Assembly: GCA_965231105.1 (NCBI GenBank)
Contig: OZ246417.1
Span: forward strand, 164,094-228,093
DNA from: an uncultured Candidatus Saccharibacteria bacterium
Lineage (GTDB): Bacteria; Patescibacteriota; Saccharimonadia; Saccharimonadales; JACDBH01
Length of the DNA: 64,000 nucleotides
Reading direction: 5' to 3'
Shown here: one piece after another, positions 1 through 64,000 of the stretch
Layout: the number at the start of each line of letters is the position of its first letter
How positions within the stretch are numbered: position 1 is the stretch's first letter
Position numbers and translations under genes: made by a program
Notes under the pieces: generated by a model
Database searches by the model: none
The model's input: the letters and a program-made list of their open reading frames with translations, nothing else
Told to the model about the DNA's origin: nothing

Positions 1-66
1 AATCTTAATGAGACACCCTGGCGCTGCCATCGAAGTGTAAAGTGCTATATACTATCACATAGCATC

Positions 67-1548
67 ATGGACTTTCTTGATCCAAAACGTAAAAAAGCAC
101 ATCGCCGTCGGCTTTTCATAGGCTATATATTAATGGCTATTGCCGTGGCTATGGGTACCCTTATTCTGCTCTTCACCGCTTACGGCTTCGATATAGATCG
201 TAAGACTGGCGATATTATCCAGAACGGTACCGTGTTTGTAGACTCGCAGCCCGGTGGTAGTACGATTATTCTGAATGATGAAGTCCAAGGCAACAGGACT
301 GCTGCTCGGCTCGCCTTACCTGGAGGCAGGCAGTATACCATCCGGTTGGAGAGCGAAGGATATCGCCCTTGGTCACGGACCTTTTCTCTTGATGGTGGCA
401 GTATTGAGCGGCTTGTATATCCTTTACTTATTCCTACTGAACTCACAACCTCTGATGTTCAGCTCTATGCTTCATCGCCTGCATTAGCAAGCCAAAGTCC
501 AGATCGCCGTCGCCTGCTGGTACAACAGCCTGGTCAAACCTATGTCTTTGATTTTTATGATCTTAACAATCCTGGCGCATCCCCCGCAGTGCTCACAGTA
601 CCGAGCACTATCTTAACCGAGCCTACAAAGCCGGCCACCATAACGGTGCTTGAATGGTCCAATAACAATCGTCATGTACTTCTAGATCGAGTGGTTGAGG
701 GTCGACATGAGTTTCTTGTCTTTGATACCGAAACGCCTGCCAGCAGCATTAATCTTAATACCACACTCGGCGTTGCTCCAACCACCGTTCGTCTGCGCGA
801 TAAAAAGTTCGATCAGTTCTATATTTACGACCTCACTGGCGGTATTCTCAGGAGTGCCGATTCAAGAGCGCGTAGCGTATCGGCACCTATCCTGCGCAAT
901 GTCATTGATTTCAAATCATACGGCGAAGATCTCCTTCTCTATGTCACGAAGGAAGGCGCTACCGAGGGTCGTGTCAATTTCCGCATACGTGAAAAAAGTG
1001 ATGCCACGTATCTGCTTAAATCTGTGCCAGATGCTACTACCTATCTTCTTGATATATCTGAATATGACGGAACTCCTTATTATATTGTAGGGGGAGATAG
1101 GAGTGACGCCGTATTTATTTACCGCGACCCACTCCCTACCCTTAAGAGTAATGGCAGTAATCCTGTGCTCGTGCACACGGTATTACGCCTTGAGAGCCCG
1201 CGCTTTGCCTCTTTTTCGGCTAACAGCGGCTTTATTGTTGCTCAAGCCGGACCTGAGCTCGTTGTCTTCGATATTGAGGGAGACAGGCAGTTTAGAACAA
1301 CATTGAATTATCAGATTCCACAAACCGTAGAGCTTGAATGGATGGATGGTCATCGCTTTACTTTTGTTGATCAAGGCAAAAGCTACATGATTGATTTTGA
1401 TGGCTCAAACGAACAGCAATTAGTTTCAGCGGCCAATCTAAACATTGGGCCTTATTTTGCTCCAGATTTTCAGACGGTATTTGCCGTGAGCCCATCGGCG
1501 CAGGTAACCGGTCGGTTTGCCCTCACTCAAACTAGCCTTATTCGTTAG
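67..1548 (+). CDS. Membrane-anchored PEGA-domain protein
   Basis: 493-aa ORF. N-terminal basic stretch plus TM helix (LFIGYILMAIAVAMGTLILLF). PEGA-like block GTVFVDSQPGG...YTIRLESEGYRPW. The rest looks beta-rich; function unknown. Confidence 0.6.
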   Translation: MDFLDPKRKKAHRRRLFIGYILMAIAVAMGTLILLFTAYGFDIDRKTGDIIQNGTVFVDSQPGGSTIILNDEVQGNRTAARLALPGGRQYTIRLESEGYRPWSRTFSLDGGSIERLVYPLLIPTELTTSDVQLYASSPALASQSPDRRRLLVQQPGQTYVFDFYDLNNPGASPAVLTVPSTILTEPTKPATITVLEWSNNNRHVLLDRVVEGRHEFLVFDTETPASSINLNTTLGVAPTTVRLRDKKFDQFYIYDLTGGILRSADSRARSVSAPILRNVIDFKSYGEDLLLYVTKEGATEGRVNFRIREKSDATYLLKSVPDATTYLLDISEYDGTPYYIVGGDRSDAVFIYRDPLPTLKSNGSNPVLVHTVLRLESPRFASFSANSGFIVAQAGPELVVFDIEGDRQFRTTLNYQIPQTVELEWMDGHRFTFVDQGKSYMIDFDGSNEQQLVSAANLNIGPYFAPDFQTVFAVSPSAQVTGRFALTQTSLIR

Positions 1549-1551
1549 CAG

Positions 1552-2751
1552 CTAAAATATCCAGTTTACAATCCGATGCCACAAGGACTCGGCATTTCCG
1601 GCAAGAATCTCCGGCTGCTCGTCTGTCTTAAGTGCGGTACTCGCGGTATTACCACCGGGATCGGGACTTACCTGCTCTCCCACAATAACTAATCGGTTAA
1701 TGGTGGTGCCAGGCGGATCGCACGTAATAAGTGTGGCAGTAGCTACTTTGCCGGCTAAGGGCTCTAGCACGCTTAAGTCTGTGGGCTTCACAATCTTTTT
1801 ATCTATCACCTTATAGACATATCGAACCCCGTCTTTTTGAAGGTAAAAGGTATCTTCTTTTTCCATGCGACTTAAAAGTACAAAGGCAAACTTAAATTTA
1901 CCTTTATTAAGGATATTATTACTAGAGTGGCCAAATATAACACTGTTGCCCTGCTCACCCGGGTTAGGAGTGGTCGCGTAGTGAACGACGCCGCGTTCAA
2001 GTCCTGTTTGAATAGCTGATTCATCAACGGTGGCAACATCGTAAACCACGGGCACTTCAACATTAATCTTTGGAATAATAACTTTAGATTCAGGTCCCAC
2101 GGCACTGTTGTTAGGATCAAGGATGAGGGGTGTAGCGCTGACATTTCGGTTAGGGGTAATGAATGGTGCAATAAAGCGTTCATTAAAGAATCCGAATAGC
2201 AACAAAAGCATCATAAGTGCACCCATGCCCAAGCCAAATGCCAAAGACTGCACATGTTGCTTCCTGGATAACTTACCGCGGGTTCGTACGGTGCTGGTTA
2301 TGTGTCGCTTTATTTCTGCCACTGACCGAAGTGAGCTCGCTTTTGGTTTTGGTGGTTCGGTTATTGGGCTCATGGTGCTCGTAATCATGGCCGGGCTTTG
2401 CTGCGCAATGACTTCTGGTGCAGGAGGTTGTGTATGGTGAGTTGCCTTTGTCGGGTCAGCAGCATAAAACTCTTGCCAGACTTCATGCTTTTCTTTGTCG
2501 TTAAGACCGATATAGTAGGCATGCCATTCGGTCTGAATTTGGGCGAGTGACTTGCCTGACGTAGCAAGTTCATACATAAACTGCTGGTGCCGAGAGCGCT
2601 TTGGTCCTGCCTGCACACTTTCTACTGCTTCGTCTACGGCATCTGGCTCGCGGGAATATAACGTTGCTATTTTTTTACGAATCAAATCGGCGGCTGGATT
2701 TGGTTCGCCGTGAAGATATTTTCGATGAGAAGTGTTGTCGTGTGCGTTCAT
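1552..2751 (-). CDS. Sortase (transpeptidase) with long N-terminal cytoplasmic region and one TM
   Basis: Catalytic motifs VIFGHSS (His), TLITCDPPG (TLxTC Cys) and NRLVIVGE (Arg). TM segment LAFGLGMGALMMLLLLFGFF. Start trimmed to ATG at 2751 because the upstream ORF extension runs antisense through tRNA-Leu. Confidence 0.8.
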   Translation of the reverse strand: MNAHDNTSHRKYLHGEPNPAADLIRKKIATLYSREPDAVDEAVESVQAGPKRSRHQQFMYELATSGKSLAQIQTEWHAYYIGLNDKEKHEVWQEFYAADPTKATHHTQPPAPEVIAQQSPAMITSTMSPITEPPKPKASSLRSVAEIKRHITSTVRTRGKLSRKQHVQSLAFGLGMGALMMLLLLFGFFNERFIAPFITPNRNVSATPLILDPNNSAVGPESKVIIPKINVEVPVVYDVATVDESAIQTGLERGVVHYATTPNPGEQGNSVIFGHSSNNILNKGKFKFAFVLLSRMEKEDTFYLQKDGVRYVYKVIDKKIVKPTDLSVLEPLAGKVATATLITCDPPGTTINRLVIVGEQVSPDPGGNTASTALKTDEQPEILAGNAESLWHRIVNWIF

Positions 2752-2817
2752 GCTTATGCTATGGTTTGCACCCCTTAGTATAGTATAATCTTCCCTGTTC
2801 TTATACGTAATTTCCCC

Positions 2818-2903
2818 GGGCGAGTGGCGGAATGGTAGACGCGCTGGACTCAAAATCCAGTGTTCGCAAGAACGTGAGGGTTCGAGTCTCTCCTTGCCCA
2901 CCA
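2818..2903 (+). tRNA. tRNA-Leu (anticodon CAA), type II with long variable arm, CCA encoded
   Basis: Acceptor GGGCGAG pairs with CTTGCCC. Anticodon stem CTGGA/TCCAG with loop CTCAAAA. T-arm GAGGG-TTCGAGT-CTCTC. Discriminator A followed by CCA. Confidence 0.9.
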
Positions 2904-2907
2904 TTGT

Positions 2908-2941
2908 AAAAGGCTGTGCTTTTTAGCAGGGCCTTTTATTT
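2908..2941. terminator. Rho-independent terminator shared by tRNA-Leu (+) and the convergent 2942 gene (-)
   Basis: Stem AAAAGGCTGTGC (2908-2919) pairs with GCAGGGCCTTTT (2926-2937) with one mismatch and one wobble. Loop is TTTTTA. A-run upstream, T-run downstream. Confidence 0.55.
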
Positions 2942-3847
2942 TTAGGCGTTGGCAATCGTTGTATAACAGGCAGTTCGTCCCGGCCCTATTCGACGCAGTA
3001 ACTGCTCGGTTCTTCTATCAAGGTTTGTTGCAGCTATATCTGCAGCTCTGTCTGGCCTATCTCGTCGTTCATTGTCGAAATCTTTAAGAAGTTGTGAAGG
3101 GCGAACATTTCTTGAATTTTCACTGTGAAGCATTAGATCAATCATGGCAATGACGGTAACATCGGGCACATACTCCTGTGTACCCAGCTTATTTTTTACC
3201 TGTATCTTCTGGGCAATCCCGATACCTTCAGATGCTGCTTGGCCCCAAACAGTAATATCCCATCCTGGACGAACATGTGAGGGTCTTTTTCTGTTCTCAA
3301 AACCTCTGTCTTCGCTGATATACGAATGTACTGGCACGCCCATTGTCATGCCGTCTTTTAGCGCTTGTCTTTCGAGTAATAATCGAATAACCATCTCAGC
3401 AGCATATCCGCGCAAATCGTTGCTATTTTCTTCCTCTTCCCTCGCCTGAATGGCGGCTCGCACATCGAGCGTATTCTCAAGTGTTTCGGAGTAATGCTTT
3501 TTAAGAGTCCATGCTGATGGCAATGTTGCAGTGGTAATGATGGGTGTTAAAACCGTGAGATCGGATAAAAGCTGTCGTGCCATAAGTACGGGTGCTTTTA
3601 CATTGGCGCCCACGACCGGGTGCATATCGATCATTCTTTCAGCTAAAGCTGCGCCCGTAAGCAAAATCTCCATTTGGTCGCCTGTTTCTGTTACATGCTT
3701 GGCCGCTGTTTCAACATATGCTGCGATACCAGCATGTTGTTCTGCTATATCCTGAGATTGGGCAAGCGGCTCTATAGCACTAAGTCGTTGCTCTACATCT
3801 CCAGCACGATGAATGGCTAAAAGTTGCGGGGTTAATGGAGCGGACAT
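2942..3847 (-). CDS. Hypothetical protein (301 aa)
   Basis: Long ORF with only short antisense shadows. No family recognised by eye. Confidence 0.55.
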   Translation of the reverse strand: MSAPLTPQLLAIHRAGDVEQRLSAIEPLAQSQDIAEQHAGIAAYVETAAKHVTETGDQMEILLTGAALAERMIDMHPVVGANVKAPVLMARQLLSDLTVLTPIITTATLPSAWTLKKHYSETLENTLDVRAAIQAREEEENSNDLRGYAAEMVIRLLLERQALKDGMTMGVPVHSYISEDRGFENRKRPSHVRPGWDITVWGQAASEGIGIAQKIQVKNKLGTQEYVPDVTVIAMIDLMLHSENSRNVRPSQLLKDFDNERRDRPDRAADIAATNLDRRTEQLLRRIGPGRTACYTTIANA

Positions 3848-3941
3848 TTATATTTCTCGTTAGATAAAAGTTATATTAAAACCAAATAGGTTTTTGTTAC
3901 AAGTTACTCTGCTCGGCACGGAACCTGAAACATATACCAAT

Positions 3942-3970
3942 TTGTATATTTTATCAAAATATAGTATAAT
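3942..3970 (+). promoter_or_regulatory. Sigma70-like promoter, -35 TTGTAT / -10 TATAAT, 17-nt spacer
   Basis: TTGTAT at 3942-3947 and TATAAT at 3965-3970. The ATG at 3978 lies 7 nt after the -10 and has no SD, implying a leaderless mRNA. Confidence 0.5.
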
Positions 3971-3977
3971 ATCAATA

Positions 3978-4931
3978 ATGAGTTATAACCCTGAATTTTG
4001 GACGCGTCCGTATGCGGATCGAGATAAGGTTATGCCTGCTTTTGGGGCGCTTGCCTCTGCACAGTATAAGGAATTTGTTGATGCTTACCCCGAAGTAGGG
4101 GGAGGCTTTGATAGATTTGGTGATAACGATTTGGAAGAAATTAGAAAATTGTCTCCCGAGTTGCAGCCAGTTGTTGCCGATGTCTGGCTTGCCCACAAGA
4201 AAGTTGGCGGGGCGGCATTTACGTATGGCCTTAAGACTAAAGTAACAAACTCGGCATTTCGCGATAAGCTTACGGCTGAACAAAACGCCTGGGTGGAGGC
4301 GAACACTTATTGGGGAGCTGACAGCCAGGATATGTTTCATCAACAAATGCTGGGTGGTGGGGCAAACGCGTTCGCCTTCTTTACTCTTGATGCTGCAAAA
4401 GCAATGACAATACATGCAACAGAGCATGGGACGGATAACCTCCAAGACGATTTCGTACGTCTTATTACTGGTAGGAATTTTCTTGCAGGATTGCGCCAAG
4501 CTGCCAGTGCACGTCAGGCATTTTGGACTATACCCGATAATGGCCACAGTGTAGCTACATTTGCGAATAGAATCGATCATCTTAAAGAGGTAAGTTTAGA
4601 GGGTGTGATACCTGCAGCAAGTCCGCTTATTGGTGAATATGGAATGGCAGAACCGGTAGCGCAAGAAATGCAGCTTGAGCGCAAAAGAGGAAACAAACAG
4701 TATAACCCTAATGCACTGTATGAGTGGGAGGACCTACCTTCGAGCGGTTGCCCCGTGAGGCACCAGAGGCTCGGAAGTGCATCGGTAAACGGTGCTTTTA
4801 CGCCTCGTCAACAGGAGTGGATATCCTCGGTGGCACAGGTAAGTGACACAGGCTCACTTCTGTTTACCTGGGATCCTTTTGAGGCTACTCAACAATTGAT
4901 GCTCGAAACTGCCGGCATTACTCGTTCTTAG
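3978..4931 (+). CDS. Hypothetical protein (317 aa)
   Basis: ORF 3894-4931 trimmed to the ATG at 3978 directly downstream of the TATAAT box. No family recognised. Confidence 0.55.
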   Translation: MSYNPEFWTRPYADRDKVMPAFGALASAQYKEFVDAYPEVGGGFDRFGDNDLEEIRKLSPELQPVVADVWLAHKKVGGAAFTYGLKTKVTNSAFRDKLTAEQNAWVEANTYWGADSQDMFHQQMLGGGANAFAFFTLDAAKAMTIHATEHGTDNLQDDFVRLITGRNFLAGLRQAASARQAFWTIPDNGHSVATFANRIDHLKEVSLEGVIPAASPLIGEYGMAEPVAQEMQLERKRGNKQYNPNALYEWEDLPSSGCPVRHQRLGSASVNGAFTPRQQEWISSVAQVSDTGSLLFTWDPFEATQQLMLETAGITRS

Positions 4932-5734
4932 ATTACCAAAGAACTCGTCACTGCTTTAAAAGTAGTTGAAGGATTCTGCAGCCAAAATACGCTTGCTCGT
5001 GCGGCGCTAGGCACTCGCCATATGTCCTCGCCTTCTCCTGTCTTGGTCGTACTTACCCTTCCCTCCGCCACAACGATTGTTGTTCCTAGGTGTTGCGTCA
5101 GTATATGTGTGGTATGGCGACCGCCAAACTCATGTAGCACTTCAATCATTCGGACAAGATCCGCGGTAGGTGAAATGGCTTCGGTGAAGTGAGTTGCCGC
5201 TGCCAGTTTCTGCAGCTGGGCCGTTGCTCCTACGATAAGCGTATAAGGACGATCAAGTAATAATTCGGGCCGTGCATAAAAATAATCTAAAGCATCTCTC
5301 GTTATGATAAGCAGCCCTTTGTACTTCTGTACAAATTGCTCCAATACGGTTGCCGTTTCGCTATTGCGGCCAAACTCCCCTACAAGCAATACGGCATCTG
5401 CCCATGCACTTGCATCAAGAATCTCAGCAAGAGATTGTTTTGCAAATCCCCCGCTGGGGTTACTGGGCGCAAAGAGTGCATTTTCTAGAAAACTTCCCAC
5501 CGTTTTCCGTAGGACATCCGGCAATAAAACGCGAACCGTTCCCGCTCCGGCCTGCGTAGCTTTCGAGTAGGCTTCTCCTACTGTGGCAAACCCATGCGCA
5601 TTTCCGCCCACAATAAGTAGCTTGCCAGCTGTCTGTTTGCTTTCCGGACGACTCCATAAAATGTCGGGAAACAGTGGCTGGTTAATGTCTTGTTTAAGCC
5701 AGTAATCTTCGTGCATACTTTTAGTGTAAACCAT
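4928..5734 (-). CDS. YjeF C-terminal-like (NAD(P)HX dehydratase / carbohydrate kinase fold) protein
   Basis: GKLLIVGGNAHGFATVGEAYSKATQAGAGTVRVLLP and VLLVGEFGRN follow the YjeF_C pattern. The usual C-terminal GxGDxLxG is not evident. Confidence 0.5.
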   Translation of the reverse strand: MVYTKSMHEDYWLKQDINQPLFPDILWSRPESKQTAGKLLIVGGNAHGFATVGEAYSKATQAGAGTVRVLLPDVLRKTVGSFLENALFAPSNPSGGFAKQSLAEILDASAWADAVLLVGEFGRNSETATVLEQFVQKYKGLLIITRDALDYFYARPELLLDRPYTLIVGATAQLQKLAAATHFTEAISPTADLVRMIEVLHEFGGRHTTHILTQHLGTTIVVAEGRVSTTKTGEGEDIWRVPSAARASVFWLQNPSTTFKAVTSSLVI

Positions 5735-5750
5735 ATTTATTCAATAAAAT

Positions 5751-6410
5751 ATGGTACGCTACAAACATATGACAGAGATATCACCCCGACGCGTTGCCTC
5801 CCGGTGGCTCGTTGGGGAAGACGCATATCAGTGGAAACGCAATGAGGTAGGTAAATTTACGATTACCAAAGACATTGACGATTTATTCACGAATGCCCCT
5901 GATGGTAGTTGGAGCATACTCATTAATAACTATTGGTGGAAATTTCGTGACTTCCAGAGAAACTCCGTATGGCCGCAAGCTGTTCAGCAAGCAGGTAAAT
6001 TAGCAGCTACCGCACGTGCCCTAGCGGTAACGATTAGAACCGCGTACTTTGGCGAACCGTATGAAGACCACTTTCGCGCTATTAATCATGCGAGCCTCAG
6101 AGAAGTTGAGCATGAAGCCGCGTGGCCAGACGGCGACGGAGTAGGAGACTTTCGGCATGAAATGTTTGCCTATACTGAACTCGGCCGAGTGTTTTATGGC
6201 CTACCCTTTCCTGATCAAGATAGCCGAGAGATATCGCCCGAGCTGAACAGACGTGCTCATTCCCTTACCCGTAGTGGCCTTGATTTTCTCTCCGGAGTAG
6301 TGGGCAATGCGCTGCGTGAAGGTTCATGGCTGCCCCGTCCGGGTATCTCCTCGAGTGAGGATTTAGAGAGATGGGATTTTACTGCTTCTTCTTCCGATAT
6401 GCCTGCTTAA
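5751..6410 (+). CDS. Hypothetical protein (219 aa)
   Basis: ORF only. Its 3' end overlaps the convergent MazG gene by 32 nt. The start could instead be the ATG at 5769. Confidence 0.45.
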   Translation: MVRYKHMTEISPRRVASRWLVGEDAYQWKRNEVGKFTITKDIDDLFTNAPDGSWSILINNYWWKFRDFQRNSVWPQAVQQAGKLAATARALAVTIRTAYFGEPYEDHFRAINHASLREVEHEAAWPDGDGVGDFRHEMFAYTELGRVFYGLPFPDQDSREISPELNRRAHSLTRSGLDFLSGVVGNALREGSWLPRPGISSSEDLERWDFTASSSDMPA

Positions 6411-6762
6411 TACGGTGGTAGTCGTCAGGGCTATCAGTCTTGTCATTGAATAATTCAACAGGATATTTCTCGGCAGCACGCCGTAACTTATCCTTAAAAA
6501 CGGTAGCAACATCTATATCTAGGGTGTCGGCAAAGTTCATGCAATAAATCATGATATCAGCCAGTTCATCGGCAACTTTTTCTTGATTGCGCTTTGTATA
6601 TTCGTCCCACTGAAACAGCTCCATGAGCTCTGCTGCTTCAATAGCAATAGACATCGCAAGATTCTTCGGAGAGTGATGCTTGCCCCAACTCCGTTCATCA
6701 CGAAAAGTTGCAACAAGTTCTTTAAGTTCTTGGAGGGTTGTTTCATTATCTTGAGCACTCAT
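6379..6762 (-). CDS. MazG-like nucleotide pyrophosphohydrolase
   Basis: All-helical 127-aa protein with IEAAELMELFQW and ELADIMIYCMNFA, matching the EExxE/D metal-binding helices of the MazG/dCTPase family. Confidence 0.75.
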   Translation of the reverse strand: MSAQDNETTLQELKELVATFRDERSWGKHHSPKNLAMSIAIEAAELMELFQWDEYTKRNQEKVADELADIMIYCMNFADTLDIDVATVFKDKLRRAAEKYPVELFNDKTDSPDDYHRIKQAYRKKKQ

Positions 6763-6784
6763 AAGAGTAGTGTAGCGTTACTTT

Positions 6785-7336
6785 TTACGATTGCAAAAGT
6801 TCGACATATTTCTGTGGATGTATCCAGCAATCATCATGCCCACCTGACCATGTGAGTAAAACGGGCTGTTTCATAAAGGGCAGCTGCTGAAGGTCGGGCA
6901 TGCAAAACGTATCTTCTTCGTTTCGAATAACGATTGTTTTTTGAGCCGGGAGACGCCAAATATTTCCTGCTGCGCGCCCGCGTAGCATGTTGAATGCACG
7001 ATGTAGCTGGAAAATATACAGGCTGTTCCAGGCTGTTTTATATGTCCACCATCGACGATACCTCGCGCGGAAGCTGTGCTTTGCATCATGACGGGTTTTT
7101 TGAACTGTTCCTCGTGCAATTGATTTACCGGGCCAATAAGGTATACCGATAAGGATAATCTTCTCAGCTCGGAGATCTTTAGGAATGAGGTAGCAGCCTC
7201 CTGAGTGAGCGATAATAGCATCGGCAGATGAAGGATCACTAGATAATGTATAGCCCGCATTTACTATGGCGCGCTGCATATGGCTGCCAGTGCGCTTCCC
7301 TTCGGCGCCACCATATAAAATGCACACTGTTTTCAT
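6785..7336 (-). CDS. Putative alpha/beta-fold hydrolase-like protein
   Basis: MKTVCILYGG first-strand pattern and IIAHSGGCY nucleophile-elbow-like motif. Start chosen at ATG 7336, 1 nt after the xth stop; an alternative start is 7357. Confidence 0.4.
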   Translation of the reverse strand: MKTVCILYGGAEGKRTGSHMQRAIVNAGYTLSSDPSSADAIIAHSGGCYLIPKDLRAEKIILIGIPYWPGKSIARGTVQKTRHDAKHSFRARYRRWWTYKTAWNSLYIFQLHRAFNMLRGRAAGNIWRLPAQKTIVIRNEEDTFCMPDLQQLPFMKQPVLLTWSGGHDDCWIHPQKYVELLQS

Positions 7337-7337
7337 G

Positions 7338-8135
7338 CTAGACATCGAGGTCGACACTTACCGGACAGTGGTCTGATCCAAGGACCTTGGCATGGATTTC
7401 GGCTGCCGTTACTTTATCCTTGAGTGCTTCTGAAACGAGAAAATAATCAATCCGCCAGCCTACATTACGCGCTCTGGCATTAGCCCAGTGCGTCCACCAG
7501 GTATAATGGCCGTTACCTTGGGTGAACATGCGGAATGTATCAACAAAACCAGCATCGATAAAGCGCTGGAAACCCTCCCGCTCTTCATCAGTAAAACCGT
7601 GCTTGCCGATGTTGGGGTTGGGGTTGGCTAGATCATCTTCTGTATGGGCGACATTTAAGTCTCCGCAGAAAATTACCGGCTTATGCTGTTCAAGAATCTT
7701 AATATAGGTTAAGAACGCAGGATCCCAATTCTTATGGCGAAGATCCAGGCGCGAGAGATCATCTTTACTATTTGGCGTATAAACCGTGACTAGATAAAAC
7801 TCATCATATTCAGCGGTGATTATCCGACCTTCCGTATTTGGATCACCGTATCCATCATGTACAAGCCCAAACTGCTTCGCAATTTTAATGGGAAGTCCGT
7901 AGTCGATACTTAAAGGTTTGGTTTTGGTGAAGATGGCAGTGCCGGAGTAGCCTTTACGCTCCGCTGAGTTCCAGAATTCTTCATAGTCGGGCAGATCAAC
8001 TTCGGCCTGACCCTGCATTGCTTTTGTCTCTTGCAGGCACAGGATATCTGGATCGTGCTCTTTCACAAATTTTTGAAACGTACCCTTATTCACAACCGCT
8101 CGAATACCGTTCACATTCCAGGAGTAAATCTTCAT
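7338..8135 (-). CDS. xth: Exodeoxyribonuclease III
   Basis: MKIYSWNVNGIRA, LCLQETK, GDLNVAH and SDHCPV are hallmark ExoIII/AP endonuclease motifs. Confidence 0.92.
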   Translation of the reverse strand: MKIYSWNVNGIRAVVNKGTFQKFVKEHDPDILCLQETKAMQGQAEVDLPDYEEFWNSAERKGYSGTAIFTKTKPLSIDYGLPIKIAKQFGLVHDGYGDPNTEGRIITAEYDEFYLVTVYTPNSKDDLSRLDLRHKNWDPAFLTYIKILEQHKPVIFCGDLNVAHTEDDLANPNPNIGKHGFTDEEREGFQRFIDAGFVDTFRMFTQGNGHYTWWTHWANARARNVGWRIDYFLVSEALKDKVTAAEIHAKVLGSDHCPVSVDLDV

Positions 8136-8212
8136 GCACCTTAGTATACTGTCCAGCCTGTTTGTTTTACAAAAAACTATTGTTTAAGATACGTGCGTTT
8201 CTTGACAAACCC

Positions 8213-8221
8213 TGGTAAAAT
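8213..8221 (+). promoter_or_regulatory. Extended -10 promoter element TGgTAAAAT
   Basis: TGG plus TAAAAT at 8213-8221. The ATG at 8231 lies 9 nt downstream with no SD. Confidence 0.4.
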
Positions 8222-8230
8222 AAGCCTGTT

Positions 8231-8509
8231 ATGAGCGAGACCCTTCGATACCGCGAGTTTAACCCCATTACAGAGGCATACTATGCTACTCCTGAGGTAA
8301 TTACCTCTCCTACCGAGCCTGAGGGTCTTGGAGATGTTGCTCGCATCCTGACGGGTGTGGTGTTAGTAGAGCCACTTCCTGTTCGCCCTATTGATACACT
8401 TCAGCGAGACGGTGCAGCAATTTTGCGGCTTACTCCTGAACTCAGTGCCCCCACTCCTACCACGACACTTCAAGACGTTGCTCGCTACCAAGAACGCTTA
8501 GCCGCGTAA
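8231..8509 (+). CDS. Hypothetical protein (92 aa)
   Basis: ORF downstream of an extended -10 box. Its 3' end overlaps smpB by 12 nt. No family recognised. Confidence 0.4.
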   Translation: MSETLRYREFNPITEAYYATPEVITSPTEPEGLGDVARILTGVVLVEPLPVRPIDTLQRDGAAILRLTPELSAPTPTTTLQDVARYQERLAA

Positions 8510-8959
8510 AGCTCTCTGAGTATCTCGATCGACATCTCGTCGCTTTATAGTTTCTCGTTTGTCGTATTGCTTTTTACCGCGCGCTAACGCGATCTCAATT
8601 TTTATAAAACGACCTTTGGTCAGCAATTTTGTAGGTACGACGGTAAGCCCTTGATTTTTAGCTTCGATAATCGCTGCAAGCTCTCGCTTCTTAAGGAGTA
8701 GTTTTCGGTTGCGGATCTGTGTTTCACTTGGAAGGTGTTGAGCATTCGTCTTAAGGGGTGTCACCTGAGCGTTCATAAGCCAGGCTTCCCCATCTTTGAT
8801 ATTCACAAAACTTCCGGTGAGTGTGCCATGTCCGGCACGCAGACTTTTTACCTCCGCCCCGCTCAAGACAATACCAGCAAGGAACGAGTCTTTGAGTTCA
8901 TAATCAAAGCGTGCTCGCCTGTTTTGAATTGCATTCGTACTGTGTGATTTCTTCTTCAC
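8498..8959 (-). CDS. smpB: SsrA-binding protein SmpB
   Basis: NRRARFDYEL, GIVLSGAEVKSLR and LLLKKRE are typical SmpB blocks. GTG start. Confidence 0.92.
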   Translation of the reverse strand: MKKKSHSTNAIQNRRARFDYELKDSFLAGIVLSGAEVKSLRAGHGTLTGSFVNIKDGEAWLMNAQVTPLKTNAQHLPSETQIRNRKLLLKKRELAAIIEAKNQGLTVVPTKLLTKGRFIKIEIALARGKKQYDKRETIKRRDVDRDTQRALRG

Positions 8960-8968
8960 AATAGGGGT

Positions 8969-8997
8969 ATTGTAGCCTAAAGCGCATATATTGACAA
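8969..8997 (-). promoter_or_regulatory. Promoter for smpB: -35 TTGTCA / -10 TACAAT (minus strand), 17-nt spacer
   Basis: The reverse complement of 8992-8997 is TTGTCA and of 8969-8974 is TACAAT. The GTG start at 8959 lies 9 nt downstream. Confidence 0.5.
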
Positions 8998-9020
8998 GCT
9001 GGGCATATATATTGTATAAT
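8991..9020 (+). promoter_or_regulatory. Promoter: -35 TTGACA / -10 TATAAT, 18-nt spacer
   Basis: Consensus hexamers at 8991-8996 and 9015-9020. The ATG at 9028 lies 7 nt after the -10 with no SD. Confidence 0.65.
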
Positions 9021-9027
9021 TTACTTT

Positions 9028-10002
9028 ATGAATACAGCAGAGCGTCTTCAAGGGTATCAGCTCTTTGGTGGCGACACGATTGAATCTATTAGCGAAGTGG
9101 CGGAGCTTCAGGCAAGTCTTTCGTATCTTAAGTTTTTCAAAGAGACTGGATTGAAAGAAACAAAATCGTTTAGAGTGCCAGGCTATAGTCCTATTGATGT
9201 TGTGGATATATTGCCAGAGAGTGCAAATAACGAAGAGGCTATCGTTTTACATTTGCCAATGGCTAACCCGCTGGATCCAAACCAACTATATAAGGTTGCG
9301 ACCATCGCAGCATTAAATCGTGGTTCTCGTGTCATTGCATCTGCAAACCCTAGCCGGCCAGGCTATAGAAGTGGGTTGCTTACACGTGCTCAGCGTATAC
9401 AAGTAGCAAAGGGCGACTTTAGACCAACCGTTGAACCGCTGGTTCGTTATCTTGAGAATCAACATGTTTCATCGGTGAGACAGGCTGGCTACTCATATGG
9501 CGCCGACAAAGCAATGGCGATGGCTGCCTTTGAAGCGTTTGATGTATCCCGAACGGTTGCCGTAGAACCCGCTTCAGTTGTACGGCGTTCTGGTATTGCC
9601 TTGGGGGCCGCGTTTGCATCGACCAAGAAGGCATTGGAAGGATACGTTGCTTTAAATGAGGTGCCCGCATTTGTCTCAGCACGAAGCAAGTCCGTTAATC
9701 GTTCGTATCCGCTAGGGCTCACGAGACTTACCAACCTTGCGATTGCACGCGGTCTAACTGATGGTAAATTTGCTCAGCGCACAAGTAAAGCACTAAAAAC
9801 GCATGAAGGCATGATCGCAACTTTTGCTTGGGGGTCTGAAAGCGAACTTGCTTTAGACGGAGCAATGAGATGCATTACTCGAGATATCGGCATGGCATAT
9901 GGTCAAGATCGTATCCGTACTTTAAGAGCCAAGGGAGCTAAGCATGCACTAGCAGATGACATCCATCTTCATGCTGCTCTAATCACTGAGGGTCTCCGTT
10001 AG
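9028..10002 (+). CDS. Putative alpha/beta hydrolase
   Basis: 324-aa ORF with GYSYGAD (GxSxG nucleophile elbow) and alternating beta/alpha character. Confidence 0.5.
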   Translation: MNTAERLQGYQLFGGDTIESISEVAELQASLSYLKFFKETGLKETKSFRVPGYSPIDVVDILPESANNEEAIVLHLPMANPLDPNQLYKVATIAALNRGSRVIASANPSRPGYRSGLLTRAQRIQVAKGDFRPTVEPLVRYLENQHVSSVRQAGYSYGADKAMAMAAFEAFDVSRTVAVEPASVVRRSGIALGAAFASTKKALEGYVALNEVPAFVSARSKSVNRSYPLGLTRLTNLAIARGLTDGKFAQRTSKALKTHEGMIATFAWGSESELALDGAMRCITRDIGMAYGQDRIRTLRAKGAKHALADDIHLHAALITEGLR

Positions 10003-10005
10003 GAG

Positions 10006-11166
10006 CTATCGGAGCTTTGCGTTTGCTTCCTCTATCTTTTGTAACGATTCTTTTGCCGCATTCCAAAGTCCAGAATCATTGAATTTTGTTTTACGCCAAT
10101 ACCACCACTCGACTCCCCAGAGATCAATCGTTTTCATGCCAGTTGCTCGTCCATACTCAATACGATCTTTTAGCATCTGCGGGTTCATGGACTTATCCTG
10201 CTCAGCTAGTGGTGTTTCTTTAGTGCCGCCCGTTGATTCGGGGGTCCACGCCTCGGTTTGAAGTTCATGAATAAAGGACTCATGCCCACGAGTAATTTCT
10301 GTAAAGGCAGCTCGAAACGCGTAATACCAGGCAGGAATTGGATATTCAAAGTAGCGTTTAGTAATAGTCTTGTCCCAGACTCGCTTATATACAGAAATTG
10401 CCCATTTATCTGGAGTTGGTTCGCCGATGGGTGTGCCGATGGCGTTATTACTCATACTCACCACAAGCGTATGATGTGGATCAATACTTTTTACCAGGTT
10501 GTATTCGTAGACGAGACGTTCTCGATCGAAGTTACTGCATAAGCCAAAAGCTTTTAGGAAATACTCATTTTCTAGTTGATAACTGTCTAATGCTGGACTG
10601 GTTTTATAGCGTTCAACAACTGCGGCGATAAAGTTATAGAGTGGCTGTTCCCAGGCATCGGCAAGGAGTTTGTCTGCCCAGGCGGGTTTATGGCATTCCG
10701 GCCAGCGTGGTTGGCGTAATCCGATAGCGAGGCTTACCTTCACATTGTGTTCTTCGGCCATGCGGAATTGCCAGTCAAGCTCATCAAAATTATACGTACC
10801 TTGAGTAGGCTCGATATTTTCCCAGTAACTCACAAGGCGCAAACGTTTAATGCCGAGATCGGTAATAATCGCCTGCATAGTTTCTTTAGGATCTAGGTCA
10901 TAGTAACGAGCATAATCAGGTATAAATGTAGCGCCGAATGTAACTGGCACATTACGATTTTTATAAATATACCACTGCGCCAATCCATACATTGAACCGA
11001 TCAAAAAGACTACCAAGGCTATAAGCCCAATAAACGCCTTACGCCAAAAATGAACTTTTACTGTCCAGTGTGTGAAATTACCCCATAACTGTTGCCAAAA
11101 ACCCACATTTCGCGCCGGTTTGCGTTTGTGGGGCGGAGTTTTTTTCTTTTGTTGGATGTTTGCCAT
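10006..11166 (-). CDS. Membrane-anchored glycoside hydrolase (clan GH-A TIM-barrel type)
   Basis: RLVSYWENIEPTQGTYNFDELDWQF...HNVKVSLAIG and QLENEYF (NE acid/base motif). N-terminal basic region plus TM. Start trimmed to ATG 11166 (MANIQQKKK). Confidence 0.6.
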   Translation of the reverse strand: MANIQQKKKTPPHKRKPARNVGFWQQLWGNFTHWTVKVHFWRKAFIGLIALVVFLIGSMYGLAQWYIYKNRNVPVTFGATFIPDYARYYDLDPKETMQAIITDLGIKRLRLVSYWENIEPTQGTYNFDELDWQFRMAEEHNVKVSLAIGLRQPRWPECHKPAWADKLLADAWEQPLYNFIAAVVERYKTSPALDSYQLENEYFLKAFGLCSNFDRERLVYEYNLVKSIDPHHTLVVSMSNNAIGTPIGEPTPDKWAISVYKRVWDKTITKRYFEYPIPAWYYAFRAAFTEITRGHESFIHELQTEAWTPESTGGTKETPLAEQDKSMNPQMLKDRIEYGRATGMKTIDLWGVEWWYWRKTKFNDSGLWNAAKESLQKIEEANAKLR

Positions 11167-11184
11167 GTTAGTATCAAACGAAGT

Positions 11185-11979
11185 ATGTCTACAATGCTTA
11201 CGCTTTCTATAGTTATACCAGCTCATAACGAAGAAAACCACCTCAAAGCCTGCTTAGAAGCAATTAAGCATCAGACCGTAAGGCCATTTGAAGTTATTGT
11301 GGTGGACAATAATTCAACCGACAAGACTGCCGAGATCGCACAATCATATAAGTTTGTGTCTCTTATTACTGAGACGAAGCAAGGCATTGCATATGCCCGT
11401 AACGCTGGGTTTTCTGCGGCGCGTGGTGATCTTATTGGTCGCATTGATGCAGATACCCATCTTGCCCCCGACTGGGCAGAACAGACCTTAACCTATATGA
11501 ACCAACATACCGAAATCCAGGCTATTACTGGTAACTGCACCTTTTATGATTTCCCACTGCCGCGATTTACGCGTATCGTGCACAGTTTTTTCTACTACCA
11601 CCTCCATGCGCTGCTCGCAGGCGGAACGATCTTATGGGGGTCAAACATGGTAGTGAGAAAGACGGCGTGGCGTCTTGTTCGCGATCATACTCATATACAA
11701 AGTAATATTCATGAAGATGTTGATCTCAGTATTGTTATGCATAAACATAAACTTCCTATCCGAAGAGCCCGCTCATTAGTCGCATCCGTTTCGCTTCGGC
11801 GAGGTGGGGTTAATTTACGACGAGACTACAAGTATTTATCTGCCTGGCCGAGAACTTATGCGGTGAATGGTCTGCATGTTAAGGCCGCTATGATCAATGT
11901 CCTGAAGTGGTTCATTATTATCTTTCTGGCCCTTCCCACGCTTTTGCTAAGTCAAATTCAAGCGCTCAAGAAAACCTAA
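11185..11979 (+). CDS. Glycosyltransferase family 2
   Basis: LSIVIPAHNEE, VIVVDNNSTDKT and RIDADT (DxD-type) motifs. Start trimmed to ATG 11185. Confidence 0.8.
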   Translation: MSTMLTLSIVIPAHNEENHLKACLEAIKHQTVRPFEVIVVDNNSTDKTAEIAQSYKFVSLITETKQGIAYARNAGFSAARGDLIGRIDADTHLAPDWAEQTLTYMNQHTEIQAITGNCTFYDFPLPRFTRIVHSFFYYHLHALLAGGTILWGSNMVVRKTAWRLVRDHTHIQSNIHEDVDLSIVMHKHKLPIRRARSLVASVSLRRGGVNLRRDYKYLSAWPRTYAVNGLHVKAAMINVLKWFIIIFLALPTLLLSQIQALKKT

Positions 11980-12557
11980 AGTACATCATTGCTCGTGAAG
12001 CTACCGAAATCATTTTCGGTTGGGGTGCAGTCTTTCCAAAGTCCCCTGCCAGCTACCCGAGCTTCCTCCTGGTATTGCTTAAATTCATCTGCCTTTGTAA
12101 TCGGAAAGCTTGTATAGGCAAAGCCATAGCCCTGCTTGATAATCTCCGCATTTACCAACGTGCCATCAGGTAAATAGACATACCTGAGCAGGCGGTTATA
12201 GCGGTCCCGGTTTGTGTTAAGCGGATCGGTTTCTAAACGAACATTTTGAGTGCCAATAAGGTTTTCGGTAAAGGTGGCAGCCGCCTGCCCAAAACATTGC
12301 ACAGCCTTACGTGGATCGTGGGTTTCGGGAGTGTCGACACCAATCATGCGTATACTTTCTTCTTTGCCATTCATATCAACCGTGATGGTATCGCCATCCG
12401 CAAAGCTGGTAACACGATACAATCCAGGTTGTGCCTGTTGAAGATTGGAGGCGGCTCTATCAATCCACCCCTGTTGTTGTGCCAGTAAGGTAACGCCGGT
12501 GATTAAAAGCCCGATAGCCAGTGATAGAAGCTTTCGCTTTTGTTTCTTCGTGAGCAT
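11976..12557 (-). CDS. Secreted/membrane-anchored thermonuclease (staphylococcal nuclease-like)
   Basis: DGDTITV, IRMIGVDTPE, RLLRYVYL and NAEIIKQGYGFAY match the SNase fold signature. N-terminal TM/signal segment. Confidence 0.8.
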   Translation of the reverse strand: MLTKKQKRKLLSLAIGLLITGVTLLAQQQGWIDRAASNLQQAQPGLYRVTSFADGDTITVDMNGKEESIRMIGVDTPETHDPRKAVQCFGQAAATFTENLIGTQNVRLETDPLNTNRDRYNRLLRYVYLPDGTLVNAEIIKQGYGFAYTSFPITKADEFKQYQEEARVAGRGLWKDCTPTENDFGSFTSNDVL

Positions 12558-12558
12558 A

Positions 12559-13566
12559 TTAATCTTTGGCTGAAGTAGTTTCAGTCTGCGGAAACAGCAG
12601 CGAACCGATCACGGCACCACCAATAAGTACACCGATGACGCTCAGGCTAATACCGGTGTTGAGATGAACGCCAAACCAATCACGCCCCAAGATATGGCTC
12701 GGAGCAATAAACATCTTTACGCCCACAAAAAGTAGCAAGAAACCTAAGGCACGATGAAGCATCCAGAACTTGTCCTTAATAAACTCAAAAACAAAATACA
12801 GTGCCCGGAGTCCTAAAATAGCGGCAGCATTACTTGAAAGAACAATGAATGGATCACGAGAAATAGCTAAGATTGCCGGTACGCTGTCTATAGCAAAGAT
12901 CGCATCGGTTACCTCTATGACAACCAGTGCGACAAACAATACGGTTGCAACACGCTTGCCATTTTCATGGGTGAAAAGATTATGCCCTTCAAGATGGTGT
13001 CCTACGGGAATAATCCGCCTAATTAAGCGGAATAACTTATTTGTTGCGGGATTAAACTCATCTTCTTCTCTCTTCCTGAGAAGCTTGTAGCCGCTGTAGA
13101 GCAACACAAGACCAAATAAAAGAAGCACTGGCTCAAAGCGGTCAATAAGAGCTATACCTGCAAAGACAAATATCGTTCGCATCACGAGAGCACCAAAGAT
13201 ACCCCAGAATAAAACGCGGTGCTGATATTTTTTGGGTATCTTAAAGTAGGTAAGAATAACGGACCACGCAAACACATTATCAACAGACAAGGATTTTTCT
13301 ATGAGATAACCGCCAAAGTATTGACCGCCCGCTTCACTTCCATATACAGACCAAATTACCGCCCCAAGGCCAATTCCCAGTGCGACCCACACCAGACTTT
13401 GGTGCACCGAGCTCTTGAGTGTTGGGGTGTGATCGCGACGATGGACCACCAAAATATCAAAAAGGATTAAAAACAAAAACCATCCGGCTAAGAGGGCCCA
13501 GTGCCACCACGCAGCGTGTATATTCAATGTTTCAGCAGTAAGGGTCGCGGCAAAATTCTGAAGCAT
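12559..13566 (-). CDS. TerC family integral membrane protein
   Basis: Multi-TM protein with EKSLSVDNVFAW and IFAIDSVPAILAIS, the characteristic TerC repeats. Confidence 0.8.
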   Translation of the reverse strand: MLQNFAATLTAETLNIHAAWWHWALLAGWFLFLILFDILVVHRRDHTPTLKSSVHQSLVWVALGIGLGAVIWSVYGSEAGGQYFGGYLIEKSLSVDNVFAWSVILTYFKIPKKYQHRVLFWGIFGALVMRTIFVFAGIALIDRFEPVLLLFGLVLLYSGYKLLRKREEDEFNPATNKLFRLIRRIIPVGHHLEGHNLFTHENGKRVATVLFVALVVIEVTDAIFAIDSVPAILAISRDPFIVLSSNAAAILGLRALYFVFEFIKDKFWMLHRALGFLLLFVGVKMFIAPSHILGRDWFGVHLNTGISLSVIGVLIGGAVIGSLLFPQTETTSAKD

Positions 13567-14135
13567 TAGTAATCGATTCCTTTATTGGCTAAGAATTTCT
13601 CATCAAAGTGGTGACGGATCTTGGTCATATTGGTAGCAATATCAGTAAGAGGTAATAGTTCTTCTGGAAAATTACGTCCCGTTACGCATAGACTGGTTTT
13701 GGGTCCTCGACTTTTAATAAGTTTTTCTAAATCTTTCTCACTTAGCAAACCATCATGGACGGCATTATTAATTTCATCACAAATAACCAGATCAAATTCA
13801 CCTTCTGAAACGGCTTTAAGGGCAACATCATAGGTATCTTTGGCGGCTTTTTTGTGTTCCACTTCGCTGACATCTTTGGCACTGATGTCACCCGCATTGA
13901 AGAAGCCCTTGCCACCTTTATAGAACATGAGACTTTCGCCAAAGACTGGCTGGACTTTATGGATAAAGTCATGCTCGCCTACTGTCCAGTGCTTGATGAA
14001 CTGAATAAAGGCTACTCTCCAGCCACGCCCTAAAGCACGCGCCATGAGTCCCACTGAAGCGGACGTCTTCCCTTTCCCTTCGCCGGTGTATACCAATACA
14101 ACTGAGTCTTTGGTTTTAAAATCCTCAAACGCCAT
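13566..14135 (-). CDS. cobO: Cob(I)yrinic acid a,c-diamide (corrinoid) adenosyltransferase, CobO/BtuR type
   Basis: VLVYTGEGKGKTSASVGLMARALGRGWRVAFIQFIK and VICDEINNA match the CobA/CobO/BtuR P-loop family. Confidence 0.75.
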   Translation of the reverse strand: MAFEDFKTKDSVVLVYTGEGKGKTSASVGLMARALGRGWRVAFIQFIKHWTVGEHDFIHKVQPVFGESLMFYKGGKGFFNAGDISAKDVSEVEHKKAAKDTYDVALKAVSEGEFDLVICDEINNAVHDGLLSEKDLEKLIKSRGPKTSLCVTGRNFPEELLPLTDIATNMTKIRHHFDEKFLANKGIDY

Positions 14136-14182
14136 ATGTATCTAAGCATAGCTTAGGCCTGCTCGGGACGTCAAAAATCTCT

Positions 14183-14782
14183 TTAAGCTTCAGGTTTGAA
14201 TAAGGCACCGTGCACACTTGCTATGCCGGCGGCATACCCCAGCTGTGCTTTTCGAAGACTCTTTGTATCGTTAGCGATTTCAGGAAACTCACTCACTCGA
14301 ACAAGTTCGAGCGTATCAATTACGTGTGCAAGGGGATCATCATGAGCCGTGAGGTATGCTAGTCTTTTCCTAGATTCATGTATAACGCGTTCATCTGCTG
14401 CATCCTGAGCCGCGAAATTTGGTGCTCTCAGGCCCGGCAGCTTAATACCAGCTTCCCCCTGCTTAATGGCATCAAAGCGATTAAGGGCCAGCCAGTCTTC
14501 ATACACGGCTAGTTCGCTTGGTTTATATTGCACCTGCTGTAGTGCTTGCCTAAACACGTTAATATGAACCCCATGTCCTGGTGAGATACGGCCTGTTTTA
14601 AAGAATAGTTCTCCCAGTCCTTTCGTGACCCTATCTGCTCGTTCGAATCGTGTTACATCTCCTTCGCCTTGAATGACCCGTAAGGTAGTACGTTGTGAGC
14701 TGCTAATTCGAGGTTTTCTAAGAGGTTCACCCATGTCTTCATAGTACGCTACTAGTAGCGTAGGTGTTGTGATAAAAATCAC
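14183..14782 (-). CDS. Hypothetical protein (up to 199 aa)
   Basis: ORF only. The start may be the internal ATG at 14734. Confidence 0.4.
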   Translation of the reverse strand: MIFITTPTLLVAYYEDMGEPLRKPRISSSQRTTLRVIQGEGDVTRFERADRVTKGLGELFFKTGRISPGHGVHINVFRQALQQVQYKPSELAVYEDWLALNRFDAIKQGEAGIKLPGLRAPNFAAQDAADERVIHESRKRLAYLTAHDDPLAHVIDTLELVRVSEFPEIANDTKSLRKAQLGYAAGIASVHGALFKPEA

Positions 14783-14832
14783 TACTAATAGTGTCCTATG
14801 TAAGATTTCTCACACGAATGATTAAATCTAAA

Positions 14833-15072
14833 TTAAATCAGTTTCTTTTCTTTAAGTGTGGCATCGATTCTGGCTCGATCAAAGCCAACAATGATAGTGC
14901 CATCGATATCAATGACAGGAATACCCATTTGCCCTGATTTGGCAACCGATTCTTGGGCGTTCTTAATATCCTGATCGACATCTTTTTCTTCGTATGCAAC
15001 ACCGAGCTTATCAAAATATTGCTTTGCTGCGTGGCAAAAGGCACACCAGACTGCACTATAAACGGTTACCAT
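14833..15072 (-). CDS. Glutaredoxin-like (NrdH/Grx family) protein
   Basis: 79 aa with VTVYSAVWCAFCHAAKQYF (CxxC) and the GIPVIDIDG pattern. SD GGAGG lies 4 nt upstream of the ATG. Confidence 0.8.
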   Translation of the reverse strand: MVTVYSAVWCAFCHAAKQYFDKLGVAYEEKDVDQDIKNAQESVAKSGQMGIPVIDIDGTIIVGFDRARIDATLKEKKLI

Positions 15073-15269
15073 ACATCCTCCCTTTTATGGCTTGATGACT
15101 CATGAATGAGCGCTTTATATAGATAATACAGACTATTCCTGTGGCTGCGGCAAGAAAACTTACATATATAAAGATAAACATACTTCGATATTCTATCAGT
15201 TTTGTTACACTTGAAGCTATGGTAAAGGTAGCGAAACAAAATCCGCAAAAAGAACCGCTGATACTATTT

Positions 15270-15902
15270 ATGTCAAATTGGATAAAACGCAATATGTCAT
15301 TTATTGCACTGGTACTCACCGGCTTTATTGTTGGCGTTTTATGGTTTGGGGCACTACGATTTTTCCTTCGCTCACCACATGAAACTCACTATCATGCTAA
15401 CTTTGCAGTCTATGTTGATAATGTTCGCGAAGAGTTCAAAAGTTTTACCTATTACGAAGAAGTGGCAGCTTGCAGTGATGCCTATGCCGATAATCCCAAG
15501 GGTCGAGTGCATATGCATGACCAGATAAATGATGTTATTCATGTTCATGATAAGCGGGTTGCCTATGCTGACTTTTTCAACAACATCAACTGGACCTTAG
15601 GTCCTGACTTTGTCCGCACGGACGATGGTCTTATCACGGCTACCGATACAAAAAAATGGCACTTTCTATTAAATGGCGAAGCGGTTGACCGTGTCGATAA
15701 TCTCATTATTGGCAATGAGGATACGCTTCTTATTTCCTATGGTGCAGCTGATCTCGATTATTCGGCGCAATATAATGCCATTGCGCATACGGCTGCTGAA
15801 ACGAACCACAAACAAGATCCATCGACCTGTAGCGGGTTAAACGGTCCACATGATACGAGCTTTAGCGCACGCCTCAAACGAGCTTTTGATTTTACTGAGT
15901 AG
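15270..15902 (+). CDS. Membrane-anchored histidine-cluster protein (possible metal binding)
   Basis: One N-terminal TM (FIALVLTGFIVGVLWFGAL), then HETHYHANFAVYV and VHMHDQINDVIHVHD. The start is ambiguous (15270 or 15294); the 15141 extension lies in an AT-rich promoter region. Confidence 0.5.
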   Translation: MSNWIKRNMSFIALVLTGFIVGVLWFGALRFFLRSPHETHYHANFAVYVDNVREEFKSFTYYEEVAACSDAYADNPKGRVHMHDQINDVIHVHDKRVAYADFFNNINWTLGPDFVRTDDGLITATDTKKWHFLLNGEAVDRVDNLIIGNEDTLLISYGAADLDYSAQYNAIAHTAAETNHKQDPSTCSGLNGPHDTSFSARLKRAFDFTE

Positions 15903-15909
15903 TAAAGTC

Positions 15910-15939
15910 TTGCGCCCGTCTCTTTTCCGCTGTTATACT
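15910..15939 (+). promoter_or_regulatory. atp operon promoter candidate: -35 TTGCGC / extended -10 TGtTATACT
   Basis: TTGCGC at 15910-15915, 18-nt spacer, TGT plus TATACT at 15931-15939. The ATG at 15950 lies 10 nt downstream with no SD. Confidence 0.45.
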
Positions 15940-15949
15940 GAAATTACCA

Positions 15950-16282
15950 ATGGGAAAAGCTAACGCCGCCAAAAAGACGACGATTGCTGAGGATAGTGCC
16001 GAAGCATTCATGGCGACGCTTGATGCAAAAAATCGTTTCTTTGCTGCAACTTTAGGGATGGGCTGGCGTATGGCCGTTACATTTCTTCTGCCGCTTATAG
16101 GGGGCATTAAGCTTGATCAGCGATACGATACCTCTCCTTCTTTTACACTTGTAGGATTTATGTTCGCAGCAACTGCTGCTTCAATCGTCGTATGGCGGTC
16201 TGTTAAAGATGTAAATGCTGCCCAAGCTGAGCAAGATGCGCGTAAGGCTAAGTCGGCTCGCCGAAAGGTACGAAAAGTATGA
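15950..16282 (+). CDS. AtpZ/AtpI-like small membrane protein of the atp operon
   Basis: 110 aa with two TM segments (LGMGWRMAVTFLLPLIGGIKLD...FTLVGFMFAATAASIVVW), immediately upstream of and overlapping atpB. Confidence 0.65.
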   Translation: MGKANAAKKTTIAEDSAEAFMATLDAKNRFFAATLGMGWRMAVTFLLPLIGGIKLDQRYDTSPSFTLVGFMFAATAASIVVWRSVKDVNAAQAEQDARKAKSARRKVRKV

Positions 16283-17109
16283 TCTCATCACTACTCACCC
16301 GCTTTGCCGCAGAGAGTGGCCCGTCGGTTCATATTACGCCTGGTGAAGTCTTGAAAATTGGCGATACGCCTATTACCAACTCAATCCTCTACGCCTGGAT
16401 TTCATCGCTTATCATTATCATTATTTCGATCGTTATTGCCCGGATGGTAAAAGTTCGTCCGCGCCGTGGATTGGTGCAGTTTTTTGAACTCGGCACCGAT
16501 TTTATTACTAATCTTCTCGCTTCTTCTTTAGGAAGTCGTAAAAAAGCTCTGAAGTATGCACCGTACTTTGTAACCATGTTCTTCTTCATCTGTCTCAGTA
16601 ACTGGTTGGGGCTTTTACCCGGTGTTGGTGAGGCCATAACCCGAAATGACGTACCCGTATTTCGACCGTTTACGGCTGACTTAAACGGTACGCTGGCTGC
16701 GGCAACAATTAGTATGATTTTGGTGCAGACATTTGCGATTAAAGAATCTGGTTTTCTTCCTCACCTTAAGCACTACTTTAACGGCAGTTTTAAAAACCCT
16801 ATGACCTGGTTCTTAGGCATTTTTGAAATCTTCGGTGAGTTTACGCGTATCGGAAGCCTTGCCCTCCGATTGTTCCTAAACGTTGCAATTGGTGAAGTTA
16901 TTATCGCGGTCTTCTCATACTTAGGTAAGTATGCTGCTCCGCTGACGTCTTTGCCCTTCGTAATCCTGGAACTGCTCGTGGGAGCACTGCAGGCTTATAT
17001 CTTTGTCATGCTGTCCGTGATGTATTTGGCTGTAGCCATCAAGCACCACGAACAACATGAAGCAGAAGACCATGAAGGTTCACCAAAGGCTGTCAATGCT
17101 GGCGCGTGA
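16279..17109 (+). CDS. atpB: ATP synthase Fo subunit a
   Basis: Multi-TM protein with LALRLFLNVAIGE (the essential Arg helix). Operon position fits. Confidence 0.88.
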   Translation: MISSLLTRFAAESGPSVHITPGEVLKIGDTPITNSILYAWISSLIIIIISIVIARMVKVRPRRGLVQFFELGTDFITNLLASSLGSRKKALKYAPYFVTMFFFICLSNWLGLLPGVGEAITRNDVPVFRPFTADLNGTLAAATISMILVQTFAIKESGFLPHLKHYFNGSFKNPMTWFLGIFEIFGEFTRIGSLALRLFLNVAIGEVIIAVFSYLGKYAAPLTSLPFVILELLVGALQAYIFVMLSVMYLAVAIKHHEQHEAEDHEGSPKAVNAGA

Positions 17110-17146
17110 TGATGGTGTTAAAAGTAAGGTAATAAGGAGTTAACAG

Positions 17147-17371
17147 ATGTTTTTTGCAGCAGTAGAAAATCTCGACGTTCTTGCCAAAGGTATCATGATG
17201 GGCTTTGGTATGCTCGGGCCAGCAATTGGTATTGGGCTAATTGGTAACGCATTTATGAATGCCGTTGGTCGTAACCCAGAAGCAAGTAAGTATTTGGGTC
17301 AGATTTTGGTTATTATCGCTATCGTTGAGCTAATGGCGCTCCTCGTATTTGCATCACTTTTCATTATTTAA
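17147..17371 (+). CDS. atpE: ATP synthase Fo subunit c
   Basis: 74-aa hairpin with GRNPEA loop and IAIVELMALLVF carboxylate helix. No Q/ES/T Na+ signature, so the H+ type is likely. Confidence 0.9.
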   Translation: MFFAAVENLDVLAKGIMMGFGMLGPAIGIGLIGNAFMNAVGRNPEASKYLGQILVIIAIVELMALLVFASLFII

Positions 17372-17387
17372 GGAGAAGAAACACCAC

Positions 17388-17918
17388 ATGAATCTCACAT
17401 TGTTTGCAGCTGAAGCGGCCGAACACGAAAGTGGCATCTTAGGTTTTAACCTCGGCGCATTTGCTATCCAGCTTGTTACTTTCATCTTTGTGTTTCTCTT
17501 ATTAAAACGCTTTGCATTCCAGCCGATCGTTAACCTGCTTGAGAAGCGACGCCAGACAATTGAGGATGGTGTGCGCTTAGGTGAAAAAATGGAAAAGCGT
17601 CAGGAAAAGCTTGAAGAAGAAGCCCAGGCGGTTATCCGTGATGCACGTCATGACGCTGATCGTATTATCGCGAATGCACATAAGGAATCACGTGAAGTTT
17701 TGCGCGAAGCTGAAAAGACTGCCAAGAAGAAGACTGATGCTCTGCTTCAGGATGCACAGGAACGTATTGAAGAAGAAACAGAACGAGCTCGTCGAAGTCT
17801 TGAAAAAGATATCGTGGGACTTGTGTCTGAGGCTACTGAAGCCGTAGTACATGAAAAAGTGGATGCCAAAAAAGATGCTGAGCTTATTGACCGAGCAATG
17901 AAAGGTCGGAAGAAATAA
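17388..17918 (+). CDS. atpF: ATP synthase Fo subunit b
   Basis: One N-terminal TM, then a long charged helix. AAGGAG SD at 17370-17375. Start trimmed to ATG 17388. Confidence 0.85.
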   Translation: MNLTLFAAEAAEHESGILGFNLGAFAIQLVTFIFVFLLLKRFAFQPIVNLLEKRRQTIEDGVRLGEKMEKRQEKLEEEAQAVIRDARHDADRIIANAHKESREVLREAEKTAKKKTDALLQDAQERIEEETERARRSLEKDIVGLVSEATEAVVHEKVDAKKDAELIDRAMKGRKK

Positions 17919-18316
17919 TGATTGACCGTCGCCAACTCGCTGAAGCGATTGCTGAGCGCACAATGCATATTAAAAACATTGCCCAGCTAAAACGCGAAGT
18001 AGCTGCATATTTGTTGGCGGAGCACCGAACGCACGATATTGATTCTTTGATACGAGATATTGTTGCTTACCGTGCTGAACATGGGCTCATTGAGGCAACG
18101 GCCATCAGTGCCTATCCTCTGACCGCTCAGGTTCGTAAGGAGGTGATGCAGGAGCTGAAGGTCGAGTACCCTCATGCTAAGAGCATCGTTATAAATGAAA
18201 AAATTGACCCAGGAGTGATTGGCGGTGTGCGTATTGAGGCGGTGAATGAACAGCTCGACCTTACCGTTCGGTCAAAACTGAATACCTTAAAACGTTTAAC
18301 AGCAGCGAGGAACTAA
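17918..18316 (+). CDS. atpH: ATP synthase F1 delta (OSCP) subunit, short form (132 aa)
   Basis: The C-terminal half (IDPGVIGGVRIEAVNEQLDLTVRSKLNTLKRL) matches the OSCP C-domain. Its ATG overlaps the atpF stop by 1 nt, so no longer N-terminus is available. Confidence 0.75.
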   Translation: MIDRRQLAEAIAERTMHIKNIAQLKREVAAYLLAEHRTHDIDSLIRDIVAYRAEHGLIEATAISAYPLTAQVRKEVMQELKVEYPHAKSIVINEKIDPGVIGGVRIEAVNEQLDLTVRSKLNTLKRLTAARN

Positions 18317-19867
18317 ATGGCTTTAGAAAATATGTCTATCACTGAACTCTCTGCCGATATCCGGGCAGCAATTGCAGAGCTTAAAAAACGACCTGAGATT
18401 GAAGAAACAGGCATTGTTACTCGTGTGGGCGATGGTGTGGTCTGGATTTATGGACTCACGCATGCTGGCTATAACGAAATGGTAGAAATTGATGCAATTG
18501 ATGGGAGTGCAGTCACGGCTTTCGCTTTTAACTTAGGCCAAGACGAAATCGGTGCGGTGCTACTGGGCGATGATACGCTGATTAAAGCAGGTGCAAAAGC
18601 AAAACTTACCGGCAAGGTACTTGAAGTACCCGTAGGTCCCGAGCTCGTAGGTCGTGTAGTGGATCCTATGGGACGTCCGCTCGATGGTAAGGGTGCCGTT
18701 AAAACAAACCTTACCAGTCCTGTTGAAAAGATAGCGCCCGGTGTATTGTCTCGAAAAAGCGTCCATGAACCACTCATGACCGGTATTATCGCGATTGATG
18801 CTATGGTGCCGATTGGGCGTGGGCAACGCGAACTTTTGATTGGTGATCGTCAGACTGGTAAAACGGCCGTGGCAGTTGATACTATGATTAACCAGCACCA
18901 ACAAAATACGGGCGTTATCAATATCTATGTTGCAGTTGGTCAAAAAATGAGCAAGGTTGCTCGTCTTGTAGAGCGTTTAAAGCGTGAAGGCGTAATGGAA
19001 CAAACGATTGTGGTGGCGACTTCGGCCGCCGATCCCGCAAGTCTTCAATACCTTGCACCGTATGCGGCAACAAGCATGGGCGAATATTTTAGAGACAATA
19101 AGCAACATGCACTCATAATTTATGATGATCTTTCCAAGCATGCAGCCGCATATCGTCAGATGTCTTTGCTGCTTCGTCGTCCGCCAGGACGTGAAGCTTA
19201 CCCAGGTGACGTGTTCTATTTGCACTCTCGCCTACTTGAACGCGCGGCTAAATTAAATGATGAGCTTGGCGCTGGTAGCCTTACTGCCCTGCCTATTATT
19301 GAGACCCAGGCTGGAGATATTTCTGCCTATATTCCCACCAACGTCATCTCCATTACTGACGGTCAGATCTTTATGGAAACAAACCTCTTCTATCAGGGTA
19401 TTCGTCCTGCTGTATCGGTTGGTTTGTCCGTATCTCGTGTGGGTGGTTCTGCGCAAACGAAGGCGGTAAAGAGCGTTGCGAAGAGCTTGCGTGTTGATCT
19501 TGCTCAGTTCCGTGAACTAGCCGCATTTTCTCAGTTTTCAACTGATCTCGATGCCGACACCAAGCAGCGCATTGAACGCGGACAACGTTTAACTGAACTT
19601 TTGAAGCAACCACAGTATACCCCATACGCAATTTGGCAGATGTACACTATGCTACTTGCCGCTACAGAAGGTGCTTTTGATAAGGTGCCACTCGATAAAA
19701 TCAAGACGGCAGAAGCTGCTCTGCTTCGCGATCTTAAGCACGATGAGCCAAAGCTTGTTGAGAGTATTAATTCGGGTACTGAACCTGATGATAAGGGCAA
19801 AGAAAAAATTCTGAAGCTTGCTCAAAGTATCGCCAAGGCATACGAGCATGTAGAGGAGAAGAAGTAG
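18317..19867 (+). CDS. atpA: ATP synthase F1 alpha subunit
   Basis: GDRQTGKT Walker [12 protein letters not shown] and [21 protein letters not shown] motifs. Confidence 0.97.
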
Positions 19868-19868
19868 C

Positions 19869-20273
19869 ATGGGTTGCAACGAGTTTGAGTTATACCCTAA
19901 TAAGTATTATGATTCCGCTCTGCTTGATGATGTGGAGTCAGCGCCAACAAGAATGCCACGCGAAATCTTCTATGCTGGTAATGATGGAGAAAAAGTCACT
20001 GGTGTAGTGAGCGCGGTAGCGGACGCTGTTGTGAGAGTGCAGAAGGCCAATGGGATAAGTGATGAAGGTGTTCTTGCTGTAAGTCGGGAAGCTGCATCTT
20101 ATGCGGCTAATATTTTGCTATCGGCATTGGGTAATGTGGGCGAGGTAAGTCTTGGAAACTTAAAAAATCCGGACCCTCACTTTGCCGGAATAGTAGAAGA
20201 AGTAACAGATATTACTCTAGATCCTACTAAAGCGGTAGAACTAGAGTATGAAACGAGAACAATAGATGGCTAG
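19869..20273 (+). CDS. Hypothetical acidic protein embedded between atpA and atpG (134 aa)
   Basis: The ATG lies 1 nt after the atpA stop, with GAGGAG SD at 19853-19858. The 3' end overlaps the atpG start by 8 nt. No TM; no family recognised. Confidence 0.65.
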   Translation: MGCNEFELYPNKYYDSALLDDVESAPTRMPREIFYAGNDGEKVTGVVSAVADAVVRVQKANGISDEGVLAVSREAASYAANILLSALGNVGEVSLGNLKNPDPHFAGIVEEVTDITLDPTKAVELEYETRTIDG

Positions 20274-21138
20274 CACCCAAATACTCCAGCGACGCATCAA
20301 AAGCGTTCGTAGTACTCGCCAGATTACCAAGGCGATGGAGTTAGTGGCCGCCAGTAAAATGCGTCGAGCTACTGAGGCTGCGCAGCAAGGCCGGGCATAT
20401 CGTGAAGCTGCCCATCAGTTACTTTCACGCCTTACGACCGTCACGGATGTTAATGAACATCCATTATTTACGCAACGTGAAATTAAAACTCGTCTCTATA
20501 TTGCCATTACCAGTGACCGGGGTTTGGCGGGTGCCTATAATTCCAACATTATAAAGCTCCTCAGCCGCTCGGCCCTAGAGGATAGCAAGCAGGGTATTAA
20601 GACCAAGGCAGTTATAGTTGGTAATCGTGGCGTACAGTTTGTGCGTCGTATAGAAGGTATCGAATTGATTGCTGCTTTCCCTGGTTTTGGCGACCACCCC
20701 ACTGCGAATGACGTGCGCCCCATTCTTACAAACATTATCGATCTGTATGCTGCAGCCGAAGTTGACGATGTGCAGTTACTTTATACGGTACATAAATCAA
20801 ATATTCTCCAAGAAGCCAATGCTCTTTCACTCTTGCCCGCCCGTTTAGACGAAACAGCTCCAGAAACAACCGAATCGCTTAATAATGTCACGTTTGAACC
20901 TTCAATTACAGCAGTGCTTGATAATGTTACCGAGCGTTTGCTCGAGGTACAGATTTGGCAAGGAGTATTAGAAAGTATCGCCTCAGAGCACTCTATGCGT
21001 ATGTTAAGCATGAAGAACGCTACAGATAATGCCAATGATCTTATTGACGACCTGACCCTTGCTTTTAACACTGCCCGACAGGCAGGCATTACCCAGGAAA
21101 TAGCCGAAGTAACCGGTGGAGCGGAAGCAATGAAATGA
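20266..21138 (+). CDS. atpG: ATP synthase F1 gamma subunit
   Basis: RIKSVRSTRQITKAMELVAASKMRRA at the N-terminus and NTARQAGITQEIAEVTGGAEA at the C-terminus. Confidence 0.95.
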   Translation: MASTQILQRRIKSVRSTRQITKAMELVAASKMRRATEAAQQGRAYREAAHQLLSRLTTVTDVNEHPLFTQREIKTRLYIAITSDRGLAGAYNSNIIKLLSRSALEDSKQGIKTKAVIVGNRGVQFVRRIEGIELIAAFPGFGDHPTANDVRPILTNIIDLYAAAEVDDVQLLYTVHKSNILQEANALSLLPARLDETAPETTESLNNVTFEPSITAVLDNVTERLLEVQIWQGVLESIASEHSMRMLSMKNATDNANDLIDDLTLAFNTARQAGITQEIAEVTGGAEAMK

Positions 21139-21488
21139 GCAGCCTACCCGAAAGCAAGGATCTTGTTATTGTGCACACCCTCGACTACCCTGCCATGCGA
21201 AAAGTTATTGAAAATGCCGGGGTTAAGCCGCCTTTCTATATTCATAGTTTTGTTGATTCAGGGAGAGATGCCCAGAATGCGGCTGTATATGGCGCGGTTC
21301 AGCGTGCAGATGTGGTGCTCTTGCAGCAGAGTCGAACGGGCGTATTGAACAGCGCGGTTGAACTAGCTATTCAAGCATTGCTCGATGATTCTCGTGAAGA
21401 AAACGACGTGCTGTTCTTCAATGATGATGGCAGTATGTATGTAAAACCCACTCAAGTTATTGAAGCGAGAATTGCGGAGGCCTCGTAA
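21135..21488 (+). CDS. Hypothetical protein embedded between atpG and atpD, 1 of 4 (117 aa)
   Basis: ATGA overlap with the atpG stop. Alternating beta/alpha pattern (LVIVHTL..., ADVVLLQQSRTG...). No TM. Confidence 0.6.
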   Translation: MSSLPESKDLVIVHTLDYPAMRKVIENAGVKPPFYIHSFVDSGRDAQNAAVYGAVQRADVVLLQQSRTGVLNSAVELAIQALLDDSREENDVLFFNDDGSMYVKPTQVIEARIAEAS

Positions 21489-21489
21489 T

Positions 21490-21822
21490 ATGGTGGTTTC
21501 CCAATATAGTCAAAATCTTAGAGCCATACATCAAGCATCTATAGATGAGGTGCTCAAGGAACTTCCTGAAGCGCAGCAGGCGGTTGACTCTGCTCGACTT
21601 GCTTTTGGATCAACAATTAGTGCGATTGGTGAAGTGTATGGTACAAGGCACAGAAAAACGATTATACGTCGATTTGGTCGGCCATTTGTGAATGATGAAG
21701 TGATCTATGATGCCGAACAAGCGGAGGACGGTCGTACACAAGTGTCCTGCATTATAGGGATAGTGGCTGCCCGCTCATTTCAAATGGGCTTTAATGCGGC
21801 TCGGGCTAAGGGGGAGGCATGA
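21490..21822 (+). CDS. Hypothetical protein embedded between atpG and atpD, 2 of 4 (110 aa)
   Basis: The ATG lies 1 nt after the preceding stop. GGAGG SD at 21476-21480 with 9-nt spacing. Basic patch RHRKTIIRRFGRPF. Confidence 0.6.
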   Translation: MVVSQYSQNLRAIHQASIDEVLKELPEAQQAVDSARLAFGSTISAIGEVYGTRHRKTIIRRFGRPFVNDEVIYDAEQAEDGRTQVSCIIGIVAARSFQMGFNAARAKGEA

Positions 21823-22114
21823 ACGGAGAAAAATCTAATCAGCTATTTGACGATGCCTTGTATGCTCCTGAGATACATCTGATCAATGGTCATGTACCGG
21901 TAGATAGTGAAGCTAAGCCTCCTGCAGAAACAATTTACGAGTATGTCGCAGGTAAAGTGCCTTTAAATGGTACAGATCCAGAAGTTGTTCGGGCAGTATA
22001 TCGATTAGCATACGGAGATGCTCTAAAGTCAGTGTTAGATACGGATGGCAAGGAACTCATCGCTCAGCCCACAACACCGCAAAAACCAAGAACACGAGTA
22101 AGAGGGGGTAAAAG

Positions 22115-22118
<4 letters not shown>
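21819..22118 (+). CDS. Hypothetical protein embedded between atpG and atpD, 3 of 4 (99 aa)
   Basis: ATGA overlap with the preceding gene. G-rich SD at 21807-21817. Basic C-terminal tail PQKPRTRVRGGKR. Confidence 0.55.
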
Positions 22119-23750
<1,632 letters not shown>

Positions 23751-23751
<1 letters not shown>

Positions 23752-23990
23752 TGGCTTTTCCTCGTCAAGCGGATCTGGATATGCCTAACTTTACCCACGA
23801 AGTTATCCCTACGCCTTACGGAAGCCTGGTGCATTACACCCCCATTCCTTTGCAGGAAGTAGTAGAAGTAGAACCGGTTCAAAAAACACAATCGGTTCCT
23901 ACTCCGCGCTATTTTGATAGCATGTTTCCTTTCGGCTTCCCCGACCCGCACGGCTATCCTGGTAAAGAAAGTAGATCCGAGACAGCATGA
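23751..23990 (+). CDS. Hypothetical proline-rich protein embedded between atpD and atpC (79 aa)
   Basis: TAATG overlap with the atpD stop. Strong AAGGAGG SD at 23737-23743. ATGA overlap with the atpC start. Low-complexity and Pro-rich. Confidence 0.55.
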
Positions 23991-24412
23991 TTCACTTTAG
24001 CCTATACAGTTTAAACGGTCTGCAGTTTGATGAAGAGGTGTATGAAATCACCCTGCCCACAATGAGCGGTGAGATTGGAGTGCTGCCTGCTCACATGCCG
24101 CTCGTGAGTGTAGCTTCATCTGGTGTTGTGCAGATTCGACGCAATGCTGGGGATCGAGATGATCAACGCGAAGCCTTTGCTATTAGCGGTGGAGTTATTC
24201 AGGTGGAAAACAATGTTTTGAAATTACTTGTCGACGAAGCAGATCATGCCGATGAAATTAATGAACAAGAAGTACAAAAAGCCTACGAGTTAGCGAAGAA
24301 AATGAAAGCTGAAGCAAAGGATCAGGTTTCACTTGATCAGGCACAAAGTCTTATGGACCGCCAGGCAGTACGACTGCAGGTAGCTGGCCTTAAGCGTCAG
24401 AAGAGACGCTAA
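23987..24412 (+). CDS. atpC: ATP synthase F1 epsilon subunit
   Basis: 141 aa. The N-terminal beta-sandwich pattern (GEIGVLPAHMPLVS, ISGGVIQV) is followed by a C-terminal helical hairpin. Confidence 0.88.
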   Translation: MIHFSLYSLNGLQFDEEVYEITLPTMSGEIGVLPAHMPLVSVASSGVVQIRRNAGDRDDQREAFAISGGVIQVENNVLKLLVDEADHADEINEQEVQKAYELAKKMKAEAKDQVSLDQAQSLMDRQAVRLQVAGLKRQKRR

Positions 24413-24460
24413 AGGCACGGTTAACGATCTACGATTACACTAGATAACTTGTTATTTTTC

Positions 24461-24469
24461 TGCTATAAT
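24461..24469 (+). promoter_or_regulatory. Extended -10 promoter element TGcTATAAT
   Basis: TGC plus TATAAT at 24461-24469, about 80 nt upstream of the ATG at 24549, which has an AAGGAA SD. Confidence 0.45.
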
Positions 24470-24548
24470 GGTGTTGCTAGATTTTTGAGAAATCTCACTA
24501 TTGTTTGACCTTTCTTAGATTTTATCCTGCAGAAAAGGAACTGTTTGT

Positions 24549-25724
24549 ATGGTCTTGCGACTAATCAAAAAACGCACCCCTCTATTGCTTTGCCCGGGCC
24601 CTGTATTGCTTTCAAAAAAGGTCCGTAAGGCTGTTATTGCAACAAATATTGGGCATCGCGAGCCAGAATTTTCAGCAATACTATCTGAGTGTTCTCAGAT
24701 GATAAAGCCTATCGTCGGTATTAGTGGTAAAAGTACTGCTTATGAAGTAGCCTTTATTACTGGTTCAGGTACTGCCGCCAATGAAACAGTTCTTTCCAGT
24801 GTCGGAGCACGAGGCCACATACTTGTTGTTAGCAACGGTGAGTTTGGTGAGAGACTTTTTGATGTTGCAAAACTTCATAACAATCAGGTAGACCAGCTAA
24901 AGTTTAAGTGGCAAGAAAAAATCGATCTTACAAAGGTTGCACATGCCCTCAAGCTCAAGAAATACAGCTTGGTTGCTATGGTCCATCATGAAACTAGCAC
25001 AGGACTTCTTAACCCGGTTAAGGAAGTGGCTGCTCTCGCCCATAAGCATGGCGCTCTTATTTCTGTCGATGCAATTAGCAGCATTGGTGCAGAAGCGATT
25101 GAAGTAAAAAAATGGGGTGTTGATATTCTTGTAGGTGCATCTGGCAAAGCCCTCTCTGCTATGCCAGGTGTTGGCATACTGATCGCAAAAAAGGATGTCA
25201 TCAATAAACTCAAAGGATTCGCAAATCGTATTCACTACCTCGATCTTTATAAGCACATCGTATATATGCGAGACTATACCCAGACGCCGAATACCCCTGC
25301 AGTACATGTATTTGTTTCCCTCCATGCATCCCTGAAAGAAATCACTCACTTCGGGGTTATGAAATTCCGCCAAAACATTCAGAAACGTGCACAGTATGTT
25401 CGAGACGAATTATTAAGACTCGGCCTCGTATATACAAACTATGAGGGCAGCAATTCACGAGTTATTACCTGCGTTAACCTTCCTTCGCATCTTAGTTTTT
25501 CTCAACTAAGCAGCTTTTTAAAGAAAAAAGGCATCATTGTCTATAACGGCAAGGGTGTATTAAAAGATAGAATATTCCAAATTGGGCATATTGGGGCGCT
25601 AAAAACCAAAGACACTAAATATGCTATGAAACAGATAGCGAAAGTAGTAAAACAATCTGAAGTGAGAAAGACAGCTCATGAGCTAAGTGCGCTTGCTTCG
25701 GAGAGGGTTGTGCACGGTGTCTAA
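24549..25724 (+). CDS. Class V aminotransferase (PhnW/AGXT-like, PLP-dependent)
   Basis: LLCPGPV, ITGSGTAANETV, VVSNGEFGER, MVHHETSTGLLNP and VGASGKAL (PLP Lys) follow the 2-aminoethylphosphonate-pyruvate / serine-pyruvate aminotransferase pattern. Confidence 0.75.
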   Translation: MVLRLIKKRTPLLLCPGPVLLSKKVRKAVIATNIGHREPEFSAILSECSQMIKPIVGISGKSTAYEVAFITGSGTAANETVLSSVGARGHILVVSNGEFGERLFDVAKLHNNQVDQLKFKWQEKIDLTKVAHALKLKKYSLVAMVHHETSTGLLNPVKEVAALAHKHGALISVDAISSIGAEAIEVKKWGVDILVGASGKALSAMPGVGILIAKKDVINKLKGFANRIHYLDLYKHIVYMRDYTQTPNTPAVHVFVSLHASLKEITHFGVMKFRQNIQKRAQYVRDELLRLGLVYTNYEGSNSRVITCVNLPSHLSFSQLSSFLKKKGIIVYNGKGVLKDRIFQIGHIGALKTKDTKYAMKQIAKVVKQSEVRKTAHELSALASERVVHGV

Positions 25725-26508
25725 GCAAACTGTAAAGCCAAGTTCGGTCATCGAACCAAATTACTTCAGTAACTGGGGAGATCTTTGGTACCCGTATGTT
25801 GCGAATAAGATTTTGCCTATAGCAAGCAGAATAAAATGGCTTATGCCAAATCATGTCACTATTCTGTCATTCATTCTGTACGCAGTTGGAGTGGGTCTTG
25901 CTGCTGCGACTGCATCGCCCGTCTATATTGCTGCTATCCTTTTGCCCCTTTCTTACATCCTTGACTGCTTAGATGGTCAGCTTGCACGCTTCACAGGCAG
26001 AACATCAGAAGTCGGAGATTATCTCGATAAAACTCTCGATGTTTTTAAAATATTTATTATTAATCTTGGAATGGGAATAGCGGCCTTCCGATTTACAGAT
26101 AAAAATTATTTTATTATTTTAGGCTTTATTTCTTGTTTTGGCTTCCTATTTAGGTATTACATTAAACTGGAAACAATGTTTGGTGCGGTAAACAAAGATA
26201 AAGATTATCTTAGTAAGTCACGTAGCCGAAGACATGCCTTATACGCTGAGCTTAATGAGAAGAAACTGCAACCAAAATCTTTTACGGAAAAACTTCGTTG
26301 GCTATGGGTGCGGCATCATGCTGTTTTTGCGCTCGATGAAGCTGAGCATGTAACCTTTGGGGCGATTGCTATCCTGTTTGGGCGGCCCGATATATGGTGC
26401 TGGGTATTTGCGGTCGGGCAACTTACTATTGCCTGCACTCGTTTATTCGAGCGCGGCTGGCAGATAACAAAAGCACCAGAATCATTAACATACCCTTTAA
26501 GAAAATAG
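25687..26508 (+). CDS. CDP-alcohol phosphatidyltransferase family membrane protein
   Basis: DCLDGQLARFTGRTSEVGDYLDKTLD matches D(x2)DG(x2)AR(x8)G(x3)D(x3)D. Multi-TM. The start is GTG at 25687 or GTG at 25717; both overlap the upstream gene. Confidence 0.8.
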   Translation: MRLLRRGLCTVSKQTVKPSSVIEPNYFSNWGDLWYPYVANKILPIASRIKWLMPNHVTILSFILYAVGVGLAAATASPVYIAAILLPLSYILDCLDGQLARFTGRTSEVGDYLDKTLDVFKIFIINLGMGIAAFRFTDKNYFIILGFISCFGFLFRYYIKLETMFGAVNKDKDYLSKSRSRRHALYAELNEKKLQPKSFTEKLRWLWVRHHAVFALDEAEHVTFGAIAILFGRPDIWCWVFAVGQLTIACTRLFERGWQITKAPESLTYPLRK

Positions 26509-26518
26509 AGGATTTACC

Positions 26519-27244
26519 ATGAAAGCAGTTATTCTTGTGGCGGGTTTCGGAAGTCGATTACGGCCCCTTACAGACGAGATGCCTAAATCTTTATTGCCGA
26601 TTGGCGATTCTACGACGCTTGCTCGTATGGTCAATAGCTTAGTAGCCCACTCAATCACCGAGATTGTGTTTATAACCGGGCATTTTGAAGACAAGATAAA
26701 AAGCTATGTGCAAGAAAACTTTCCTAATATTACCGCACACTTTATTCGGAACGAGTATTACAAAGAAACAAACACTGGCTACTCTCTGCTTCTCGCTGAA
26801 CCCTATGTGCGTGGAGAGACATTCATAAAGTTTGACGGAGATGTTAATTTTGATCCACAGATTCTCGATAAACTCGTAGCTACTCCAGAAGATGCAAATT
26901 ACATTTGCCTTGATAAGACGGATGTCGATGACGAAGTTATTAAGGCCGAACTTAATAGTAAGAATGAAATCGTTGCTCTCGGCAAATATGTCGATACCGC
27001 AAAGGCTGCCGGCGAATCGATAGGCATAGAAAAAATAGCGGCCCAATTCTCAGAAGAGCTATTTGATAGCCTTCGCCAGATAATGAGTGATAAAAAGAAC
27101 TGGCAAGAATATTATGAGTATGCATATGACCATCTCATTCAAAACGGGAAGAGTATCTTTAAGCACATCGATATTACCGGAAGCAAATGGGTAGAGATGG
27201 ATAATCTACAAGATTATCAACTTGCTCAAAAATATTTTGGTTAA
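26519..27244 (+). CDS. LicC-like nucleotidyltransferase (phospho-alcohol/phosphonate cytidylyltransferase type)
   Basis: MKAVILVAGFGSRLRPLTDEMPKSLLPI signature, plus ETNTGYSL and DGDV motifs. Confidence 0.75.
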   Translation: MKAVILVAGFGSRLRPLTDEMPKSLLPIGDSTTLARMVNSLVAHSITEIVFITGHFEDKIKSYVQENFPNITAHFIRNEYYKETNTGYSLLLAEPYVRGETFIKFDGDVNFDPQILDKLVATPEDANYICLDKTDVDDEVIKAELNSKNEIVALGKYVDTAKAAGESIGIEKIAAQFSEELFDSLRQIMSDKKNWQEYYEYAYDHLIQNGKSIFKHIDITGSKWVEMDNLQDYQLAQKYFG

Positions 27245-27322
27245 CGCACAAAGAAATATATTTGCAAAGTTTCAAAAACGTATTATTCTAATAGAGACAT
27301 ATTTAATTGGAGGGATTCCCCT

Positions 27323-28045
27323 ATGACAGTTCGTTCCAAGGTCGCCATGCTGGTGGCTGAGTTTCTTGGTACCGGCATTTTAGCGACAGCTATTATTAAC
27401 GTAGCACGTTCCCAGATCGGTATCGGTTATTTCGTAGCATTTAGTGCTGCTATTGCCTATGCAATGGCGGTGTTGGTATTCCGTGGTACTTCAGGTGCAC
27501 ATTTTAACCCTGCGGTAACCATTGGTATGTGGACCTTGCGTAAGATTCAAACCGTACAGGCACTTGCATACATTGCGGCGCAAATGCTTGGTGGCTTAGC
27601 TGCATGGCGCTTGTCTGAATACTTTGTTGGTCAATCCCTTACCAGTCTCACTGCTCAGACTTTCGACTGGCGCGTGCTTATCGCCGAGGGGCTTGGTGCC
27701 CTCGTGTTTACCTTTGGTATCGCTGCAGCCGTTTACCAGAACTATGAAGGTGGTAAGTTTGCCGGAACTGTAGCAGTTTCGCTCTTTACCGGTATTGTTG
27801 TCGCCTCAGTAGCTTCTAACGCTCTACTCAACCCTGCGGTTGCACTTGCGAACCAGAGCTGGGATCGCGCATATATCTTTGGACCACTCGTGGGCGGTAT
27901 TGTAGGTATGAACTTGTATGCTCTATTGTTTGCACCAGATCGTGCATTGGTTGCCGACATGGAAGCTTCGTCCGCTACTACAGTTACGCGCTCAACTCGT
28001 ACAACTCGTGGCGCAAAGAAAACAACTGCTCGTCGCAAGCGTTAG
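27323..28045 (+). CDS. MIP family channel (aquaporin/glycerol facilitator)
   Basis: Two NPA boxes (HFNPAVT, LNPAVA) and six hydrophobic segments. GGAGGG SD. Confidence 0.9.
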   Translation: MTVRSKVAMLVAEFLGTGILATAIINVARSQIGIGYFVAFSAAIAYAMAVLVFRGTSGAHFNPAVTIGMWTLRKIQTVQALAYIAAQMLGGLAAWRLSEYFVGQSLTSLTAQTFDWRVLIAEGLGALVFTFGIAAAVYQNYEGGKFAGTVAVSLFTGIVVASVASNALLNPAVALANQSWDRAYIFGPLVGGIVGMNLYALLFAPDRALVADMEASSATTVTRSTRTTRGAKKTTARRKR

Positions 28046-28064
28046 TTTTAAAAGTTACATAGCT

Positions 28065-28095
28065 AAAAAGACTCCTGTCGATAAGGGGTCTTTTT
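28065..28095. terminator. Bidirectional rho-independent terminator
   Basis: AAAAAGACTCC (28065-28075) pairs with GGGGTCTTTTT (28085-28095). The 9-nt loop is flanked by A- and T-runs. It sits between convergent genes. Confidence 0.65.
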
Positions 28096-31000
28096 ATATG
28101 TTTCCGTTAATTAAATCATCTTCAAATGTAGTAATGCCCGTCGCATCTAGAGAGTACGTTGTAATGTCCGGTAGGTTTAATTCTTGAATATGATTCCAGA
28201 CAGCATGCATCAAGTCTTCAAGCCGCTGGCGCTCTTTAGGATCAGAATCTAAGGGAAGATCATAATACACATCGCGTCTGCTCGGTTCAACAAAGGATAC
28301 CCTCAGTTCAAACTTTGTAATATCCTGAAACTTTGGGCTTAAGCGAAAGAGTAGTTCGTAGAATAATAACTGCTCTCGGAAACGGTGCAATTTTTGTTTG
28401 TAGTAATCTTCGGTTACTCGCCAAGAATTCAATGCTCGTCCCGTTTTAAAGTCGGTTATCAAAAGATGATCGCCTGATTTTAAGAAATGGTCAGTTGTGC
28501 CGGTGAGTTTAAGGTCTAGAAGCTTTATATTTTCTTTCGAGAAGCTGTACTCACTCACGCCGCCCGGTTTAATAACATCATTTTTATGTAAGTAATTAAT
28601 CATAACTTCAACAATATCAGTGACCTGGTCCTTCGTAAGGGGCGTAGGTTGTTCTTCGAGGTATGCTCGTACTTCTTCAGCCCCGGGCAATTTGCCTGTG
28701 TGATTAAGTATTTCCTGTACAAAACTAAGACACCTATGAATGTAGTTGCCGAACAAAGCTTCAGGATGAATGGGTGTCGGGATGCCTAAGAGAATGTGGG
28801 CTAAAAATGTTACCGGACCACCGTGTGGCACATCAACAAACATAGTGAGATGGGTAGGGCTCAAACGATATGTTTCAAGAATGTCTTTAAGTAAGGTTTT
28901 GAGGACCTGTTGTTCGGCTTTATTTTGTGGCATATACCAAGCCTGCCACACCTGTTCCTGGACAAGATCATACTTCTCTATGGTGGCCTTTTCATGTTCA
29001 ATCATGCGAAGGTTCTCTAGTCCTGGCAAAGGATCATTCAGTCTACCCCCGAGACTTGTATTACTGCGAATAAGACCTAGCTCTTGTTTGGCTCTTGTTA
29101 GTACTACGTACAGTAACCTTAATCGGTCGTCGGGGGTTTCGGTTGCGGGCTCAATCTTATTCCAGCCTTCCGGTAATGTCAGATTGTTACGACGTCCTTT
29201 TTCTTTAAACCACGTGTAATGATCGGCATGGAGTACATATACTTTATCGAATTCGAGTCCTTTTGATTTATGGGCAGTTAAAAGGAGTACTTGTGCTTCT
29301 CGATTGCCCTTCTCTACTTTTTGCGGCAAGGTAATTCCCGCCTGCACACAAAGCCTTACATACGTAAGGAGCTCATGAAGAGTAACATTTTCATGAGCAA
29401 GATACTTTGCGGCATGAGACACGAGTGCTTGAGATTTACGCGTCGCTCTGATTTTTAATTGTTCTGCGATGAATTTTAAAGAATCAAGACCACTACTAGG
29501 ATCTATACTCTCGGCGAGGGTTGTGAGGATTTGCGCGGCCTGCTTGGTATCGGCATTCTGATTTTCCATCATAGCCTGCCACCACGATTGCTTTGCGTGC
29601 CTTGCTGCTACTGCTATCTCCCACGCGCTTTTACGACTGACTTTTAAAGTCTCGGTTGCGAACAGCTCGGGCAGGACAAAATTTGTTGCCGTAAAGTCAT
29701 TGCGCTTAATTGCATCAGCTACCTGTGCAAGCAGAATCACTTTTGTGAGCTCAGGATCTTTTAATAGATCTTCCCTGCCTTCATAAAAATACTTTACGTT
29801 TGCAGCATCAAGGTAGTCGGCTAATTCTCGAAGATATTTATGCTTGGTGGCAATAATAGCGAGTTGGCTGCCTTTACGTATCGTCTGTGCGGTATGTACG
29901 GCATGCGCTAAGACTGCCTGCGGAGACGTCGTATTATGCAGTACGGGTTCGATCGCGGTGTAGCTGGTATTGGCACGCAGAGTCTTATCAATATCTTCGT
30001 AGTAATTTTCAAGCCGATTCTGTCCAGTTACTATTACTTGTCTTGCGGCATCTATAATCTTTTGCGTGGAACGGTAATTTTCTTTCAGGGTTATAGTTAC
30101 CACTTCGTGCCAGCGTTCACGAAAATGAAGCATAATATCGCCCATCGCACCTTGGAAACCATAAATTGCCTGATCATCATCCCCCACAACCATGACATTA
30201 GGTCTGCCTTCGTTCACATAGTTATCGGCAATAAGCGTAATTATCCGGGCCTGTGCAGCATTTGTGTCCTGGTATTCGTCTGCAACTATGTATTGAAACG
30301 TTTCTTGTACTTCTGCGAGTAATTCGCGGTTATGTTCAAGTTTATTCAATGCATAGAGAATCATGTCGTCATAATCAAATAATTTGCGTCTTTGCAGTTC
30401 TTGCTCGTAGGCTTGGTAGATCTCAGCAAGAGCCATTATTTTCTTTAGCTGGTCAGCAGGCTTAAAGTATAATGTTCCTCCCTCGCTCGAGAACCATTTT
30501 TTCTTAAAGGTGCTCATTGGCGCAGTTTTACTACTTGCTTCTGCCTCATCGGTGGCGATTCGCAAGTCTTCAATGCATGCCAGTGCTAAGCCATCGAGTT
30601 TTGCTGTATCGAGAAGTTCACGAAGCTGCCCTGTCATAGCTGTTAAAGACTTTGGGGATAATCGTCCAGCTTCGTTAAAAACTTTCGTAATCTTACGAGC
30701 AGTTGTTTTGCACCATTCTAAATCTATTTGTGCTCGCTCGAGGGCTTCCTTTGGTGTGATCCCGGCTTGCTTTAGCTGGCTGATGCGGTTTGAAACATCG
30801 GCTTGGTACGTAAACTGTCCGTATGCCATTTTGGCGAGAGGGTTGCTTCGTGGTAATTTTTCGAAGCATGCAAGCAGAGTCTCGTATAACGCAAGATCAT
30901 CGGCTGGTCGAAATCCCGCGAGCTCAGGAAAATGCTCGGAAAAGCGAGTGATTAAATACGTACCAAAACCGTGGAACGTATGGATCTCTACTTTTTTTGC

Positions 31001-31246
31001 CTGCCTTCCGATTAGTTGTTTTAGCCGTTGCTGCATTGCTGCTTGACCAGATTCGGTATAGGTTAAACACAAAATATTGCTGGGGTTAACATCGGTTTTG
31101 CGAAGAATGTTGGCAACTCGCACTGATAAGAGCTGTGTCTTGCCTGTGCCAGGTCCCGCAATGACAAGTACCGGACCATCAATAGTATCAACGGCCCGTT
31201 TTTGGGCGTCGTTTAATGAGCGATAGGCTTTGTTGAACTCCTCCAT
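28094..31246 (-). CDS. UvrD/PcrA-type superfamily 1 helicase fused to a C-terminal RecB-family (PD-(D/E)XK) nuclease
   Basis: N-terminus LNDAQKRAVD...AGPGTGKTQ. YIVADEYQDTN, VGDDDQAIYGFQGA and TAHKSKGLEFD motifs. C-terminal GTTDH...ITDFKTG...QLLFY forms a D/DxK/QxxxY nuclease signature. Confidence 0.85.
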   Translation of the reverse strand: MEEFNKAYRSLNDAQKRAVDTIDGPVLVIAGPGTGKTQLLSVRVANILRKTDVNPSNILCLTYTESGQAAMQQRLKQLIGRQAKKVEIHTFHGFGTYLITRFSEHFPELAGFRPADDLALYETLLACFEKLPRSNPLAKMAYGQFTYQADVSNRISQLKQAGITPKEALERAQIDLEWCKTTARKITKVFNEAGRLSPKSLTAMTGQLRELLDTAKLDGLALACIEDLRIATDEAEASSKTAPMSTFKKKWFSSEGGTLYFKPADQLKKIMALAEIYQAYEQELQRRKLFDYDDMILYALNKLEHNRELLAEVQETFQYIVADEYQDTNAAQARIITLIADNYVNEGRPNVMVVGDDDQAIYGFQGAMGDIMLHFRERWHEVVTITLKENYRSTQKIIDAARQVIVTGQNRLENYYEDIDKTLRANTSYTAIEPVLHNTTSPQAVLAHAVHTAQTIRKGSQLAIIATKHKYLRELADYLDAANVKYFYEGREDLLKDPELTKVILLAQVADAIKRNDFTATNFVLPELFATETLKVSRKSAWEIAVAARHAKQSWWQAMMENQNADTKQAAQILTTLAESIDPSSGLDSLKFIAEQLKIRATRKSQALVSHAAKYLAHENVTLHELLTYVRLCVQAGITLPQKVEKGNREAQVLLLTAHKSKGLEFDKVYVLHADHYTWFKEKGRRNNLTLPEGWNKIEPATETPDDRLRLLYVVLTRAKQELGLIRSNTSLGGRLNDPLPGLENLRMIEHEKATIEKYDLVQEQVWQAWYMPQNKAEQQVLKTLLKDILETYRLSPTHLTMFVDVPHGGPVTFLAHILLGIPTPIHPEALFGNYIHRCLSFVQEILNHTGKLPGAEEVRAYLEEQPTPLTKDQVTDIVEVMINYLHKNDVIKPGGVSEYSFSKENIKLLDLKLTGTTDHFLKSGDHLLITDFKTGRALNSWRVTEDYYKQKLHRFREQLLFYELLFRLSPKFQDITKFELRVSFVEPSRRDVYYDLPLDSDPKERQRLEDLMHAVWNHIQELNLPDITTYSLDATGITTFEDDLINGNI

Positions 31247-31268
31247 TCATGTATTATTTTACTCTGTT

Positions 31269-32255
31269 ATGAAGAGAGAGTATACGCTTAAGGATTTTGA
31301 CTTTGTTTTGCCCGAAAGTCTGATCGCTCAAAAACCGGCTCATCCACGTGACCAGGCGCGGCTGCTTGTCTATGACCGCACGAGTAAAACTATTACGGAT
31401 GATCATTTTTATAACTTAGAAAAATATTTGCCTTCTCACTCAACGCTGGTATTGAATGACAGTAAGGTAGAAAAGTGTCGTCTGCAGTTTGGTAATAATG
31501 AAGTTTTTGTGACTGAGACAATCAACCCTACTACGATTCGTGCGCTTGTACGCCCAGGCAAGAAATTTAAATTAGGTACAACCGAGATATTGGGCTTTCG
31601 CTTTACCGTCACTGATGTGGCAGAAGATGGTATTCGTACAATCACCCTAGATCGGCCAATTGATAATGCCAGTTTTGATCCGCATCGTCTCACGCCGTTA
31701 CCACCTTACATTGCCCAGGATGAAACCTTAGCCAATGAGTACCAGACTGTATATGCAAAGCCATTGGGCAGCAAGGCTGCGCCAACAGCGGGGTTGCACT
31801 TTACATCCAATCAACTCGCTATGCTTGAAAAGCAGCACGATATTGTTCGTCTCACCCTTCATGTGGGCCTAGGAACCTTCGCACCTGTTAAATCAGAAAA
31901 CCTCAAAGAACATATCATGCATGAGGAGCGTTTTACAATTAGTGGTGAGGCGGCCAATAAACTTAATAAGGCTCAGCATATTACTGCCGTGGGCACAACG
32001 AGCGTTCGAACATTAGAAAGCGCAGAACATCCCTTTAAAGAGCAAGACAGTGCAACGAGTATTTTTATCACTCCAGGCTATGAATTTAAGAAAGTTGATG
32101 CGCTCATTACTAATTTTCACTTACCAAAAAGCACATTACTCATGCTAGTATCCGCCTTTATTGGATCTGTTGATGAGTTGCATCGTCTATATGCGCATGC
32201 TATCGCCGAAGAGTATCGTTTCTATTCGTTTGGTGATGCTGTGCTTATTTTATAG
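31269..32255 (+). CDS. queA: S-adenosylmethionine:tRNA ribosyltransferase-isomerase
   Basis: DFDFVLPESLIAQKPA, APTAGLHFT, LTLHVGLGTF, AVGTTSVRTLES and NFHLPKSTLLML motifs. Confidence 0.92.
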   Translation: MKREYTLKDFDFVLPESLIAQKPAHPRDQARLLVYDRTSKTITDDHFYNLEKYLPSHSTLVLNDSKVEKCRLQFGNNEVFVTETINPTTIRALVRPGKKFKLGTTEILGFRFTVTDVAEDGIRTITLDRPIDNASFDPHRLTPLPPYIAQDETLANEYQTVYAKPLGSKAAPTAGLHFTSNQLAMLEKQHDIVRLTLHVGLGTFAPVKSENLKEHIMHEERFTISGEAANKLNKAQHITAVGTTSVRTLESAEHPFKEQDSATSIFITPGYEFKKVDALITNFHLPKSTLLMLVSAFIGSVDELHRLYAHAIAEEYRFYSFGDAVLIL

Positions 32256-32332
32256 TAAGTGAGCCATAAAACCCCTTGCAGCGGGCGTAATGCAGCGGTA
32301 TGCTGAACATAATATTTAACGGAGAATAAGAT

Positions 32333-32839
32333 ATGGATCTTATTAGAAAAGCGGAATCGGCACTTGCCGGTGTGTTTAAGAGTGCACCAAATATATCAGC
32401 AAGTGGAAAAGAGTCGTTAGCAAAAGCTTGGCCATGGCTGGCAGTAATCTTTGGTGTATTGCAGCTCTGGGCAGCATGGGTGCTGTGGGATCTCTTGCGT
32501 GTTGCAGATCGTGTTACGACCATTTTCGGCACATACATTAATAGTGGTTTTTCGGTCTATAGTGGTAAGGATAAATTCTTTATATATCTCTCGATCATCA
32601 GCTTGGTTGTTGACGCGGTCTTACTCCTCGTAGCTTATCCAAAGCTTGTAAAGCGACAAAAAGCTGGGTGGGATCTCATCTTCATTGCAGCGCTCATAAA
32701 TGCGGTATATGGCGTCCTTAACCTCTTCATTTACGGTCGTGGTTTTGGTAGCCTTATAGCTTCTTTAGCTGGTTCAGTCGTGGGTTTCTATCTGCTCTTC
32801 CAAGTTCGTGAGAAATATAATCACGCAGCAAAAAAGTAG
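32333..32839 (+). CDS. Hypothetical membrane protein (168 aa, about 4 TM)
   Basis: ORF with an amphipathic N-terminus followed by hydrophobic segments. No family name assigned. Confidence 0.5.
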   Translation: MDLIRKAESALAGVFKSAPNISASGKESLAKAWPWLAVIFGVLQLWAAWVLWDLLRVADRVTTIFGTYINSGFSVYSGKDKFFIYLSIISLVVDAVLLLVAYPKLVKRQKAGWDLIFIAALINAVYGVLNLFIYGRGFGSLIASLAGSVVGFYLLFQVREKYNHAAKK

Positions 32840-32855
32840 CAGCTGAAAGAACTAT

Positions 32856-32887
32856 AAAAAGACCGGCTCTTGGTGGCCGGTTTTTTT
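32856..32887. terminator. Bidirectional rho-independent terminator
   Basis: ACCGGC (32862-32867) pairs with GCCGGT (32876-32881), with an A5 run upstream and a T7 run downstream. It sits between convergent genes. Confidence 0.65.
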
Positions 32888-34079
32888 ATTGATTCTCTTT
32901 AGCGCCCATACAAATAGGACAGTTGTCTTCGGAATCCAAAGTATCTAATAGGTGTCCGGTGGCTTTCCACCATGGTTCTAGATCTTTATATCCAATCCAG
33001 TCTGCAGCCTGTCGGAGCAACCAGCCCATCCAGCCATAAATAGTTACCTTACCCCATACGACTGCAGCCCATCTTTTGCCTGCCGGAGTAATATAAATAG
33101 GCCGTTTTGGCTTGTACGCATACGGCTTTTTACCCTTCTCATGTCTTAGAAGATTCTCCACCACAAAATGGGCATTATGGAGTGCGGTTTGAGCCATACC
33201 GGAGTATGGCGTATCGGCATTGTCTCCTATCACAAAAATTCCTGGCCATGCCTGGAGGAGTTTATCTACCTGCACTTTTCCGTTCGGTGCCAATTGAAAA
33301 TTATTGTTTGCAAAAAACGGATTGTTGGCGACACCAGCAGTCCATATCACGGTCCGGGTACGGATACTCTTGCCACCTACTAAAAGTGCATGTGCTGTCT
33401 CTGCTTGCACCGGCAGGCCAAGGTGTAATTTAACGCCGAGATGACGTAGTCTCTTGGCGATTGATCGCGAGACTCTTTTAGGCATGCGAGGCATTAAACG
33501 AGGCGCTGCCTCTACGAGATCAATACGAACATTTCGTTTTCGGATGCCGTGTTGCTTCATGATTTTACGCATATAAAATGGCAACGCTCCTGCCAACTCG
33601 ATACCAGTTGGACCGCCACCAATAATGACATAACTTAAGTCTGGCTTACCTGTATCAATCAGCTGCTGATGGAGATGGGCCTTCAACTCTTCTGCCTCGG
33701 CAATTGACTTAATGCCAAACGAGTATTCCTTCAAGCCTTTGATGCCGAAGTAATTGGTGATGCTGCCGAGCGCAAGAATAAGTACGTCGTAGCGAATGCG
33801 TTCACCTGAAGCAGTGATGAGGACTTTGTTTGCTCGGTCAATTTTCTCAGCTCGATCAACACCAATCGTTATATTCTTTTGCTCAAAGATTTCAACCAGC
33901 GGAATTTCAGATACTTCGCGCGATCCACCCGTAGCGGTGTGATACAACGTGGGATGGTAATGGAATGAATAGCGATCCGAGATAAGCATTACATCGAATG
34001 CGTCATGATCGGCCAATTCTAAGGCAGATTTAACACCACCAAAGCCTCCGCCCACAATCACGACTTTCTTTTTTCGCAT
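32886..34079 (-). CDS. ndh: Type II NADH dehydrogenase (NDH-2)
   Basis: KKVVIVGGGFGGV and YVIIGGGPTGIELAG dinucleotide folds, plus IFVIGDNA. SD GAAGGAAAGG. Confidence 0.85.
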   Translation of the reverse strand: MRKKKVVIVGGGFGGVKSALELADHDAFDVMLISDRYSFHYHPTLYHTATGGSREVSEIPLVEIFEQKNITIGVDRAEKIDRANKVLITASGERIRYDVLILALGSITNYFGIKGLKEYSFGIKSIAEAEELKAHLHQQLIDTGKPDLSYVIIGGGPTGIELAGALPFYMRKIMKQHGIRKRNVRIDLVEAAPRLMPRMPKRVSRSIAKRLRHLGVKLHLGLPVQAETAHALLVGGKSIRTRTVIWTAGVANNPFFANNNFQLAPNGKVQVDKLLQAWPGIFVIGDNADTPYSGMAQTALHNAHFVVENLLRHEKGKKPYAYKPKRPIYITPAGKRWAAVVWGKVTIYGWMGWLLRQAADWIGYKDLEPWWKATGHLLDTLDSEDNCPICMGAKENQ

Positions 34080-34174
34080 GAATGCCTTTCCTTCACGCTA
34101 AGTATACAGATTTGTTTAAAAAAGCATAAGTATCTTGCACGCGCTCCCGAATACCTTTAAGCTAACAGGTAACT

Positions 34175-35830
34175 ATGGAAGACATTATTGCCCTGCTCAA
34201 GGGTGCTGGGTTTAAAGGGGGCATTGATAGCAGTGATAATACCCGCAGCGCCTATAGCCATGACGCTTCCCTTTTTGAAATAAAGCCAGAACTCGTCGTC
34301 TTTCCAAAGAACAGTACCGATGTGAAGAAACTCGTGCGACTCGTTGCGGCACGAAAACCAAAGCAACAAAAACTCAGCCTTACGGCTCGAAGTGCCGGTA
34401 CGGACATGTCTGGAGGTGCTATTAACGACTCCATTATCGTTGACTTTAATAAGCACTTTACCGAGATAGAAAAAGTAACGGGCAGTAGTGCGACAGTACA
34501 GCCCGGTGTCTTTTATAGGGACTTTGAAAAAGCAACTCTTAAACATGGTGCCTTGCTGCCGCCCTATCCTGCTTCACGCGATCTCTGCACAATAGGCGGG
34601 ATGGTTAATAACAACTCGGGTGGTGAAAAGTCCCTGCAATATGGCAAGACTGATAATTTTGTTACCGAACTTAAAGTAGTGCTCGCAGATGGTAACGAAT
34701 ATACGGTAAAGCCGCTAAATAAGGCTGAACTTGTACGCAAGATGTCGCAAAAGAATTTTGAAGGTAAAGTTTACCGCGAAACCTTTGAGCTGCTTGAAAA
34801 GCACTACGACGTTATTAAAGCGGCTAAGCCAAATGTGACGAAGGATTCTACGGGCTACCACTTATGGAATGTATGGGACCGTGAAACCGGTATATTTGAT
34901 CTCACAAAACTATTTGTAGGAGCTCAGGGTACGCTTGGCTTCACGACTGAAGCCAAATTCCGTCTAGTCCCAGCCCCACAGCACTCCGGTACGCTGGTTA
35001 TTTTCCTTCGAGATATTAAGAGCCTAGGAAAAATTATCAATAAGGTGCTTACCCATCAACCGGCTACGTTTGAAGGTTTTGATAACTACACATTGATGCT
35101 GAGTTTTAAGTTATTTTTCTCTTTTCATAAACTTATTGGCTGGAAGGAAACAATTAAACTTGCGTTTCAACTGCTTCCGAATGCCTTAATGTTGCTTCGC
35201 GGTATTCCTAAAATGGTGTTGCTCGTAGAGTTCAATGGCCAGACTCCAGAAGAAGTCGCAGATAAAGTGCGTAACATGCGTCTTGATCTTAAAGAATTTA
35301 GACAAAAAATGTTGTTTGAAGAAGACGAGACCGAAGCCAAGGCGCGTAAGTTCTGGATTATGCGCCGGGCAAGCTTTCAGCTACTTCGAAGCAAAGTAAA
35401 AGACAAGCATACCGCTCCCTATATTGATGATCTTGTCGTTAACCCTGAACATTTGCCGCAATTCTTGCCGAAACTTCGTAAGATCATTAAGAAGTATAAG
35501 CTTCTTGCAACGATTGCGGGTCACATGGGTGACGGAAACTTTCATATCATTCCCCTCATGGAACTTGAGCAAGAAGATGAGCGCAAGAAACTAAAGCCGA
35601 GCATGAAAGAAGTAAACGAGCTTGTGCTGAAATACAAAGGCAGTTTAAGTGGTGAACATAATGATGGTTTGGTGCGTGGACCGTGGTTGGATGAGATGTA
35701 CGGCAGAAAAGTTGTAAAGCTGTTTAAAGAAACAAAGAAGATTTTCGATCCAGATAACATTTTCAATCCACATAAGAAAGCAGACGCAACATGGGACTAT
35801 AGTTTCTCTCATGTGCGAGAACGTTTCTAA
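34175..35830 (+). CDS. FAD-linked oxidase (GlcD / D-lactate dehydrogenase-like)
   Basis: ARSAGTDMSGGAIN, CTIGGMVNNNSGG, GAQGTLGFTTEAKF and GSLSGEHNDG follow the FAD_binding_4 plus FAD-oxidase_C pattern. Confidence 0.75.
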   Translation: MEDIIALLKGAGFKGGIDSSDNTRSAYSHDASLFEIKPELVVFPKNSTDVKKLVRLVAARKPKQQKLSLTARSAGTDMSGGAINDSIIVDFNKHFTEIEKVTGSSATVQPGVFYRDFEKATLKHGALLPPYPASRDLCTIGGMVNNNSGGEKSLQYGKTDNFVTELKVVLADGNEYTVKPLNKAELVRKMSQKNFEGKVYRETFELLEKHYDVIKAAKPNVTKDSTGYHLWNVWDRETGIFDLTKLFVGAQGTLGFTTEAKFRLVPAPQHSGTLVIFLRDIKSLGKIINKVLTHQPATFEGFDNYTLMLSFKLFFSFHKLIGWKETIKLAFQLLPNALMLLRGIPKMVLLVEFNGQTPEEVADKVRNMRLDLKEFRQKMLFEEDETEAKARKFWIMRRASFQLLRSKVKDKHTAPYIDDLVVNPEHLPQFLPKLRKIIKKYKLLATIAGHMGDGNFHIIPLMELEQEDERKKLKPSMKEVNELVLKYKGSLSGEHNDGLVRGPWLDEMYGRKVVKLFKETKKIFDPDNIFNPHKKADATWDYSFSHVRERF

Positions 35831-35837
35831 AATAGCT

Positions 35838-35865
35838 TTTGCAAACTAATCACCTCTTGTACAAT
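35838..35865 (+). promoter_or_regulatory. Promoter candidate: -35 TTTGCA / -10 TACAAT
   Basis: TTTGCA at 35838-35843, 16-nt spacer, TACAAT at 35860-35865. A TAGGAG SD precedes the ATG at 35887. Confidence 0.45.
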
Positions 35866-35886
35866 AGATCGAAATAGGAGAACTGC

Positions 35887-36858
35887 ATGGCGGATACAAT
35901 TGTTGTTAAAAACCTTCATAAATCATATGGAAAACTAAAAGTTCTGAAAGGGCTTAGTTTTACTGTCCCTCAGGGATCAATCTTAGCTCTTTTAGGACCA
36001 AATGGTGCCGGTAAGACCACTACCGTTCGCATTTTGAGTACTCTGCTTCTTGCAGACAAAGGCCAGGCCAGCATTGATGGCAATGATGTTACGACCGAAC
36101 CTGATAAGGTTCACAGCAGCATTGGTTTAACTGGTCAGTACGCGGCCGTTGATGAGTACTTAACTGGCGAAGAAAACTTGCTTTTAATGGGCCGGCTCTA
36201 CCGCATGAGCAAAAAAGATGCGCAGAGTCGTACAAAAGAACTGCTGAAAGAATTTGACCTCGTTGAGGCTTCTACTCGCCCTGTAAAAACCTACTCAGGC
36301 GGTATGAAGCGTCGTATCGACCTTGCCATGAGTCTTATCGCTTCACCATCGGTTATTTTCTTAGATGAACCGACAACCGGTCTTGATCCCCGCTCTCGTA
36401 TGACCATGTGGGAAATCATTAAACGTCTCGCGAAGAATGGTACGACCATCTTACTGACGACCCAGTATATGGAAGAGGCAGATAATCTTGCGGACAATAT
36501 TATTGTGATTGATGGCGGCAAAGTGATCGCTGAAGGAACGGCCGATCAGCTCAAGGCTAAGGTAGCAGCTGACCGAGTAGAGGTGACGATTGCTTCAAAG
36601 AGCAACTTTGAAAAGGCCAAAGATGCGCTGAAGAGCAAGTCTATGCAGGCCGATCCAGACAACCGCACCATTAGCGTGACGAGCAAAGGTGGCGTTTCGA
36701 CATTAAAGAAGACTCTTGCAGATCTTGAGGCTGCGGGTATCCAGGTAGACAATGTTTCTCTTCATCGTCCAACGCTTGACGACGTGTTCCTCACCTTAAC
36801 CGGGCACACAACCACAACCGATGCTGCTGAAGCTGAAACCAAGAAAGGGATGAAATAA
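35887..36858 (+). CDS. ABC transporter ATP-binding protein (DrrA-like)
   Basis: GPNGAGKTTT Walker A, YSGGMKRRIDLA signature and IFLDEPTTGLD Walker B. Confidence 0.9.
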   Translation: MADTIVVKNLHKSYGKLKVLKGLSFTVPQGSILALLGPNGAGKTTTVRILSTLLLADKGQASIDGNDVTTEPDKVHSSIGLTGQYAAVDEYLTGEENLLLMGRLYRMSKKDAQSRTKELLKEFDLVEASTRPVKTYSGGMKRRIDLAMSLIASPSVIFLDEPTTGLDPRSRMTMWEIIKRLAKNGTTILLTTQYMEEADNLADNIIVIDGGKVIAEGTADQLKAKVAADRVEVTIASKSNFEKAKDALKSKSMQADPDNRTISVTSKGGVSTLKKTLADLEAAGIQVDNVSLHRPTLDDVFLTLTGHTTTTDAAEAETKKGMK

Positions 36859-36859
36859 T

Positions 36860-37660
36860 ATGGCCAAGTCTGAAACATTACGCAAACCAAGCAATTCATT
36901 TCTGTGGGTGATCAATGACTACTGGGAGTTAACTCGCCGGAGTATCCGACACATTATTCGTTCGCTTGATCAGCTTATGTCGCTCGTTATGTTCCCTATC
37001 ATGTTTATGTTGCTTAACCGCTACGTATTTGGTGGTGCTATTAAGACGGGTGACATTAGTTATGCGAACTACCTATTTGCGGGTATCTTCGTCCAGACCC
37101 TTGCGTTTGGCGCGAACTACACCACCATCAACTTGGCAGTGGACATGAAAGAAGGCATTGTAGATCGTTTCCGCTCACTGCCAATGGCAAGCAGTGCCCT
37201 CCTGGTCGGACACGTTATTGCCGATATGTTCCGTAACATTATTTCTGGCATCATTATCGTCGCCATGGGCTTCTTAGTAGGCTTTAGGCCTGATGCAAGC
37301 GCGAGTGAATGGGGTGTAGTGGTGCTTCTCGCACTTATCTTTACCCTGGCAATCTCCTGGCTATCTGCCATCCTCGGTCTGATCGTGAAGAGTCTTGAAG
37401 CTGCGCAGTGGATTGGCTTTGTGCTTATCTTCCCGCTTACCTTCGTATCGAGCGCATTTGTACCAACCGATACAATGCCGCATGCACTCCGTGTCTTTGC
37501 CGAGAATCAGCCTCTCACCCACACCATTAACGCAATGCGTTCGTGGCTCGTTGGTACGCCTATGAATGGCGCTGCAACCAAAGCCTTTATATGGAACATC
37601 GCTATTATTGCGATAGCTGCTCCGCTTGCTGTTTGGATGTTCCGTCGCAAAAACCGCTAA
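36860..37660 (+). CDS. ABC-2 type exporter permease (DrrB-like)
   Basis: Six hydrophobic segments. It starts 1 nt after the ATPase stop. Confidence 0.8.
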   Translation: MAKSETLRKPSNSFLWVINDYWELTRRSIRHIIRSLDQLMSLVMFPIMFMLLNRYVFGGAIKTGDISYANYLFAGIFVQTLAFGANYTTINLAVDMKEGIVDRFRSLPMASSALLVGHVIADMFRNIISGIIIVAMGFLVGFRPDASASEWGVVVLLALIFTLAISWLSAILGLIVKSLEAAQWIGFVLIFPLTFVSSAFVPTDTMPHALRVFAENQPLTHTINAMRSWLVGTPMNGAATKAFIWNIAIIAIAAPLAVWMFRRKNR

Positions 37661-37711
37661 CAGCTAGTTTTAACAGAGACGAACTGATATAATTGCCTTG
37701 CTTTGATATAG

Positions 37712-37786
37712 TAGGGCGTCGCCAAGTGGTAAGGCACCAGGTTTTGGTCCTGGCATTCGGGGGTTCGAATCCCTCCGCCCTAGCCA
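37712..37786 (+). tRNA. tRNA-Gln (anticodon UUG), CCA encoded
   Basis: Acceptor TAGGGCG pairs with CGCCCTA (U1:A72). Anticodon stem CCAGG/CCTGG with loop TTTTGGT. T-arm GGGGG-TTCGAAT-CCCTC. Confidence 0.9.
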
Positions 37787-37800
37787 GTTTTTGCAGATTT

Positions 37801-38394
37801 TTAGATCGTTATATCTCGGACGCTAAATGGTTCAACGGTCATTACGTTTCTAGGTACCGAATCGGTTATTGCAATACGGCCCCCAAGAACTTTCTTTACG
37901 ACTGTAAATCTATTATTAAACCTTGAAGGCTGGTCTAGTTCCTTGCCCACGTAGTCGTACATGTCAGTTACAGGAATCCACTTTTCTGTCTGGGATAGGT
38001 GCCTAGCAATTGCAAAAGTCTGCTCAATAGCAGTCGTTGCAGCGGATTTATAAACCGGTAATCTTTTTCTTTTTACGAGGTTACCACCAAATTTATGTAC
38101 AACCACTCCGAGGGAGTTAAAGATAGTCAAGTTGTCGAAATCGAAATCAAGGATATCACTGCCAGGAGCGCTTTCTGATTCAAGCTCAAAAGCTGGTAGC
38201 CCAACCTTTTCACGGAGAGCCTGAAGGAGTTCTATTTGTTCTCGGCGGCCTTCCCCGCTGAGAAGACGCGGACTTCTCAAGTAGTCGTCTATAGTAGCGC
38301 GAGCTCCTTCGGCGACAATTTCACCGGAAGGATTTGTAGAAAGCTGGCCAAGTACTGCGAGTCCTGATTTAAAAATATCCTGTTCTGAAGACAT
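37801..38394 (-). CDS. Hypothetical protein (197 aa)
   Basis: ORF trimmed to ATG 38394 (MSSEQDIF). No family recognised. Confidence 0.45.
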   Translation of the reverse strand: MSSEQDIFKSGLAVLGQLSTNPSGEIVAEGARATIDDYLRSPRLLSGEGRREQIELLQALREKVGLPAFELESESAPGSDILDFDFDNLTIFNSLGVVVHKFGGNLVKRKRLPVYKSAATTAIEQTFAIARHLSQTEKWIPVTDMYDYVGKELDQPSRFNNRFTVVKKVLGGRIAITDSVPRNVMTVEPFSVRDITI

Positions 38395-38439
38395 GGGGTT
38401 ATTATAAAATAATAATATCAAAAGTAAAATGGACCCGAG

Positions 38440-39120
38440 CTATTTATTAACTGTAATATACCCACTAACTTCTGGATTACTATGATCATGGAATATAAAC
38501 GTTCCTGCTTGGTTAAGAGTGAGGGTTTTAGGACGCCTGTCGGTAACAGTTGCTTCTTGACCGGCATAACTCACGATTTCGGGATGCTGCCCAAATGATA
38601 TTTGACTTGTCTCTTCCCCCTCATTAATAAAGGTGAGGGTGTCACAGCGTTGGGCTTCAATTTGGAACGGGCTGAACTGTCCGCCACTAATCGTGACTTT
38701 ATGATTAGCTCCCAATTCCTGGCAGGCCCCGGTTTCTTCCCCGCCAATTTGAGCAATTCCCTCGTCCTGAGCAAGCTTTTTCGTTACTTCTGTCGGAGAC
38801 ATGTTGTAGTGGAGGTTATCCATGATAAATATGGAGCCAAATACCGTGACCAGAATAATGCCAACCGTAGCTATAAAGAAGACTACGTTATACAGCGGCT
38901 TTGGTCCGCGACCCAAATGAAGGAAGAAGAATATTTGGATAATCATCTGCCATACGGCAAAGCTCAGAATTGTGAGTAGGAGCGCATTACCTGTGAGCGA
39001 TTTGCCCACTACCAAGAAGTATGCCGTAAGCGTACAGGCGATGGACAATACGAATCCAATAATATATGACGACATAGTGCCGTGCTCTTCTGGTGGCTGG
39101 CCGTGAGAAGTCTTGCTCAT
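38440..39120 (-). CDS. cyoD: Cytochrome o ubiquinol oxidase subunit IV fused to a C-terminal cupredoxin-like domain
   Basis: The N-terminal ~110 aa has three TM segments aligning with CyoD (SYIIGFVLSIACTLTAYFLVV...FFFLHLG). The extra ~110 aa carry the pattern HKVTISGGQFSPFQIEAQRCDTLTFINEG...GTFIFHDHSNPEVSGYITV. Confidence 0.75.
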   Translation of the reverse strand: MSKTSHGQPPEEHGTMSSYIIGFVLSIACTLTAYFLVVGKSLTGNALLLTILSFAVWQMIIQIFFFLHLGRGPKPLYNVVFFIATVGIILVTVFGSIFIMDNLHYNMSPTEVTKKLAQDEGIAQIGGEETGACQELGANHKVTISGGQFSPFQIEAQRCDTLTFINEGEETSQISFGQHPEIVSYAGQEATVTDRRPKTLTLNQAGTFIFHDHSNPEVSGYITVNK

Positions 39121-39716
39121 GCAAATGCTCCTAAATACACAAAGGTAAAGATAAATATCCAGACAAGGTCAAGGAAGTGCCAGAAGAGACTTAAAAGACT
39201 TAGCTTACGTACCATTCTTTCGTTAAGTCCCCTTTTATGCATATATGCCAGTGTAATGGCCATCCATAGTAGTCCTGAGAAAATGTGAAGACCATGAGTG
39301 CCTACCAGCGCAAAGAATGAAGAGAAAAATGCGTTCGTACTAATCGTATGACCCTCATGAATGAATTCGGTAAATTCCCACAGTTCTAGCCCTAAGAACG
39401 AGAGACCTAAGATAAAAGTTACGCCGAACCAACCAAAGACCTGTTTCTTATTGCCCATTCTCGCCGCGATCATACCGATGCCAACAGTAAAGCTACTGGT
39501 GAGCAGGATGAGTGTTTCTGCTAATACAAGTGGAAGGCTAAATAGGTCACGGCCGGTTGGACCACCTAGCGTATTGCCCCCTAGGACTGCATACACTGCA
39601 AACAGAATGGCAAACATCAAAAGGTCGGTCATCAAGTAGACCCAGAAACCGAACATCGCGCGGTCGTTCGATGCCGCTTCGTGCTCTTCCTCGTGCTGTG
39701 TTACCACGTGCGCCAT
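39117..39716 (-). CDS. cyoC: Cytochrome o ubiquinol oxidase subunit III
   Basis: MFGFWVYLMTDLLMFAILFAVYAVL and FWHFLDLVWIFIFTFVYL blocks. ATGA overlap with cyoD. Confidence 0.9.
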   Translation of the reverse strand: MAHVVTQHEEEHEAASNDRAMFGFWVYLMTDLLMFAILFAVYAVLGGNTLGGPTGRDLFSLPLVLAETLILLTSSFTVGIGMIAARMGNKKQVFGWFGVTFILGLSFLGLELWEFTEFIHEGHTISTNAFFSSFFALVGTHGLHIFSGLLWMAITLAYMHKRGLNERMVRKLSLLSLFWHFLDLVWIFIFTFVYLGAFA

Positions 39717-41785
39717 CGTTTATTCCTCAGCACATCAAGTGCCCATTTTAGTACGATCTTAACGAACTCAATGAGGCCCATATCTTCCTCTTTTTGTGGC
39801 GCTGCGTTTTCTGCGACCGTTTTCTTTTCGCGGGCTTTCTCAAGTTTCTCTACCTCGTCTGCCGGAATGGTGTATTCAATATTGTCGTTAAAGGTGCGGG
39901 TAATGGTGAAGACGATGATGCCTACAATTGAAACTACCGCGAGCCAAACGATTTCCCAGACGAATGCAAACCCGGTAAGGAAGGCACAGATAGAAATGTA
40001 TATGCCTGAGGCAGTATTTCGAGGCATATGAATGTTCTCGAAACGATGCTTAGGTAAGCCCTGCTGTTTCATCTCCCAGTATGCGTCACGAGATGTAACC
40101 TCAGGTATAACGGTAAAGTTGTATGAAGGCGGTGGAGATGCTGTTGCCCATTCGAGCGTTCGTCCATCCCAGGGATCGCCCGTAGTATCGCGTAACTGCC
40201 TTTTTTGGATAACGCTCGCAATGATTTGAACAATCTGGAGCACGACACCAACTGCAATAATCAGACCGCCTACCAGTGCCATAATATAAAATGGCTGCCA
40301 ACCTGTTGAGGAGTCGTAGTGATCAAGTCTTCTGGTAGCACCCATGAGCCCCAATACATAGAGTGGCGTAAAGGCCATCAAGAAGCCCACAATCCAACAC
40401 CAAAACGCATATCGCCCAATACGTTCGTTCAGCCTAAAGCCTGCAATTTTTGAGAACCAGTACGAAATACCCGCAAAGATACCAAATAGTACACCGCCAA
40501 TAACCATCGTATGGAAATGTGCAACTAGGAATAGGCTGTTATGAAGTTGGAAGTCGACGGGCGGTACGGCTAACAGCACACCTGCCATACCTCCGATTGC
40601 AAATATTCCTACAAATCCTAAGAACCAGAGCATCGGCGTCTTAAAGCTAATCCGGCCCTTATACATTGTGGCAATCCAGGTAAAGAACAGTACCGATGTG
40701 GGTATAGCAATAATCATGGTCATGAGTCCAAAGAACGCATTGACATTTGCGCCTGCACCCATTGTGAAGAAGTGGTGTAGCCACACGGAAAGTGCAAAAG
40801 CCGAAACACCGATCATGCCCACTACATTAGACATATAGCTGGCGATACGTTTGCGGCTAAAGGTTGAAACAATTTCTGAAAATACACCGAACGACGGCAG
40901 CATTAAGATATAGACTTCTGGGTGTCCCCACATCCAAATAAGATTGGTATACATCATGGCATTGCCGCCAAGTGTGGTGGTAAAGAAGTGGGCGCCTAAG
41001 TAGCGATCAAAGAACATGAGGAACAGCGTCATGGTTAACAGCGGAAAGACAGTTACCGCCATAATCATGCTGCAGAGCGAGCCCCATGTAAACAGCGGCA
41101 TCTTTCGAAGGGTCATGCCCGGAGCGCGCATTTTAAGAATGGTCATAATGAAGTTAATGGCTCCTAAAGTAGTACCAATACCAGATATCTGTAGACTCCA
41201 TATCCAATAATCTACCCCCACTCCCGGACTGAACTCCGTTCCCGATAAAGGCGCAACAGCGAGCCAGCCGGTCGCGGCGTACTCACCGCCTAACATGAAG
41301 AACATGTTGACCATAACAACACCGGCCACGAATAACCAGAATCCCAAGGTATTTAGAAATGGCGAGGCAAGGTCCCGTGCCCCAATTTGCAAGGGCACAA
41401 TGTAATTTATGAGGCCAAAGATAAAGGCCATCGCGACAAAGAAGACCATGATATTGCCGTGAGCGGTAAAGACCTGCTGGAAGTGTTCTGCAGATAGATA
41501 GCCATGGGATGCTCCAGAAGATAATGCCTGTTGGAGCCAGATCATAATGGCATCAAGTCCACCACGAAGTAACATGAACCCACCAACTAAGAAGTACATG
41601 ATCCCAATCTTTTTTGGATCAACCGACGTGAGCCACTCGTTCCATAGCCACTTCCAACGTTTTAGCTTGGTAATAACGATAATGGCAAACAGGCCCATGC
41701 CGAGGAAAGCGATCGTCCCCGCGATGGTGAACCATTCGTGCGGTAATGCATGGAGGTTTAATTTACCTAAAAGGAGTTCTTTCAT
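39701..41785 (-). CDS. cyoB: Cytochrome o ubiquinol oxidase subunit I (heme-copper oxidase)
   Basis: WLTSVDPKKIGIMY, WGHPEVYILMLP, HHFFTMG and VAHFH motifs, with about 14 or more TM segments. Confidence 0.95.
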   Translation of the reverse strand: MKELLLGKLNLHALPHEWFTIAGTIAFLGMGLFAIIVITKLKRWKWLWNEWLTSVDPKKIGIMYFLVGGFMLLRGGLDAIMIWLQQALSSGASHGYLSAEHFQQVFTAHGNIMVFFVAMAFIFGLINYIVPLQIGARDLASPFLNTLGFWLFVAGVVMVNMFFMLGGEYAATGWLAVAPLSGTEFSPGVGVDYWIWSLQISGIGTTLGAINFIMTILKMRAPGMTLRKMPLFTWGSLCSMIMAVTVFPLLTMTLFLMFFDRYLGAHFFTTTLGGNAMMYTNLIWMWGHPEVYILMLPSFGVFSEIVSTFSRKRIASYMSNVVGMIGVSAFALSVWLHHFFTMGAGANVNAFFGLMTMIIAIPTSVLFFTWIATMYKGRISFKTPMLWFLGFVGIFAIGGMAGVLLAVPPVDFQLHNSLFLVAHFHTMVIGGVLFGIFAGISYWFSKIAGFRLNERIGRYAFWCWIVGFLMAFTPLYVLGLMGATRRLDHYDSSTGWQPFYIMALVGGLIIAVGVVLQIVQIIASVIQKRQLRDTTGDPWDGRTLEWATASPPPSYNFTVIPEVTSRDAYWEMKQQGLPKHRFENIHMPRNTASGIYISICAFLTGFAFVWEIVWLAVVSIVGIIVFTITRTFNDNIEYTIPADEVEKLEKAREKKTVAENAAPQKEEDMGLIEFVKIVLKWALDVLRNKRWRTW

Positions 41786-42693
41786 TCGTGCTCCGTATGT
41801 GGCGCGTGAGACCCGCCGTATTTCATAAGCACTTTACCATACAAGCCTGTTTCGGCCGAAGCATAGAACGCGGCGGGATTATTTTCACTGGGCTCTAATA
41901 ATTTCTCGTATGCTGCAGTATCGAGCGCTTCCGCAGAGGACTTTGTTTCTTGTACCCAGCGAGCAAAGTCTTCGGTGGAGCTTGCTCGTGCAATAAACTT
42001 CATGCCAGCAAAACCTTCGCCATTAATTTCCGCGGAGCTTCCCTTATAGTCGCCGGGGGTCTCGGCCATAAGATTAAGGCGGTTTGCGTGCCCGGTCATG
42101 GCATATAACTGCCCACCCCAATGCGGAATCCAGAACGAGCTCATTGGTGCTTCATCTGCGGTGAGCTCAAACTGCACCGGTCTATTAGTAGGAACCTGGA
42201 CAAAATTAACTGATGCGATATTCTCTTCAGGGTAAATAAAGAGCCACTTCCAGCGTAAGGCAACTACCTGAATAGTGAGCGGATCTACGCCATTATCGAT
42301 AAGTTTCTGAGGCGCTAACTTATGGGTAGCCGGCCACATAACCGATGCAAGTAAAATCATGGTAATAAACGGAAATGCCCACATACTGGCTACTACAACC
42401 TTATTGTGATGGGTGTTCGGTGCATATGTAGCTTTCTCATTAGACTCGCGGTATTTCCAGGCGACAAAGTAAAACAGTGCTAATGTCGGGATGGCAATTT
42501 CAAGCATTAATGCTACTGACAGGATCATTAAACGACGCTGTTCTCCTGCTATGAGCCCTTGGGGATTAAGGAGGGCGACATCGTTATCTCGTAAGAGCAC
42601 GGCAACGAGTAGCGTGAGACACGCTAAACCCAGAACAGTAAGCCATATAGGCCTACTCTGACTAAACCTTTTTTTAGATTTTACCCTTGTCAC
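41782..42693 (-). CDS. cyoA: Cytochrome o ubiquinol oxidase subunit II (no CuA site)
   Basis: WKWLFIYPE, FWIPHWGGQLYAM and GSSAEINGEGFAGMKF. The CuA ligand pattern CxExCGxxHxxM is replaced, as in quinol oxidases. GTG start. Confidence 0.9.
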   Translation of the reverse strand: MTRVKSKKRFSQSRPIWLTVLGLACLTLLVAVLLRDNDVALLNPQGLIAGEQRRLMILSVALMLEIAIPTLALFYFVAWKYRESNEKATYAPNTHHNKVVVASMWAFPFITMILLASVMWPATHKLAPQKLIDNGVDPLTIQVVALRWKWLFIYPEENIASVNFVQVPTNRPVQFELTADEAPMSSFWIPHWGGQLYAMTGHANRLNLMAETPGDYKGSSAEINGEGFAGMKFIARASSTEDFARWVQETKSSAEALDTAAYEKLLEPSENNPAAFYASAETGLYGKVLMKYGGSHAPHTEHE

Positions 42694-42771
42694 TTCCCTT
42701 TTATTATATATGAGATAAGCATAATTACGATAACCAAAGCTTGAACAGCTGGCCGAAGGAAGGCATATGGT

Positions 42772-43650
42772 ATGCTAAGACAAATAATGAGAGAGAACAT
42801 ACAGGCTTACTACCAACTAGCCAAGCCCGGGATTATTTATGGCAATAGTCTATCGGTGATTGCGGGATTTTTTCTTGCCTCCCAAGGTGATCTCTCACTA
42901 AAAACGTTTGCATCTGTCTTGTTAGGCGCAGCACTTGTTATGGGCTCTGGCTGTGTCTTTAATAATTACATTGACCGAGGCATTGATAAGAAAATGGCTC
43001 GCACTAAAAAGCGTGCGCTCGTGACACAGGCTATTCCAGTGCAGCATGCACTTATCTACGCCACAGTTCTTGGTTTGCTCGGCTTTCTCTTCCTTGCACT
43101 CGGCACGAATCTCCTGACTGTTGGAGTCGGTGCAGTTGGGCTATTTACCTATGTCGTCGTGTACGGCATCGCGAAACGTACAACGGTGCACGGTACGATT
43201 ATTGGAAGTATCGCGGGTGCAATCCCGCCGGTGTCTGGATATACTGCCGTGACTGGTTCGCTTGATAGTGGCGCCTGGCTATTATTCCTCATCCTAACCT
43301 GTTGGCAAATGCCACACTTTTATGCAATTGCTACCTACCGGAGGGAAGATTATGCGGCTGCCGGTATTCCGGTACTGCCAGTAAAGAAAGGCATCAAGCA
43401 AACGAAGGTGCAGATTGTTCTCTACACTCTCGCCTTTATTATTGCCGCTTCTCTTCTTTTCTTCTTTGATTACGTCGGATATGTGTATCTTATAGTTATG
43501 CTTGCGGTTGGATTATGGTGGTTGCGTCTAGGAATCCACGGTTTTCAAGCTTTAGATGCTAATAAGTGGGCGCGTAAAGTGTTTGGATCCTCGCTCATTG
43601 TTTTATTGGTTTTTTGCAGCGTTACTTCACTTGATGCGTGGCTGCCATAG
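42772..43650 (+). CDS. cyoE: Protoheme IX farnesyltransferase (heme O synthase)
   Basis: UbiA-type motif NNYIDRGIDKKMARTKKRAL. Multi-TM. Divergent from cyoABCD. Confidence 0.9.
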   Translation: MLRQIMRENIQAYYQLAKPGIIYGNSLSVIAGFFLASQGDLSLKTFASVLLGAALVMGSGCVFNNYIDRGIDKKMARTKKRALVTQAIPVQHALIYATVLGLLGFLFLALGTNLLTVGVGAVGLFTYVVVYGIAKRTTVHGTIIGSIAGAIPPVSGYTAVTGSLDSGAWLLFLILTCWQMPHFYAIATYRREDYAAAGIPVLPVKKGIKQTKVQIVLYTLAFIIAASLLFFFDYVGYVYLIVMLAVGLWWLRLGIHGFQALDANKWARKVFGSSLIVLLVFCSVTSLDAWLP

Positions 43651-43658
43651 GGTATAAT
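43631..43658 (+). promoter_or_regulatory. Internal promoter: -35 TTGATG / -10 TATAAT, 16-nt spacer
   Basis: TTGATG at 43631-43636 lies inside the cyoE 3' end and TATAAT at 43653-43658. The ATG at 43665 lies 6 nt downstream with no SD. Confidence 0.5.
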
Positions 43659-43664
43659 TCTATT

Positions 43665-43928
43665 ATGCTTATACTTTTTCATGTACTTAGTGCCCTCGCC
43701 GGTATTCTCTTTGCTTTCTTATTACTCATTGCGCCATCAAGATCAAGACTTCATATTGCAGGTACTCTTATAGCCACTACCATTGCGAGCGGCACGTGGT
43801 TAGTGATGAGGAGCAAGGCTCACATTATTCAAACCTGTATAACCGGACTCATATATCTCGCTGTTACTCTCGGCTGCGCCATTATTGGACATCGCAAATT
43901 GCAAGCCCTTGAAAAGACTGAACGATAA
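43665..43928 (+). CDS. Small 3-TM membrane protein (87 aa)
   Basis: ORF 43638-43928 trimmed to ATG 43665. Three hydrophobic helices. No family recognised. Confidence 0.5.
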   Translation: MLILFHVLSALAGILFAFLLLIAPSRSRLHIAGTLIATTIASGTWLVMRSKAHIIQTCITGLIYLAVTLGCAIIGHRKLQALEKTER

Positions 43929-44633
43929 TTAACCTCGTTGATTTTCAGAAAGATGAAGTGTCTTAACGACAGGCATTAGTCGTCTACGCATCGCTTCAGG
44001 AATCATCCGCCGATAGGTATTACGTACGCGTATGTATATGTCGGCATCATTTAGATCTCTTAGGCGCTCAAAAGGTTCGTACATGTCGGGCGATAACTGT
44101 GAAGATTTTGGCAGGGTTCGACGTAATTTATGCATAGCTTCCCTTGTTAGCTCGTCCTGAGCGCGTATATTGCCGTTCATGCCATAGAGAACAATATGCG
44201 TCTGGGCCGGTACGGTTGTGATGATGGCTTCTGCGGCTGATCGGCCGGTGACGGGTTCCATGACGGCAGGATGAAGCTCTTCTGCAAAATTCTGCCTTGA
44301 TGAAGTTAGGAACCAAGTATTGTTTTCCTGCACAAGCCTTACAAGCGCGTTACTAAAACCAGTAGGGTCGATCTCAAATGGCTCAGCTTCTGCTGAGGTA
44401 AGTCGGGTCATGTCCGCATTTACGACATCAATGTCCCGGGCTTTCTCGGGCGTCCCAATGAAAATTTCATCACGAATCGAGTATTCATGTTGAGGGTCGC
44501 CATAAAATTTGCCATATAAAACTGAGCGACCAAGCGACCCCACGATCCGCATATCGGGTTGAGAAATGCTCAAAGCATCGAGTTGGGCATATAACGAGTC
44601 AGGCGTATGGAGCGCCTCATTAAACGCACGCAT
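43929..44633 (-). CDS. Hypothetical protein, possible Pol-beta-type nucleotidyltransferase fold
   Basis: VGSLGRS followed by ARDIDVV resembles the G[SG]...DxD signature of minimal nucleotidyltransferases. This is weak evidence. Confidence 0.4.
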   Translation of the reverse strand: MRAFNEALHTPDSLYAQLDALSISQPDMRIVGSLGRSVLYGKFYGDPQHEYSIRDEIFIGTPEKARDIDVVNADMTRLTSAEAEPFEIDPTGFSNALVRLVQENNTWFLTSSRQNFAEELHPAVMEPVTGRSAAEAIITTVPAQTHIVLYGMNGNIRAQDELTREAMHKLRRTLPKSSQLSPDMYEPFERLRDLNDADIYIRVRNTYRRMIPEAMRRRLMPVVKTLHLSENQRG

Positions 44634-44735
44634 GGCTGTGTACTATATAATTTATTTAATAATTTAGCAATAACTAAGAAATATGCGTAAGCAATATTGT
44701 GTTCGCTGCATCTCTGTATTACACTTGCTCCTAAG

Positions 44736-45293
44736 ATGAAAAATACAAACTCCGTGAGTAATTGGCTGCAAATAGCCGTTGTTCGAGTTGCGAGGCTACA
44801 TTTTTTCTACGTTGCTGCTTATATGGTGGCAATCATTGCATTTGACTCATGGAATCTTATTACGCATGAAGGTATTGTGCAGCGCTGGACGCTGGCCGTT
44901 TGCCTACTTATTCTCACGACAATTGTCTGGTACATAGCTCGTGGACCCTGGCTAAAAGGTGCGCAACACCGCATTCTACTTGGTATGGTTGTGGTCGGAG
45001 ATATCCTATTTGCTGCAATCAATGTCTACATGCAACGTGGCATGGCCAGTAAGTCGGTGGCTCTTTTTGCTATTCCCCTCATGACGGCTGCTGTTTTGCA
45101 CAGCAGACGTGCAATTCTAGCAACCGCATCCCTCTGTGTAGCGGCTTATTCATTTGCTGCCATTCGCTATTTCCATCTTCATTATGGCGAAGGCTTTAAG
45201 GTTGAGCTGTATGGCGAGGTGGGTTTTTATTCAGCCATTTTCTTTGTCATGGCTGCATTGCTAGTTTTGCTTGTTGCCCCTAAGAAGGACTAA
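44736..45293 (+). CDS. Hypothetical integral membrane protein (about 5 TM)
   Basis: ORF trimmed to ATG 44736 (MKNTNSV). Repeated hydrophobic segments. Confidence 0.5.
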   Translation: MKNTNSVSNWLQIAVVRVARLHFFYVAAYMVAIIAFDSWNLITHEGIVQRWTLAVCLLILTTIVWYIARGPWLKGAQHRILLGMVVVGDILFAAINVYMQRGMASKSVALFAIPLMTAAVLHSRRAILATASLCVAAYSFAAIRYFHLHYGEGFKVELYGEVGFYSAIFFVMAALLVLLVAPKKD

Positions 45294-46058
45294 CTATCGC
45301 AAGAAATAAGTTACGGTAACCGAGTAGCTTAATTCGTTTTCGCCTGGTTGTACGGCGAGGCTTGTGCTGGAACTTACGGCTGTATCGAGCGCGCCGCGTT
45401 CAGCGTATGGCATAATGCCAAAGCCCGATCCATCCGTGACTGTTTTTACCTTCCCTACCTTGAAGCCAAGGTTCTTTGCCATTTGATCAGCTTTGCTTCG
45501 CGCATCTTTGGTGGCTTCATCGCGAGCTTTTGATTCTAGTTCTTTGCGCTTTGCATCGCTGAAGCTTGCCTGTGGCGAAACTGCTCCTGATGGTGTTGTG
45601 CTGACAAGGTAGTCTTGGATTTTCTGAGCCTCTTCCAGTGAGCTAAGCGTGATAGTGAGCTGCAATGTGTAGGTAGGCTCTTGAGCCTTGTCTTCAAAGT
45701 AATACACTGGATAGTCATAGTTTGATGAATTAGTTTTTATCTTGCTGTCAGGCACGCCAAGTTCTTTAAGTTTGGCAACAATCGCACCACTCTTTTCGGT
45801 CATTGCTGCAAGTGCCGCAGTCTTATCAGCATTCTTAAACTCGTAGGAGGGATAAAAGACAAATTCATCCGGAGAATCGGTTAGGGTCGCTTCGCCCGTT
45901 ACCTCAATCGTCTGATCACTAGAGGACGTGGCTTCCCATGGCCTCCATAGAGCCAGCATGCCGGCAATGACAAGTAAAAGTAAAACGACAATAACGCGTA
46001 AATCAAATGAAAAACTCACCTTACTCTTAGAAGGTTGTGTGGTGTTTTGCTCTGGCAT
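45294..46058 (-). CDS. SIMPL/DUF541 family periplasmic protein
   Basis: N-terminal TM. The ARDEATKDARSKADQMAKNLGFKVGKV helix and C-terminal LSYSVTVTYFL are typical of the SIMPL family. Confidence 0.65.
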   Translation of the reverse strand: MPEQNTTQPSKSKVSFSFDLRVIVVLLLLVIAGMLALWRPWEATSSSDQTIEVTGEATLTDSPDEFVFYPSYEFKNADKTAALAAMTEKSGAIVAKLKELGVPDSKIKTNSSNYDYPVYYFEDKAQEPTYTLQLTITLSSLEEAQKIQDYLVSTTPSGAVSPQASFSDAKRKELESKARDEATKDARSKADQMAKNLGFKVGKVKTVTDGSGFGIMPYAERGALDTAVSSSTSLAVQPGENELSYSVTVTYFLR

Positions 46059-46112
46059 TTTTTGCTCCTTATGTTGGTTTTAGTGTTGCTCGTTATACTG
46101 AAAAAGTAAAGC

Positions 46113-47366
46113 TTAAAAACGGTTGCTTATACGCCACCAGGTAGATGGTTGCGCGAGAGAAGAAGTTATTGTTAGGGGGGTTGCGGTGATGCCCTGCTTT
46201 GTAGGTACCTTAATCGCGCCAACGACCTGATCTTTTGTGGCAGGTGTATTAATTTCCACTGTGCTAATTTCTGGGCTAATCGATGATCCTTTCCACCCAT
46301 AATGAAGGATAGAATCACTGGCAACGATATTGGTGGTTTGCCCCCACGGAGTTTGGTATGAACCAATAACACTGTCTTTCTTTACCACCTCCCGTATGCC
46401 AAAACCCTTGAAGGCAGACTCGAGCAGGCTGCTGCTGGCAGGAAATACGGAACCGATTGTGGGACTTCCTAGTACCGCCCCAATTACCGTTACGCTGTGG
46501 GTATCGTCAATAATGTGTTTAGCTGCGAATAAGAGACAGCCTCCTGCCTCATCCGTGTTACCCGTTTTAATCCCTACTACTCGGCTATCGGCAAGTAAAT
46601 GATTGGTGTTTCGTATTGTTCTTGCAACGGGAACGGATGTTTCACGCTTCGCTACGATGCCGCTTAAAACAGGGTCGGATAAGATCTTTTGACCCAAGAT
46701 TATAAGATCCGTGGGTGTGCTGAGCGTACGAGGAGAAAACCCACTGGCATCATCGATGGTGGTTTTTAGCATGCCAAATTCTTTCACCATGTCATCTGCA
46801 TATAATTTATAGGCATCCATCGAGCCAAACGCCCATCGCACCAAAGAATCAGCGATGTTATTGGCTGATGGTAGCAAGAGTGCTTCAAGAGCCTGATACT
46901 GCGAAAGTTGTTCACCAACTTGAACCGGGACAATCGAACCATTGCGTGCAAGGTAGTCACTATAATAGGCAACATCTTGGGTATCGAGCGTAAGTATTGT
47001 CCCCTGCTCACCTGCCGCAAAAGGTTTTGCACGCATAATAGCAAGTGCTGTTACGACTTTGGCAATGCTTGCAATGGGCCGAGGCGTTTGGCCCTCTGAA
47101 GACATTGCGAGTATGCCCTCTTCAAGGCTGCCGATTGCAGCCTGACCTTGCGTAGGCCAATTAAGAGCGACCGCTTCTGCTGCAAGCGGACTTAGTGCCG
47201 AAACACTCGGAGTAATTGTGGGTAATGCCTGCGTTAAAGTTGAGTATGTAAAGCCTGCACCTGAAAGCAGAAGAACAGTAATAAGCACTAATGCGAGAAA
47301 ACGACGTAAAAACGAGTGCCTTTTTACTGGCCGTGCTTCGCGGTATCGGTACGCTTTAATTTCCAT
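46113..47366 (-). CDS. D-alanyl-D-alanine carboxypeptidase (peptidase S11, PBP5-like)
   Basis: SIAK (SxxK), LLPSANN (SxN) and IKTGNT (KTG) motifs occur in the correct order. N-terminal TM. Confidence 0.85.
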   Translation of the reverse strand: MEIKAYRYREARPVKRHSFLRRFLALVLITVLLLSGAGFTYSTLTQALPTITPSVSALSPLAAEAVALNWPTQGQAAIGSLEEGILAMSSEGQTPRPIASIAKVVTALAIMRAKPFAAGEQGTILTLDTQDVAYYSDYLARNGSIVPVQVGEQLSQYQALEALLLPSANNIADSLVRWAFGSMDAYKLYADDMVKEFGMLKTTIDDASGFSPRTLSTPTDLIILGQKILSDPVLSGIVAKRETSVPVARTIRNTNHLLADSRVVGIKTGNTDEAGGCLLFAAKHIIDDTHSVTVIGAVLGSPTIGSVFPASSSLLESAFKGFGIREVVKKDSVIGSYQTPWGQTTNIVASDSILHYGWKGSSISPEISTVEINTPATKDQVVGAIKVPTKQGITATPLTITSSLAQPSTWWRISNRF

Positions 47367-47476
47367 TAGTCCCCCACCATGCTGAACATCTCATACGTCT
47401 ATAGTCTAAAGGATACCAGCTGCCACACTTTTCTGCCATTAGTAGGTTTATGGTAGCGGTGTTATAGTGAAAGTGT

Positions 47477-48043
47477 ATGACATCGGGGTTTACGGGAAGA
47501 AGACAGGCATACTTTGAAGAACTTCAGAGGCTGTTATTAAGAGAGACTACCCATTCGGGACTGCTACAAACCATTGTCGATGCTCCTTTTAAAGATCCCT
47601 TAAGTGCAACGTATCTTGATCTTGGCATCACGGTACTTCTTCTTGTAGATGAAGCAGGCACCACCATAAAACGTGTGGCACTATCCAATACCGAACATGC
47701 CGCTGGCTCCGTAAGGACTTCTGAAAAACCATTTCATGCCATAGAAATCCCACTGAGTGATAAAAAGAATATCATTGCACATGCAATTAAATCGGGCGTG
47801 TATCAAAGAACGGAAGACTGGAAAGATCTGTTTGTTCCTGCGCTCACGCCAGAATCGGCTCGCTTTAATCAGGCGGGCGCTGGCATTGCCTATAGTATTG
47901 TGCAGCCACTTAATCTAAAGCCGCACCCCGGTGCAATGATTTTTAGCTTCTATAAGTTTCGCAATGAAGACGTGGAAATCCTTGATTTTACGAAGCAGTA
48001 TGCTCGTCTGGTCGAACAGGCGCTTCAGCCGCCTGTTGTGTAA
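47477..48043 (+). CDS. Hypothetical protein (188 aa)
   Basis: ORF downstream of the extended -10 TGtTATAGT (47460-47468). No family recognised. Confidence 0.45.
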   Translation: MTSGFTGRRQAYFEELQRLLLRETTHSGLLQTIVDAPFKDPLSATYLDLGITVLLLVDEAGTTIKRVALSNTEHAAGSVRTSEKPFHAIEIPLSDKKNIIAHAIKSGVYQRTEDWKDLFVPALTPESARFNQAGAGIAYSIVQPLNLKPHPGAMIFSFYKFRNEDVEILDFTKQYARLVEQALQPPVV

Positions 48044-49286
48044 GTAAAATACCTGCGTTTGCCCATAATCGGCGGCTCAGATCACTGTTACCGAATTGCA
48101 TTGCATTGCAGCTTCCATCTTCCCATCGAATAAGTTCCTGAAAACCTTTTTCTCGCTCCTCGTCGGAAGAAAGATCGATCGCAACAGTTCGGTATTTATA
48201 CTTCTCATCAAGTTGATCATGAAAATCGAGCTCAAATGGATCCTCCTCATTAATACTGAGATAATCTTGAACCACAAGTAGACCCCGATCGGGGTGTATG
48301 CGCTTGAGACCGTTTTTAAACATTCGTATCCGCTGCTCTTCCTTCATCTGATAAAGAACGGTTGAGTAAAAGACAATGTCATAGACAGTTTGGCCGGTGT
48401 GGCGATGATGAAGTTCAGGCGGAGTGTCTCTCGCGAAGTCGCCTTGTTCTATGATGACACCCGGTATATCAGGCTCCAGCTCATAGTAAAGACGCACGCG
48501 TTCCGGATCCTTAAGATCGATGGGACGTAAGTAATTACTCTTAAACCATTCAGTTCTTAAGGCATCTCGCTGCAGAATAGGCCATTTTTCAATGCCATGA
48601 AAGGTACCCACATCAGGGAGTGGCACGTGTAGAAGATCATTAACACGTGTAGTATTAAGTTCGTCATTGTCTGTACCATGGACTGCAATGTGTCCTACGG
48701 GCATACCAAGGGCAAGCATTTTAAGTCCATCCCCCCTGCTCGGACCAACATCCAAAATATTAAGCGGTCCCTGAAATCGCTCACGACATAAGTGTCCGAG
48801 CCACTGCAGCGTCGCATAGCGTTTTGGTTTTGTTGTCTGAAGTTCAAAGATCTTCATTGGGTAGGAATAATCATCAAGCCCATCGATTGTCTGGTTAAAT
48901 GGGCGATGCGTATTCCAAATTCGTCGTAAGTATTCGTCCCAAGTCTCTGGGCTCTCATCAGCCTCCCCATAGCTGAGGCCTTGTGCGCTCAATTCTTTGA
49001 TCCTGCCCTGATGCGCGGCTGTGCGGCTCATGTGGGCTGCCGCCCAGGTTGGTAAGTGTTCTTCAGGTAATCTCACGAGTCTATCCTGGAAATAATCCAC
49101 AAAGCGATCACGCACCGATGGCTCGGGTAATAAGTGGGCTATTGCGAGTGAACAGGCCGCCATGACTTTGTCGCCGGCTGGTGGATGCAAAAGTTCTTGC
49201 CGGAGCATTTCAACATGTGTTTCTGGTGAAGGCTCAACAGGCTGATCAGTGCGTATATCAAGGCGTGGCTTCATATCCCCTAACAT
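47988..49286 (-). CDS. Putative SAM-dependent methyltransferase-like protein (432 aa)
   Basis: LNILDVGPSRGDG resembles SAM-binding motif I. The remainder is unrecognised. The 3' end overlaps the convergent gene by 56 nt. Confidence 0.45.
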   Translation of the reverse strand: MLGDMKPRLDIRTDQPVEPSPETHVEMLRQELLHPPAGDKVMAACSLAIAHLLPEPSVRDRFVDYFQDRLVRLPEEHLPTWAAAHMSRTAAHQGRIKELSAQGLSYGEADESPETWDEYLRRIWNTHRPFNQTIDGLDDYSYPMKIFELQTTKPKRYATLQWLGHLCRERFQGPLNILDVGPSRGDGLKMLALGMPVGHIAVHGTDNDELNTTRVNDLLHVPLPDVGTFHGIEKWPILQRDALRTEWFKSNYLRPIDLKDPERVRLYYELEPDIPGVIIEQGDFARDTPPELHHRHTGQTVYDIVFYSTVLYQMKEEQRIRMFKNGLKRIHPDRGLLVVQDYLSINEEDPFELDFHDQLDEKYKYRTVAIDLSSDEEREKGFQELIRWEDGSCNAMQFGNSDLSRRLWANAGILLTQQAAEAPVRPDEHTAS

Positions 49287-49386
49287 AACAAAAAATTTAG
49301 CTTCGCAAAATATTTTTAAGATGTAATAAATATTGCAGCTTAAGCACGTTCCTCTTTACTAAGATAAAAGAAGTAAAGGAGGATAC

Positions 49387-49611
49387 ATGGATAGTAGTTC
49401 TTTTTCCCTACATGATGACCCAATCTTAAATGAGGATCGAGCGGAAGAAGATCTTCTCCTGCGCCGCAGGGGCTATGATCCGGGTGAGCTCAGCGAAGAA
49501 GAGCGCTCAGACCTTGTTGATGACATACGAGGTGACGCGGTATCGGGTGATGACGATGATGATCAATTGAGTGATGTGCTTCCTCCTGAGGAAGCGGACG
49601 GCAATGATTAA
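49387..49611 (+). CDS. Highly acidic small protein (74 aa)
   Basis: AAGGAGG SD at 49376-49382. Asp/Glu-rich, low-complexity sequence. Confidence 0.45.
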   Translation: MDSSSFSLHDDPILNEDRAEEDLLLRRRGYDPGELSEEERSDLVDDIRGDAVSGDDDDDQLSDVLPPEEADGND

Positions 49612-49622
49612 AGGAGGTTACT

Positions 49623-49799
49623 ATGAACAAATACAGTAAAGAAACGCAAGAAAAAGTACATGACGTTATGGAAGAATTTAAAGAAGGTAAGCTGAAAAGC
49701 GGACGTTCAGGCAAAAAGGTTACTGACCGTAAGCAAGCAATTGCAATTGGACTCTCCGAAGCGCGTGAGAGTGGTGCACGTGTACCGAAGCATAAATAA
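49623..49799 (+). CDS. Small basic protein (58 aa), DUF6496-like
   Basis: Not in the ORF track (under 60 aa). AAGGAGG SD at 49611-49617. Translation is MNKYSKETQEKVHDVMEEFKEGKLKSGRSGKKVTDRKQAIAIGLSEARESGARVPKHK. The KxVTxRKQAIAIGLSEAR block recalls a widespread small conserved family. Confidence 0.55.
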   Translation: MNKYSKETQEKVHDVMEEFKEGKLKSGRSGKKVTDRKQAIAIGLSEARESGARVPKHK

Positions 49800-49878
49800 G
49801 TTTGTGAGATAACTCACAGCTCCCCCGATAAAACCTCAGTACGCTAAAACTGATCTTTGCTAACTATGTGCGGACAGT

Positions 49879-51666
49879 ATGTTTATAATTCCAAGTAAAT
49901 TACGTTCTTCCGAAAAAAACATTTATGTTGATCCGCTCTTGCCGGCTGTGCTGGTATTCGTTGCGTTCATGATTATTATTAGCTTGAGCTGGCGTACTGC
50001 ACGCAATGACGTCGTGCTGGAGCGTGCTAATACTGTTGCTGACAAAGCAGCCTTTATTGAAAGTACACTTGCACAACGGTTCAGCCTTTACGAAGATACC
50101 CTTCGTTCGGCCGCAGCATTATTTGGAGCCTCAGACAGCGTTACTCGTGATGAATGGACGGGATTTGTGACTTCACTGAAGCTGAATGAGCGCTATCCCG
50201 GCATACGAGGACTTGGGTATATAAAGCTTGTTTCACCTGCAGAAAAGACCGCCGCAGAAAACACTGCACGTAGCGAGGGTGTCGCCAATTTTACGATATT
50301 TCCTGAAGGAGGCAGAGAGCAGTATGCACCGCTTTATTATGTTGTCCCGCTTCAAAGCGATCAGTACACGGACCGCACTGCGCCTGCACTCGGATTTGAT
50401 ATGTATAGCGACCCAGAGCGGCGTGAGACGATGGAGCTAGCCATGACAACGGGACAGCCGACGCTCAGTGATGTTGTTGACCTAGTTCAAGACGGCCCAC
50501 CCCTACAGGGTTTTCTTCTGTATGCGCCGTTATATAGAAAAAACATGCCTGTTACTACCCTCGAAGAACGAGAGGCAGCAATAGAAGGCTATTTTTACGC
50601 AGCCTTTATTGCCGATGATATCTTTCGTAATTTATTTGGAGCTCCTGAACAAGCTTTTAATTTCAGTATTCATGACGGCCCGCCAGAAAACAGTAACTTA
50701 CTTTTTGCGAGCAACAAAGAAGCTCGTGCTGAATTTAGGGAAGAACGTCGTAATCCCCTCAATATGTACGAGCAAGATTGGACTATCGTTTATCACACAA
50801 CGAATGAGATCGTACCCATTGCTATTAGAACACGACCTTTCAGTGTCGCGACAGGCGGTACCATCTTCTCGGCTGTTTTAGCGGCCCTCATCTATCTACT
50901 CATTCAGCGTCGCACACGCTCACTTGCGTATGCAGAACAAAAGGAACTTGAAGCTGCCAAGGATGAGCTCTTATCGCTTGCCTCTCATCAGCTTCGTACC
51001 CCAGCGACAGCCGTAAAGCAGTACGTCTCAATGGTAAAAGAAGGCTTTGCCGGTCGTATTTCAGAGGAGCAACAGAGACTACTCCAAATGGCCTACGAAA
51101 GTAATGAGCGACAGCTCACTATTGTTGATGATTTGCTGTATGTTGCACGTGTTGATTCGGGACAGGCAACGTTAAAGATTGAACGAGTTGAACTTACGAA
51201 GATGCTTCGTTCAGTCTATGAAGATCAAAAATCAGTTATCAAAGAGCGCTCACAAAAAGTAGTATTGAGTGGGCTTCAGAAGAAGGTTTATATCGAGGCT
51301 GATCCCCATTACCTACGAATGATATTTGAAAATCTTTTAAGTAACGCGTCTAAGTATTCTCACCCAAAAACAAAAATCATTGTAGATCTCAAGGGCCTGA
51401 GAACGACCGTTGCGGTTACCGTTACTGACAGCGGTGTAGGTATTAGTCCTGAGAATTTTCCGGATGTGTTCCAGAAGTTTAGTCGTATACCTAACGAACT
51501 CACGAGACAAACTGCTGGTAGCGGCATTGGTCTCTATCTCTCTAAGCAACTTGCCCTTCTTCACGGCGGTGATATAACACTTATCTCGGTAGAGGATAAG
51601 GGGTCCAGTTTTACGGTTACGCTGCCGCGTCGTCAGAAAAAAGAGGCGAAAACCTCTAAAAAGTAA
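49879..51666 (+). CDS. Sensor histidine kinase with extracytoplasmic CHASE-like domain
   Basis: Two TM segments flank a YPGIRGLGYIK-containing sensor domain. H-box LASHQLRTPATAV. N/G boxes NLLSNASKY and GSGIGLYLSK. Confidence 0.85.
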   Translation: MFIIPSKLRSSEKNIYVDPLLPAVLVFVAFMIIISLSWRTARNDVVLERANTVADKAAFIESTLAQRFSLYEDTLRSAAALFGASDSVTRDEWTGFVTSLKLNERYPGIRGLGYIKLVSPAEKTAAENTARSEGVANFTIFPEGGREQYAPLYYVVPLQSDQYTDRTAPALGFDMYSDPERRETMELAMTTGQPTLSDVVDLVQDGPPLQGFLLYAPLYRKNMPVTTLEEREAAIEGYFYAAFIADDIFRNLFGAPEQAFNFSIHDGPPENSNLLFASNKEARAEFREERRNPLNMYEQDWTIVYHTTNEIVPIAIRTRPFSVATGGTIFSAVLAALIYLLIQRRTRSLAYAEQKELEAAKDELLSLASHQLRTPATAVKQYVSMVKEGFAGRISEEQQRLLQMAYESNERQLTIVDDLLYVARVDSGQATLKIERVELTKMLRSVYEDQKSVIKERSQKVVLSGLQKKVYIEADPHYLRMIFENLLSNASKYSHPKTKIIVDLKGLRTTVAVTVTDSGVGISPENFPDVFQKFSRIPNELTRQTAGSGIGLYLSKQLALLHGGDITLISVEDKGSSFTVTLPRRQKKEAKTSKK

Positions 51667-51731
51667 GAAATATTACAGATGTCGTACCTCTGTTCATCTT
51701 ACAGTATGAACCATAGTAACCAAGGAATAGC

Positions 51732-52097
51732 ATGGCAAAAGTACTTATTGCCGAAGATGAAAAAGCGCTGAATCAGGCCTATGAAATGATACTGAAGCGT
51801 GCCGGTCACACAGTGAAATGTGCATTTGATGGTCAGGAGGCTTTAAAGATTGCTGAAGACTTTGAGCCAGATCTTATCTTACTCGATCTTCGTATGCCTT
51901 CTACGAGTGGCCTCGAGTTCTTGGAACGTTATAAGTTACCCATTAATCATCCAAAGGTAAAGGTTATCGTGTTTAGCAACCTTGATATGCAAAAAGAAAT
52001 CGATACTGCGTTTGCGCTGGGTGCTTCTAAGTACATGCTCAAATCATGGGCTTCGCCCGATGAGCTGGTGACGATGGTCGAAAAAGAACTAAAATAA
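51732..52097 (+). CDS. Single-domain response regulator (receiver only)
   Basis: KVLIAEDE, LILLDLRMP and KYMLKS receiver motifs. No output domain. Confidence 0.88.
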   Translation: MAKVLIAEDEKALNQAYEMILKRAGHTVKCAFDGQEALKIAEDFEPDLILLDLRMPSTSGLEFLERYKLPINHPKVKVIVFSNLDMQKEIDTAFALGASKYMLKSWASPDELVTMVEKELK

Positions 52098-52101
52098 TTT
52101 T

Positions 52102-52752
52102 CTAGAGTTCAAGTTGCCGCAAACTATCTTCATTCAGTACGCTTAAGAGCTTTTCGCGCTTAATAAGATAGCGCTGATTTTGATATGATAACACCTTTGC
52201 TTTTTGCAGAGCGTGAAGTTCTATGGCAGTTGTTTCGCGGGTAACTCCCACCAGTTCGGCAATGTCTTGATGCTTTAATTTCAATTCAAGCCTAAAGACA
52301 CCCGGGATAATCTCGCGAGCGTGGCGCAGAATAAGATACAGAAGCGTGTAAACAATTTTATCGCGTGCTTTGGGCTGTTCGAGTGCGGCTATACGCACCA
52401 GCGAGGACTGGTAGTTACGAGCGAGGTATTGAGAGAATTGCTCCCTTGCCTTCTGATTAGAAAGCGTCGTATCCCACGACTCTTTAGAAAGTGGTACGAG
52501 GTCGGTGTCACTAAAAGCCTCGTAATAATACATGGCTGGAGTCGATTGTCCGATTAGCCAGGCAATGGGAAAAATGTCACCGGGTGTACAAAAAGTAATG
52601 GTACGGCTTTCCCCTCCGTTGCCTATTTGGTAGACCTTCACGACACCTTCTTTTACATAATACCCATCGCGCGGCACCTCACCCTGATAAACGATAATAC
52701 TTGATTTACCGTAATGCCGTGCGTTTGCGCTGTCCGAAATTACACCATCCAT
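52102..52752 (-). CDS. Crp/Fnr family transcriptional regulator
   Basis: An N-terminal cNMP-binding-like beta-barrel is followed by the C-terminal HTH QDIAELVGVTRETTAIELHALQ. Confidence 0.8.
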   Translation of the reverse strand: MDGVISDSANARHYGKSSIIVYQGEVPRDGYYVKEGVVKVYQIGNGGESRTITFCTPGDIFPIAWLIGQSTPAMYYYEAFSDTDLVPLSKESWDTTLSNQKAREQFSQYLARNYQSSLVRIAALEQPKARDKIVYTLLYLILRHAREIIPGVFRLELKLKHQDIAELVGVTRETTAIELHALQKAKVLSYQNQRYLIKREKLLSVLNEDSLRQLEL

Positions 52753-52787
52753 ATACCTTTCATTATATCCTTAGCTCACTCCTATCG

Positions 52788-52803
52788 TGTAACTTTTCTC
52801 ACT
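52788..52803. promoter_or_regulatory. Candidate Crp-family operator TGTAA-N6-TCACT
   Basis: TGTAACTTTTCTCACT matches 4/5 plus 4/5 of TGTGA-N6-TCACA. It sits 36 nt upstream of the crp-like start, in the divergent intergenic region. Confidence 0.35.
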
Positions 52804-52928
52804 TTCAGTCTGCGTAGCTCTTTACAGATTCTCCTTGCGGAGTTGTCTATGATGGTTCTATCGCCTGATGGAGGCATCGGACCTTAACAAATTAGAAGGT
52901 CTACTTTTTAAAAAGAAAGGAGTTTAAA

Positions 52929-53012
52929 ATGCCTGCACCAATTAATCAAGAAGATTTGGAAGTTCGAATTCATGAGTTCTTAGAGAAAAAGTTCGAAAAG
53001 TTCGATATATAG
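52929..53012 (+). CDS. Candidate micro-ORF (27 aa)
   Basis: AAAGGAG SD 6 nt upstream of the ATG. Translation is MPAPINQEDLEVRIHEFLEKKFEKFDI. It ends 13 nt before the next gene, which has no SD. Confidence 0.3.
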   Translation: MPAPINQEDLEVRIHEFLEKKFEKFDI

Positions 53013-53025
53013 ATAAACGTACACC

Positions 53026-53286
53026 ATGCTTGAGATTATTACCTGGATAATGTTTGGAGCGCTTGTTGGCTGGATAGCTTCACTTATTACCAGGTCCCAC
53101 ATTCAATTAGAGATTAAACAGCACATTTATACCGGTATTGTAGGAGCAATTGTGGGGGGTATGGTGATAAAGATTTTTGATACTGTCACCACACCACGTT
53201 CCCAGCTTATCGCTGCAATAGCAGCCTTATTGGGATCGATTATATTCACCGTACTTTTTCGTGTCGCACGGAAGCATATTAATTAA
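53026..53286 (+). CDS. GlsB/YeaQ/YmgE family (transglycosylase-associated) stress membrane protein
   Basis: An 86-aa protein with IITWIMFGALVGWIASLI and GIVGAIVGGMV glycine-zipper helices. Confidence 0.75.
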   Translation: MLEIITWIMFGALVGWIASLITRSHIQLEIKQHIYTGIVGAIVGGMVIKIFDTVTTPRSQLIAAIAALLGSIIFTVLFRVARKHIN

Positions 53287-53297
53287 GGGAGGGGTTT

Positions 53298-53444
53298 ATG
53301 AGTCGCACATACGCACACAAACCTGATATAAAACGTAAAAACCGTTCGCGTGGTATGCAAAATGATAAACGAGTAGTCTTAACGGACTATGAAATAGAGT
53401 TTATCGAAATGCGGCTTGGTCCAACCATTCGATTGCAATCGTAA
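53298..53444 (+). CDS. Candidate small basic protein (48 aa)
   Basis: Not in the ORF track. GGGAGGGG SD upstream. Translation is MSRTYAHKPDIKRKNRSRGMQNDKRVVLTDYEIEFIEMRLGPTIRLQS. A terminator follows. Confidence 0.4.
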   Translation: MSRTYAHKPDIKRKNRSRGMQNDKRVVLTDYEIEFIEMRLGPTIRLQS

Positions 53445-53455
53445 TACATAAACTA

Positions 53456-53486
53456 ATCACCCGCTCGTAACAGGCGGGTGATTTTT
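53456..53486 (+). terminator. Rho-independent terminator
   Basis: ATCACCCGC (53456-53464) pairs with GCGGGTGAT (53474-53482). The 9-nt loop is followed by a T-run. Confidence 0.7.
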
Positions 53487-53487
53487 A

Positions 53488-55068
53488 TTATGGTGCGACT
53501 AAAACTTCACGCCATGAAAGGAAGTTGTAGCTACTCGTAATAGGGAAACTAGGCGGTGGTGCATATAAGAGATTGTAGTCGTACTCGGTTGTATTGTGCT
53601 TAAAGCCAGAAATATAGTTACCTGAACCTGCATCGTAGGTATTATCGCCACAGCTACTGCCCCAAAGCCAGGACCAGGTCCATGTTTGCCGTACGGCGAT
53701 CGAGCCATAGAAGTATAGTTGCTGGTTTGGGTTTACCCACCCACGGGTACACGTGCCGCTACTAAAACTATAATTTGAGGGATACACCACATCATCGGTC
53801 TGAGCGATAACGGCAGCATTAATCTCAAGCGTAAAGGCGCCACTTGCTGGAGGAGCATACGGCGCAACAATAAATGAATCTTCTGCAATAAGCCCTATCG
53901 CATCACTGCCATCTTTGGCGCTGTACACAATGTCGTCAGCGGCAACAATATTGGTTGCGACAGATGTCGCGAGACGACCCGAGGCAATGGTGAGACGCCC
54001 GTGGTAAGTTGGGTTTGTGCGAACCCATACATTGTCTTCGGCGAAAATCACGCCGCTTGCTGGCGGGGTAATCCCGGTTGCAACCAACTGCTCGTTAAGC
54101 GCGTTAAGATAATTGCTCTGCGTATCATTTTCATTATTCACTGTATAAAGATCATAGGTACCATTTGGATTAAGTAAGATAAGGTATCCACGCGAACTGT
54201 TCGCGCTCGAACTGCGCTGCGGCAAATACGCACTTGTTCGGGTGCTTGGGGTTTGAGAGCATGCGTTTGAAAGATTAGCAAGTGAAGATGTTGCAGCATC
54301 TGAGCTAAAGGCTAGCTTCTTAATGGTACACAACGCTCCACTGAGCTGGTTAAAGTCTACGAGGGGCGTTGGATAGCGCCAGTCTGTTTTTGGTCGGGTG
54401 TTACAGTTTACTGGGGTTGTGACGCTGGTATGGCACCATACGCCTGGATGACTTGAGCCGTCACCGCCAACCGAACCTGGCGGCGTGTAAGTAGTATTAG
54501 AGCTCGTTATATCAGAGTTGCTTGATCCGTCCATACGAATACCCTGGTTGGAATGAACGGGACCATCTGCTGCTTCGGTATTGCCAAACCAGAGTGCCGA
54601 GTCGGCGAGAATAGCGTAACTGGCAAAAGAAGGTGCGCCAATCTGAGCCTCAATAGTTCTTTGAATATTGGTGCCGTTAACCTTACCTATCGAACGTACT
54701 TTGGCAACGGTTGAGCCGGTGCCTTGTGGACTAATCCAGAGGGTGTAGGTGCCGGTTGTTTTGGCGTCCGAGTCTACGTAGTTGTGAACGTATGGTCCAT
54801 AGCCTAAAACAGGGTCTGGAGTAGCGGGTGTGCTCTGCCCATCTTTGAAATCGGTTGGGCTATGACTTAAGTGCCATAGATAGTAGTTAATGCCTGCCTC
54901 GGCGATGTTAAAGGCCTGCTGGCTTTTAACGTTACGATCAACAAGGCTAATATTACTATCTATTAGAAGAACTACTGCGCCGGTAATAATAGACAGTGCG
55001 ATCATGAAGCTTAAAATTGTGGGAATAATGAAGCCATCCCGACTGTCAGTAATTCTAAATCTGCTCAT
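53488..55068 (-). CDS. PilX-like pilus-associated protein (526 aa)
   Basis: N-terminal DG/FIIPTILSFMIALSIITGAVVLL hydrophobic segment followed by QQAFNIAEAGINYYLW (PilX_N-like). The rest is a large Ser/Thr/Gly/Asn-rich beta region. Confidence 0.6.
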   Translation of the reverse strand: MSRFRITDSRDGFIIPTILSFMIALSIITGAVVLLIDSNISLVDRNVKSQQAFNIAEAGINYYLWHLSHSPTDFKDGQSTPATPDPVLGYGPYVHNYVDSDAKTTGTYTLWISPQGTGSTVAKVRSIGKVNGTNIQRTIEAQIGAPSFASYAILADSALWFGNTEAADGPVHSNQGIRMDGSSNSDITSSNTTYTPPGSVGGDGSSHPGVWCHTSVTTPVNCNTRPKTDWRYPTPLVDFNQLSGALCTIKKLAFSSDAATSSLANLSNACSQTPSTRTSAYLPQRSSSANSSRGYLILLNPNGTYDLYTVNNENDTQSNYLNALNEQLVATGITPPASGVIFAEDNVWVRTNPTYHGRLTIASGRLATSVATNIVAADDIVYSAKDGSDAIGLIAEDSFIVAPYAPPASGAFTLEINAAVIAQTDDVVYPSNYSFSSGTCTRGWVNPNQQLYFYGSIAVRQTWTWSWLWGSSCGDNTYDAGSGNYISGFKHNTTEYDYNLLYAPPPSFPITSSYNFLSWREVLVAP

Positions 55069-55676
55069 AGGTTTGTCTTTCTATTTCGTAAGGCTACTTC
55101 AACCGTCATCGTGGTATCGCTTGAAGCAACCGGTCGCTTGGATGGAACGGCGAGATTCACTCGTATGATTTTAACAGTATTAAGATCCGGAATTGGCAGC
55201 ACGATTTCCGAGTTTGAGGCGTCATAATAATCAAAGAGATCCAGTCCGGCGATACTGTGAAAATTATTAATAATCGTATATGTCTTTAGTGAGCCGGCCA
55301 CTTCTGTGCCAACTGGAGGGTTAGATGTCATTTGCGTCACATCGGCAAATAGTTTCGTACCCTCTACATTCTTGTAGTAGCGAATCTTTGACACATATGT
55401 ATCATTAGGTGCGAAGTAGGCATAGACGGTAATATCATTCGCATCTGCTGAAACAATACCTGTAAGGCCCCGCATTACGTTGGCGATTCGCTGAGACTGG
55501 GTGGCGAGGTCTCCAAACACAACACTATCTTTATGGAGCGCGAGGTACTGGCTGATGGAAGTATTAAAGAAGCTATAGGCAGCAGTTGAGATAACACCTA
55601 CTACCGCAAAGGTAATAACGAGCTCGATAAGTGTAAAGCCCCTGCTTTGTCTAATAAGTAACTTATGGTGCGACAA
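55065..55676 (-). CDS. Type IV pilin-like protein (prepilin N-terminal cleavage/methylation motif)
   Basis: RG/FTLIELVITFAVVGVISTAA is a canonical G-FTLIE class III signal with Glu+5. Confidence 0.85.
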   Translation of the reverse strand: MSHHKLLIRQSRGFTLIELVITFAVVGVISTAAYSFFNTSISQYLALHKDSVVFGDLATQSQRIANVMRGLTGIVSADANDITVYAYFAPNDTYVSKIRYYKNVEGTKLFADVTQMTSNPPVGTEVAGSLKTYTIINNFHSIAGLDLFDYYDASNSEIVLPIPDLNTVKIIRVNLAVPSKRPVASSDTTMTVEVALRNRKTNL

Positions 55677-57237
55677 TGAGGCCTCCTAAGAATGTGCCCG
55701 CTGGGGTGGTTAAGGTATTGCCTCCGGAAATAACCGTCATTCGTACCTGATCGCTGGTGATGCCTGTTAGGTTAACGGTGCAATTAAGTTGAGCACCGGA
55801 TGAGTTGCCTGTACAGCTGGCCGTATAGGTGTTGCTGTTCTGCAGAAATCGCACGGTTGTTGCGCAACTTGGGGCTGAACTGCTGCACGGAAGATTGGCA
55901 CCGCGGACCTGGAATGTAAAGGCATTCAAGGTGCTTGTACTTAAACTGACGTCGTCTGGTACGATCGAATAAATACGTGGGAATGAACTACTGGTTGTCA
56001 TCATGAGACGTACCTTTTGGAGATATTCTGTACCACTGTAATTAAAAGTAGTAGCTGGCGGATCTGAGGCACTGTAGGTTGGAACAATGAGTGGATTGAA
56101 CGGATTATTGCCACTATAAGGTAGCACGGCAGCTACATAGTAGTTTGTGCTGCCAATCCGGCAGTTTGTGCCCGCCGTTTCGCTACAGAAAACATATGTA
56201 CCCGGTACCAGACCTGTAAGTGCGGCAAGTCCACTCGCATCGGTGGTTGGGCGTGTATCTGTTGGGGTCATGGTGTCGTAGTAGTACTCAGTGTTCGTGG
56301 TGAGCGTGTATTTTTTGTAGCCACCCTTTACATATACGCGCATATTTGCGAGAGGATTGCCATTAGTGTCGGTCGTTTCGATGACAAGACTGTTTGTTCC
56401 CTGGGGTTTGAGCGTAAGTGTTACAAAAGAGGACTGCTGGGTAAGAATTTGCTGGCTTGGATACGTTGGCGTTAGTGACCCTGATGGTGCGATTGTTGTG
56501 AGTGTGGAGTAGTTCGTAAGCGAGCCCGTCACGCGATAGTCAAAGCCTGAGGTGTCGGGCGGCAGGCCATAGAATATGGCATTACCATTGCTGTCACTTG
56601 TGTCAGAAAGATTAATATTAGGTGAAACGGTCGTGTTGGCCACCTGTACGGTTGCCCCAGAAAGCGGATTCCCGTTTTCGTCTAAAACACGAACAAACAG
56701 TGCGCCGGTTGTACTGGCAGTTTCGGCAACACGAGCAGAAATCTGCGAATCAACTTCGGCCAGTTTCACATTTCCTGGACCAAAGACGGTGACATGAGCT
56801 ACTTTGTAATCCTGAGGATTGGTATCAGTTGCAGGTGCCCCAGTGGGTGGCGGATAATTCCGGCAATACAACTGTTTTAAAGACAGATTTGGGTATGAGC
56901 CACAGCCATCAAAGGCATCATCGACATAGTCGATCGAGGTTTTAATCGTATAGGTTACATTATTTAAAGTGGTCGTGGTGGTGTTAGGGAGATAACTAGT
57001 TGAGTAGATGGGGCCGCCTAAAACCGCTAGGCTGTTAAAAGGAAGTGCACGCAAAGTTTCCATTTGAGTAATGGCAAGGGTTGAGGCCACTGCCTTTCGC
57101 TTAGTCACTACGGTACTGCGTATGAGGGTGCTGAATAATGTGAAGACACTTAAAGCAATCATCGTGAGGAGCACGATGCCTACCATCAGCTCAACGAGGG
57201 TATACCCTGATTGCCTCTCGGGCCGCTTCTCGACCAT
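55663..57237 (-). CDS. Giant type IV pilin-like protein with CarboxypepD_reg/Cna-B-like repeats (524 aa)
   Basis: SG/YTLVELMVGIVLLTMIAL prepilin motif with Glu+5. Internal DENGNPLSGATVQV, DTNGNPLANMRVYV and GLVPGTYVF beta-sandwich-type repeats. Confidence 0.8.
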   Translation of the reverse strand: MVEKRPERQSGYTLVELMVGIVLLTMIALSVFTLFSTLIRSTVVTKRKAVASTLAITQMETLRALPFNSLAVLGGPIYSTSYLPNTTTTTLNNVTYTIKTSIDYVDDAFDGCGSYPNLSLKQLYCRNYPPPTGAPATDTNPQDYKVAHVTVFGPGNVKLAEVDSQISARVAETASTTGALFVRVLDENGNPLSGATVQVANTTVSPNINLSDTSDSNGNAIFYGLPPDTSGFDYRVTGSLTNYSTLTTIAPSGSLTPTYPSQQILTQQSSFVTLTLKPQGTNSLVIETTDTNGNPLANMRVYVKGGYKKYTLTTNTEYYYDTMTPTDTRPTTDASGLAALTGLVPGTYVFCSETAGTNCRIGSTNYYVAAVLPYSGNNPFNPLIVPTYSASDPPATTFNYSGTEYLQKVRLMMTTSSSFPRIYSIVPDDVSLSTSTLNAFTFQVRGANLPCSSSAPSCATTVRFLQNSNTYTASCTGNSSGAQLNCTVNLTGITSDQVRMTVISGGNTLTTPAGTFLGGLIVAP

Positions 57238-57319
57238 ACTTAGCTCATAGTATAAAGCATAAGTGTATAAGCTGAAGAATTGATTTTTTACCTTATATCT
57301 CGTAGAGTTTATCTAAATT

Positions 57320-58252
57320 ATGAGTAGCGCCACACCGCATATACCGGCTGAATATATTGTGCCGCTTAATATGAATGGTTTGCGTGGCCGGCTCCTTCGT
57401 ATGCCACCACCGAAAAATCGCAAACGTGAGATTTTAATGGTATATGGTCATCACTCGAGTCTTGAACGTATGTATAGTCTTGCTCAAGTTATCCATGAAT
57501 ATGGCGGTGTTACCATGCCAGATCTTCCTGGATTTGGTGGAATGGACAGCTTTTATAAAATTGGGGAAAAACCTGATCTCGATACGATGGCTGATTATCT
57601 GGCCTCTGTTATTAAGCTGCGCTATAAAGGTCATCGCTTTACTATTGCCGGTATATCATTTGGCTTCTTAGTCGTTACAAGAATGCTTCAGCGCTATCCG
57701 GATATTGCGAAGAAGGTAGACCTACTGATTAGTGTTGTGGGCTTTGCGCACAAAGATGATTTGAGATTTAGTAAGATAAGACTTCGCGCCTATGGCTTTG
57801 CCGCACGATTCTTTTCGTATCGTCTGCCAGCCCTCTTTTTCCGAAATGTTGTACTCCATCCCTTTATTCTTCGCTCGTTCTATAGTCGAACTCATAATGC
57901 GAAGCATAAATATGTGGGACTTGATGCAGAGGCACGAAAAAGTCTTACCGAGTTCGAAATACATCTCTGGCACATTAATGAAGTCCGAACTTATATGAAG
58001 ACAACGACCGCTATGCTGACAGTTAATAACTGCGAGGTGGCCGTTGATCTGCCGGTATGGCATATTGGCGTGGATCTTGATAATTACTTCGATAATCGCT
58101 TGGTTGAACAACATATGCGTATCACCTTTAATGATTTTAATTACATTAAGGCACCAATTGAAAAGCATATTCCAAATGTTATTGCGGGTAAGGAAGAGGC
58201 CTCGACACTCATTCCAAAGAAAGTCAGAGATTTACTAAAGAGCAAACCATGA
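57320..58252 (+). CDS. Alpha/beta hydrolase
   Basis: ILMVYGHHSS (oxyanion region) and IAGISFGF (GxSxG). Confidence 0.6.
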   Translation: MSSATPHIPAEYIVPLNMNGLRGRLLRMPPPKNRKREILMVYGHHSSLERMYSLAQVIHEYGGVTMPDLPGFGGMDSFYKIGEKPDLDTMADYLASVIKLRYKGHRFTIAGISFGFLVVTRMLQRYPDIAKKVDLLISVVGFAHKDDLRFSKIRLRAYGFAARFFSYRLPALFFRNVVLHPFILRSFYSRTHNAKHKYVGLDAEARKSLTEFEIHLWHINEVRTYMKTTTAMLTVNNCEVAVDLPVWHIGVDLDNYFDNRLVEQHMRITFNDFNYIKAPIEKHIPNVIAGKEEASTLIPKKVRDLLKSKP

Positions 58253-58292
58253 GGTTGCAGCTTCGAATACTGAGACGTGGTAGGATAGTACT

Positions 58293-59420
58293 ATGAAAAT
58301 CGGACTTGTCTGTCCCTATGACTTTTTTCGTCACGGTGCAGTCCAGAAACTTGTTGAAGTACTCGACAAAGAGTTAACTGCACGCGGTCATGATGTGCGC
58401 ATTATTACACCCCGGCCACGGAACTATAAGGGTGATGCGCCTGATCGGATGCTCTTTGTAGGACAGTCTGCTAAATGGAATACTCCGATTAAAACGACGC
58501 TCGAAGTGGGTCTTACCCTTGAAACGGATGGGCTTGAAGAGATGCTTGAGAAAGAGGGCTTTGATCTTATTCATGTTCATGAGCCTGAAGTACCAATTCT
58601 GGGGGCTCAGATTGCAGCACGTGCTACCTGCCCTATTGTGGCAACTTTTCATGCCACCTTCCCTGAAACAGCGATGGGTAAAACGATAGAATTTTTCCGT
58701 CCTGCTCTCGCTCGCTCTATTTTTAGAAATATTGCCGCCATGACCGCAGTCTCAGACTCGGCTGCTCGTTTTGTACGGGAATGGTCTGAACAGTCAGTAG
58801 ATATAGTGCCCAACTATATTGATCTCAAACGTTTTACGCCGCCGAAGCGCCTAAAACGCAAGCCGGCAACAATTCTCTATGTAGGCAGACTTGAAAAGCG
58901 TAAGGGCGTGCGATATTTGCTCAAAGCCTTTGCTGCGCTAGCTGAAACAGATGAAAATGTAGAGCTTATCATTGCTGGCGACGGTTCTGAGCGTCCGAAA
59001 CTAGAGGCCTGGGTAGAGACTTACGAAGTGCCCCGAGTAAAATTTCTTGGGGCCGTTGACGAACCAACGAAACTCAAACTCCTCCATGAAGCGACCCTTT
59101 TCTGTTCACCGGCAATATTTGGTGAAAGTTTCGGGATTGTCTTATTAGAGGCAATGGCTGCAGGAGTGCCTATCGTGGCGGGAGATAACCCAGGGTATGC
59201 TTGTGTCATGAAGGGGCGTGGTCTTCTTTCCTTAGTAAACCCACAAGATACCGGTGATTTTGCGCGGCGACTTGATCTGATGCTTAAAGATGAAGAGTTA
59301 CGAAAACTATGGCTTGCGTGGTCAAAAAAATATATTAGACAATATGATTTCAAAAAAATTATCGATCAGTATGAAGAAGTCTATAAGAAAGCAGTACGAG
59401 TGAAGGTTGGTCAGGCATGA
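58293..59420 (+). CDS. Glycosyltransferase family 4 (PimA-like)
   Basis: MKIGLVCPYDFFRHGAVQKLV at the N-terminus and ESFGIVLLEAMAAGVPIVAG (EX7E region). Confidence 0.85.
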   Translation: MKIGLVCPYDFFRHGAVQKLVEVLDKELTARGHDVRIITPRPRNYKGDAPDRMLFVGQSAKWNTPIKTTLEVGLTLETDGLEEMLEKEGFDLIHVHEPEVPILGAQIAARATCPIVATFHATFPETAMGKTIEFFRPALARSIFRNIAAMTAVSDSAARFVREWSEQSVDIVPNYIDLKRFTPPKRLKRKPATILYVGRLEKRKGVRYLLKAFAALAETDENVELIIAGDGSERPKLEAWVETYEVPRVKFLGAVDEPTKLKLLHEATLFCSPAIFGESFGIVLLEAMAAGVPIVAGDNPGYACVMKGRGLLSLVNPQDTGDFARRLDLMLKDEELRKLWLAWSKKYIRQYDFKKIIDQYEEVYKKAVRVKVGQA

Positions 59421-60541
59421 AAATAGCCCTCGTGCTCGATGATACGCTTGATAAAGATGATGGCGTTCAGCAGTCTGTGCTTACTATTGGCAAATGGCTT
59501 CGCCATGAAGGTCATGTTGTTCACTACCTGGTAGCAGATACAAAACGTACAGATATACCGAATGTCCATAGTCTTGGACGCTTTATTAACCTGCGCTACA
59601 ACAAGAATAATGTACGTACACCCTTGCCTGTAAGTCGCGCAAAGATCAAGGCACTCATGAAACACGAGCAATATGACATTGTGCATGTCATGATGCCGTG
59701 CAGTCCGCTGCTTGGAGAAGTAGTCATTCGTTATGCTTCACCGAAAGCAGCGGTTATTGGAACCTTCCATACATTACCCGCATCACGTGTACATGGCTAC
59801 AGCCATAAGGCCCTTAAGCTTCTCCTGAGTCGCAGCCTAAAACGATTTGACCATATTATGGCTGTCTCAGAACCTACGGTGCACTTTGCGCGCAAAGCTT
59901 ATGGCTTAAGCACCACGTATCTTCCCAACCCCATCGTTATGAGTGATTTTAAAAGTGGACATAGACTATCTACGTATAACAAATCCAAGATTAATATTAT
60001 TTTCCTTGGACGCTTAGTGAAGCGAAAGGGTATTTTAGAGCTGATTAAAGCGTATAACGCACTTGATGATGAAACCGCTCAGAAAACGCGGCTCATTATC
60101 GGGGGTAAAGGACCTTTACGAGCTCGTGCAAAAAATCTCGTCCACAGCGATCGCTCTGTAACATTCGCTGGATATATTGCAGAAAAAGATAAAGCAAACT
60201 TTTTGGCTACTGCCGATATTGCCGTCTTTCCTTCTACATCGGGAGAGGCGTTCGGTATTGTACTCGTAGAAGCAATGGCCGCGGGCTCTGGTGTGGTCTT
60301 AGGCGGGAGTAACCCAGGTTACAGCAGTGTTCTTGGGGCTCAGCCCTATCTGCTTTTTGACCCTCAGGATATTAAAGGTTTTGCCGAGCATCTTGCACTT
60401 TTTGTAAATGATCAAAAGCTTCGTGAACGTATGCATGAGTGGCAAGATTCTACCGTTGGTCAGTATGATGTGAGCGTTGTAGGTGAACAGCTCGTTAAAA
60501 TTTATGAAGACGCCTTGCAAGCTCGGTCAGAAGTGAGATAA
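59417..60541 (+). CDS. Glycosyltransferase family 4 (paralog of the upstream gene)
   Basis: MKIALVLDDTLDKDDGVQQSV and EAFGIVLVEAMAAGSGVVLGG motifs. ATGA overlap with the upstream GT4. Confidence 0.85.
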   Translation: MKIALVLDDTLDKDDGVQQSVLTIGKWLRHEGHVVHYLVADTKRTDIPNVHSLGRFINLRYNKNNVRTPLPVSRAKIKALMKHEQYDIVHVMMPCSPLLGEVVIRYASPKAAVIGTFHTLPASRVHGYSHKALKLLLSRSLKRFDHIMAVSEPTVHFARKAYGLSTTYLPNPIVMSDFKSGHRLSTYNKSKINIIFLGRLVKRKGILELIKAYNALDDETAQKTRLIIGGKGPLRARAKNLVHSDRSVTFAGYIAEKDKANFLATADIAVFPSTSGEAFGIVLVEAMAAGSGVVLGGSNPGYSSVLGAQPYLLFDPQDIKGFAEHLALFVNDQKLRERMHEWQDSTVGQYDVSVVGEQLVKIYEDALQARSEVR

Positions 60542-60562
60542 TGCAAGCATAAGGAAATTATT

Positions 60563-61693
60563 GTGATTTTTAACTTTAGAAAACAAAACAAAGTTCAAGA
60601 GGTGGAAATATCAGTATCAAATCGGACGGTTATCCGTGTGCTTGGTCTGGTCTTAGCCTCTTATCTCTTTCTCGTGGCCTTACAAAAAGCTACTCACGCT
60701 CTAACCCTTATCTTTATCGCACTTTTTCTCGCTATTGCACTCAATGCGCCCGTACACTGGCTTGCACAGCACATTCCTGGACGTAAGCGTGGTAGTCGCA
60801 GTGCGGCAACTGCTCTTTCCTTCTTCGTCATTATTGCTTTACTTGCCGGTTTTATCGCCAGTATTGTTCCTCCGCTCGTGAAGCAAACCAGCTCGTTTAT
60901 TAATGCTGCTCCAGGACTCGTAGAAGATTTGCGTGATGAGAATACTTCTTTGGGTAGTTTTGTACGTCGCTATAGTCTGGAAGACCAGGTTGATAAGTTC
61001 TCATCTCAACTTTCAGGAAGACTGAATGATTTAAGTGGTTCGGCTGTCTCGACTTTTACTCGCATTACGAGTAGTTTCTTCTCGGTTCTTACCGTGCTTG
61101 TACTTACCTTTATGATGCTTATCGAAGGTCCTCGCTGGCTTGCGTTTGGTAGGCGGTTAATGCCGGATGATAAAGAGCCACATGCTGAGCGACTTATGAA
61201 AGATATGTACCGAGTCATTAAGGGATATGTGAATGGCCAAGTATTGCTTGCCACCATTGCCGCTCTTATTATCGTTATCCCACTATTTATCTTGAAGGTT
61301 AGTTACCCAATTGCACTCATGGTCATTGTCTTTATCTGTGGTTTGATTCCACTCGTTGGTCACACGATCGGTGCTGTTATAGTCAGCCTTGTTGCGCTTT
61401 TCCAATCTCCAGTAGCTGCAGTTATTATTCTTATTTACTACATCACCTACCAGCAAATTGAAAACTATGCCGTGCAGCCTCGTATCCAGGCCAACTCAAC
61501 AGACATGTCCCCATTACTCGTGTTTATGTCAGTTATCGTGGGTGTAAGCTTCAACGGACTTATTGGTGGTTTGGTTGCTATACCGATTGCCGGATGCTTA
61601 CGTATTCTTCTTTTGGATTACCTAAAGCACAAGAAACTACTTGATGCTGAAGGCTCTAATATGCCAAAGCCCGCTATACCCGGAACCAAATAG
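60563..61693 (+). CDS. AI-2E family transporter (PerM/UPF0118)
   Basis: About 8 TM segments. The C-terminal YQQIENYAVQPRI block is typical of the family. GTG start with AAGGAA SD. Confidence 0.75.
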   Translation: MIFNFRKQNKVQEVEISVSNRTVIRVLGLVLASYLFLVALQKATHALTLIFIALFLAIALNAPVHWLAQHIPGRKRGSRSAATALSFFVIIALLAGFIASIVPPLVKQTSSFINAAPGLVEDLRDENTSLGSFVRRYSLEDQVDKFSSQLSGRLNDLSGSAVSTFTRITSSFFSVLTVLVLTFMMLIEGPRWLAFGRRLMPDDKEPHAERLMKDMYRVIKGYVNGQVLLATIAALIIVIPLFILKVSYPIALMVIVFICGLIPLVGHTIGAVIVSLVALFQSPVAAVIILIYYITYQQIENYAVQPRIQANSTDMSPLLVFMSVIVGVSFNGLIGGLVAIPIAGCLRILLLDYLKHKKLLDAEGSNMPKPAIPGTK

Positions 61694-63080
61694 TTTTCTC
61701 AGATGTATCGCGTAGTCCAATGCCCTGTTTTAGGAGCTCGTCTCTAATTTGGTCTGACTTTTCCCAGTCTTTAGATTTTCGTGCTGCTTCACGGTCACTG
61801 ATGAGTGTTTGCTCTGCAGGCTTTATATCCTTGCTCTGAGATAGTTTGAGGCCAAAGACGTCATCGAGCCAGCGAAGAAATGCTGTAAAGCTTTCAACTG
61901 CCTCTTCGGCAATGCCGTGAGCTTCTAGATCATTCGATAGGTCGCTTAAGAGGGCTAATGCCTGTGGAGTTGCAAGATCATTTTCAAGTGTGGTCTGCAT
62001 TTTATTCTGCGTCGTTTCAATGATGTCTTTCTCTACCCCGCCTGCGAGCGGCTGAAAACGTAAATCAGATACCGTCCTTAGAGACCGCAAGCGGTTCTGG
62101 GCAGCCTCTAGGCTCTCCCAGGTAAAGTTGGTCTGAGAACGGTAATGAGCTTGCAATACGAGGAGACGAAAACTTAGAGGCTCAAAACCTTTTTTAATGA
62201 TATCTTCTAATGTGTAAAAGTTATTTAAGCTCTTACTCATCTTTTTACCGTCAATCAGGAGGTGCTCATTGTGAACGAAGAATGTTGCTAGGAGAGGATT
62301 ACTTTCTGCTGCGGTGCTTTGCGCAATTTCATTTTCATGGTGCGGGAAGATAAGGTCTATACCCCCAGTGTGAATATCGAATGGGAGGCCTAAGCCCTTT
62401 TTGCTCATTGCCGAACATTCAATATGCCATCCTGGCCTGCCAGTGTAATCCTCGCCGTTAATGGCAAATTCCCAGGCCGGTTCGCCGTCGCGTTGTTTTT
62501 TCCAAAGTGCAAAGTCATGGGCCGATTCTTTATCGTATTCATCATTATCAATGCGCGCCTCCGACGTGTTAGAAGTCTCTACATCGATAAGTTGCCCGTA
62601 TGTTTTTCCGCTCTTTTTATATGCATTGATAGAAAAATAAATGCCGTCTTCTGCGGTATAGGCAATTTTTTGCGCAAGTAATTTTTCGATAAGTTGCTGA
62701 ATCTCCTTTATGGACGCGGTGGCTTTAATGAAGCTCATAGAGCCGATGTCATTGCCGATACGCCTCATATCTTCTAAAAAGACTTCAGAATAGTGTTCAG
62801 TAAGCTTTTGCAAAGCTTCCTTAGCGGGCATATCGGGATAGTTTTCTCGGCTACGTTTAATCGTCTTATCATCTACATCTGTAAAGTTCATAAGATGATT
62901 CACATCAAAACCAGCACTTATGAGGACGCGCCGTAAGGTATCGGCAAAGATAAAGGAACTTAAGTTGCCAATATGAATGTTGTCGTAGACGGTAGGGCCA
63001 CAAGAATACATACGGACAGCATCATCCTTCAGTGAAGTAAACGGTTCGACTTTCTTGGTTCGGGTATTATGTAATCTCAT
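61674..63080 (-). CDS. cysS: Cysteine--tRNA ligase
   Basis: MYSCGPTVYDNIHIGNL (HIGH region), the WHIECSAM zinc site and KMSKSLNN (KMSKS). Confidence 0.95.
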   Translation of the reverse strand: MRLHNTRTKKVEPFTSLKDDAVRMYSCGPTVYDNIHIGNLSSFIFADTLRRVLISAGFDVNHLMNFTDVDDKTIKRSRENYPDMPAKEALQKLTEHYSEVFLEDMRRIGNDIGSMSFIKATASIKEIQQLIEKLLAQKIAYTAEDGIYFSINAYKKSGKTYGQLIDVETSNTSEARIDNDEYDKESAHDFALWKKQRDGEPAWEFAINGEDYTGRPGWHIECSAMSKKGLGLPFDIHTGGIDLIFPHHENEIAQSTAAESNPLLATFFVHNEHLLIDGKKMSKSLNNFYTLEDIIKKGFEPLSFRLLVLQAHYRSQTNFTWESLEAAQNRLRSLRTVSDLRFQPLAGGVEKDIIETTQNKMQTTLENDLATPQALALLSDLSNDLEAHGIAEEAVESFTAFLRWLDDVFGLKLSQSKDIKPAEQTLISDREAARKSKDWEKSDQIRDELLKQGIGLRDTSEKTIWFRV

Positions 63081-64000
63081 TATTTTCTCTGTTCATTGAA
63101 TAAGCTTTTCACGACTTCAATACATTCATTTTTTACTTTCGTAATATCGCTCTTTTCAACTTTGAACCCTGCTGCATAGGCGTGACCACCACCGCCAAAA
63201 TGTTCTGCAAGTTTTGCAGCGAATGGCGCGCCTTGGTTACATCGTATGGCAGCCGTAACGCGACCATTATCGTAGTGTTTTAATACAATACTCACGAGTA
63301 CGCTCTCTGTTTGCAAGTGATCAGGCTGAATAAGCGGTGCAGGATTGTAATGTGGGCTGTACTGACTGATTTCTGCCTGCGGGATATCGGTAATAGCGAG
63401 GAGGCCGTCTAATACAACTTCCGTACGCTTTATGAGGTCTGCTTTGTAGCGAAAAATGATTTCAGGCATGCGATTATATGCACGACGTTTTTCTTCGAGC
63501 TTTGGTCGATCTACGCCTCCTTCAACAAGCTCCGCCATTGTGCGGTATGTCTCTGCGGTAGTATTTTCGGTAGTAAGACCTAGGCTGTCTGAAAGTATAG
63601 AGTTCATAATAAATTCTTGGGCACGCTTATTAAGTGGCCATTTCAAAACTTTTGCGAGCTCAAAGATCACATCGCCAGTCGAGACTTTGTGTGAGTCATT
63701 AATGACGATTGTTGCATACGGAATGTCGCACGTTACCCCGGCATGATGGTCTAAAACTACACATGGTCGGCTTGCTATCCACGCACGGGCTGGTGTGGCC
63801 TCAAGAAGCTGTAATAACGAATGGGCAGAGGTGTCTACGATAATACTGAGGTCAAACTGGGAAGGAATTTCTTTATTAACTCTGTCCCAACCATCCATGT
63901 ACTTGAGGTAATCGGGCATATCAATGCCGCAATACATAACGGGTTCTTTGCCCATATCATGGATAATCTGCTCTAATGCAAGGGCGCTCCCGAGTGAATC
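63080..64000 (-). CDS. DHH-family phosphoesterase (NrnA-like), N-terminus truncated by window edge
   Basis: VVLDHHAG (DHH) and FGGGGHAYAAGF (DHHA1 GGGH). The reading frame stays open to position 64000 (DSLGSALALEQ...). TAATG overlap with cysS. Confidence 0.8.
   Translation of the reverse strand, partial: DSLGSALALEQIIHDMGKEPVMYCGIDMPDYLKYMDGWDRVNKEIPSQFDLSIIVDTSAHSLLQLLEATPARAWIASRPCVVLDHHAGVTCDIPYATIVINDSHKVSTGDVIFELAKVLKWPLNKRAQEFIMNSILSDSLGLTTENTTAETYRTMAELVEGGVDRPKLEEKRRAYNRMPEIIFRYKADLIKRTEVVLDGLLAITDIPQAEISQYSPHYNPAPLIQPDHLQTESVLVSIVLKHYDNGRVTAAIRCNQGAPFAAKLAEHFGGGGHAYAAGFKVEKSDITKVKNECIEVVKSLFNEQRK

Follow-up and report, generated by a model that had tools for sequence, protein, structure and literature searches.

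The window, i.e., the entire 64,000-nucleotide stretch of DNA analysed here, carries an ATP-synthase operon in the order atpI-like, a, c, b, delta, alpha, X1, gamma, X2, X3, X4, X5, beta, X6, epsilon, where X1 to X6 are orphan ORFs inserted between the subunit genes. X6 is located at 23751–23990 on the + strand, encodes 79 amino acids (pI 4.87, 16% Pro) and terminates with TGA at 23988–23990. Upstream it adjoins atpD, the gene of the F1 beta subunit (22357–23751, +; 464 aa, 79–91% identical to beta of 75 relatives), which ends with TAA at 23749–23751. The last A of this stop codon is also the first letter of the X6 start codon (ATG, 23751–23753), creating a TAATG overlap at 23749–23753 (+). 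At the 3′ end, the X6 stop codon overlaps the start codon (ATG, 23987–23989) of atpC within an ATGA motif at 23987–23990 (+). The atpC gene (23987–24412, +) encodes an F1 epsilon subunit of 141 aa that matches Pfam ATP-synt_DE_N (PF02823, 2.4e-17), and the identity of the remaining ATP-synthase subunits in the window was likewise confirmed by Pfam. With its start on the beta stop and its stop on the epsilon start, X6 has the geometry of a coupled cistron.

The X6 start codon is preceded by the Shine-Dalgarno (SD) sequence AAGGAGG at 23737–23743 (+), which lies 7 nt 5′ of the ATG and is embedded in the 3′ end of atpD (last codons …EVKEEK*). The SD position and both overlaps agree with those reported in a preliminary description of the locus. 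SD strength was evaluated as duplex energy with the anti-SD, yielding −11.8 kcal/mol for X5, −10.9 kcal/mol for X6 and −10.6 kcal/mol for X4, compared to −9.3 kcal/mol for beta and −3.0 kcal/mol for both gamma and epsilon; the 44 long ORFs of the window showed a mean of −3.5 and a minimum of −10.1. The preliminary description had regarded the X6 SD as the strongest in the operon, which is correct for the length of the perfect match, but by duplex energy it comes second after that of X5. Part of the SD (GAGGAGAA) can pair with UUUUCCUC in codons 2–5 of X6, forming a hairpin at 23740–23763 (+) with the start codon in its loop. The hairpin has a folding energy of −9.6 kcal/mol (z −1.9), a modest edge over shuffled sequences since 8 out of 200 shuffles were equally good. 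It may limit initiation at X6 to ribosomes arriving from beta.

Overlapping stop and start codons of the ATGA and TAATG type couple translation in bacterial operons, including the atp operon of E. coli. The X6 locus resembles such ordinary coupling in using the same motifs and in having a downstream gene with a weak SD that would depend on upstream termination. The ATGA at 23987–23990, where the epsilon start has a weak SD match, is likely a site of termination-reinitiation. Unlike in ordinary coupling, an extra cistron would relay ribosomes between subunits of fixed stoichiometry, and sister species carry unrelated cistrons in its place.

The open frame of X6 by itself is weak evidence for coding, as 11–13% of shuffles of the 235-nt beta/epsilon gap were as open as the X6 frame (p about 0.11–0.13). 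Codon usage was more informative. The log-likelihood of the annotated frame was the best of all six (0.091 per codon), a score that exceeds those of 99.8% of off-frame windows and ranks at the 11th percentile when set against genuine 79-codon windows read in frame. An antisense ORF overlaps X6 at 23709–23951 (−; 80 codons, GTG start); its codon usage is not gene-like.

Sensitive searches identified no homolog of X6 beyond its narrow lineage, so that it qualifies as an orphan. A word-indexed search of 5.8 billion proteins and an exhaustive phmmer search of 1.84 billion cluster representatives each returned only the self match, and there was no match in Pfam, NCBIfam, PHROGs, PADLOC, PDB (phmmer) or phage records (tblastn). 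In particular, Pfam, NCBIfam and PDB showed no relation of X6 to epsilon, to proteins of the IF1 or zeta type or to any other known family. Identical copies occur in an NCBI contig of 903 kb and in two Logan contigs, and the runs ERR2586216 and ERR2586217 carry identical contigs. Beta and epsilon of the same genome are singletons at 90% identity, and public data therefore hold no closer relative. The X6 product is proline-rich, as had been described previously. The earlier impression of intrinsic disorder is correct in part: a single-sequence AlphaFold2 model (mean pLDDT 66) gave low confidence for most of the protein, and a beta-hairpin at residues 14–31 (THEVIPTPYGSLVHYTPI; 23790–23843, +), with a pLDDT of 84–91, is the sole confident part of the model.

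Further inserted ORFs of the operon

X6 is accompanied by five further orphan ORFs between 19869 and 22360, one at the alpha/gamma and four at the gamma/beta junction. X1 (19869–20273, +, 134 aa) starts 1 nt past the alpha stop, and its 3′ end shares 8 nt with the start of gamma. X2 (21135–21488, +, 117 aa) follows gamma via an ATGA overlap. X3 (21490–21822, +, approximately 110 aa) has its likely start at ATG 21490, 1 nt past the X2 stop and with an SD of −9.5; this start was preferred to the TTG at 21460 given in the ORF listing. X4 (21819–22118, +, 99 aa) shares ATGA overlaps with X3 at its start and with X5 at its stop, and X5 (22115–22360, +, 81 aa, pI 4.05) ends in an ATGA overlap with the beta start codon. 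All six ORFs thus lie on the same strand and begin on the preceding stop or 1 nt later, and their 3′ ends overlap the next start except for X2, which ends 1 nt before X3. For all six, the codon-usage log-likelihood was highest in the annotated one of the six frames, and none could be assigned to a Pfam, PHROGs, NCBIfam or PADLOC family. A homology search with X2 returned the self match only. For this protein a low-confidence alpha/beta model was obtained (pLDDT 59), whose matches were generic, flavodoxin-like and of E above 1e-3, and no fold was concluded.

Several other features of the window were recorded. The delta (OSCP) gene at 17918–18316 encodes 132 aa matching positions 65–170 of the 172 positions of Pfam OSCP, so that, from this alignment, a large part of the N-terminal domain appears to be missing; delta of the related locus L081 is likewise short (127 aa). 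Directly 3′ of atpC, a block of three genes at 24549–27244 encodes a class-V aminotransferase, a CDP-alcohol phosphatidyltransferase and an NTP transferase. It is flanked by epsilon and a conserved MIP-channel gene (27323–28045), is accompanied by a promoter-like site at 24441–24469 and has no counterpart in the loci of 77 relatives. On the opposite strand, a 199-aa ORF without Pfam family (14183–14782, −) lies between conserved CobA-like and glutaredoxin genes; it has a match in one of the 77 relatives, and across the relatives this junction shows a bimodal gap length (0–100 or 500–800 nt).

Occupancy of F1 junctions in related genomes

Relatives were collected by scanning the species genomes of GTDB with epsilon, which yielded 77 loci with an epsilon identity of 45–75%, nearly all labelled as Saccharibacteria or Saccharimonadales. 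One contig (L036, CAJCIR010000060.1) is labelled "Chlamydiae bacterium"; its atp locus is of the Saccharibacteria type with a beta 90% identical to that of the window, and the contig is probably mis-binned. A tblastn search with X1 to X6 against the 77 relatives gave no matches. Gaps of at least 200 nt were frequent at the same three junctions, occurring in 17 of 62 loci at alpha/gamma, in 32 of 66 at gamma/beta and in 18 of 75 at beta/epsilon. The five Fo-side junctions taken together showed such gaps in only 5 of 248 cases, in comparison to 67 of 203 for the F1 junctions (Fisher p = 8e-21). Inserts are also present, though rarely, on the Fo/stalk side: gaps of 370 nt between b and delta were found in two GTDB loci, and in L081 a 121-aa orphan ORF is located between b and delta (7349–7714). 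As a control, other syntenic junctions were inspected and also found to be variable, for instance the distance from epsilon to the MIP-channel gene, which ranged from 64 to 6685 nt. General genome plasticity may therefore contribute to part of the junction pattern, but the contrast between the Fo side and the F1 side inside one operon still stands.

The length of the beta/epsilon gap is bimodal, with most loci at 18 nt or less, 21 loci at 139 nt or more, and only two values, 46 and 64 nt, in between. The slot is empty (gap below 100 nt) in 54 of the 75 loci covering the junction, and 20 loci have genuine gaps, which contain unrelated ORFs. One apparent insert (L047, 1695–1931) turned out to be the beta C-terminus in another frame, due to a frameshift or sequencing error in the MAG, and was excluded. 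All 21 beta/epsilon gaps, i.e., those of the 20 relatives and of the window, are at least 95% open in one + frame, compared to 1.35 expected from shuffles. The ORFs of the relatives start on the beta stop (TAATG) in 10 out of 20 cases and 1–3 nt past it in another seven; their stops form an ATGA with epsilon in nine and abut the epsilon ATG in four of the 20. Public gene calls, which were made independently, include such gap ORFs, as for L081 with the order b, 121 aa, delta, alpha, 112, 107, gamma, 97, beta, 69, epsilon. According to the preliminary description, a frame not conserved in relatives would speak against its reading. The sequence of X6 is indeed not conserved, but the slot, when occupied, always holds an open and coupled frame. 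Together with the geometry, the SD and the codon usage, these ORF-filled slots support the earlier view that X6 is truly coding and is coupled to both beta and epsilon.

Composition, selection and turnover of the gap ORFs

The gap ORFs of at least 40 aa are highly diverse, 98 of the 115 being singletons by blastp. When 90 gap ORFs were chosen so as not to overlap, no more than four of them had a Pfam match, all of the coiled-coil type. Their pooled composition at first and second codon positions (G1 0.39, G2 0.18, T1 0.14) is virtually equal to that of the F1 subunits, whereas stop-free shuffles reached a G1 of only 0.28. A pI below 5 was found for 70% of the gap ORFs, a share that was 12% among background ORFs and 1% among stop-free shuffles. 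This protein-like codon-position composition and the low pI are not what would be expected of sequence in which nothing but the absence of stop codons is maintained. At third positions, pooled over the relatives, C3 was 0.16 in the inserts compared to 0.30 in the F1 genes of the same mRNA, which suggests a different translational selection or a younger age of the inserts.

Between GTDB species representatives, the inserts gain non-synonymous changes roughly 2–12 times faster than the subunits. As dS was mostly saturated at this distance, closer Logan contigs were included, which gave usable dN/dS values. For the pair L067/L080, dN/dS was 0.37 for the alpha/gamma insert compared to 0.019 for alpha and 0 for gamma. 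The pair L068/L081 yielded 0.27 for the alpha/gamma insert, 0.17 for the 69-aa beta/epsilon insert and 0.017–0.034 for the core subunits. Overall, insert families ranged from 0.17 to 0.43 and core subunits from 0.01 to 0.05, values that describe the few insert families still alignable, which are siblings of X6 rather than X6 itself and biased towards the more constrained ones. One insert pair showed a dN/dS of 1.3. The range of 0.17–0.43 indicates purifying selection on at least some of the slot occupants, which is far weaker than that acting on the enzyme.

Gain and loss of inserts is evident among the closest relatives. The nearest relative of the window, with 90% alpha+beta identity, has no inserts, and the beta/epsilon spacer is just 9–10 nt long in L003 and L005 (about 89–90% alpha+beta identity to the window). 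Three different insert patterns occur in the nearest relatives L003, L005 and L008 (88–90% identity). L003 has none and L005 two inserts, at an alpha+beta identity of 96.7% between them, and similar differences were observed for L015/L023 and L028/L079. At the alpha/gamma junction, insert modules appear in different combinations, namely [a,b,c] in L065, [a′,AG2] in L081 and [AG2] in L067 and L068. Homologs of the alpha/gamma insert of L067 were found in two close clusters only. For an insert common to L011 and L014, dS was 0.20 despite saturation in the genes on either side, which suggests recent transfer.

Hints of how the inserts arose are scattered over several loci. X1 to X6 have no second copy in the 64-kb window, where only short chance matches were detected, and they carry neither boundary repeats nor attC-like repeats. 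In L011, a groundwater Saccharibacterium, the atp gaps are built from two families of dispersed, partly palindromic (MITE-like) repeats of approximately 165 nt, with copies at 6896–7062, 10541–10707 and 17219–17389 for the first family and at 1817–1982, 8183–8345 and 9821–9983 for the second. One repeat copy lies inside the open gamma/beta frame. In the other loci no dispersed copies were found within 20 kb. The alpha/gamma gap of L077 contains a duplicated gamma 5′ fragment within the insert (gap positions ~354–431), which may be a scar of insertion or recombination. A 1.8-kb Logan contig (L084) is 100% identical to L081 on its left and to L065 on its right, with the switch inside gamma. Since this contig could represent an assembly chimera as well as a natural recombinant that swapped junction modules, it was set aside as evidence for recombination.

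Possible origin and role of X6

Taken together, we consider X6 to be a genuine translated orphan gene that belongs to a fast-turnover, mostly acidic class of ORFs at the F1 junctions of Saccharimonadales, and we assign this reading, which is drawn from sequence comparison, a probability of roughly 0.6. Ribosomes ending beta synthesis at the UAA would restart on the overlapping AUG, aided by the AAGGAGG, which the hairpin would otherwise mask. They would then translate the 79 codons of X6 and terminate at the UGA overlapping the epsilon AUG. The weak SD match of epsilon and the UGA/AUG overlap lead us to propose that X6 supplies the ribosomes for epsilon synthesis by termination-reinitiation. 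Its acidic, Pro-rich and largely disordered product would be dispensable and lineage-specific rather than a conserved subunit or regulator.

This class shares with phage morons and integron cassettes that its members are small, mostly orphan, quickly gained, lost or shuffled and expressed from a host operon. X6 differs from both in having no boundary repeats, no promoter or terminator of its own and no similarity to phage or defence systems, and also in that the inserted ORFs abut by stop/start overlaps without a spacer. An integron gene cassette was ruled out owing to the missing attC-type boundary repeats and the overlapping ORFs, and a phage moron or prophage remnant owing to the missing phage similarity and the absence of own promoter or terminator signals above chance. 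A likeness to Rickettsia palindromic elements or MITEs is confined to the L011 gaps with their palindromic repeats. For X1 to X6, insertion of such an element was rejected because none of them has a second copy in the window.

Tentatively, the reading of X6 as a member of this class may be extended further. The F1 junctions could serve as an expression platform for the exchange of small acidic proteins, with X6 as the beta/epsilon module and the products acting as species-specific modulators of an ATPase that runs in reverse or as factors in epibiont-host interaction or conflict. Cassette-like modules would be gained, lost and shuffled without an integron-type site, and the highly conserved alpha, gamma, beta and epsilon genes may provide the anchors for recombination. 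Such anchored recombination would be a plausible route of exchange, as Saccharibacteria are naturally transformable (PMC10633639).

As an alternative, translation alone might matter. The ORF would keep epsilon coupled and avoid polarity, and the peptide would be functionless and selected only to be harmless, i.e., acidic and soluble. This is in line with frames that are always open and coupled at both ends, the extreme turnover seen in the many singletons, the repeat-derived gaps of L011, including the copy within the open gamma/beta frame, a C3 that falls well short of that of the highly expressed F1 genes, and the single pair with a dN/dS above 1. We nevertheless regard it as doubtful, since the other families have dN/dS values of 0.17–0.43, the composition at first and second positions is strongly protein-like, the bimodal beta/epsilon gaps include few intermediate lengths that would indicate decay, and some inserts look folded or coiled-coil.

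The preliminary description had suggested, from the position of X6 next to epsilon, that it might be a regulatory peptide. More broadly, X6 could be a regulatory or assembly peptide that binds F1, e.g., beside epsilon or beta, and the other inserts could likewise be species-specific partners. Known small inhibitors of F-type ATPases are the epsilon C-terminal domain, mitochondrial IF1, the alphaproteobacterial zeta subunit and cyanobacterial AtpTheta. X6 resembles them in being small, partly disordered and encoded in the same operon as epsilon, and curbing ATP hydrolysis would be a plausible role in a fermentative organism. The inhibitors, however, are conserved in their lineages and form recognisable families, while X6 has no homolog, model or structure match and is missing from the closest relatives. 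It was therefore rejected as a known ATP-synthase subunit or inhibitor, showing neither family similarity nor conservation alongside the enzyme.

For a partner outside these families, several observations can be put forward. X6 belongs to the F1 gene block and is co-transcribed and translationally coupled, the inserts cluster at F1 rather than Fo junctions, and an acidic composition is common to the class despite the absent homology. The modelled beta-hairpin could in principle extend the sheet of a partner. Against this, F1 subunits that are 80–95% identical within the clade coexist with slot occupants that are unrelated or absent, the closest relatives included, and near-identical operons exchange their occupants. 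The epsilon C-terminal domain contacts the acidic DELSEED region, for which an acidic protein is an unlikely partner. Since variable ORFs occur equally at the alpha/gamma and gamma/beta junctions, proximity to epsilon is not special. The absence of X6 homologs, the empty slot in L003 and L005 and the unrelated occupants elsewhere thus offer no support for the earlier suggestion and weaken it, and to judge from these comparisons we consider species-specific F1 partners improbable and a conserved regulatory role of X6 at F1 unlikely. Lineage-specific control is conceivable, given that the F-type ATP synthase of Southlakia epibionticum was dispensable in culture by Tn-seq (PMC10633639) and that Saccharibacteria probably run the enzyme in reverse.

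Finally, a reading of X6 as non-coding, either a spacer or an RNA element left open by chance, would fit its non-significant openness at a single locus, the open antisense frame and the lack of a homolog, but is highly improbable in view of the frame-specific codon usage, the strong SD, the exact overlaps at both ends, the 21 out of 21 open gaps, promoter and terminator signals at chance counts, the lack of an Rfam match in the operon and a folding energy equal to that of shuffles (z = −0.24). For the latter two reasons, a structured RNA element was also discarded as a candidate.

Regarding X6 as one of a class of translated orphan genes has consequences beyond this locus. ATP-synthase operons are among the most conserved bacterial gene arrangements, and their repeated interruption by unrelated orphan genes in the F1 half only was unexpected. 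The literature searched contained no account of ORFs inserted into the atp operons of Saccharibacteria, and the clade-wide pattern appears to be undescribed in the searchable literature. For annotation, the "hypothetical" ORFs of these operons would have to be treated as real features rather than artefacts, while adjoining atpC is no evidence for a regulatory function. The inserts also draw attention to a reservoir of small, acidic and so far uncharacterised Saccharibacteria proteins. In addition, the F1 junctions would provide a natural system for studying the birth or capture of small genes in an essential-looking operon in which subunit stoichiometry stays intact.

Follow-up and report, generated by a model that had tools for sequence, protein, structure and literature searches.

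The role of the small subunit IV (CyoD) of bo3-type quinol oxidases is poorly understood. In E. coli, it has three transmembrane helices, ends at residue 109 on the periplasmic side, and is reportedly needed for the incorporation of CuB; to our knowledge, the E. coli bo3 oxidase assembles without any dedicated known chaperone. In the same enzyme, the periplasmic domain of subunit II (CyoA) is a cupredoxin fold that has been kept after loss of its ancestral copper site. Blue-copper proteins with this fold, such as amicyanin, plastocyanin and pseudoazurin, are soluble Greek-key beta-sandwiches that carry the copper ligands. Sco, PCuAC and Cox11/CtaG consist of an N-terminal membrane tether and an outward-facing beta-rich domain and are encoded beside oxidase genes. 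Extracytoplasmic copper chaperones are anchored with the N-terminus inside, and the known CuB chaperones work with Cys and Cu(I) rather than with His clusters. PCuAC has been described as cupredoxin-like, with the motif H(M)X10MX21HXM (PMC6696091).

In the stretch of 64,000 nucleotides of a Saccharibacteria genome that was analysed here (the window), the genes cyoA, cyoB, cyoC and cyoD follow one another in this order on the minus strand, with overlapping stop and start codons. The cyoA gene (41782..42693) encodes a subunit II of 303 aa (E 9.6e-67 to E. coli CyoA, 1fft_B; PF06481 and PF00116), cyoB (39701..41785) a subunit I of 694 aa (E 1.9e-247 to E. coli CyoB, 1fft_A), and cyoC (39117..39716) a subunit III of 199 aa (PF00510 COX3, E 8e-17), whose stop codon shares a 4-nt overlap with the start of cyoD. 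Divergent from cyoA, on the plus strand, lies a gene for a cyoE-like haem O synthase of the UbiA family (42772..43650, 292 aa; PF01040 UbiA, E 7.9e-63); 40 of 57 related loci have a homologue of it close to the operon. An ORF of 206 aa that lies 18 nt downstream of cyoD was considered as a further member of the system, is conserved in none of the related loci, and therefore lies outside it. Judged by sequence, this is an ordinary-looking bo3 quinol oxidase: CyoB keeps LLRGGLDAIM and EHFQQ, the equivalents of the quinol-site residues R71, D75, H98 and Q101, as well as the CuB and haem ligand motifs WGHPEVY, WLHHFF and AHFHTM, and SAEINGEGFAGM of subunit II aligns with SASYSGPGFSGM of E. coli without any CuA Cys or His, as the first-pass annotation had already read it. 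The quinol-site residues, the CuB and haem histidines and the CuA-less subunit II that mark a bo3-type quinol oxidase are thus all present.

The unusual component is CyoD, which is encoded by an ORF at 38440..39120 on the minus strand and has 226 aa. The peptides quoted in the first-pass annotation are found in this product, and the span marked there (38440-38780) corresponds to its tail, aa 114-226 plus the stop codon. The N-terminal part, aa 1-107 (38800..39120), is an ordinary three-helix CyoD, as had been proposed. Residues 10-107 align with residues 9-106 of the 109 residues of E. coli CyoD (6wti_D, E 5.5e-15), PF03626 (COX4_pro) is matched over profile positions 1-72 of 72 with 42 bits (cutoff 28.9), and the AF2 model has transmembrane helices at 16-38, 45-69 and 75-103. 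TIGR02847 aligns over positions 1-95 of 96 with 75.3 bits, slightly below its equivalog cutoff of 81.45; this core is divergent, albeit full-length. It shares with E. coli CyoD not only the three helices but also the place after cyoC, the partner subunits and the conserved quinol site of the enzyme, and differs from it in that the protein runs 119 residues further, with a linker helix and a cupredoxin domain. The linker, aa 108-132 (38725..38799), begins with a helix (109-120), followed by the conserved AQDEGIxQ(V/I)GGExTGA, in which E120, T130, G131 and A132 are invariant among 120 homologues. In related loci with an unfused CyoD, the protein still ends in this motif (...QDEGIQPSSNY in L057, ...IKDEGIKK in L134), and thus the linker helix is part of the CyoD of this clade, and the fusion junction comes after the helix.

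The fusion is the rule across the whole clade and not a one-off, and a split two-gene version also exists. There are 818 homologous clusters of the fusion protein, and the best 120 of these 818 range in length from 219 to 279 aa and match the query over 94-100% of its extent, so that the survey of lengths in relatives that the first-pass annotation had asked for gives fused-size proteins. CyoD is fused in 56 of 57 species-representative loci, the labels of which nearly all belong to Saccharibacteria, Saccharimonadales/Saccharimonadia or the Patescibacteria group, and the identical 226-aa protein has been assembled from three separate runs. A literature search for a fusion of CyoD with a cupredoxin found no description of it.

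That the C-terminal domain, aa 133-226 (38443..38724, minus strand), is cupredoxin-like, as the strand pattern had suggested in the first-pass annotation, is borne out by structure and profile searches, in which the matches listed are cupredoxins and include no unrelated fold. The AF2 model of the tail (pLDDT 84.3, pTM 0.76) has 8-9 strands, and Foldseek against the PDB gave 363 matches at E<=1e-3; the 50 matches listed are all cupredoxin-fold proteins or domains, chiefly amicyanin, plastocyanin and pseudoazurin, and include the cupredoxin domains of NirK and N2O reductase. Amicyanin is matched with E 1.5e-7 and a target TM of 0.69, the purple cupredoxin 5fc9 with a target TM of 0.77, and across amicyanin, plastocyanin and pseudoazurin the E values are about 1e-7 to 1e-6, with TM scores of 0.55-0.62 when normalised to the query and 0.65-0.77 when normalised to the target. 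At the sequence level, a profile of 28 tails found amicyanin among the PDB sequences with E 3.8e-5. The Pfam family that catches the domain is PF13473 (Cupredoxin_1), with 25.4 bits and E 1.5e-5 for the tail alone, slightly under the gathering score of 27; relatives pass this cutoff (35.8 bits for the standalone protein of L057, and precomputed matches for many fused homologues). The EfeO N-terminal Cup domain (PDB 7wgu) is also among the fold matches, but PF13473 is a broad catch-all, and no NCBIfam model names the subfamily described here. The tail domain descends from amicyanin-type blue-copper proteins, and its C-terminal ligand loop is as long as that of amicyanin. It differs from these soluble proteins in its membrane tether, in the replacement of all four copper ligands (by S/R, D, N/D and V), and in its additional features, namely two conserved cysteines, the HxxH loop and the HDH motif. 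The metal-free domain of CyoA, which lacks a His cluster of this kind, belongs to another subunit and another cupredoxin lineage, the best sequence match of the tail being amicyanin and not COX2.

In a gapless alignment, the amicyanin ligands H53, C92, H95 and M98 correspond to R172, D212, D215 and V218 of the family, with S172 and N215 in the window copy, and fhDhldpevtG of the tail is aligned with yhCtphpfmrG of amicyanin. The first-pass annotation had described the change as one from C..H..M to H-D-H, which is right as to the loss of the Cys ligand, D212 being found at its position, and imprecise in the mapping: D212, N215 and V218 take the positions of Cys, His and Met, and H211 and H213 merely flank the former Cys (codons cat-gat-cat, 38482..38490, minus strand). 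Likewise, a Cys is indeed missing at the type-1 position, yet the tail is not free of cysteines, as it has C133 (38722-38724) and C159 (38644-38646), which enclose the segment 38644..38724. With S172, D212, N215 and V218 in place of the type-1 set His...Cys-x(n)-His-x(n)-Met, the tail domain is outside the type-1 blue-copper functional class and is not a blue-copper electron carrier. The CuA site H...C-x3-C-x3-H-x2-M is absent, too, the two cysteines being 26 residues apart. An azurin C112D-like His/Asp/His/hydrophobic site was considered as a general site of the family and rejected, since it is present in only 6 of 150 standalone and 3 of 120 fused sequences and absent in the window.

What has been conserved instead was counted in the 120 fused homologues and in 150 standalone relatives, almost every one of which is a 50%-identity cluster representative. 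C133 is kept in 120 of 120 fused and 148 of 150 standalone sequences and C159 in 120 and 150, respectively, and the two probably form a disulfide; in amicyanin, the place of C159-D160 is taken by the G40-D41 turn. D212 is present in all 120 fused and in 146 standalone sequences, H211 in 108 and 144, H213 in 106 and 145, H179 in 103 and 142, and H182 in 85 and 144, so that H179, H182, Y185, H211, D212 and H213 are each kept in 142-149 of the 150 standalone sequences. Only C133, C159, D160, Y185, D212 and G220 are invariant across all forms. In the fused tails the loss of histidines is coupled (179 versus 211, Fisher p 1e-10), and about a quarter of them retain no more than a single one of the four histidines, with Tyr in place of H179 and H211. 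The window copy has Ile at position 182 of the HxxH loop (H179-P-E-I182, codons 38575..38586, minus strand) and Ser, Gly and Asn in place of the family's R172, D168 and D215. The resulting signature C...CD...FG-x-H-x-x-H-x-x-Y...F-H-D-H is near-invariant on a membrane-tethered cupredoxin fold, and the window copy carries it with C133, C159-D160, F176-G177, H179, Y185 and F210-H211-D212-H213, only H182 missing and CyoD acting as the tether. The HDH-type anchored cupredoxins would thus constitute a new family, as defined here by this signature, and the signature and its link to cyo are undescribed as far as could be found.

The exhaustive representative search found at least 396 representatives of standalone membrane-anchored relatives of the tail domain; for the metagenome search, a DNA pattern of this standalone family was used that had been validated on known loci. 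All of 102 standalone proteins have an N-in signal-anchor. Since also the tail begins where E. coli CyoD ends on the periplasmic side, and in view of the invariant Cys pair, the tail domain is predicted to face the outside, as the first-pass annotation had expected. In a split form of the system (L057, L058, L061/62, L063, L071 and L134), an unfused CyoD of 125-130 aa is accompanied by an anchored standalone gene that adjoins cyoA or cyoE, and by tblastn the same gene layout is found in L080 and L138. Judged from these gene arrangements and the homology, the fused tail appears to be the covalently attached version of an anchored accessory protein that is encoded by a separate gene beside cyo in related Saccharimonadia. 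In all three loci with both a fused and a standalone copy, the fused tail is His-poor and the standalone protein His-complete, and no standalone gene adjoins any of the 45 His-rich fused loci (p ~0.02); 13 His-poor fused tails have no standalone copy within 6 kb.

Among 120 loci with standalone genes, 32 have the cyo operon as a neighbour and 7 a canonical type-1 cupredoxin (YHCKIHPQM); the latter is also found in L060, where it stands in tandem with the family member. The cyo-adjacent standalone proteins are no closer to the fused tails than the others, with means of 75-79 bits in every context class. In 21 of 120 loci, the neighbour is a membrane protein of 212 aa; Pfam, NCBIfam and the PDB gave no relative of it, and a suspected haem b or ferric-reductase type found no support there. 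Adjacency to VKOR (L057, L061/62, L072) was considered as a link to disulfide formation and set aside as incidental support only, VKOR being missing from the window and from most loci. The multi-repeat matches P0207 and P0210 were rejected as family members, since without an HDH or HxH motif they are unrelated beta-sandwich repeats.

We tentatively favour the view that the tail is an outward-facing, non-blue metal-binding module, the metal probably being copper, which serves the oxidase as an accessory; of the functions that the first-pass annotation had listed (binding of a metal, a partner, or quinol-related substrates), this narrows the choice. The tail domain would sit on the outer face of the oxidase, beyond the clade-specific linker helix, and would hold a metal ion, most likely Cu(II), by a His cluster beside the former copper site. 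Candidate ligands are the family's histidines at positions 179, 182, 211 and 213, to which D212 and Y185 may be added; three of these histidines are kept in the window copy. From topology and covariation, the four histidines can be expected to cluster in space, and the family's ligand loop HDHx[HDQ][DE]E is rich in His, Asp and Glu, a composition fit for hard metal ions like Cu(II). As to its role, the module may capture copper locally and deliver or hold it for the building or maintenance of the CuB centre of subunit I, and may in this way replace chaperones of the Sco, PCuAC or Cox11 type, which tiny genomes may lack; we infer this supply role, like the metal binding itself. Among genes within 8 kb in L058, L061 and L062, there were no Pfam matches to Sco, Cox11 or PCuAC. 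The tail itself has neither the CxxxC+His of Sco nor the PCuAC motif nor the Cys motif of Cox11, and no Pfam or NCBIfam match to these families. They resemble the tail family in tether, outward beta-rich domain and gene neighbourhood, but bind Cu(I) with Cys and Met, whereas the tail family offers His, Asp and Tyr; an analogous role is compatible with the failed family membership.

The strict conservation of His, Asp and Tyr and the joint loss of the histidines count for a functional site rather than a scaffold, and the complementarity of His-poor fused tails and His-complete standalone proteins suggests that the His site has a function of its own. A link to copper is supported by two kinds of cuproprotein neighbours, the cyo operon and the canonical type-1 cupredoxin, and the reported need for subunit IV in CuB incorporation in E. 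coli also favours the proposed role. There are also observations that speak against a metal module. The window copy has lost H182 and about a quarter of the fused tails are His-poor, the residues invariant in all forms could be structural, and of the 20 standalone loci whose flanks reach 2.5 kb or more in both directions, 12 have neither cyo nor a recognisable cuproprotein gene adjoining, while the 212-aa membrane protein is the neighbour in 21 of 120. The Cys and Cu(I) chemistry of the known CuB chaperones and the assembly of E. coli bo3 without a known chaperone of its own count against the copper-supply role, too.

The main rival explanation, which we regard as possible but on the whole doubtful, takes the tail as a metal-free structural cap, a degenerate scaffold that is docked onto the outer face of subunits I and III or onto subunit II of the neighbouring monomer, where it would lend stability to the complex or shield it, the cell having no outer membrane, with the histidines as interface residues. 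The invariant residues could plausibly be explained in this way by a disulfide, a GDT-type turn in common with amicyanin, and a staple of the loop, and the replacement of His by Tyr in a quarter of the fused tails as well as the Ile of the window copy also speak for a cap. CyoA sets the precedent of a metal-free cupredoxin fold that is kept in the same enzyme. In E. coli bo3 dimers, subunit IV touches subunit II of the other monomer (PMC10037687), and an appendage of subunit IV could therefore make such an inter-monomer contact. However, four His, one Asp and one Tyr that are kept in nearly all standalone proteins are unusually strict for a docking surface, standalone copies occur also away from cyo and beside a genuine blue-copper protein, and the complementarity of the two forms suggests that the His site serves a function of its own.

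It is unlikely, in our view, that the tail is a redox-active or catalytic non-blue centre, in which the His cluster, either by itself or completed by another cupredoxin domain, coordinates a type-2-like copper for electron transfer or for the detoxification of reactive oxygen species such as superoxide at the outer membrane face beside the oxidase. In multicopper oxidases (H-C-H) and in copper nitrite reductase (Cys-His), flanking histidines bind a catalytic copper at domain interfaces, and the H-D-H of the tail is found at just this position; the cupredoxin domains of NirK and N2O reductase among the fold matches and the tandem pairing with a canonical type-1 cupredoxin fit this idea as well. 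These organisms live in oxic soils, and an oxygen-scavenging function has been proposed for their oxidase (PMC6031116), which would agree with such a role. Yet the oxidase has a complete quinol site and needs no further entry for electrons, neither a partner domain nor a substrate channel was identified, and fused tails, the window copy among them, show a relaxed His site, with copper itself being putative.

A bolder version, to which we give little credence, is that the HDH-type cupredoxins are a natural new class of copper centre, in which Asp replaces the type-1 Cys while the flanking His and the HxxH loop bind a type-2-like copper, in an interface site that is maybe completed by CyoA or by a second copy, with an extracellular catalytic or redox role on the oxidase. 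The tail has H-D-H at the same strand position as the H-C-H of multicopper oxidases, but no second cupredoxin domain is known that would complete the interface site. The engineered 'type-zero' copper of azurin (C112D, C112D/M121L) has Asp for Cys and a hydrophobic axial residue, and the tail likewise combines the two; it differs in that both canonical His occur together only in the few sequences counted above and not in the window. If true, such a centre could remove superoxide or be a second electron entry for the quinol oxidase of ultra-small episymbionts, and would resemble, in organisms of today, the single-domain ancestors that have been postulated for multicopper oxidases.

It is very improbable that the tail binds a ligand or partner, be it for the acquisition of host-derived quinone or haem or for attachment to the host-cell surface. 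We know of no cupredoxin fold that serves as a quinone or haem carrier, a hydrophobic pocket or a signature of lipid binding did not turn up, what is conserved are polar residues (His, Asp, Tyr), and the gene neighbourhood gives no supporting signal. In its favour, a surface-exposed domain is here tethered to an enzyme that needs both cofactors, and Saccharibacteria have been described as unable to make quinone or haem and as scavengers of both (PMC6031116; PMC8407418). An artefact, finally, by which cyoD and a separate cupredoxin gene downstream of it were run together through a frameshift in sequencing or assembly, as the first-pass annotation had cautioned, is refuted: split versions do exist in some relatives, but there the standalone gene is found beyond the other end of the operon, in most cases on the opposite strand, and has a membrane anchor of its own, and the reading frame is unbroken in the window and in the species-level loci and protein clusters surveyed, with the same product coming from three different runs.

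The fusion thus points to an undescribed accessory module of the quinol oxidase. Current annotations name these proteins either 'cytochrome o ubiquinol oxidase subunit IV' or 'cupredoxin domain-containing protein' and miss the link between both. Metalloprotein chemistry gains from this family hundreds of natural sequences with a blue-copper scaffold, Asp for Cys and a strictly conserved His cluster, and a clade-wide outward domain on subunit IV is a handle on the role of this subunit. In the minimal genomes of Saccharibacteria and other CPR bacteria, it is at stake how an oxidase with copper and haem is assembled, and whether it serves scavenging or respiration. A dedicated module of this kind, specific to the clade, gives direct evidence of an oxidase that these organisms maintain and adapt, rather than carry as a recently acquired passenger.

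The fusion gene (38440..39120, minus strand) encodes 226 aa and is the last gene of a cyoABCD operon, together with cyoA (41782..42693), cyoB (39701..41785) and cyoC (39117..39716), all on the minus strand, with a UbiA-family haem O synthase gene divergent from cyoA and a GC content in the window that is uniform across the operon (about 45%). The peptide strings quoted in the first-pass annotation are present in this product, and positions 38440-38780, under which the fusion had been entered there, hold its tail. The N-terminal part was rightly taken for CyoD: its residues 10-107 form a gapless alignment with E. coli CyoD residues 9-106 of 109 (PDB 6wti_D, E 5.5e-15), PF03626 scores over threshold, and the match to TIGR02847 spans the full model. 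As the alignment reaches the end of the 109-residue E. coli protein, the 119 extra residues of the tail, which is predicted to face outward, start exactly there. The oxidase itself looks ordinary: CyoB (E 1.9e-247 against E. coli CyoB) keeps the equivalents of the quinol-site residues R71, D75, H98 and Q101 as well as the CuB and haem histidines, and CyoA has no CuA ligands, exactly like E. coli CyoA and as had been stated for subunit II, so that an extra electron entry point is not needed.

The tail alone scores just under the threshold of Pfam Cupredoxin_1 (25.4 bits, threshold 27, E 1.5e-5). Its AlphaFold2 model, made with 123 homologues as input, is confident (pLDDT 84.3, pTM 0.76); it begins with a short helix (aa 109-120), followed by a linker and an all-beta domain, and in Foldseek against the PDB the tail matches amicyanin, plastocyanin and pseudoazurin (E about 1e-7 to 1e-6; TM 0.55-0.62 query-normalised, 0.65-0.77 target-normalised). 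From sequence alone, a profile built on 28 tails retrieves amicyanin (E 3.8e-5), and the alignment runs through the C-terminal ligand loop without a gap. Fold and sequence homology thus support the cupredoxin assignment proposed at first, and the fusion protein belongs both to the CyoD family and to the cupredoxin fold.

In the amicyanin alignment, the type-1 ligands H53, C92, H95 and M98 correspond to R172, an invariant D212, D215 and V218 in the family consensus and to S172, D212, N215 and V218 in the window; judged by these positions, the blue-copper site is absent from the tail. Tests for the motifs that define type-1 blue-copper proteins, CuA domains and known copper chaperones were negative, so the tail is none of these. 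The H-D-H motif exists as annotated, but its histidines flank the Asp at the Cys position and do not replace Cys, His and Met. Likewise, the Cys ligand is missing, its position being D212, but the tail is not free of Cys, as C133, part of a TGAC motif that is itself invariant, and C159 are found in 120 of 120 homologues. C159 adjoins D160, the counterpart of the amicyanin G40-D41 turn, and the two cysteines are most simply read as a putative disulfide.

The domain also occurs without fusion. In the saccharimonadial locus L057 (L numbers denote related loci), cyoABC is accompanied by an unfused 125-aa CyoD that ends in ...QDEGIQPSSNY, with the linker motif kept, and a separate 141-aa gene adjoining cyoA encodes an N-terminal membrane anchor plus a tail-type domain (PF13473, 35.8 bits, above threshold). 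The split arrangement recurs in L058, L061/62, L063, L071 and L134 and, by tblastn, in L080 and L138. Such layouts are evidence of the Rosetta-stone type that domain and oxidase work together; the fusion has swapped the domain's own anchor for CyoD helix 3, and the cupredoxin-fold appendage of subunit IV is conserved and evolutionarily interchangeable with an anchored protein that has a gene of its own. Between cyoA and the standalone gene, some loci carry a gene for a VKOR-family protein (L057 5246-5851, L061 and L062 7357-7962, L072 3071-3649), which is not found in the window; this placement of a disulfide-forming, quinone-reducing enzyme would agree with a disulfide of the domain outside the cytoplasm and with a quinol product that the oxidase would re-oxidise.

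With the window's tail as query, an exhaustive HMMER search of 1.84 billion cluster representatives yielded 396 proteins at E<=1e-3, of which 68 reach E<=1e-10; the majority are 125-145 aa long, which corresponds to anchor plus domain. Among 150 standalone sequences, almost all representatives of this search and at most 50% identical to each other, C159 and G177 are kept in all, Y185 in 149, C133 in 148, D160 and D212 in 146 each, H213 in 145, H182 and H211 in 144 each and H179 in 142, and His, Asp and Glu abound in the loop after the HDH motif. Metagenomes supplied 102 full-length standalone proteins, and in every one a net positive charge comes before a hydrophobic N-terminal segment, from which an N-in, domain-out topology is predicted. 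No NCBIfam model names this HDH-type family, and a literature search found no account of it or of the fusion: papers on the Saccharibacteria cyo operon handle cyoD as ordinary (PMC8407418, PMC11659515), and at most a separate 'blue-copper protein' is mentioned (PMC6031116). Two further proteins with weak tail matches (27% identity), P0207 (1723 aa) and P0210 (880 aa), have 11 and 5 tandem beta-sandwich repeats with GTYTYTLN-type strands, lack HDH, an HxH motif and the Cys pair, and are probably functionally unrelated.

In fused tails, H140, H179, H211 and H213 occur together in 100 of 120 homologues, and the losses of H179 (in most cases to Tyr) and of H211 are coupled (Fisher p 1e-10, uncorrected for phylogeny). 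By this pattern, the cluster histidines (H179, H182, H211, H213) behave as a single site that is relaxed in the fused form: all four are kept in 33 fused loci, three in 10 (including the window and its three duplicates), two in 2 and none or one in 16. Three loci (L106, L119, L161) have both a His-poor fused tail (FTDS, FYDQ, FHDS; no HxxH) and an adjoining standalone copy that is complete; a standalone neighbour is thus present in 3/16 His-poor versus 0/45 His-rich fused loci (p about 0.02, for locus sets that were ascertained differently), and 13 His-poor loci have none within 6 kb. The window copy keeps H179, Y185, H211, D212 and H213, differs as I182, S172, G168 and N215, and is by these residues a slightly degenerate family member. 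A subgroup with both H179 and H211 changed to Tyr (C, C, Y, x, Y, Y-D-x; L021, L023, L028, L032, L039, L043, L045, L048, L049, L051-L053), likewise lacking a standalone copy within 6 kb, could represent a separate 'Tyr-type' form of the module.

At least 120 metagenomic loci of the standalone gene were recovered with a DNA pattern of fixed spacing that is specific to this type. Among the 120 listed, the neighbours are cyo genes in 32, a canonical type-1 cupredoxin in 7, only the FAD-linked oxidase that accompanies cyo in 3 and VKOR in 1, and 77, many on short contigs, have none of these; where at least 2.5 kb flank both sides (20 loci), cyo adjoins in 6 and none of these neighbours in 12. In L060, a canonical type-1 blue-copper gene (7589-8411 with its neighbour; ...YHCKIHPQMHG, amicyanin model 62 bits) lies 10 nt upstream of an HDH-type paralogue with a ligand loop of equal length, and the same pair, apparently co-transcribed, is seen in L092, L111, L120, L131, L163, L178 and L183. 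In 21 of the 120 loci listed (divergently in L064, 4080-4721, and L068, 1834-2472; 19 more within L064-L183), the standalone gene is accompanied by one for a polytopic membrane protein of about 212 aa that is conserved, has two invariant His in separate helices (LHPG and FYHxL motifs) and has no Pfam, NCBIfam or PDB relative. This protein, which often occurs together with a kinase-like protein of 208 aa and a BrkB/YihY protein, is a possible partner of the standalone module.

About 3-5 kb from cyo in the window, the minus strand (32886..34079) encodes an NDH-2-like pyridine nucleotide-disulfide oxidoreductase and the plus strand (34175..35830) an FAD-linked oxidase of 551 aa, of the D-lactate/glycolate dehydrogenase type, and with cyo these two look like a compact 'respiratory island'; homologues lie next to cyo in 9/57 fused and 5/120 listed standalone loci for the former and in 16/57 and 13/120 for the latter. 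A 206-aa ORF (37801-38421, minus) starts 18 nt past the fusion-gene stop codon and is probably co-transcribed; it has no Pfam match and, among roughly 180 related loci, no homologue outside three identical assemblies, and appears strain-specific. The 3' end of this ORF is some 15 nt away from a tRNA-Gln gene (37712-37786, plus). Beyond cyoA (42772-47366) follow the cyoE-like UbiA gene, a 234-aa ORF without family, a PilS-like 6-TM protein, a SIMPL/DUF541 protein and a D-Ala-D-Ala carboxypeptidase, none obviously copper-related.

The conserved histidine cluster would bind metal, and copper is favoured because of the ancestry of the scaffold, the His/Asp/Glu-rich loop, neighbourhoods that repeatedly contain cuproprotein genes (oxidase, blue-copper protein), and a tether plus beta-domain layout that resembles Sco, Cox11 and PCuAC, the last described as cupredoxin-like (PMC6696091). 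On subunit IV, such a module would serve the CuB centre by holding copper or passing it on, a reading we prefer tentatively, at somewhat less than even confidence. E. coli subunit IV was reportedly found by Saiki et al. in 1996 to assist CuB insertion. The main rival to copper delivery is a metal-free structural cap. It is possible, if rather unlikely, and finds support in the Tyr-type fused tails and in the fact that each of the only residues invariant in all forms may have a structural role. A redox or catalytic site with type-2-like copper is improbable, and a module that binds a cofactor or the host even more so.

That an artefact joined two genes is excluded by 818 homologues in a search of 5.8 billion proteins, the best 120 of which are 219-279 aa long at 94-100% query coverage, by a continuous fusion in 56 of 57 loci from a scan with one genome per species, and by the identical 226-aa product assembled from three separate sequencing runs. 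The labels of nearly all 57 loci read Saccharibacteria, Saccharimonadales/Saccharimonadia or Patescibacteria group; the few others have just 'bacterium' or one of Limnocylindrales, Verrucomicrobiia, Bacillota and Parcubacteria, presumably labelling or binning noise. The fusion is no one-off but a clade-wide architecture and a solid architectural novelty.
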